A DNA stretch of 64,000 nucleotides from Eledone cirrhosa (lineage: Eukaryota), in NCBI GenBank assembly GCA_964016885.1, contig OZ024766.1:17546001-17610000 (forward strand), given 5' to 3'. The stretch's first letter is position 1; every line of letters begins with the position of its first letter. The translations under genes and the position numbers were made by a program. Shown in pieces: positions 1-64,000 of the stretch. Under the pieces are notes generated by a model. That model was not told the DNA's origin and did no database searches. It was given only the letters and a program-made list of their open reading frames with translations.

Positions 1-26030: not shown

Positions 26031-29000
26031 CATCATCATCATCATTTCATTTTTACGTCCACTTTTTCCCTGCTTGCAAGGGTGGGACGGGAACTGATTC
26101 TGGCCTGATTTCTACAGCTGGATGCCCTTCCTAACACCAACCTCATTTACAGTGAGTGCTGGGTGCTTTTTTGCCGTGGCACCTCCACGACCACTTTACA
26201 GTGAGTGCTGGGTCCTTTTTTGCCATGGCACCTCCACAACCACTTTACAGTGAGTGCTGGGTGCTTTTTTGCCGTGGCACCTCCACGACCACTCTACAGT
26301 GAGTGCTGGGTCCTTTTTTGCCATGGCACCTCCACAACCACTTTACAGTGAGTGCTGGGTGCTTTTTTACCGTGGCACCTCCACGACCACTTTACAGTGA
26401 GTGCTGGGTGCTTTTTTGCTGTGGCACCTCCACGACCCCTTTACAGTGAGTGCTGGGTCCTTTTTTGCCATGGCACCTCCACGACCCCTTTACAGTGAGT
26501 GCTGGGTCCTTTTTTGCCATGGCACCTCCACGACCACTTTACAGTGAGTGCTGGGTGCTTTTTTGCCGTGGCACCTCCACGACCACTTTACAGTGAGTGC
26601 TGGGTGCTTTTTTGCTGTGGCACCTCCACGACCCCTTTACAGTGAGTGCTGGGTCCTTTTTTGCCATGGCACCTCCACGACCACTTTACAGCGAGTGCTG
26701 GGTGCTTTTTTGCTGTGGCACCTCCACGACCCCTTTACAGTGAGTGCTGGGTCCTTTTTTGCCATGGCACCTCCACAACCACTTTACAGTGAGTGCTGGG
26801 TGCTTTTTTACCGTGGCACCTCCACGACCACTTTACAGTGAGTGCTGGGTGCTTTTTTGCTGTGGCACCTCCACGACCCCTTTACAGTGAGTGCTGGGTC
26901 CTTTTTTGCCATGGCACCTCCACGACCCCTTTACAGTGAGTGCTGGGTCCTTTTTTGCCATGGCACCTCCACGACCACTTTACAGTGAGTGCTGGGTGCT
27001 TTTTTGCTGTGGCACCTCCACGACCCCTTTACAGTGAGTGGTGGGTCCTTTTTTGCCATGGCACCTCCACGACCCCTTTACAGTGAGTGCTGGGTCCTTT
27101 TTTGCCATGGCACCTCCACGACCACTTTACAGTGAGTGCTGGGTGCTTTTTTGCTGTGGCACCTCCACGACCCCTTTACAGTGAGTGCTGGGTCCTTTTT
27201 TGCCATGGCACCTCCACGACCCCTTTACAGTGAGTGCTGGGTCCTTTTTTGCCATGGCACCTCCACGACCACTTTACAGTGAGTGCTGGGTGCTTTTTTG
27301 CTGTGGCACCTCCACGACCCCTTTACAGTGAGTGCTGGGTCCTTTTTTGCCGTGGCACGACCACTTTATAGCGAGTGCTGGGTCCTTTTTTGCCGTGGCA
27401 CCTCCACGACCACTTTACAGTGAGTGCTGGGTGCTTTTTTGCCGTGGCACCTCCACGACCACTTTACAGTGAGTGCTGGGTGCTTTTTTGCTGTGGCACC
27501 TCCACGACCACTTTACAGTGAGTGCTGGGTGCTTTTTTGCTGTGGCACCTCCACGACCCCTTTACAGTGAGTGCTGGGTGCTTTTTCGCCGTGGCACCTC
27601 TACGACCACTTTACAGTGAGTGCTGGGTGCTTTTTTGCTGTGGCACCTCCACGACCACTTTACAGTGAGGCCTGGGTGCTTTTTTGCCGTGGCACCTCCA
27701 CGACCACTTTACAGTGAGTGCTGGGTGCTTTTTTGCCGTGGCACCTCCACGACCACTTTACAGTGAGTGCTGGGTGCTTTTTTGCTGTGGCACCTCCACG
27801 ACCACTTTACAGTGAGTGCTGGGTGCTTTTTTGTCGTGGCACCTCCACGACCACTTTACAGTGAGTGCTGGGTGCTTTTTTGCCGTGGCACCTCCACGAC
27901 CACTTTGCAGTGTGGACTGGGTGCTTTTTCGCCGTGGCACCTCTACGACCACTTTACAGTGAGTGCTGGGTGCTTTTTTGCTGTGGCACCTCCACGACCA
28001 CTTTACAGTGAGTGCTGGGTCCTTTTTTGCCGTGGCACCTCCACGACCACTTTACAGTGAGTGCTGGGTGCTTTTTTGCCGTGGCACCTCCACGACCACT
28101 TTACAGTGAGTGCTGGGTGCTTTTTTGCTGTGGCACCTCCACGACCACTTTACAGTGAGTGCTGGGTGCTTTTTTGTCGTGGCACCTCCACGACCACTTT
28201 ACAGTGAGTGCTGGGTGCTTTTTTGCCGTGGCACCTCCACGACCACTTTGCAGTGTGGACTGGGTGCTTTTTCGCCGTGGCACCTCTACGACCACTTTAC
28301 AGTGAGTGCTGGGTGCTTTTTTGCTGTGGCACCTCCACGACCACTTTACAGTGAGTGCTGGGTCCTTTTTTGCCGTGGCACCTCCACGACCACTTTACAG
28401 TGAGTGCTGGGTGCTTTTTTGCCGTGGCACCTCCACGACCACTTTACAGTGAGTGCTGGGTGCTTTTTTGCTGTGGCACCTCCACGACCACTTTACAGTG
28501 AGTGCTGGGTGCTTTTTTGTCGTGGCACCTCCACGACCACTTTACAGTGAGTGCTGGGTGCTTTTTTGCCGTGGCACCTCCACGACCACTTTGCAGTGTG
28601 GACTGGGTGCTTTTTCGCCGTGGCACCTCTACGACCACTTTACAGTGAGTGCTGGGTGCTTTTTACCGTGGCACCTCCACGACCAGTCAGAGAAAAACTG
28701 CCTCAGTGCATACATGTGTGCATGCATGCAGGTATGTGTTTAGGATATTTATGTATTTCAAAAATTCAAATTATAAAAATTTGTTGAAAATATTATGAAG
28801 GGAATGTATAAACAACACTAATGTTGATGTAGTAAATGTAGAAAAACAGTGCTGGGTGCTTTTTTGCTGTGGCACCTCCACGACCACTTTGCAGTGGAAT
28901 GATAGGGACCCCAGTCCCTATCATCTCATTTCTGCAGCTGAGTAAACTGGAGCAATGTGAAATAAAGTGTCTTGCTCAAGGAAACAACACATCACCCGGT

Positions 29001-29068
29001 CTGAGAATTGAACTCACAACTTTTCGATTGCAAGGCTAAATGCTCTAACCACTAAGCCATGTGCCTCT
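26031..29068 (-). mobile_element. SINE family A inflated by about 52 copies of its 49-bp internal unit (26140-28685)
   Basis: Tail at 26031, tRNA head at ~28890-29068; 343-bp periodicity shown by identical ORFs at 27767, 28110 and a near-identical one at 28453. Confidence 0.93.
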
Positions 29069-29264
29069 AAAAGCAAATCAGGGAATAACAGTGTAAAAGA
29101 ACGTGTCGTTTAACAAACACATCGCGTCTCTGTCAAGCCAGTAGTATGAATACTGTTATCGACAGTAGAAATAGCAGCCGAGTCCTTTCAACATAAAAAG
29201 CTCCACTACCAGAATATTTAGGCGCCTGTAATTGTTTTATGTGTTTATTTTATATATATATATA

Positions 29265-29457
29265 CTAGCAGACTTACCCGGCGTTGCCCGGGGTTTGAAA
29301 TGCAACAAAGAATAAACAAGAAACAAACGATAATATTAGTGATTTATCTTCAAATGAATCTGATGTTTATATTTCTGTCAATAAAGTTGGGTTATCTCCC
29401 TTTTTTATAAGGATTGTCAATAAAGTTGGTTATCTCCCTTACATTAATTTTGATATC

Positions 29458-29490
<33 letters not shown>

Positions 29491-29654
29491 TGCTCAACGA
29501 GGGTCAATTTGAAAAATGTTTGATGTGACAATCTTAGCGACCTGTGCAACGTGCACAGAAAATTTGGTCAAATTCAGTTGGTAGCTGTGAAAGCCTTATG
29601 CATGCAAAGTCGTACACAGACAAACACACATCCTCGCTTTTATATATATAAAGA
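29265..29654 (-). mobile_element. Non-autonomous Helitron
   Basis: The minus strand starts A|TCTTTATATATATAAAA and ends with hairpin cccgggcaacgccggg ~8 nt before CTAG|T. Confidence 0.8.
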
Positions 29655-29910
29655 TACAAAGATATATATTAATCAATTTTTTTTTTTTATTTGATGTTAA
29701 TAAATGCTCCGATTTATTCCTTAGAATCTTTGAGCTTATTCTACAGATTGTATGGCACATATTTGTATTACATTTCAACATGTAATGTTTTCATCATCAT
29801 CATCATCGTTTAACGTCCATTTTTCCACGCTAGCGTGGGTTCTACTATTAAATCTATCTCTGCTTCTAAAGTATTCTCTATTATCTCATACTGTTTCTTT
29901 TTCATTTCAG

Positions 29911-30157
29911 GATATCGGATGACAGTGGGATAAATTATTATTTTCAATCTTGGATACATACATCACCTATATTTATCATCATTTCAAGAACTGATGTAAC
30001 GCTGTTTATATAAATTTATGGAAGAATTACTGTGAAATATTTCCTCAGAACTGAGTTTATTGGCAAAATTTCTCTTTTACACTCACTGGAATTTTTACAA
30101 GATGATTTTGAATTTGAACTAAACTTGGATGACAAAGAATTTTGCATCATCTTCAGA
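29911..30157 (+). pseudogene. Possible decayed exon of a C2H2 zinc-finger gene (acidic N-terminal part)
   Basis: Strong acceptor tttctttttcatttcag|G; acidic peptide LEFLQDDFEFELNLDDKEFCIIFR; interrupted by a SINE fragment at 30160-30470. The family assignment is inferred. Confidence 0.4.
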
Positions 30158-30522
30158 TAAAAAGCACCCAGTACACACTGTAAAGTGGTTGTGTTGGGTG
30201 TCATGACAAAAAGCACTCTGTACACACTGTAAAGTTGTTGTGTGGGTGTCACGACAAAAAAGCACTCTGTACACAAAGTAAGGTGGTTATGTGGGTGTCG
30301 CGACAAAAAGCACCCTGTACACACTGTAAAGTGATTGTGTGGGTGTTGGGTGTCGCGACAAAAAGCACTCTGTACACACTGTCACCCGACCCAACTTGCC
30401 TCAAATGCGACGACCTGTCTAACCCATGCTAGCATGGAAAATGGACGTTAAACGGTGGTGATGGGGATGAAAAGTACTACAACGAAAACGCCTGTATATT
30501 CTGTCAAGAAAAAAACAAAACA

Positions 30523-31606
30523 TCATGGAACATAAATTAAGAATGATTGTGAAACCCTGTTTATTATATTAGATAACCTTTAGCACACTCTAGGTGCCTT
30601 GTAGGGTAAAGTAAAGACTTCTTCGGGCACAACCATGGGTTATCATGGGACATAAATTAAGAATGAATGTGAAATACTGTTTATTATATTAGATAACCTT
30701 TAGCACACTCTAGGTGCCTTGTAGGGTAAAGTAAAGACTTCTTCGAGCACGACCATGGGTTATCATGGAACATAAATTAAGAATGAATGTGAAATACTGT
30801 TTATTATATTAGATAACCTTTAGCACACTCTAGGTGCCTTGTAGGGTAAAGTAAAGACTTCTTCGAGCACGACCATGGGTTATCATGGGACATAAATTAA
30901 GAATGAATGTGAAATACTGTTTATTATATTAGATAACCTTTAGCACACTCTAGGTGCCTTGTAGGGTAAAGTAAAGACTTCTTCGAGCACGACCATGGGT
31001 TATCATGGGACATAAATTAAGAATGAATGTGAAATACTGTTTATTATATTAGATAACCTTTAGCACACTCTAGGTGCCTTGTAGGGTAAAGTAAAGACTT
31101 CTTCGAGCACGACCATGGGTTATCATGGAACATAAATTAAGAATGAATGTGAAATACTGTTTATTATATTAGATAACCTTTAGCACACTCTAGGTGCCTT
31201 GTAGGGTAAAGTAAAGTAAAGACTTCTTTGGGCACGACCATGGGTTATCATGGAACATAAATTAAGAATGAATGTGAAATACTGTTTATTATATTAGATA
31301 ACCTTTAGCAGACTCTAGGTGCCTTGTAGGGTAAAGTAAAGACTTCTTCGGGCACGACCATGGGTTATCATGGAACATAAATTAAGAATGAATGTGAAAT
31401 ACTGTTTATTATATTAGATAACCTTTAGCAGACTCTAGGTGCCTTGTAGGGTAAAGTAAAGACTTCTTCGAGCACGACCATGGGTTATCATGGAACATAA
31501 ATTAAGAATGAATGTGAAACCCTGTTTATTATATTAGATAACCTTTAGCACACTCTAGGTGCCTTGTAGGGTAAAGTAAAGACTTCTTCGGGCACAACCA
31601 TGGGTT
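30523..31606. repeat. 120-bp tandem array (9 copies) spanning a SINE tail/flank junction
   Basis: Exact 120-bp periodicity (lines at 30661, 30781, 30901, 31021 and 31141 are identical); the last unit runs into the SINE body. Confidence 0.95.
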
Positions 31607-32335
31607 CTGCACATAGAAAGTTGCTCTCTGAGACACAAGTCTGGGCTAGGTTGTTTGTGGAAGACCAGCAATTGCCCAAGTATACCAGTCTACGCTCTCC
31701 ACGCCACTGATGTTGCCCACGGGAAAAGCAATGGCTGATACAGCTTGGCACCAGTGACATATACACTATATATATACAGTATATATATTATATATACACT
31801 GTGTACAATATATATATACACATTGTATATTGTTGTCAAAAGGAAATGGCTGATACAGCTTGACACCAGTAACATATGTACTATATACACACAGTATATA
31901 TACACTTTATATATTATATATACACTGTGTACAATACAGTATATAAACACTATATATATTATATATACACTGTGTACAATATATATATATACACATTGTA
32001 TATTATGTTGTCAAAAGGAAATGGCTGATACAGCTTGACACCAGTAACATATATACTATATACACACAGTATATATACACTTTATATATTATATATACAC
32101 AGTGTACAATACAGTATATATACACTATATATATTATATATACACATTGTATATGATGTTGTCGAAAGGAAATGGCTGATACAGCTTGACACCAGTAACA
32201 TCACAACTCATTTCTACAGCTGAGTAAATTGGAACAACGTGAAATAAAATGTCTTGCTCAAGGAAACAACACATCACCCGGTCCGAGAAATGAACTCACA
32301 ACCTCGCGATTACCAGCCAGACGTCACTAAGCTAT
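31560..32335 (-). mobile_element. tRNA-headed SINE (same head as family A, different tail) with internal tandem duplications
   Basis: Head ...gagttcatttctcggaccgggtgatgtgttgtttccttgagcaagaca; aatggctgatacagcttg repeated 4 times between 31730 and 32200. Confidence 0.75.
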
Positions 32336-32619
32336 GCTCCAAAAGAGTGATCTACCCTTAATACAGTGACAAGGAAAATAATTCATTAAAACATTCAGCA
32401 TGTTGAAGGTTAATTAACCTGTCTCGGCAATAACTCACCACAGACATCACAACAATATGGCTTCTGGCCTGAAAGTATACGCTTGTGTTTACTTAAAGTA
32501 CTTGTTCCAGAGAAATATTTATTAGATATCAACCATGTCACTTCACTCCTGTATGTATATGTTTGTGTTTAATGAAGTTTCCTTTTACAGAGAATGATTT
32601 ACCGCAGACATCACAGTGA

Positions 32620-33750
32620 TATGGTTCCTCTCTAGTATATATTGTTGTTTGTATAGTTAATTTAGCATTTAAAGAGAATGATTTACCACAGAGATAGTGG
32701 TATGGTTCCTCTCTAGTATATAGTGTTGTTTGTATAGTTAATTTAGCATTTAAAGAGAATGATTTATCACAGACACAGTGGTATGGTTCCTCTCTAATAT
32801 ATATTGTTGTTTGTTTAGTTAATTTAGCATTTAAAGAGAACGATTTACCACAGAGATAGTGGTATGGTTGCTCTCTAATATATATTGTTGTTTGTTTAGT
32901 TAATTTAGCATTTAAAGAGAATGATTTATCACAGACACAGTGGTATGGTTCCTCTCTAATATATATTGTTGTTTGTTTAGTTAATTTAGCATTTAAAGAG
33001 AACGATTTTCCACAGAGATAGTGGTATGGTTGCTCTCTAATATATATTGTTGTTTGTTTAGTTAATTTAGCATTTAAAGAGAATGATTTACCACAGACAC
33101 AGTGTTATGGTTCCTCTCTAATATATATTGTTGTTTGTATAGTTAATTTAGCATTTAAAGAGAATGATTTACCACAGACACAGTGGTATGGTTGCTCTCT
33201 AATATATATTGTTGTTTGTTTAGTTAATTTAGCATTTAAAGAGAACGATTTACCACAGAGATAGTGGTATGGTTGCTCTCTAATATATATTGTTGTTTGT
33301 TTAGTTAATTTAGCATTTAAAGAGAACGATTTACCACAGACACAGTGGTATGGTTCCTCTCTAATATATATTGTTGTTTGTATAGTTAATTTAGCATTTA
33401 AAGAGAATGATTTACCACAGACACAGTGGTATGGTTGCTCTCTAATATATATTGTTGTTTGTATAGTTAATTTAGCATTTAAAGAGAATGATTTACCACA
33501 GAGATAGTGGTATGGTTCCTCTCTAGTATATAGTGTTGTTTGTATAGTTAATTTAGCATTTAAAAAGAATGATTTACCACAGAGATAGTGGTATGGTTCC
33601 TCTCTAGTATATATTGTTGTTTGTTTAGTTAATTTAGCATTTAAAGAGAATGATTTACCACAGACAAAGTGGTATGGTTGCTCTCTAATATATATTGTTG
33701 TTTGTTTAGTTAATTTAGCATTTAAAGAGAACGATTTACCACAGACATAG
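32620..33750 (-). repeat. 81-bp satellite (about 14 copies) made from one degenerate zinc finger
   Basis: The unit translates SFSLNAKLTKQTTIYIREEPYHCVCGK (27 aa). Confidence 0.9.
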
Positions 33751-34025
33751 TGGTATCACTTCTTTCCTTTATGTATTTGTTTGTGTTTAATGAAGCTTCT
33801 TTTTACAGACAATGATTCACAGCAGACATCACAGTGATATGGTTCCTCTTTAGTATATCTATATATATCTTTGTTTGTGTAGTTAATTTAGCATCTAAAG
33901 GGAATGATTTACTTAAAAAACCAGAGTGATGGGGGCGGGGGCTCCCTCACTATGTTTGTGTGTAGTTAAAGAAACTTTTACAGACGATGATTTACCACAG
34001 ACATCAACCTTGCAAACAGGGAAAA

Positions 34026-34862
34026 TCATCGTCATCATCATCATCTTTTACATCCACTTTTCCCTGCTTGCAAGGGTGGGACAGGAACTGATTCTGGCTA
34101 GATTTCTACAGCTGGATGCCCTTCCTAACACCAACCTCATTTACAGTGAGTGCTGGGTGCTTTTTTTGCCGTGGCACCTCCACGACCACTTTACAGTGAG
34201 TGCTGGGTGCTTTTTTGCTGTGGCACCTCCACGACCACTTTACAGTGAGTGCTGGGTGCTTTTTTGTCGTGGCACCTCCACGACTACTTTACAGTGAGTG
34301 CTGGGTGCTTTTTTGTCGTGGCACCTCCACGACTACTTTACAGTGAGTGCTGGGTGCTTTTTTGTCGTGGCACCTCCACGACCACTTTACAGTGAGTGCT
34401 GGGTGCTTTTTTGTCGTGGCACCTCCACGACCACTTTACAGTAAGTGCTGGGTGCTTTTTTTGCTGTGGCACCTCCACGACCACTTTACAGTGAGTGCTG
34501 GGTGCTTTTTTGCCGTGGCACCTCCACAACCACTTTACAGTGAGTGCTGGGTGCTTTTTTTGCCGTGGCACCTCCACAACCACTTTACAGTGAGTGCTGG
34601 GTGCTTTTTTTGCCGTGGCACCTCCACAACCACTTTACAGTGAGTGCTGGGTGCTTTTTTTGCCGTGGCACCTCCACGTCCACTTTGCAGTGGAATGATA
34701 GGGACCCCAGTCCCTATCATCTCATTTCTACAGCTGAGTAAACTGGAGCAACGTGAAATAAAGTGTCTTGCTCAAGGACGCAACACACCACCCGGCCTGA
34801 GAATTGAACTCACAACCTTTCGATTGCAGCCAATGCTCTAACCACTAAGCCATGTGCCTCCA
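34026..34862 (-). mobile_element. SINE family A with about 11 copies of the 49-bp unit
   Basis: Full tail-array-head structure. Confidence 0.92.
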
Positions 34863-35047
34863 CCGGAAAAGCGGACGTAAAATGATGATGATGACAAAGA
34901 GGGCGAAATGGTTCTTTTCTAGTGTGTACGTTTGTGCGTAGTTAACGTAGTATTTAAAGGGAATGATTTACTTGAAATATCACAGTGATGAAGTTACTTT
35001 TCAGTATGTATAAGCTTGCATGTTGTTAAAGAGACTTTGAAAAAGCA

Positions 35048-35228
35048 TTGGCACTATCAGTAGAGGGTCGGACGCCATGCTTTGACGCATAGAGTTACGG
35101 CCCTTGCTATTCTGAGTTCAAATCCCGCCGAGGTTAACTTTGTCTTTCATCCTTACGGGGTTGATAAAATAAAGTACCAGTAATGTACTGGGATAATTGC
35201 TGGCCTTGTGCCAAAAGTAGAAACAATT
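35048..35228 (+). mobile_element. tRNA-derived SINE family B
   Basis: B box gagttcaaatcccgccgaggttaactttg...; tail ggccttgtgccaaaagtagaaacaatta. Confidence 0.85.
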
Positions 35229-35629
35229 AAATGATTTAGTACAGCTATCACAGTGATGGAGTTCCTTTCCAGTATGTCTAAGCTTGTGTAGTTAAGCTAG
35301 CTTAGAGAATGATTTACCCTTAACAGATCACAGTGATGGGGTTCCTCTCTAGTATGTAAGTGTTTGCATGTAGTTAATGTAGCATTTAAAGAGCTTTAAA
35401 TGATTTCCCACGGCCATCAATGATATCACTTGTTGCCTGTACATATACGTTTGTGCTTAGTTAAACTGCATGTTTCACCAAATATTACACCATGGCTGGC
35501 ACACCGACAATTCAGCACAAAGACAATTAGCGCAAGGAAGCAAATACAAGGACGATTGAAGAAAAGGAATAACGAAATTAGATTTTGAGTTTAAACATTT
35601 TATTGATAGACAATAATTAAAATAAAAGG

Positions 35630-37543
35630 AAAAAAATGAAACGAAATTTCATTTCTCACTCTTAGAACGGCTGTTACTTAAATATAAACAACGTATACCT
35701 TCCTGCCAGATTGTTGAACGTATATACTTACCTTGTGCATATTAGCAACTGAGTAGCCCAATTTGCATATCGAGTGGGTTAATCGGCTGGGTGCACCGAA
35801 AATGGGTTCACCGAAAAAAATATAATTTTTGGCATGGTACTGTGATTAATTTCATCAAGTGGATTTTAGGTAACACTTTATCAATTACCTTAGATTTATT
35901 TTCACTAATATCAGTCTTTTGTAGTGGGAACACCACTTCATCCCCACCATATGCTACTTGGGGGAACTGTGTACTTATAATTTGGTCTTCTACAATATCT
36001 ATTTATGCTGCCTCTATTGTTTGTCTCTTCTTCTACAACTGGTTGTGTATATATGTGTGTGTGTGTATATGAATGTAATTCCAAACAGCTTCACAATTTA
36101 AAGATTTTTCAGATAAGTTTACCAAATCTAAAATGAAATATAGGAAAAAAAGAAATATTGATTAACGGGAAAAATGAAACGAAATTTCATTTCCCACTCT
36201 TAGTACGGCTGTTACTTAAATATAAGTATGTACACGTACATACATATATGTATACAGACGTACAGTAGTATGTATATATATATACATAGATGCACACATA
36301 TATATATGTACGTATGGATTCACCGAACATTTATTATAATGCTCGGTGTGTTTGTAAACAAACATCCCGCATGAAGCTGTAGTGTCTAGCAACCATCGTT
36401 GCTCGTTTGTTCAACACTGACAAAGGAACGCTGTACTAGTTTCAATCTTATTAGCTATCGTCAGCAACGTATACTTTCCTGCCAGATTGTTGAACGTATA
36501 TACTTACCTTATGCATATTAACTGAGTAGCCCAATTTGCATATCGAGTGGGTTAATCGGCTGGGTTCACCGAAAAAAATATAATTTTTGGCATGGTAGTG
36601 TGATTAATTTCTTCAGGTGGATTTTAGGTAACACTTTATCAATTAATTTATATTTATTTTCACAGTCTTTTGTAGTGGAAACACCACTTCATCCCCACCA
36701 TATGCTACTTGGGGGAACTGTGTACTTATAATTTGGTCTTCTACAATATCTATTTATGCTGCCTCTATTGTTTGTCTCTTCTTCTACAACTGGTTATATA
36801 TATATGTGTGTGTGTGTATATGAATGTAATTCCAAACAGCTTCACAATTTCAAGATTTTTCAGATAAGTCTACCAAATCTAAAATGAAATATAGGAAAAA
36901 AAGAAATATTGATTAACGGAAAAAATGAAACGAAATTTCATTTCCCACTCTTAGTACGGCTGTTACTTAAATATAAGTATGTACACGTACATACATATAT
37001 GTATACAGACGTACAGTAGTACGTATATATATATACATACATGTACACATATATATATGTACGTATGGATTCACCGAACATTTATTATAATGCTCGGTGT
37101 GTTTGTAAACAAACATCCCGCATGAAGCCGTAGTGTCTAGCAACCATCGTTGCTCATTTGTTCAACACTGACAAAGGAACGCTGTACTAGTTTCAAGCTT
37201 ATTAGCTATCGTCAGCAACGTATACTTTCCTGCCAGATTGTTGAACGTATATACTTACCTTATGCATATTAACTGAGTAGCCCAATTTGCATATCGAGTG
37301 GGTTAATCGGCTGGGTTCACCGAAAAAAATATAATTTTTGGCATGGTAGTGTGATTAATTTCTTCAGGTGGATTTTAGGTAACACTTTATCAATTAATTT
37401 ATATTTATTTTCAGTCTTTTGTAGTGGAAACACCACTTCATCCCCACCATATGCTACTTGGGGGAACTGTGTACTTATAATTTGGTCTTCTACAATATCT
37501 ATTTATGCTGCATCCATTGTTTGTCTCTACTTCTACAACTGGT

Positions 37544-37576
<33 letters not shown>

Positions 37577-40500
37577 ATATGAATGTAATTCCAAACAGCT
37601 TCATAATTTCAAGATTTTTCAGATAAGTCTACCAAATCTAAAATGAAATATAGGAAAAAAAGAAATATTGATTAACGGAAAAAATGAAACGGAATTTCAT
37701 TTCCCACTCTTAGTACGGCTGTTACTTAAATATAAGTATGTACACGTACATACATATATGTATACAGACGTACAGTAGTATGTATATATATATACATACA
37801 TGCACACATATATATATGTACGTATGGATTCACCGAACATTTATTATAATGCTCGGTGTGTTTGTAAACAAACATCCCGCATGAAGCCGTTGTGTCTAGC
37901 AACCACCGTTGCTCGTTTGTTCAACACTGACAAAGGAACGCTGTACTAGTTTCAAGCTTATTAGCTATCGTCAGCAACGTATACTTTCCTGCCAGATTGT
38001 TGAACGTATATACTTACCTTATGCATATTAACTGAGTAGCCCAATTTGCATATCGAGTAGGTTAATCGGCTGGGTTCACCGAAAAAAATATAATTTTTGG
38101 CATGGTAGTGTGATTAATTTCTTCAGGTGGATTTTAGGTAACACTTTATCAATTAATTTATATTTATTTTCACAGTCTTTTGTAGTGGAAACACCACTTC
38201 ATCCCCACCATATGCTACTTGGGGGAACTGTGTACTTATAATTTGGTCTTCTACAATATCTATTTATGCTGCATCCATTGTTTGTCTCTACTTCTACAAC
38301 TGGTTATATATATATGTGTGTGTGTGTATATGAATGTAATTCCAAACAGCTTCACAATTTCAAGATTTTTCAGATAAGTCTACCAAATCTAAAAGGAAAT
38401 ATAGGAAAAAAATAAATATTGATTAACGGGAAAAATGAAACGAAATTTCATTTCCCACTCTTAGTACGGCTGTTACTTAAATATAAGTATGTACACGTAC
38501 ATATATATATGTATACAGACGTACAGTAGTATGTATATATATATACATAGATGCACACATATATATATGTACGTATGGATTCACCGAACATTTATTATAA
38601 TGCTCGGTGTGTTTGTAAACAAACATCCCGCATGAAGCCGTAGTGTCTAGCAACCATCGTTGCTCGTTTGTTCAACACTGACAAAGGAACGCTGTACTAG
38701 TTTCAAGCTTATTAGCTATCGTCAGCAACGTATACTTTCCTGCCAGATTGTTGAACGTATATACTTACCTTAAGCATATAAACAACTGAGTAGCCCAATT
38801 TGCATATCGAGTGGGTTAATCGGCTGGGTGCACTGAAAATGGGTTCACCGAAAAAAATATAATTTTTGGCATGGTAGTGTGATTAATTTCATCAAGTGGA
38901 TTTTAGGTAACACTTTATCAATTACCTTAGATTTATTTTCACAGTCTTTTGTAGTGGAAACACCACTTCATCCCCACCATATGCTACTTGGGGGAACTGT
39001 GTACTTATAATTTGGTCTTCTACAATATCTATTTATGCTGCATCCATTGTTTGTCTCTACTTCTACAACTGGTTATATATATATGTGTGTGTGTATATAT
39101 GTATGTAATTCCAAACAGCTTCATAATTTAAAGATTTTTCAGATAAGTTTACCAAATCTAAAATGAAATATAGGAAAAAAAGAAATATTGATTAACGGAA
39201 AAAATGAAACGAAATTTCATTTCCCACTCTTAGTACGGCTGTTACTTAAATATAAGTATGTACACGTACATACATATATGTATACAGACGTACAGTAGTA
39301 CGTATATATATATACATACATGTACACATATATATATGTACGTATGGACTCACCGAACATTTATTATAATGCTCGGTGTGTTTGTAAACAAGCATCCCGC
39401 ATGAAGCCGTAGTGTCTAGCAACCATCGTTGCTCGTTTGTTCAACACTGACAAAGGAACGCTGTACTAGTTTCAAGCTTATTAGCTATCGTCAGCAACGT
39501 ATACTTTCCTGCCAGATTGTTGAACATATATACTTACCTTATGCATATTAACTGAGTAGCCCAATTTGCATATCGAGTGGGTTGATCGGCTGGGTGCACT
39601 GAAAATGGGTTCACCGAAAAAAATATAATTTTTGTCATGGTAGTGTGATTAATTTCTTCAAGTGGATTTTAGGTAACACTTTATCAATTACCTTAGATTT
39701 ATTTTCACAGTCTTTTGTAGTGGAAACACCACTTCATCCCCACCATATGCTACTTGGGGGAACTGTGTACTTATAATTTGGTCTTCTACAATATCTATTT
39801 ATGCTGCCTCTATTGTTTGTCTCTTCTTCTACAACTGGTTATATATATATGTGTGTGTGTGTATATATGTGTGTGTGTGTGTGTGTATATGAATGTAATT
39901 CCAAACAGCTTCACAATTTAAAGATTTTTCAGATAAGTCTACCAAATCTAAAATGAAATATAGGAAAAAAAGAAATATTGATTAACGGAAAAAATGAAAC
40001 GAAATTTCATTTCCCACTCTTAGTACGGCTGTTACTTAAATATAAGTATGTACATGTACATACATATATGTATACAGACGTACAGTAGTATGTATATATA
40101 TATACATACATGCACACATATATATATGTACGTATGGATTCACCGAACATTTATTATAATGCTCGGTGTGTTTGTAAACAAACATCCCGCATGAAGCCGT
40201 TGTGTCTAGCAACCATCGTTGCTCGTTTGTTCAACACTGACAAAGGAACGCTGTACTAGTTTCAAGCTTATTAGCTATCGTCAGCAACGTATACTTTCCT
40301 GCCAGATTGTTGAACGTATATACTTACCTTAAGCATATTAACAACTGAGTAGCCCAATTTGCATATCGAGTGGGTTAATCGGCTGGGTTCACCGAAAAAA
40401 ATATAATTTTTGGCATGGTACTGTGATTAATTTCTTCAGGTGGATTTTAGGTAACACTTTATTAATTATTTCAGATTTATTTTCAGTCTTTTGTAGTGGA

Positions 40501-42131
40501 AACACCACTTCATCCCCACCATATGCTACTTGGGGGAACTGTGTACTTATAATTTGGTCTTCTACAATATCTATTTATGCTGCATCCATTGTTTGTCTCT
40601 ACTTCTACAACTGGTTGTGTATATATGTGTGTGTGTGTATATGAATGTAATTCCAAACAGCTTCACAATTTCAAGATTTTTCAGATAAGTTTACCAAATC
40701 TAAAATGAAATATAGGAAAAAAAGAAATATTGATTAACGGAAAAAATGAAACGAAATTTCATTTCCCACTCTTAGTACGGCTGTTACTTAAATATAAGTA
40801 TGTACATGTACATACATATATGTATACAGACGTACAGTAGTATGTATATATATATATACATACATGCACACATATATATATGTACGTATGGATTCACCGA
40901 ACATTTATTATAATGCTCGGTGTGTTTGTAAACAAACATCCCGCATGAAGCCGTTGTGTCTAGCAACCACCGTTGCTCGTTTGTTCAACACTGACAAAGG
41001 AACGCTGTACTAGTTTCAAGCTTATTAGCTATCGTCAGCAACGTATACTTTCCTGCCAGATTGTTGAACGTATATACTTACCTTATGCATATTAACTGAG
41101 TAGCCCAATTTGCATATCGAGTAGGTTAATCGGCTGGGTTCACCGAAAAAAATATAATTTTTGGCATGGTAGTGTGATTAATTTCTTCAGGTGGATTTTA
41201 GGTAACACTTTATCAATTAATTTATATTTATTTTCACAGTCTTTTGTAGTGGAAACACCACTTCATCCCCACCATATGCTACTTGGGGGAACTGTGTACT
41301 TATAATTTGGTCTTCTACAATATCTATTTATGCTGCATCCATTGTTTGTCTCTACTTCTACAACTGGTTATATATATATGTGTGTGTGTGTGTGTATATA
41401 TGAATGTAATTCCAAACAGCTTCATAATTTCAAGATTTTTCAGATAAGTTTACCAAATCTAAAATGAAATATAGGAAAAAAAGAAATATTGATTAACGGA
41501 AAAAATGAAACGAAATTTCATTTCCCACTCTTAGTACGGCTGTTACTTAAATATAAGTATGTACACGTACATAAATATATGTATACAGACGTACAGTAGT
41601 ATGTATATATATATATATATACATACATGCACACATACATATATATACGTATGGATTCACCGAACATTTATTATAATGCTCGGTGTGTTTGTAAACAAAC
41701 ATCCCGCATTAAGCCGTAGTGTCTAGCAACCATCGTTGCTCGTTTGTTCAACACTGACAAAGGAACGCTGTACTAGTTTCAAGCTTATTAGCTATCGTCA
41801 GCAACGTATACTTTCCTGCCAGATTGTTGAACGTATATACTTACCTTATGCATATTAACTGAGTAGCCCAATTTGCATATCGAGTGGGTTAATCGGCTGG
41901 GTTCACCGAAAGAAATATAATTTTTGGCATGGTAGTGTGATTAATTTCTTCAGGTGGATTTTAGGTAACACATTATCAATTAATTTATATTTATCTTCAC
42001 AGTCTTTTGTAGTGGAAACACCACTTCATCCCCACCATATGCTACTTGGGGGAACTGTGTACTTATAATTTGGTCTTCTACAATATCTATTTATGCTGCA
42101 TCCATTGTTTGTCTCTACTTCTACAACTGGT

Positions 42132-42164
<33 letters not shown>

Positions 42165-44438
42165 ATATATGAATGTAATTCCAAACAGCTTCATAATTTC
42201 AAGATTTTTCAGATAAGTTTACCAAATCTAAAATGAAATATAGGAAAAAAAGAAATATTGATTAACGGAAAAAATGAAACGGAATTTCATTTCCCACTCT
42301 TAGTACGGCTGTTACTTAAATATAAGTATGTACACGTACATACATATATGTATACAGACGTACAGTAGTACGTATATATATATACATACATGTACACATA
42401 TATATATGTACGTATGGATTCACCGAACATTTATTATAATGCTCGGTGTGTTTGTAAACAAGCATCCCGCATGAAGCCGTAGTGTCTAGCAACCATCGTT
42501 GCTCGTTTGTTCAACACTGACAAAGGAACGCTGTACTAGTTTCAAGCTTATTAGCTATCTTCAGCAACGTATACTTTCCTGCCAGATTGTTGAACATATA
42601 TACTTACCTTATGCATATTAACTGAGTAGCCCAATTTGCATATCGAGTGGGTTGATCGGCTGGGTGCACTGAAAATGGGTTCACCGAAAAAAATATAATT
42701 TTTGTCATGGTAGTGTGATTAATTTCTTCAAGTGGATTTTAGGTAACACTTTATCAATTACCTTAGATTTATTTTCACAGTCTTTTGTAGTGGAAACACC
42801 ACTTCATCCCCACCATATGCTACTTGGGGGAACTGTGTACTTATAATTTGGTCTTCTACAATATCTATTTATGCTGCCTCTATTGTTTGTCTCTTCTTCT
42901 ACAACTGGTTATATATATATGTGTGTGTGTGTATATATGTGTGTGTGTGTGTGTGTATATGAATGTAATTCCAAACAGCTTCACAATTTAAAGATTTTTC
43001 AGATAAGTCAACCAAATCTAAAATGAAATATAGGAAAAAAAGAAATATTGATTAACGGAAAAAATGAAACGAAATTTCATTTCCCACTCTTAGTACGGCT
43101 GTTACTTAAATATAAGTATGTACATGTACATACATATATGTATACAGACGTACAGTAGTATGTATATATATATACATACATGCACACATATATATATGTA
43201 CGTATGGATTCACCGAACATTTATTATAATGCTCGGTGTGTTTGTAAACAAACATCCCGCATGAAGCCGTTGTGTCTAGCAACCATCGTTGCTCGTTTGT
43301 TCAACACTGACAAAGGAACGCTGTACTAGTTTCAAGCTTATTAGCTATCGTCAGCAACGTATACTTTCCTGCCAGATTGTTGAACGTATATACTTACCTT
43401 AAGCATATTAACAACTGAGTAGCCCAATTTGCATATCGAGTGGGTTAATCGGCTGGGTTCACCGAAAAAAATATAATTTTTGGCATGGTACTGTGATTAA
43501 TTTCTTCAGGTGGATTTTAGGTAACACTTTATTAATTATTTCAGATTTATTTTCAGTCTTTTGTAGTGGAAACACCACTTCATCCCCACCATATGCTACT
43601 TGGGGGAACTGTGTACTTATAATTTGGTCTTCTACAATATCTATTTATGCTGCATCCATTGTTTGTCTCTACTTCTACAACTGGTTGTGTATATATGTGT
43701 GTGTGTGTATATGAATGTAATTCCAAACAGCTTCACAATTTCAAGATTTTTCAGATAAGTTTACCAAATCTAAAATGAAATATAGGAAAAAAAGAAATAT
43801 TGATTAACGGAAAAAATGAAACGAAATTTCATTTCCCACTCTTAGTACGGCTGTTACTTAAATATAAGTATGTACATGTACATACATATATGTATACAGA
43901 CGTACAGTAGTATGTATATATATATATACATACATGCACACATATATATATGTACGTATGGATTCACCGAACATTTATTATAATGCTCGGTGTGTTTGTA
44001 AACAAACATCCCGCATGAAGCCGTTGTGTCTAGCAACCACCGTTGCTCGTTTGTTCAACACTGACAAAGGAACGCTGTACTAGTTTCAAGCTTATTAGCT
44101 ATCGTCAGCAACGTATACTTTCCTGCCAGATTGTTGAACGTATATACTTACCTTATGCATATTAACTGAGTAGCCCAATTTGCATATCGAGTAGGTTAAT
44201 CGGCTGGGTTCACCGAAAAAAATATAATTTTTGGCATGGTAGTGTGATTAATTTCTTCAGGTGGATTTTAGGTAACACTTTATCAATTAATTTATATTTA
44301 TTTTCACAGTCTTTTGTAGTGGAAACACCACTTCATCCCCACCATATGCTACTTGGGGGAACTGTGTACTTATAATTTGGTCTTCTACAATATCTATTTA
44401 TGCTGCATCCATTGTTTGTCTCTACTTCTACAACTGGT

Positions 44439-44469
<31 letters not shown>

Positions 44470-45977
44470 ATATATGAATGTAATTCCAAACAGCTTCATA
44501 ATTTCAAGATTTTTCAGATAAGTTTACCAAATCTAAAATGAAATATAGGAAAAAAAGAAATATTGATTAACGGAAAAAATGAAACGAAATTTCATTTCCC
44601 ACTCTTAGTACGGCTGTTACTTAAATATAAGTATGTACACGTACATAAATATATGTATACAGACGTACAGTAGTATGTATATATATATATATATACATAC
44701 ATGCACACATACATATATATACGTATGGATTCACCGAACATTTATTATAATGCTCGGTGTGTTTGTAAACAAACATCCCGCATTAAGCCGTAGTGTCTAG
44801 CAACCATCGTTGCTCGTTTGTTCAACACTGACAAAGGAACGCTGTACTAGTTTCAAGCTTATTAGCTATCGTCAGCAACGTATACTTTCCTGCCAGATTG
44901 TTGAACGTATATACTTACCTTATGCATATTAACTGAGTAGCCCAATTTGCATATCGAGTGGGTTAATCGGCTGGGTTCACCGAAAAAAATATAATTTTTG
45001 GCATGGTAGTGTGATTAATTTCTTCAGGTGGATTTTAGGTAACACTTTATCAATTAATTTATATTTATTTTCACAGTCTTTTGTAGTGGAAACACCACTT
45101 CATCCCCACCATATGCTACTTGGGGGAACTGTGTACTTATAATTTGGTCTTCTACAATATCTATTTATGCTGCATCCATTGTTTGTCTCTACTTCTACAA
45201 CTGGTTATATATATATGTGTGTGTGTGTATATATGTGTGTGTGTGTATATGAAAGTAATTCCAAACAGCTTCACAATTTTAAGATTTTTCAGATAAGTCT
45301 ACCAAATCTAAAATGAAATATAGGAAAAAAAGAAATATTGATTAACGGAAAAAATGAAACGAAATTTCATTTCCCACTCTTAGTACGGCTGTTACTTAAA
45401 TATAAGTATGTACACGTACATTCATATATGTATACAGACGTACAGTAGTATGTATATATATATACATACATGCACACATATATATATGTACGTATGGATT
45501 CACCGAACATTTATTATAATGCTCAGTGTGTTTGTAAACAAACATCCCGCATGAAGCCGTTGTGTCTAGCAACCATCGTTGCTCGTTTGTTCAACACTGA
45601 CAAAGGAACGCTGTACTAGTTTCAATCTTATTAGCTATCGTCAGCAACGTATACTTTCCTGCCAGATTGTTGAACGTATATACTTAACTTATGCATATCA
45701 ACAACTGAGTAGCCCAATTTGCATATCGAGTGGGTTAATCGGCTGGGTCCACCGAAAAAAATATAATTTTTGGCATGGTACTGTGATTAATTTCTTCAAG
45801 TGGATTTTAGGTAACACTTTATCAATTAATTTATATTTATTTTCACAGTCTTTTGTAGTGGAAACACCACTTCATCCCCACCATATGCTACTTGGAGGAA
45901 CTGTGTACTTATAATTTGGTCTTCTACAATATCTATTTATGCTGCATCCATTGTTTGTCTCTACTTTTACAACTGGT

Positions 45978-46021
<44 letters not shown>

Positions 46022-46330
46022 AATGTAATTCCAAACAGCTTCACAATTTCAAGATTTTTCAGATAAGTCTACCAAATCTAAAATGAAATATAGGAAAAAA
46101 AGAAATATTGATTAACGGAAAAAATGAAACGAAATTTCATTTCCCACTCTTAGTACGGCTGTTACTTAAATATAAGTATGTACACGTACATACATATATG
46201 TATACAGACGTACAGTAGTATGTATATATATATACATACATGCACACATATATATATGTACGTATGGATTCACCGAACATTTATTATAATGCTCGGTGTG
46301 TTTGTAAACAAACATCCCGCATAAAGCCGT
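35630..46330. repeat. Macrosatellite of ~750-790-bp units (about 14 copies) containing a probable MULE terminal sequence
   Basis: Anchor aaaatgaaac(g/a)aaatttcat recurs at 36171, 36922, 37681, 38432, 39201, 39991, 40743, 41502, 42271, 43061, 43813, ~44576, 45351, 46121. Confidence 0.97.
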
Positions 46331-47465
46331 ACAGGCTTAATTAGGCTTAATTCGGGATGTTTGTTTACAAACCCACCGAGCATTATCATAAATGTTCTGT
46401 GAATCCATACGTACATATGTATATGTGTGCATGTATGAAATATAAGAATCAAAGAACTGTTCAAAACATTATTGTGCTTACAGCTGTTTCCTCCAAACCG
46501 AGGTTTGGATTCTTCGGAGCAATTTATTAATGCATGGACAGTTATATGACCTCCTTTTCAGCCGAGAGACATACCAATACATATTCAAACATTGATACAT
46601 ATGCAAATATTGTGGGTCAACATTCATTACAGAATTTAGAGTGGCAGTACACACTTCGAGATTACATTTATATTAATAGGTACAATCAAAAATCAAGGAT
46701 ATAGGTTAAAGTACAACATGAAGATAAGTGGTTATATAGTGCAAATGTTATATGTGTGGCACGCATGTGCGTCTTGTTTATATAGTGTGGCAGAGAGATA
46801 TGTGTGGTAGAGGCACTTAGGTAGGTAAATAAGAGTGTTAGGTTGGTAGATGTGGTGGCAAATTCTTTATATGATTGATATAGTCTGTGTGTGGAGAAAT
46901 ATTATAAGCATTAAAGATAGTGCAAGCATTAAAAGTGTTATAAGTAATGGAGATGCACAGCGCAGGGATGTCAAGTATTTCATGTGTGCATGTATGTATA
47001 TTATATAGGCTTAATTCGGGATGTTTGTTTACAAACCCACCGAGCATTATAATAAATGTTCTGTGAATCCATATGTATATGTGTGCATGTATGTATACTA
47101 TATAGGCTTAATTCGGGATGTTTGTTTACAAACCCACTGAGCATTATAATAAATGTTCTGTGAATCCATACGTACATATGTATATGTTTGCATGTATGTA
47201 TATTATATAGGCTTAATTCGGGATGTTTGTTTACAAACCCACCGAGCATTATAATAAATGTTCTGTGAATCCATACGTACATATATATGTGTGCATGTAT
47301 GTATATATATATACATACTACTGTACGTCTGTATACATATATGTATGTACGTGTACATACTTATGATTAAAATAAAAGATTTATTGAAATAGCATACTAA
47401 AATAAGATATATTTATAGAAATATGAATACCAAAAAAATATTTTTATAGAAATATTAATAATAAT

Positions 47466-48320
47466 TTACTTCTGTAGTTCAATCTGGTAACTTAGAGTGC
47501 GCAAGTACTCCAACTTATCAGCTCGATTTCCATACTCAGTCACTAACGTAATTATCGCTTTATGAGTCCTTTGATATTTTGCTTGTTTGTAGACATCCTC
47601 GTGCCCAGCTCTGGTTCTTAATATCCTTTTCTCTGTAATATCTTGTTCTAGTTTGAGAAACTCTACAAACTTATAAATGGTTGGGTGGTTACGACCCAAT
47701 GATAATTGAAGAATTCGGTGCCACCCTTCTAAAGAATTGTTGGTCCTTGGTAGGTCTCCTTCGAACACGATCAAAAAATACTCCAGAATTTGGGTATAAA
47801 AATGGCATCCCTTCTACAACTGCTTGTTTGTAGACATCCTCGTGCCCAGCTCTGGTTCTTAATATCCTTTTCTCTGTAATATCTTGTTCTACTTTGAGAA
47901 ACTCTACAAACTTATAAATGGTTGAGTAGTTACGACCCAATGAAAATTGAAGAATTCGGTACCACCCTTCTAAAGAATTGTTGGCCCTTGGTAGGTCTCC
48001 TTCGAACACGATCAAAAAATACTCCAGAATTCGGGTATAAAAATGACATCCCTTCTACAACTGCGGAAGGGGTGGCCAACCCATGTATGTTCGAAATAAT
48101 TTGTTAGTTCTTCCAACTCCTGAGGCATAACATCTTGCAAAGATTCAAATATTCCACAAATATCGTCAACTGCCACAAAAGCTAAAGTTTCTAACATCTT
48201 ATAGTATCCACGAATATGGTCCTCCCTTATATAAAGCTGAGTAAGATTTAAATACTGGATTTTCCTCCATACGCTCTGAGCGAGGCGAAAAAAGCAACCA
48301 CTTATTTGCGCGCGGGGCTA
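47466..48320 (-). pseudogene. MULE (Mutator-like) transposase C-terminal remnant with 241-bp internal tandem duplication
   Basis: GCFFRLAQSVWRKIQ, TNYFEHTWVG and LPRTNNSLEGWH motifs; frameshifted; 47580-47820 is duplicated at 47821-48061. Confidence 0.92.
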
Positions 48321-48362
48321 CTTTAAATGTACCGTCTGCAAGCCAGTTTTTGTATTCTTTAA

Positions 48363-48971
48363 CCCTTTAGCATTCACATTATTTTATATATAAGGGCGGT
48401 GGATTGGCAGTATCGGTAGAGGGTCTGACGCCATGCTTTGCAGCAAAGAGTTACGCCCCTTTATGGTTTGAGTTCAAATCCCGCCGAGGTTAACTTTGCC
48501 TTTCATCCTTACGGGGTCGATAAAAATAAAGTACCAGTAATGCACTGGGTAATTGCTGGCCTTGTGCCAAAAGTAGAAACAATTATTTTATATATAAGGT
48601 GGATTGGCAGTATCGGTAGAGGGTCGGACGCCATGCTTTACAGCATAGTTACGTCCCTTTACGATCTGAGTTCAAATCCCGCCGAGGTTGACTTTGCCTT
48701 TCATCCTTACGGGGGTCGATAAAATAAAGTACCAGTAATGCACTGGGTAATTGCTGGCCTTGTGCCTAACGTAGAGGCAATTATTTTATATATACTATTA
48801 TATTTTCATGGTAAAGGCTTTATCTCACATAATATCGAATCTATGAGATTTTGAAAGCATTTATTTTGAGAACAATACCTTAACATCAGTTTGAGCGACC
48901 AGTTACAGCCAGTTTCAACAGAAAGAGGTAGAGAATTCTGGCCGGTTTTGGCCAGTTTGAACACTGAAGGG
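48363..48971. mobile_element. piggyBac-like MITE
   Basis: TTAA|ccctttagcattca ... tgaacactgaaggg|TTAA (TTAA at 48359-62 and 48972-75). Confidence 0.8.
48393..48782 (+). mobile_element. Tandem dimer of SINE family B nested in the MITE
   Basis: Two copies bounded by three copies of attattttatatata (48378, 48582, 48780). Confidence 0.88.
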
Positions 48972-49089
48972 TTAATTAAGATGTACAATATTTTTTTCAG
49001 TCGAAAATATCAACATTCTTTTGTTATCACTGCCGCAATCGTGCAACAAAAAAGGGTTCGCTACTGTGTTACATTGTCCTTGTGCGGAA

Positions 49090-49330
49090 TTGTCGGTTCA
49101 CAACCACGGAGATTGCCCGTCCTGCTTGTCTCCTGTATGTATACTTTTGTGAGGAGTTAAGATACTACTTACAGAGAATGATATTCTACAGATATCACAG
49201 TGATATAGCTAGTCCTCTGCATGACTTTATTCGTGCTTTGTTAAGCTATTACTTACAGACCATGATTTTACATGGATATCACAGTAGTATGGCTTGTTTT
49301 CTACATGTATACGTTTGTGCTTAGTTAAAT
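49090..49330 (-). pseudogene. Decayed C2H2 zinc-finger remnant
   Basis: Minus strand ttaactaagcacaaacgtatacatgtagaaaacaagccatactactgtgatatc = LTKHKRIHVENKPYYCDI. Confidence 0.75.
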
Positions 49331-51038
49331 AACCTGTATCCGCGGTCATTTACTAGAGATGTCTCGGGGGTTTCTTCTCAGTTAAATCACCTGTATCCGC
49401 GACCATTTACTAGAGATGTCTCGGCGGTTTCTTCTCAGTTAAATAACCTGTATCCGCGGTCATTTACTAGAGACGTCTCGGGGGGTTTCTTCTCAGTTAA
49501 ATAACCTGTATCCGCGGCCATTTACTAGAGACGTCTCGGGGGGTTTCTTCTCAGTTAAATAACCTGTATCCGCGGCCATTTACTAGAGACGTCTCGGGGG
49601 GTTTCTTCTCAGTTAAATAACCTGTATCCGCGGTCATTTACTAGAGACGTCTCGGGGGGTTTCTTCTCAGTTAAATAACCTGTATCCGCGGTCATTTACT
49701 AGAGACGTCTCGGGGGGTTTCTTCTCAGTTAAATAACCTGTATCCGCGGCCATTTACTAGAGATGACTCGGGGGGGTTTCTTCTCAGTTAAATCACCTGT
49801 ATCCGCGGTCATTTACTAGAGACGACTCGGGGGTTTCTTCTCAGTTAAATCACCTGTATCCGCGGTCATTTACTAGAGACGTCTCGGGGGTTTCTTCTCA
49901 GTTAAATCACCTGTATCCGCGGTCATTTACTAGAGATGTCTCGGGGGTTTCTTCTCAGTTAAATAACCTGTATCCGCGGCCATTTACTAGAGACGTCTCG
50001 GGGGGTTTCTTCTCAGTTAAATCACCTGTATCCGCGGCCATTTACTACAGACGACTCGAGGGTTTCTTCTCAGTTAAATCACCTGTACCCGCGGCCATTT
50101 ACTAGAGATGACTCGGGGGTTTCTTCTCAGTTAAATCACCTGTATCCGCGGTCATTTACTACAGATGACTCGGGGGTTTCTTCTCAGTTAAATAACCTGT
50201 ATCCGCGGCCATTTACTAGAGACGACTCGGGGGTTTCTTCTCAGTTAAATCACCTGTATCCGCGGTCATTTACTAGAGATGACTCGGGGGTTTCTTCTCA
50301 GTTAAATCACCTGTATCCGCGGTCATTTACTAGAGATGACTCGGGGGTTTCTTCTCAGTTAAATCACCTGTACCCGCGACCATTTACTAGAGACGACTCG
50401 GGGGTTTCTTCTCAGTTAAATCACCTGTATCCGCGGTCATTTACTACAGATGACTCGGGGGTTTCTTCTCAGTTAAATCACCTGTATCCGCGGCCATTTA
50501 CTAGAGACGTCTCGGGGGGTTTCTTCTCAGTTAAATAACCTGTATCCGCGGTCATTTACTAGAGACGTCTCGGGGGGTTTCTTCTCAGTTAAATCACCTG
50601 TACCCGCGGCCATTTACTAGAGATGACTCGGGGGTTTCTTCTCAGTTAAATCACCTGTATCCGCGGTCATTTACTACAGATGACTCGGGGGTTTCTTCTC
50701 AGTTAAATAACCTGTATCCACGGCCATTTACTAGAGACGTCTCGGGGGGTTTCTTCTCAGTTAAATAACCTGTATCCGCGGCCATTTACTAGAGATGACT
50801 CGGGGGTTTCTTCTCAGTTAAATAACCTGTATCCGCGGTCATTTACTAGAGATGACTCGGGGGTTTCTTAGTTAAATCACCTGTACCCGCGACCATTTAC
50901 TAGAGATGACTCGGGGGTTTCTTCTCAGTTAAATCACCTGTATCCGCGGTCATTTACTAGAGACGTCTCGGGGGGTTTCTTCTCAGTTAAATAACCTGTA
51001 TCCGCGGCCATTTACTAGAGACGTCTCGGGGGTTTCTT
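49323..51038. repeat. 57-58-bp CpG-rich tandem array (about 30 copies) at a zinc-finger/RTE junction
   Basis: Unit ttaaataacctgtatccgcggtcatttactagagacgtctcgggggtttcttctcag. Confidence 0.95.
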
Positions 51039-51375
51039 CTCCCTGCAAACGAAAGGCTGGTTATATGATGCCTGTGTGAGATGCGCGATGCTGCATGGTA
51101 GTGAGACATGGGCGGATATGTGGTGGATATGTGAAGGCTGGAGAGAAATGAACCTAGCAAAAGCTAAAATATTGTTAAGTAGATAAGGAGACAGGACCTT
51201 GATTCCATCAGGGAAACGGCCATGATTGATATGTAGAAATGGAGTTGGCATAAACTCTATAGAAATGTACACAATGTAGATCTTGGGTACACAAGTGGTG
51301 TAGTGGGATAGCAGGCAAACTGACAGGAAAGGAAAGGGAAACTTCAGATGTAGTAGATGTTCAGGGAAAATTGAT
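51035..51375 (+). mobile_element. Rearranged RTE LINE fragments
   Basis: FSLQTKGWLYDACVRCAMLHGSETWA, then ICRNGVGINSI..QCRSWVHKWCSG..RCSRC. Confidence 0.82.
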
Positions 51376-51452
51376 AAAATTTTCAGTGATGGACACATTT
51401 TTCAAAAAAAGAATGATTTATCACTGAAACAAATTTTTGCCAAAATGTTTAA

Positions 51453-52830
51453 CCCTTTAGCATTTACATTACTCTATATATACTATTGTATTGTCACAGT
51501 AAAGGCTTTACCCCACATAATATCTCACATAACATTTACATTACTCTATATATACTATTGTATTGTCACAGTAAAGGCTTTACCTCACATAATACCTCAC
51601 ATAACATTTACATTACTCTATATATACTATTGTATTGTCACAGTAAAGACTTTACCCCACATAATACCTCACATAACATTTACATTACTCTATATATACT
51701 ATTGTATTGTCACAGTAAAGGCTTTACCTCACATAATACCTCACATAACATTTACACTACTCTATATATACTATTGTATTGTCACAGTAAAGGCTTTACC
51801 TCACATAATACCTCACATAACATTTACATTACTCTATATATACTATTGTATTGTCACAGTAAAGACTTTACCCCACATAATACCTCACATAACATTTACA
51901 TTACTCTATATATACTATTGTATTGTCACAGTAAAGGCTTTACCTCACATAATATCTCACATAACATTTACATTACTCTATATATACTATTGTATTGTCA
52001 CAGTAAAGGCTTTACCTCACATAATATCTCACATAACATTTACATTACTCTATATATACTATTGTATTGTCACAGTAAAGGCTTTACCTCACATAATATC
52101 CCACATAACATTTACATTACTCTATATATACTATTGTATTGTCACAGTAAAGGCTTTACCTCACATAACATTTACATTACTCTATATATACTATTGTATT
52201 GTCACAGTAAAGACTTTACCCCACATAATACCTCACATAACATTTACATTACTCTATATATACTATTGTATTGTCACAGTAAAGGCTTTACCTCACATAA
52301 CATTTACATTACTCTATATATACTATTGTATTGTCACAGTAAAGGCTTTACCTCACATAATATCTCACAACATTTACATTACTCTATATATACTATTGTA
52401 TTGTCACAGTGAAGGCTTTACCTCACATAATACCTCACATAACATTTACATTACTCTATATATACTATTGTATTGTCACAGTGAAGGCTTTACCTCACAT
52501 AATATCTCACATACCATTTACATTACTCTATATATACTATTGTATTGTCACAGTAAAGGCTTTACCACACATAATACCTCACATAACATTTACATTACTC
52601 TATATATACTATTGTATTGTCACAGTAAAGGCTTTACCTCACATAATATCTCACATAACATTTACATTACTCTATATATACTATTGTATTGTCACAGTAA
52701 AGGCTTTACCTCACATAATATCTCACATAACATTTACATTACTCTATATATACTATTGTATTGTCACAGTAAAGGCTTTACCGCACATAATATCGAATCT
52801 AAGTAATTTTGATTAATTCATAATGTGATA
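51453..52830 (+). repeat. 72-bp satellite grown from the left end of the piggyBac-like MITE
   Basis: Begins TTAA|ccctttagcatttacatt and exits into cacataatatcgaatcta, collinear with the MITE at 48363-48392 + 48795-48845. Confidence 0.93.
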
Positions 52831-52869
52831 ATATTTTATCATTGATATCTGTTAAGAATTCTGTTTTCT

Positions 52870-53297
52870 CTATATATGCATATGGGCTAGGATTGCCTGG
52901 ACCTCTTGAGGTAGGCGAGAGAAGAAGAATTGCTTCAGGAAAGGGACTATCCTGATCTTGGGAATCACTCAATTCCTGCAAATGCCGGAGAAAAGCGGTA
53001 GGGGTTCTGTCACCTAGTCGTTCGTCCTCGATCAATGACCGAAAACGACTCTCTACCGATTTACAGTTCCTTCTCAAGATCTCGCCTTTTAAAGAATCAT
53101 ACGTTAAGTCAGGGTGGGGGGTGGGGGTCTGTAATTAGGTCTTGGACCGAATCTGCTAAATTAGGGGGGGAAGTCCGCTAATTAAGACAGCGAAGCGCTG
53201 GTCAGACTCGGTCTTACAGACCGTAGAATACGCCTGTAGCTGGGCGAACCTCAGCTTGCGGTTTCCGGTAAAGGCGGGCAAATGGGGTGTACTCATT
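52870..53297 (-). mobile_element. Ty3/Gypsy gag N-terminal remnant
   Basis: LPAFTGNRKLRFAQLQA ... YDSLKGEILRR ... LIEDERLGDRTPTAFLRHLQEL ... RLPQEVQAIL; stops and frameshifts. Confidence 0.85.
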
Positions 53298-53629
53298 GTG
53301 AAACGACTAAAAAAAAAAATAGAAACAGCAATTAATGTTCCCTTGTACAGGGAAAAGTAAACACCCAAAATGGCGAAAAAAAAATCAAAGGTCAAAAAGA
53401 AACACATTCAAAACATTAGGAAATACATAAAGTACATATATATATTTAAAAAAAAAAATTTTTTCCTTCCACGTCTGTCCCCTTGTGTTGCTTCAACAGG
53501 CAAGCCAAATGATATAACCCGAGAAAAAAAGAAAAAAAAAAAAAAAAAAATGTTTGTTTTAGAATATATCCATGTTGGATATCAACAATAAGTAGCCTGT
53601 GGCTAAAAATCCCTTAGAAAAAAAGATAT

Positions 53630-54257
53630 GTATCTATCTATCTAGGGTGGGTAAAATTCCAGAGATCCATGGACGAGTTCTCTCCAGCGGTTTCTGTCCC
53701 TCATTATCGCTGCCATGTCCTGCGTCTCCAACAGACCAGTGTCTGTCCTTAGGGCATCAATATGTGTCAAGGTCGGTCTCCCTCTTCCAGTGTGTCCATG
53801 TAGGGGCTCCCACAGGAGCACTGAGTGCAGTGTCAACTCTGGATGTCGGTGAGCATGTCCAGCTAACCTCGTGTGACCATGTAGGGGCTCCCACAGGAGC
53901 ACTGAGTGCAGTGTCTACTCTGGATGTCGGTGAGCATGTCCAGCTAACCTCGTGTGACCGTGTAGGGGCTCCCACAGGAGCACTGAGTGCAGTGTCTACT
54001 CTGGATGTCGGTGAGCATGTCCAGCTAACCTCAGTCTCCCTCTTCCAGTGTGTCCATGCAGGGGCTCCCCACAGGAGCACTGAGTGCAGTGTCTACTCTG
54101 GATGTCGGTGAGCATGTCCAGCTAACCTCAGTCTCCCTCTTCCAGTGTGTCCATGCAGGGGCTCCCCACAGGAGCACTGAGTGCAGTGTCTACTCTGGAT
54201 GTCGGTGAGCATGTCCAGCTAACCTCAGTCTCCTCTGTGTCACTTTTGAGCTGACTT
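53630..54257 (-). mobile_element. RTE 3' fragment (same family as 24670-25840) with internal tandem array
   Basis: LLWEPLHGHTGRGRP...MRDRNRWRELVHGSLEFYPP* and (ATAG)n tail. Confidence 0.9.
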
Positions 54258-54259
54258 AT

Positions 54260-54655
54260 ATTTCATTTCATTTCATTTGAGTTTGAGTCCATGCTCAGGC
54301 CAAGTTGAAGACTCCACCCTCAGAGTCTGGTGTGGTTGCCAGGTTGGATTCTCTGTTTAATTTTGACATGTGTAGGAGCGAGTTTGAGTCAGTTTGTGCT
54401 CGTTGTGTATATCCTGGGAGATGGGGTTCATCTCTAATGGTGCTTAAGTGTCTATCCAGCTGCAATTTGAATGATTCCACACTGCATCCTGATAGATTTC
54501 TGACATGTACCGGAATGGAGTTGAATAGTTGTGCCCCTTGAACCAACAGACTTGACTCTCGCAGGGTTTTTGCTGCCTGGACAGCCCTTTTGTTGATTGG
54601 TGGTAGCTGGCAGCGTCTTCCGTGGCGCAGTGAGTGGTAGGTTTTGATACCAAAG
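54260..54655 (-). mobile_element. CR1-group LINE 3' end with (TGAAA)n tail
   Basis: RHGRRCQLPP...GAQLFNSIPVHVRNLSGCSVESFKLQLDRHLSTIRDEP...SNSLL. Confidence 0.82.
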
Positions 54656-54699
54656 TTTATATGGGTATATATTTAGTGAACTTGCTTCATTGAAAGAAA

Positions 54700-55065
54700 T
54701 ATTTCCAAATTATATCAAAGTGACTTGACTTCCCACTGAAATGAATTTGATTCTCATTAATTCACAAGTTTGAGAGAATATTTTATTACTGATATCACTG
54801 TGTTATGAGTTCTCTTCTCTTTATATAAGTTTGTGAGTATTTAGGCTATTTTTCACAGATTTCACAGTGATATAGCGTGTTTCCTATATCCGTACGTTTG
54901 TGCGAAGATAATGAACTGCTTGCTGGGAAAGATTTCCCAAAGGTATCACAGTGATGTGACATGTTTTCTGAATGTATGACGTATGTATACGTTTGTGCTT
55001 AATTAAGCTTCTTGTTGACAAAACTGATTGGCCACAGATATCACTGGAGTGGTTTCTCTCCTTCA
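54700..55065 (-). pseudogene. Decayed C2H2 zinc-finger remnant
   Basis: GEKP..DICGQSVLSTRSLIKHKRIHT and further tcactgtga(t/a)atc motifs. Confidence 0.75.
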
Positions 55066-55082
55066 TATTCATATATATATAC

Positions 55083-55310
55083 TCAGAAGCTCCCGCGTTT
55101 TGCGACGCATGAGGCAATCATGGTGTTCCACCGCGTTCGGTCAACAGCCAGTTGCACAGCGTCCCGCCATTGTCTGTTTGTCGCTCGCAGGTCCCTCTCA
55201 ACTGTCTGGTACCAGTTCATTTTGGGTCGCCATCTCTGTCTGCTTCCCTGTGGGTTCCATTTAAGTACTTGGTTCGCCAGTTGCACAGCGTCCCGCCATT
55301 GTCTGTTTGT
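55083..55310 (-). mobile_element. RTE LINE 3' end (third family)
   Basis: QVLKWNPQGSRQRWRPKMNWYQTVERDL...AVDRTRWNTMIASC. Confidence 0.85.
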
Positions 55311-56130
55311 TTCTGGCGTAGGGCTCCACATTCTTATCCTTTGTGTTCTTCTTCCTTTATATGTGGGGAAGAAGGTGTATTGTGGTGACACTATAGGTGC
55401 CACCGAATATTTCTGAGCCAGCATTTCGTCCTTCATTCGGACCATAATGCTGGCATACAGCTTTCCTCTTTCAATAAAGAGTATGTCATTTTTAATTTCT
55501 TTCAGAACCAGCTCAATTTGACTTTCGGTCAATTGCGCTGGCTTTCTTGTTTCGTTGGTTATGGTTCTGTAGGTTACGGTATTCTTATAAACCTGTTGAT
55601 CGTAAAAGAACCATCCTCCCCAAAAGATACGTATTTTCTAGCCTCTAGCAAATTTTCCTTGGCGTTCGTGATGTCTATGGCTTTGTATTCCGTGGCTCTC
55701 CTGAGTGTTTGGGCAAAAGAAATTTTGTCTTTGTTTGTTGTTGTAATGTTGTTGGTTTCCTTATTTGTGGTGTTATTTTTTTCTTGAAAATTAATTTTTT
55801 CATTTGAATTAAAATTCTTTTTTTTTTTCATTGGAGAGGAGGGGCTGTTCAACAGTTTGAACTGTTGTTTCCTCTTTCTCGCTTGTTTTTTTGGTAGGCA
55901 TGGCGTTCGCTTCCAATATGGCGATATCGTTATCAACGATATCGATAAACATTTTTTGAGTTAATTATTTTTCACCCCAAAAGGGGTGAAAATATAATTA
56001 CCCTACGTCTATAGTCCCAGACTAGGGGTTAGAGTTAATGATACAAAAGAATTCAAAAAAAAATTCACTCACAAATATAGCAGGTAAAATTCCGAATCAC
56101 AGAGCCGATATGAAACACGTCTACTATCCT
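55311..56130 (-). mobile_element. Probable LINE 5' region/ORF1 remnant
   Basis: Basic low-complexity leader, SFAQTL motif, then IELVLKEIKNDILFIERGKLYASIMVRM...FFPTYKGRRTQRIR; A-rich coding strand; internal stop. Confidence 0.5.
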
Positions 56131-56177
56131 CAGACAGACAGACAGACAGACAGACACACAGACAGACACAGAGACAG

Positions 56178-56208
<31 letters not shown>

Positions 56209-56285
56209 TATATTATATCCAGAAAGGCTGAACTATATCATTGAATGCAGCAGCAACATTAGTAGTAGTAGTGGTAGTAGTAGCG

Positions 56286-56317
<32 letters not shown>

Positions 56318-56374
56318 GGTGGTAGTAGTAGCGCATAAGTAAAGTGCTAAGCTAACCTGTTACACCTCTCTGGT

Positions 56375-59170
56375 CTCTGAGGTCAAATCCTGCCGAGGTC
56401 AACTTTGCCTTTCATCCTTTCAAAGTTGATATAAAAAGTACCAGTGTTGTACTGGGGTAGATTCTTCTCTCTATATCTCTTTCTCATTCCTCTCTATCTT
56501 TCAAGGTAGATATAAAAAGTACCAGTGTTGTACTGGGGTAGATTCTTCCTCTATATCTCTTTCTCATTTCCTCTCTATCATTCGAAGTAGATATAAAAAG
56601 TACCAGTGTTGTACTGGGGTAGATTCTTCTCTCTATATCTCTCTCTATCATTCGAGGTAGATATAAAAAGTACCAGTGTTGTACTGGGGTAGATTCTTCT
56701 CTCTATATCTCTTTCTCATTCTCATTCCGTCTCTATCATTCGAGGTAGATATAAAAATACCAGTGTTGTACTGGGGTAGATTCTTCTCTCTATATCTCTT
56801 TCTCATTCCTCTCTATCATTCGAGGTAGATATAAAAAATACCAGTGTTGTACTGGGGTAGATTCTTCTCTCTATATCTCTCTCTTATTTCCTCTCTATCA
56901 TTCAAGGTTAATATAAAAAGTACCAGTGTTGTACTGGGGTAGATTCTTCTCTCTATATCTCTCTCTCTCATTTCCTCTCTATCATTCAAGGTTAATATAA
57001 AAAGTACCAGTGTTGTACTGGGGTAGATTCTTCTCTCTATATCTCTCTCTCATTTCCTCTATATCATTTGAGGTTGATATAAAAATACCAGTGTTGTACT
57101 GGGGGTAGATTCTTCTCTCTATATCTCTTTCTCATTTCCTCTCTATCATTCGAGGTAGATATAAAAAGTACCAGTGTTGTACTGGGGTAGATTCTTCCTC
57201 TATATCTCTTTCTCATTCCCTCTCTATCATTCGAGGTAGATATAAAAAGTACCAGTGTTGTACTGGGGGTAGATTCTTCTCTCCTATATCTCTCTCTTAT
57301 TTCCTCTCTATCATTCGAGGTAGATATAAAAAGTACCAGCGTTGTACTGGGGTAGATTCTTCCTTTATATCTCTTTCTCATTCCGTCTCTATCATTCGAG
57401 GTAGATATAAAAATACCAGTGTTGTACTGGGGTAGATTCTTCTCTCTATATCTCTCTCTCTCATTTCCTCTATATCATTCGAGGTAGATATAAAAATACC
57501 AGTGTTGTACTGGGGTAGATTCTTCTCTCTATATCTCTCTCTCATTTCCTCTCTATCATTCGAGGTAGATATAAAAAGTACCAGTGTTGTACTGGGGTAG
57601 ATTCTTCTCTCTATATCTCTTTCTCATTCCCTCTCTATCATTCGAGGTAGATATAAAAATACCAGTGTTGTACTGGGGGTAGATTCTTCTCTTTATATCT
57701 CTCTCTTATTTCCTCTCTATCATTCGAGGTAGATATAAAGATACCAGTGTTGTACTGCGGGTAGATTCTTCCTCTATATCTCTCTCTCATTTCCTCTATA
57801 TCATTCGAGGTTAATATAAAAGTACCAGTGTTGTACTGGGGTAGATTCTTCTCTCTATATCTCTCTCTCATTCCTCTCTATCATTCAAGGTTGATATAAA
57901 AAGTACCAGTGTTGTACTGGGGTAGATTCTTCTCTCTATATCTCTCTCTCATTTCCTCTATATCATTTGAGGTTAATATAAAAAGTACCAGTGATGTACT
58001 GGGGTAGATTCTTCCTCTATATCTCTCTCTCATTTCCTCTCTATCATTCAAGGTTAATATAAAAAGTACCAGTGTTGTACTGCGGTAGATTCTTCTCTCA
58101 TTTCCTCTCTATCATTTGAGGTTGATATAAAAATACCAGTGTTGTACTGGGGGTAGATTCTTCTCTCTATATCTCTTTCTCATTTCCTCTCTATCATTCG
58201 AGGTAGATATAAAAAGTACCAGTGTTGTACTGGGGGTAGATTCTTCCTCTATATCTCTTTCTCATTCCTCTCTATCATTCAAGGTTGATATAAAAAGTAC
58301 CAGTGTTGTACTGGGGTAGATTCTTCCTTTATATCTCTTTCTCATTCCGTCTCTATCATTCGAGGTAGATATAAAGATACCAGTGTTGTACTGGGGTAGA
58401 TTCTTCTCTCTATATCTCTCTCTCATTTCCTCTCTATCATTCGAGGTAGATATAAAGATACCAGTGTTGTACTGGGGTAGATTCTTCTCTCTATATCTCT
58501 TTCTCATTCCGTCTCTATCATTCGAGGTAGATATAAAGATACCAGTGTTGTACTGGGGTAGATTCTTCTCTCTATATCTCTCTCTTATTTCCTCTATATC
58601 ATTCGAGGTAGATATAAAAAGTACCAGTGTTGTACTGGGGGTAGATTCTTCTCTCTATATCTCTCTCTTATTTCCTCTCTATCATTCAAGGTTAATATAA
58701 AAAGTACCAGTGTTGTACTGGGGTAGATTCTTCTCTCTATATCTCTCTCTTATTTCCTCTCTATCATTCGAGGTAGATATAAAGATACCAGTGTTGTACT
58801 GGGGTAGATTCTTCTCTCTATATCTCTCTCTCATTTCCTCTCTATCATTCAAGGTTAATATAAAAAGTACCAGTGTTGTACTGGGGTAGATTCTTCTCTC
58901 TATATCTCTTTCTCATTTCCTCTCTATCATTCAAGGTTAATATAAAAAGTACCAGTGTTGTACTGGGGTAGATTCTTCTCTCTATATCTCTCTCTCATTT
59001 CCTCTCTATCATTCGAGGTTAATATAAAAAGTACCAGTGATGTACTGGGGTAGATTCTTCTCTCTATATCTCTCTCTCATTTCCTCTCTATCATTCGAGG
59101 TTAATATAAAAAGTACCAGTGATGTACTGGGGTAGATTCTTCCTCTATATCTCTCTCTCATTTCCTCTCT
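56375..59170 (+). repeat. SINE family B-like body followed by ~82-bp tandem array (about 33 copies) of its 3' part plus CT-rich tract
   Basis: gaggtcaaatcctgccgaggtcaactttgcctttcatcc leads into unit ttcgaggtagatataaaaagtaccagtgttgtactggggtagattcttctctc... Confidence 0.93.
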
Positions 59171-59370
59171 CTCACTTTCTATCTCTCTCTGGAAGTAATC
59201 TGCTGTACTCAGGGATGGGCAGGGATGGGCTCCCCTTAGGTTCAGCATTATCTCCCGAAGGTCAGTTTCTCCTCTTACTACACGCGAGGGCCTGGCCCTT
59301 TGGTGTGGTCTTAGCTACTTCACCGCCATTCAGGTCGGCATCACTGCCGCCACCTCACCTCAATCACCGC

Positions 59371-59551
59371 ATCCGTCTTGTGACACCATTCTCTATGTAG
59401 GTACACACAGGTAGTACTGTCACCGCCGCCTACTACGACAGCGTCTCGCCCCTGCCCCGCCGCCTACTACGACAGCGTCCGCGTCCCGCCCTTGCCCCGC
59501 TGCTTGCGCATGATTTTATAGAGGGGGGTCGATAACTTTCTTGTTGTTACA
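59371..59551 (-). other. Possible short LTR plus tRNA-Leu primer-binding site; GC-rich with a 23-bp direct repeat
   Basis: Minus strand TGTAAC...ctataaaa...CCTACA, then tggtgtcacaagacggat (15/18 match to tRNA-Leu PBS TGGTGTCAGAAGTGGGAT). Confidence 0.4.
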
Positions 59552-59712
59552 TCCCGTTCGTTGTGGCTGCTCTGTGGCGTTGTAGCCAGTCTATTGAGCT
59601 ACTTCTGTAGCCCTGTGATCACCAACCCTTTTCATACCACGGAACGGTTTCATGTCAGATAATCTTTCCGTGTTATTCAAGTGTATTTCGATAAAGAGAG
59701 CAATAATAAAAA

Positions 59713-60441
59713 CTTTTGACTCACGACTGTGCTCCAGTTTGGCCCCACACTTTTGTGCTTTCTCTAAAAAGATTGACTTATTAAAGGGAGGTAAAAGTGT
59801 AGTCTTTTGACTCATGACTGCTCCAGTTTGGCCCCACACTTTTGTGCTTTCTCTAAAAAGATTGACTTATTAAAGGGAGGTAAAAGTGTAGTCTTTTGAC
59901 TCATGACTGCTCCAGTTTGGCCCCACACTTTTGTGCTTTCTCTAAAAAGATTGACTTATTAAAGGGAGGTAAAAGTGTAGTCTTTTGACTCGTGACTGCT
60001 CCAGTTTGGCCCCACACTTTTGTGCTTTCTCTAAAAAGATTGACTTATTAAAGGGAGGTAAAAGTGTATAGTCTTTTGACTCATGACTGTGCTCCAGTTT
60101 GGCCCCACACTTTTGTGCTTTCTCTAAAAAGATTGACTTATTAAAGGGAGGTAAAAGTGTATAGTCTTTTGACTCATGACTGTGCTCCAGTTTGGCCCCA
60201 CACTTTTGTGCTTTCTCTAAAAAGATTGACTTATTAAAGGGAGGTAAAAGTGTAGTCTTTTGACTCATGACTGCTCCAGTTTGGCCCCACACTTTTGTGC
60301 TTTCTCTAAAAATATCGATTTATTAAAGGGAGGTAAAAGTGTAGTCTTTTGACTCATGACTGTGCTCCAGTTTGGCCCCACACTTTTGTGCTTTCTCTAA
60401 AAAGATTGATTTATTAAAGGGAGGTAAAAGTCTTTTGACTC
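59713..60441. repeat. 89-93-bp tandem array (about 8 copies) immediately downstream of the NS1-tail ORF
   Basis: Unit ttttgactcatgactg(tg)ctccagtttggccccacacttttgtgctttctctaaaaagattgacttattaaagggaggtaaaagtgtagtc. Confidence 0.95.
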
Positions 60442-60451
60442 ATATCTGAGT

Positions 60452-63400
60452 CTATAAATTTTCATTGAAAAGTTCTGGTGATGGTACGTTTCTGTTGGAA
60501 TTCATTAATCTTGCGTATTTCCTCCATCTGCATTCTCTGGTGTCGTTTTCTTTATCTGAATCGTCGTCTTCTCTGTCGCTGATTTCCTGTCTAAGGGTGT
60601 CCCCGCTTCTATCTGGAGACAGAGTCCGAAGTCTGGTTCGTCTTTGTTCATCGACTTGTTGGAGTCTTTCATACTCTTCTCTGTCGCTGATTTCCAGTCT
60701 AAGGGTGTCCCCGCTTCTATCTGGAGACAGAGTCCGAAGTCTGGTTCGTCTTTGTTCATCGACTTGTTGGAGTCTTTCATACTCATCTCTGTCGCTGATT
60801 TCCAGTCTAAGGGTGTCCCAGCTTCTATCTGGAGACAGAGTCCGAAGTCTCGTTCGTCTTTGTTCATCGACTTGTTGGAGTCTTTCATACTCGTCTCTGT
60901 CGCTGATTTCCAGTCTAAGGGTGTCCCCGCTTCTATCTGGAGACAGAGTCCGAAGTCTGGTTCGTCTTTGTTCATCGACTTGTTGGAGTCTTTCATACTC
61001 ATCTCTGTCGCTGATTTCCAGTCTAAGGGTGTCCCCGCTTCTATCTGGAAACAGAGTCCGAAGTCTGGTTCGTCTTTGTTCATCGACTTGTTGGAGTCTT
61101 TCATACTCATCTCTGTCGCTGATTTCCAGTCTAAGGGTGTCCCCGCTTCTATCTGGAGACAGAGTCCGAAGTCTGGTTCGTCTTTGTTCATCGACTTGTT
61201 GGAGTCCTTCATACTCTTCCCTGTCGCTGATTTCCAGTCTAAGGGTGTCCCCGCTTCTATTTGGAGACAGAGTCCGAAGTCTGGTTCGTCTTTGTTCATC
61301 GACTTGTTGGAGTCCTTCATACTCTTCTCTGTCGCTGATTTCCAGTCTAAGGGTGTCCCCGCTTCTATTTGGAGACAGAGTCCGAAGTCTGGTTCGTCTT
61401 TGTTCATCGACTTGTTGGAGTCCTTCATACTCTTCTCTGTCGCTGATTTCCAGTCTAAGGGTGTCCCCGCTTCTATCTGGAGACAGAGTCCGAAGTCTGG
61501 TTCGTCTTTGTTCATCGACTTGTTGGAGTCCTTCATACTCTTCTCTGTCGCTGATTTCCAGTCTAAGGGTGTCCCCGCTTCTATCTGGAGACAGAGTCCG
61601 AAGTCTGGTTCGTCTTTGTTCATCGACTTGTTGGAGTCCTTCATACTCTTCCCTGTCGCTGATTTCCTGTCTAAGGGTGTCCCCGCTTCTATCTGGAGAC
61701 AGAGTCCGAAGTCTGGTTCGTCTTTGTTCATCGACTTGTTGGAGTCCTTCATACTCTTCTCTGTCGCTGATTTCCAGTCTAAGGGTGTCCCCGCTTCTAT
61801 CTGGAGACAGAGTCCGAAGTCTGGTTCGTCTTTGTTCATCGACTTGTTGGAGTCCTTCATACTCTTCTCTGTCGCTGATTTCCAGTCTAAGGGTGTCCCC
61901 GCTTCTATCTGGAGACAGAGTCCGAAGTCTGGTTCGTCTTTGTTCATCGACTTGTTGGAGTCCTTCATACTCTTCCCTGTCGCTGATTTCCTGTCTAAGG
62001 GTGTCCCCGCTTCTATCTGGAGACAGAGTCCGAAGTCTGGTTCGTCTTTGTTCATCGACTTGTTGGAGTCTTTCATACTCTTCTCTGTCGCTGATTTCCA
62101 GTCTAAGGGTGTCCCCGCTTCTATCTGGAGACAGAGTCCGAAGTCTGGTTCGTCTTTGTTCATCGACTTGTTGGAGTCCTTTATACTCGTCTCTGTCGCT
62201 GATTTCCAGTCTAAGGGTGTCCCCGCTTCTATCTGGAGACAGAGTCCGAAGTCTGGTTCGTCTTTGTTCATCGACTTGTTGGAGTCCTTCATACTCTTCC
62301 CTGTCGCTGATTTCCTGTCTAAGGGTGTCCCCGCTTCTATTTGGAGACAGAGTCTGAAGTCTGGTTCGTCTTTGTTCATCGACTTGTTGGAGTCTTTCAT
62401 ACTCTTCTCTGTCGCTGATTTCCAGTCTAAGGGTGTCCCCGCTTCTATCTGGAGACAGAGTCCGAAGTCTGGTTCGTCTTTGTTCATCGACTTGTTGGAG
62501 TCCTTCATACTCTTCCCTGTCGCTGATTTCCTGTCTAAGGGTGTCCCCGCTTCTATTTGGAGACAGAGTCTGAAGTCTGGTTCGTCTTTGTTCATCGACT
62601 TGTTGGAGTCTTTCATACTCTTCTCTGTCGCTGATTTCCAGTCTAAGGGTGTCCCCGCTTCTATCTGGAGACAGAGTCCGAAGTCTGGTTCGTCTTTGTT
62701 CATCGACTTGTTGGAGTCCTTCATACTCTTCCCTGTCGCTGATTTCCTGTCTAAGGGTGTCCCCGCTTCTATTTGGAGACAGAGTCTGAAGTCTGGTTCG
62801 TCTTTGTTCATCGACTTGTTGGAGTCCTTCATACTCTTCTCTGTCGCTGATTTCCAGTCTAAGGGTGTCCCCGCTTCTATCTGGAGACAGAGTCTGAAGT
62901 CTGGTTCGTCTTTGTTCATCGACTTGTTGGAGTCCTTCATACTCTTCCCTGTCGCTGATTTCCAGTCTAAGGGTGTCCCCGCTTCTATCTGGAGACAGAG
63001 TCTGAAGTCTGGTTCGTCTTTGTTCATCGACTTGTTGGAGTCTTTCATACTCTTCTCTGTCGCTGATTTCCAGTCTAAGGGTGTCCCCGCTTCTATCTGG
63101 AGACAGAGTCTGAAGTCTGGTTCGTCTTTGTTCATCGACTTGTTGGAGTCTTTCATACTCTTCTCTGTCGCTGATTTCCAGTCTAAGGGTGTCCCCGCTT
63201 CTATCTGGAGACAGAGTCTGAAGTCTGGTTCGTCTTTGTTCATCGACTTGTTGGAGTCTTTCATACTCTTCTCTGTCGCTGATTTCCAGTCTAAGGGTGT
63301 CCCCGCTTCTATCTGGAGACAGAGTCTGAAGTCTGGTTCGTCTTTGTTCATCGACTTGTTGGAGTCTTTCATACTCTTCTCTGTCGCTGATTTCCAGTCT

Positions 63401-63607
63401 AAGGGTGTCCCCGCTTCTATCTGGAGACAGAGTCCGAAGTCTGGTTCGTCTTTGTTCATCGACTTGTTGGAGTCTTTCATACTCGTCTCTGTCGCTGATT
63501 TCCAGTCTAAGGGTGTCCCCGCTTCTATCTGGAGACAGAGTCCGAAGTCTGGTTCGTCTTTGTTCATCGACTTGTTGGAGTCCTTCATACTCGTCTAAAA
63601 TGTACAC
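60452..63607 (-). CDS. 1051-aa repeat ORF (28 x 36 aa), in frame with upstream NS1; expression unknown
   Basis: 5 aa + 28 x EYE[R/G]LQQVDEQRRTRL[R/Q]TLSP[D/N]RSGDTLR[L/Q]EISDR[E/D] + 38-aa unique tail. The start codon is GTG, so it is probably the NS1 C-terminal tail rather than an independent gene. Confidence 0.45.
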   Translation of the reverse strand: MYILDEYEGLQQVDEQRRTRLRTLSPDRSGDTLRLEISDRDEYERLQQVDEQRRTRLRTLSPDRSGDTLRLEISDREEYERLQQVDEQRRTRLQTLSPDRSGDTLRLEISDREEYERLQQVDEQRRTRLQTLSPDRSGDTLRLEISDREEYERLQQVDEQRRTRLQTLSPDRSGDTLRLEISDREEYERLQQVDEQRRTRLQTLSPDRSGDTLRLEISDREEYEGLQQVDEQRRTRLQTLSPDRSGDTLRLEISDREEYEGLQQVDEQRRTRLQTLSPNRSGDTLRQEISDREEYEGLQQVDEQRRTRLRTLSPDRSGDTLRLEISDREEYERLQQVDEQRRTRLQTLSPNRSGDTLRQEISDREEYEGLQQVDEQRRTRLRTLSPDRSGDTLRLEISDREEYERLQQVDEQRRTRLQTLSPNRSGDTLRQEISDREEYEGLQQVDEQRRTRLRTLSPDRSGDTLRLEISDRDEYKGLQQVDEQRRTRLRTLSPDRSGDTLRLEISDREEYERLQQVDEQRRTRLRTLSPDRSGDTLRQEISDREEYEGLQQVDEQRRTRLRTLSPDRSGDTLRLEISDREEYEGLQQVDEQRRTRLRTLSPDRSGDTLRLEISDREEYEGLQQVDEQRRTRLRTLSPDRSGDTLRQEISDREEYEGLQQVDEQRRTRLRTLSPDRSGDTLRLEISDREEYEGLQQVDEQRRTRLRTLSPDRSGDTLRLEISDREEYEGLQQVDEQRRTRLRTLSPNRSGDTLRLEISDREEYEGLQQVDEQRRTRLRTLSPNRSGDTLRLEISDREEYEGLQQVDEQRRTRLRTLSPDRSGDTLRLEISDRDEYERLQQVDEQRRTRLRTLFPDRSGDTLRLEISDRDEYERLQQVDEQRRTRLRTLSPDRSGDTLRLEISDRDEYERLQQVDEQRRTRLRTLSPDRSWDTLRLEISDRDEYERLQQVDEQRRTRLRTLSPDRSGDTLRLEISDREEYERLQQVDEQRRTRLRTLSPDRSGDTLRQEISDREDDDSDKENDTRECRWRKYARLMNSNRNVPSPELFNENL
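60569..63592 (-). repeat. 108-bp tandem array, 28 copies, no indels
   Basis: 540-bp line periodicity (60601, 61141, 61681, 62221, 62761, 63301); 1008 aa = 28 x 36. Confidence 0.98.
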
Positions 63608-63610
63608 AAG

Positions 63611-64000
63611 TTAATCATCTGAAAAACTGCTATCTTCATTAATCATTTTGGAGAAGCGATGTTCATAGAAAAGTATATTCCATATGAATGGATTTAGCTT
63701 CTTTTTCACATATTTAAGGAACGGTGATGCTGTATTAAATGTGAATTCGGTGTACCTTGTAATGAAAGCCACCTCCAATAACGGTGCATTTTGATCGAAT
63801 TTGTGATTTGACGTTATAATTAACGGAGTTCTGTGGACAACCTGGTCTTGTTTGAATTTTATTGCGACCTCTCTATCAACACCTTCTGCTAATTTTTTGA
63901 AAGTCTGTAGAGTCTCAAGTGTAAAGTTTGGCTCCTCTATCAAACCTATTTCGACATTGATAAGGTTTTGGAATGGGAAGCTACTTGTTCCCTGAATCGT
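63611..64000 (-). pseudogene. NS1: Endogenous parvovirus/densovirus NS1 (SF3 helicase) C-terminal half; continues beyond the window
   Basis: Open from the edge: TIQGTSSFPFQNLINVEIGLIEEP (Walker B) ... FKKLAEGVDREVAIKFK (motif B') ... RTPLIITSN (motif C) ... AFITR. Confidence 0.88.

Follow-up and report, generated by a model that had tools for sequence, protein, structure and literature searches.

An endogenous parvoviral NS1 remnant with a satellite-expanded tail in Eledone cirrhosa, and its probable capsid-first parent viruses

Young tandem arrays whose unit is derived from an open reading frame, known as coding-derived minisatellites, retain open frames. Penaeus monodon metallodensovirus (PmMDV, Metallovirinae) is a homotelomeric marine invertebrate parvovirus, and piRNA loci derived from endogenous viral elements (EVEs) are reportedly known in Aedes. 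According to passages of PMC6085071, antisense RNAs of 26-30 nt with a 5' U arise from parvo-like EVEs in starfish and sea anemone. According to parts of PMC11357303, NS lies on the left and VP on the right in all parvoviruses, and PmMDV has no PLA2. The passages of PMC5013282 on endogenous parvoviral elements of invertebrates name molluscs, with neither octopus nor cephalopods in those passages. A search of main texts, outside most subscription journals and the 2025 taxonomy proposals, gave no paper describing parvoviral EVEs of octopus or a monosense parvovirus with the capsid gene first.

The locus described here was observed in Eledone cirrhosa. The window is the whole stretch of 64,000 nt analyzed (contig OZ024766.1 of assembly GCA_964016885.1, positions 17,546,001 to 17,610,000). 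Taken as a whole, the locus is very probably a broken, 5'-truncated piece of NS1 whose tail was expanded by slippage, which likely makes no protein and which descends from capsid-first parent viruses. The features are as follows:

63614 to 64000, minus strand: C-terminal half of a parvoviral NS1 SF3 helicase with Walker B, B', and C (open frame, Pfam)
63611 to 63613, minus strand: premature TAA within the former NS1 frame (paralog comparison, contigs)
63596 to 63610, minus strand: five NS1 codons linking the stop to unit 1 (frame analysis)
60572 to 63595, minus strand: minisatellite whose 108-bp unit, present 28 times, comes from a single 36-codon stretch of the acidic NS1 tail (TRF, unit alignment)
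60452 to 60571, minus strand: last 39 codons of NS1, unique, with the stop (TAG at 60454-60452) (sister-copy comparison)
59713 to 60431, no strand assigned: host 89-bp tandem array of 7.9 copies, directly next to the viral stop codon (TRF, repeat matches)

Within the window, the helicase frame runs on the minus strand from 64000 to 63614 (129 aa, C-terminal SSFSDD). The full open frame has 164 aa and starts 105 nt past the window end, where Walker A, which the first-pass annotation had proposed to look for, was found. The HUH domain sought in the same direction is missing, as are a leader exon, a promoter, and an attached capsid gene; no capsid or NS1 N-terminus was found within the next 25 kb beyond the remnant. 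The assignment of the SF3 helicase ORF to parvoviral NS1 was borne out by several searches. Pfam Parvo_NS1 (PF01057) matched the in-window piece with E 2.5e-5 and, with the Walker A part added, with E 2.2e-14 (papillomavirus helicase second, 8.6e-13), while a whole paralog matched with E 7e-16. Among solved structures, the helicase matched parvoviral NS1 and AAV Rep best, with papillomavirus E1 behind them, and its top Atlas clusters were NS1 (0.97-0.98). Judged by these matches, the remnant is derived from parvoviral NS1. In the N-terminal part of the paralogs and relatives an HxH motif was seen by eye, and no Pfam model matched there. The aligned part of the remnant begins at about residue 199 of 567 and is spread over three reading frames with one internal stop. 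The remnant reaches about 525 nt past the window with two frameshifts and is followed by a 48-49-bp host satellite. On the chromosome-scale contig of 22 Mb (C27) it is flanked on both sides by host satellites, and contigs of three read runs cover it. Since viral DNA is joined to host DNA on both sides and is present in genomic reads, the remnant is an EVE. A second remnant at C27:17.64 Mb was considered as the missing 5' part and rejected, as it overlapped the same residues with 71% nucleotide identity and is a separate copy.

The column occupied by the TAA is a sense codon in all 13 distinct paralogous loci that span it, and by this comparison the TAA is a nonsense change interrupting one former NS1 ORF, as had been proposed. 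NS1 relatives that end at SDD and lack homology to the unit would have pointed the other way; the relatives are open at this column and carry the unit once each. The suggestion of a polymorphic stop was not supported, as both alleles seen in the reads retain the TAA: it was unchanged in the bridging contig of run X1 (0 differences) and in that of run X2, which represents the other allele (seven substitutions and two indels elsewhere). Three RAD-seq runs from other individuals gave 1, 0, and 1 reads at the locus, none of them over the stop. Read-through of the TAA had been offered as a route to a fusion; alone it would yield nothing, because the 5' part is lost and two frameshifts precede Walker A.

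After the TAA, a stop-free frame runs on the minus strand from 63610 to 60455 and is closed by the TAG. The open run first described here is continuous, in the same frame, and composed of 28 indel-free 36-aa units plus a unique tail, but its length is 1052 and not 1050 aa (5 linker codons, the 28 units, and a 39-aa tail). TRF gave a period of 108 with 28.1 copies, 97% matches, and 0% indels. Seventeen of the 28 units are distinct, with a mean pairwise difference of 2.7 nt and a local higher-order arrangement, and the commonest unit has no stop in four of its six frames. Among the units only eleven codons vary, with nine non-synonymous and two synonymous changes against 231:76 possible, and the chance of no stop arising among these changes is 0.55. 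The changes are neutral-like, with no purifying selection seen in this small sample; eleven codons would not suffice to reveal weak selection on the units. Pfam matches on the 1052-aa repeat (POTRA_3, DUF6296, MIR) were rejected as summed repeat artefacts containing no single significant stretch.

The first-pass annotation had also held that a piece of the viral tail turned into a satellite after integration. The origin stood, as the unit is single-copy in the NS1 tail of relatives among the 13 paralogous loci covering the stop column. The sister copy at C11 carries the unit once and is identical to the window copy at 216 of 226 nt (96%); it begins 7 nt after the stop column, and therefore dates the expansion and not the stop. 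In the window the viral sequence ends with the NS1 stop codon, while the sister copy continues into the viral 3' end, and beyond the stop the two match at 17 of 50 nt. As for the timing, we infer that the array expanded after integration, though it may conceivably have grown earlier, in a defective viral genome that had yet to integrate. The array ends have a short acidic-codon repeat in common. In-frame microhomology, considered as the reason why the unit is a multiple of three, was rejected as a general bias, since in five single-copy tails only 55 of the 145 short direct repeats were spaced in frame.

The array lies in a region rich in satellites. In the 129 kb around it, 35 tandem arrays make up 44% of the sequence; the period is divisible by 3 in 14 of them, and a frame is open over at least 90% of the length in 17. 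An AT-rich 72-bp satellite 45-65 kb away has open frames of 2380 and 1481 codons, and a capsid piece 30 kb away is also expanded, with a frame-breaking period of 80 bp. The 108-bp array itself exceeds what chance would give, but open frames as long as its own are ordinary for this region. A viral 3' end was considered for the 89-bp array and for the GC-rich sequence that follows the NS1 stop, and was rejected, since these match host repeats or nothing, and not the paralog flanks. The tail piece was likely multiplied by slippage and unequal exchange, as for many nearby arrays, and a 108-bp unit from coding sequence may be stop-free simply because it is young. Repeat frames of 1000 codons in this genome are no evidence of protein, and the array is a clear and datable case of a viral gene giving rise to a satellite.

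The array might instead act as RNA, yielding antisense piRNAs from a one-strand graveyard, with the 28-fold expansion raising the guide dose against the parent virus; we regard this as possible but doubtful. Transposon and viral remnants in one orientation are the mark of uni-strand clusters, and beside the paralogous copies all 17 Pfam-matching ORFs (16 transposon, 1 ankyrin) lie on the viral-gene strand. These ORFs represent about 11 distinct elements in six regions, and the sample was 90 of 134 ORFs, picked by eye; none of the scanned ORFs from the window region had a Pfam match. Near the window, all four transposon remnants are on the minus strand, as are both viral remnants, although so few remnants are weak alone. 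In addition, several different viruses are stacked in one orientation at C12 and C2. The copies were likely kept, with about even chances, in graveyards of one-strand transposons from which antisense piRNAs would arise. Against a role of the array itself, the multiplied stretch changes faster than any other part of NS1 (47-78% protein identity to paralogs), which makes it a poor piRNA target, and the local array background explains the expansion without selection. If the one-strand clusters are real, EVE-derived piRNA defence becomes testable in a cephalopod.

A helicase-repeat fusion or a repeat protein co-opted by the host, arising through read-through, splicing, or a stop-free allele, is very improbable as a product of the locus. 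The 1052 open codons, the indel-free units, and a charged low-complexity product would agree with such a protein, a weak AG just before unit 1 could allow splicing into the array from a host exon, and a +1 frame with an ATG at 63588 opens about 1027 codons. However, promoter, leader, HUH part, and capsid are all absent, the frameshift directly upstream of Walker A is present in both alleles seen, and the first in-frame Met of the helicase frame comes after Walker A. In the NS1 frame across the array, the first Met occurs only at residue 1036. A domesticated gene would have an intact start-bearing frame and purifying selection; this one has two frameshifts, one stop, and no leader, and its units show a 9:2 ratio of non-synonymous to synonymous changes in a small sample. 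Long open frames are also common among the local satellites. The fusion envisaged in the first-pass annotation is thus not supported.

An over-expansion of the array by the assembly can be given very little weight: short-read contigs cannot span the array, and the repeat-to-unique depth ratio was only 3.5 in run X4 (another sample), but the 17 distinct units stand in ordered blocks and the ratio was 29-51 in runs X1-X3, a contig depth and not a copy number, with all whole-genome reads coming from a single study and probably from the source sample.

The broken NS1 piece belongs to a larger viral family, with 46 helicase and 33 capsid matches in the genome. Four copies, at four loci, are nearly identical. 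In 19 of 21 distinct capsid 3' ends, the capsid is followed by the NS1 5' part within 400 nt on one strand, while an own-lineage capsid after the NS1 3' end was found in none of 24 rows. The same order occurs in a second lineage whose NS1 is only 25% identical, and in P0005, from outside this genome, a gene order read indirectly scored 80.7 against 21.8 +/- 2.7 in 40 shuffles. No related loci were confirmed in viral and metagenome contigs. The paralog capsid has a PLA2 motif (PF08398, E 2.4e-13) and falls in Atlas parvoviral VP1 clusters (0.93-0.94). In a tree of 49 SF3 helicase domains built without ICTV references, the remnant is in a 20-row clade (100/99) with relatives that are all unnamed; the two named rows, unclassified bird-swab parvoviruses, are outside this clade.

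Palindromic bridges lie upstream of the capsid gene at C10 and downstream of NS1 at C998, and the palindromes at both ends are head-to-head and tail-to-tail, 3846 nt from core to core. The 18-nt palindrome core occurs 11 times in the genome, only at viral copies (control 0). An 18-codon leader is conserved with a phase-0 donor (11 of 13), and a phase-0 acceptor follows just after the capsid stop (9 of 9); these elements predict an NS1 intron that contains the capsid gene. In the genomic copies the parent viruses show a linear genome of about 3.9 kb that ends in palindromic hairpins, with the capsid gene placed before NS1 on the same strand. A single left promoter is predicted to give a transcript in which splicing joins the leader to NS1 and removes the entire capsid gene, and the unspliced transcript would give the capsid by leaky scanning or reinitiation. 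The strong context of the leader ATG counts against this account of capsid translation. NS1 could also be initiated without a splice, at an in-frame Met that is conserved near the beginning of its body.

The capsid-first order could also be an artefact of the integration of circular or head-to-tail concatemers of an ordinary NS-VP parvovirus, and young copies are indeed rearranged, with inversions and truncations; this reading, already largely refuted by the hairpin positions, is hardly credible, as the long palindromes (-78 and -81 kcal/mol) flank the gene pair, one before the capsid gene and one after NS1, with no hairpin in the 50-60 nt between capsid stop and NS1 body (folding -3 to -9 kcal/mol), a TATA box and the leader precede the capsid gene, a polyA signal follows NS1, and the order recurs in copies 60-100% identical and in the second lineage.

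We lean towards an undescribed parvovirus lineage that is still being acquired by octopods, with a linear hairpin-ended genome, a capsid-first order read from one promoter, the whole capsid gene nested in a single NS1 intron, two lineages and relatives outside this genome, and copies stacked by the host in one-strand piRNA-type clusters. If the capsid gene does lie in an NS1 intron, splicing alone would set the replication-to-capsid ratio, in the opposite sense to known single-promoter parvoviruses. For monosense parvoviruses, early-to-late expression is taken to follow from the NS-VP order. No described parvovirus of this host group was found in our searches, and the near-identical copies at four loci point to a virus that was recently active there.

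The array resembles coding-derived minisatellites in being a young tandem array from an ORF-derived unit, with open frames as a consequence; here the source of the unit is viral and traceable to a single-copy sister 96% identical. The one-orientation stacks resemble the EVE-derived piRNA loci of starfish, anemone, and Aedes, as viral remnants lie among transposon remnants. Similarly, endogenous parvoviral elements of invertebrates, as presented in passages of PMC5013282 and PMC13426907, comprise NS1 and capsid remnants with stops, indels, and truncations, in many copies and several lineages. Near-identical copies at four loci, hairpin bridges, and the capsid-first order distinguish this family from the elements in those passages of PMC5013282.

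The family shares with the monosense Parvoviridae genomes treated in parts of PMC11357303 and PMC10267136 an SF3 NS1 with a putative HUH part, a PLA2 capsid, palindromic termini, and a size of about 4 kb. Its SF3 NS1, PLA2-bearing capsid, and palindromic hairpin termini with a genome in the range of 3.6-6.2 kb agree with Parvoviridae, whereas the NS-left, VP-right arrangement is absent; it is therefore parvovirus-like, yet not assigned to any described subfamily or genus. Compared with the genomes described in those parts of PMC11357303, the genes here stand in the opposite order on one strand, and the capsid gene is predicted in an NS1 intron with no separate cassette. The best solved match of the paralog capsid was the PmMDV capsid (6wh3, E 5e-8 over 57 residues, by sequence), but this lineage has the PLA2 that PmMDV lacks in the account of PMC11357303. 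In the Swazi bat-associated megaparvovirus 1 clade, as described in passages of PMC13426907, a PLA2-containing ORF with a splice donor also lies upstream of NS1; there the capsid still follows NS1 in a genome of 6.4 kb, whereas here the whole capsid precedes NS1.

The helicase frame, the in-frame stop and the long open repeat frame described in the first-pass annotation were accurate, as indicated by ORF reading, repeat count and a match to Pfam Parvo_NS1. They are arranged as follows:

64000-63614, minus strand: NS1 helicase open frame of 129 aa
63613-63611, minus strand: TAA stop, directly after the 129-aa frame
Ending at the stop at 60454-60452, minus strand: long open frame of 1052 aa, directly after the TAA

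The 1052-aa frame consists of 5 codons, 28 indel-free 108-bp units (17 of the 28 distinct, with a mean difference of 2.7 nt) and a 39-aa tail. The Parvo_NS1 match became stronger (E 2.2e-14) when the Walker A part just outside the window was included. The reported feature is real and viral in origin. The helicase had at least 46 matches in the 3.0-Gb Eledone cirrhosa genome, in which the window lies at C27:17546001-17610000, and in the helicase tree the window remnant fell with copies C25a and C1 in a clade of sequences without names.

The TAA had been proposed to be a nonsense change in a former NS1 ORF, and the repeat unit to be a piece of viral tail. Both proposals agree with the paralogs. 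The TAA column is a sense codon in all 18 alignments (the break being read as X), representing the 13 distinct loci that cover it, and at these loci the unit is present once and runs straight into the tail; extra motif counts there were opposite-strand matches. The sister copy on contig C11 also carries one unit, and is the same as the last unit and tail of the window at 216 of 226 nt. Beyond the tail, it runs on into the viral 3' end with a polyA signal and a hairpin remnant; in the window, a host 89-bp array takes over where the viral sequence ends, at the NS1 stop codon. The sister sequence starts only 7 nt past the stop column, so the comparison shows that the 28-fold expansion is young but does not date the stop. 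This copy (L047:1733-2283, C11:15.444 Mb) keeps the leader, the capsid 5' part and the NS1 tail, and its middle is replaced by ~550 bp of other repeats and a poly-A run.

It is very unlikely that the window locus makes the helicase-repeat fusion protein suggested earlier. The viral sequence extends ~525 nt upstream of the window before a 48-49-bp satellite, aligns only from residue ~199 of 567, and shifts frame twice upstream, one of the shifts immediately preceding Walker A. The next 25 kb contained neither capsid nor NS1 N-terminal sequence, and a remnant at 17.64 Mb was rejected as the missing 5' part, being a separate copy. In assembled contigs of four public read runs, all from one study (X1-X4), the stop was bridged unchanged in X1 and X2, the latter with a second allele that differs elsewhere by 7 substitutions and 2 indels; X3 had a gap at the stop, and in X4 the stop lay too near a contig end to count. 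Three RAD-seq runs contributed 1, 0 and 1 reads, none of them covering the stop. The repeat-to-unique ratio of contig depth, which is not a copy number, was 29-51 in X1-X3 and 3.5 in X4. In one contig each of X2 and X3, a repeat unit was joined directly to sequence resembling, by eye, that past the 89-bp array (window 59613-59640, 63523); the second allele may be without the unique tail and this array, though the joined flank is a multi-copy host repeat. Among the units, 9 of 11 variant codons were non-synonymous, against 231:76 possible changes, the probability of zero stops among the 11 changes was 0.55, and 4 of the 6 frames of the unit were stop-free.

Open frames are also common in local arrays. 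Across 129 kb made up of the window and its neighbouring DNA, 35 arrays with units of 30 bp or more and 4 or more copies occupied 44% of the sequence; in 17 of them some frame was open over 90% or more, and a nearby AT-rich satellite yielded 2380 and 1481 open codons. The window array is therefore best read as a neutral expansion within a dead fragment, and such a satellite is nothing unusual in this genome. The AT-rich satellite, with 72-bp units and stop-free frames of up to 2380 codons, occurs in several arrays (window 12-1339 and 51461-52794; L075:415-7647; L076:1976-8182) and is likely non-coding. A second virus-derived minisatellite lies 30 kb off, with ~17 copies of a frame-breaking 80-bp piece of capsid gene (L018:8271-9612, C27:17643271-17644612), and a 751-bp unit is present in ~14 tandem copies with 94% matches (window 35689-46331). 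A GC-rich single-copy stretch between two arrays (window 59180-59620, minus strand) contains a TATA-like box and short internal repeats; it matched nothing else in the genome search, nor any viral flank.

Beyond the window, the feature points to a parvovirus lineage in which the gene order is reversed, as is well supported in the genomic copies. The paralogs carry an ORF of 524-540 aa that has a PLA2 motif, runs on the same strand as NS1 and stops a few bases short of the NS1 frame. Its best solved match was the PmMDV capsid, its Atlas neighbours were parvoviral VP1, and its only named close relative is annotated in Octopus vulgaris (37% identity). The capsid C-terminus had 33 matches in the genome; 30 loci were fetched with this query, the capsid end was seen in 28, and merging of overlaps gave 21 distinct ends; in 19 of these, the 5' part of NS1 lay no more than 400 nt downstream. 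A capsid lay within 1 kb of the NS1 end in 5 of 24 NS1-end rows, each time a capsid of the other lineage in a stacked cluster. The NS1 of the second lineage is 25% identical and forms a long separate branch (56 genome matches, cross-hits included), with the same gene order at C12 and C2. At C12:9072346-9088668 (L027-L029), at least four copies of the two lineages share one orientation and are stacked with remnants of hAT, Tigger and Helitron elements, and similar stacks occur at C2:345.36 Mb, C841 and C25. Outside this genome, P0005, from an ENA contig, has an NS1 34% identical with a 185-aa N-terminal extension. Scored as an off-frame capsid C-terminus, the extension reached 80.7 versus 21.8 ± 2.7 (maximum 29.7) in 40 shuffles, the alignment ending at profile column 514 of 524, and the other frame shift and a control region gave background scores only. 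This indirectly suggests that the extension is an off-frame reading of a capsid C-terminus, and hence that the capsid-first order may exist elsewhere.

Long palindromes were found upstream of the capsid gene at C10 (head-to-head) and downstream of NS1 at C998 (tail-to-tail). Such palindromes occur in rolling-hairpin replication intermediates. Their common 18-nt core occurs 11 times in the genome, all at C5, C10, C14 and C998, and the cores enclose 3846 nt. No hairpin was found in the capsid-NS1 spacer, which argues against a concatemer junction. The capsid genes of these four loci differ by 0-4 of 1572 nt, and their sampled outer flanks had no match to each other, indicating recent, separate insertions. 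The four (C5:102.83 Mb, C10:49.49 Mb, C14:8.50 Mb and C998; L071, L032, L070 and L030) are inverted and rearranged like replication intermediates.

In the first lineage, splice signals suggest that the capsid gene is probably nested in an NS1 intron. An 18-codon leader precedes the capsid ATG in 13 distinct copies, usually 85-101 nt behind a TATA box, and in 11 of them codon 18 directly abuts a GT(A/G)AGT donor, which is decayed in the other 2. The search pattern fixed codons 1-7 only; in codons 8-18, pairwise differences were 358, 247 and 383 at positions 1, 2 and 3, least at position 2 and thus coding-like. Eleven distinct spacers were identified downstream of the capsid stop, and each of the 9 with a readable NS1 frame had a pyrimidine tract and a CAG, in phase 0 relative to NS1 despite differing distances (34, 38 and 39 nt); one further copy had the same acceptor by eye. 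Several copies have Leu in place of the first NS1-body Met, though a second Met is conserved. On the simplest reading, NS1 would be spliced from the leader across an intron holding the whole capsid gene, and capsid would come from unspliced RNA.

The surroundings of nine copy groups contained 134 non-viral ORFs of 110 aa or longer. Of these, 90 were scanned; the other 44, mostly opposite-strand shadows of longer ORFs, were omitted by eye. All 17 ORFs with a Pfam match (~11 distinct elements, none from the window region) lay on the viral-gene strand. In the window region, a tblastn search with 24 such ORFs recovered 4 remnants; all lie on the minus strand, as do both viral remnants. Minus-strand remnants in the window include a DUF7041 gag-like one (52816-53281) and a LINE ORF1-like one (55086-55960), whose relatives are also found next to the viral copies at C12 and C25. 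Antisense piRNA-like RNAs from parvo-like EVEs are described in starfish and anemone (PMC6085071). The shared strand fits one-strand piRNA clusters, in which the copies might be stored, a possibility that we consider about even from orientation.

In the available parts of published accounts, NS is placed on the left and VP on the right for every parvovirus (PMC11357303), layouts are NS-first monosense or ambisense only (PMC9896142, PMC12355741, PMC13517815, PMC13426907), and a bipartite exception is described (PMC10267136). Octopus is not mentioned in the main text, as available, of PMC5013282, PMC6950620 or PMC13055364. No report of a capsid-first layout was found in the literature searched, whose coverage was partial, so its absence from print is not established. 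What appears new here is a lineage with well-supported reversed gene order and, quite probably, a nested capsid gene, as predicted from genomic sequence. The nearest exception among NS-first layouts, in the excerpts consulted, keeps its capsid downstream of NS1 and has a PLA2 ORF upstream, whereas in the present family the capsid itself lies upstream.
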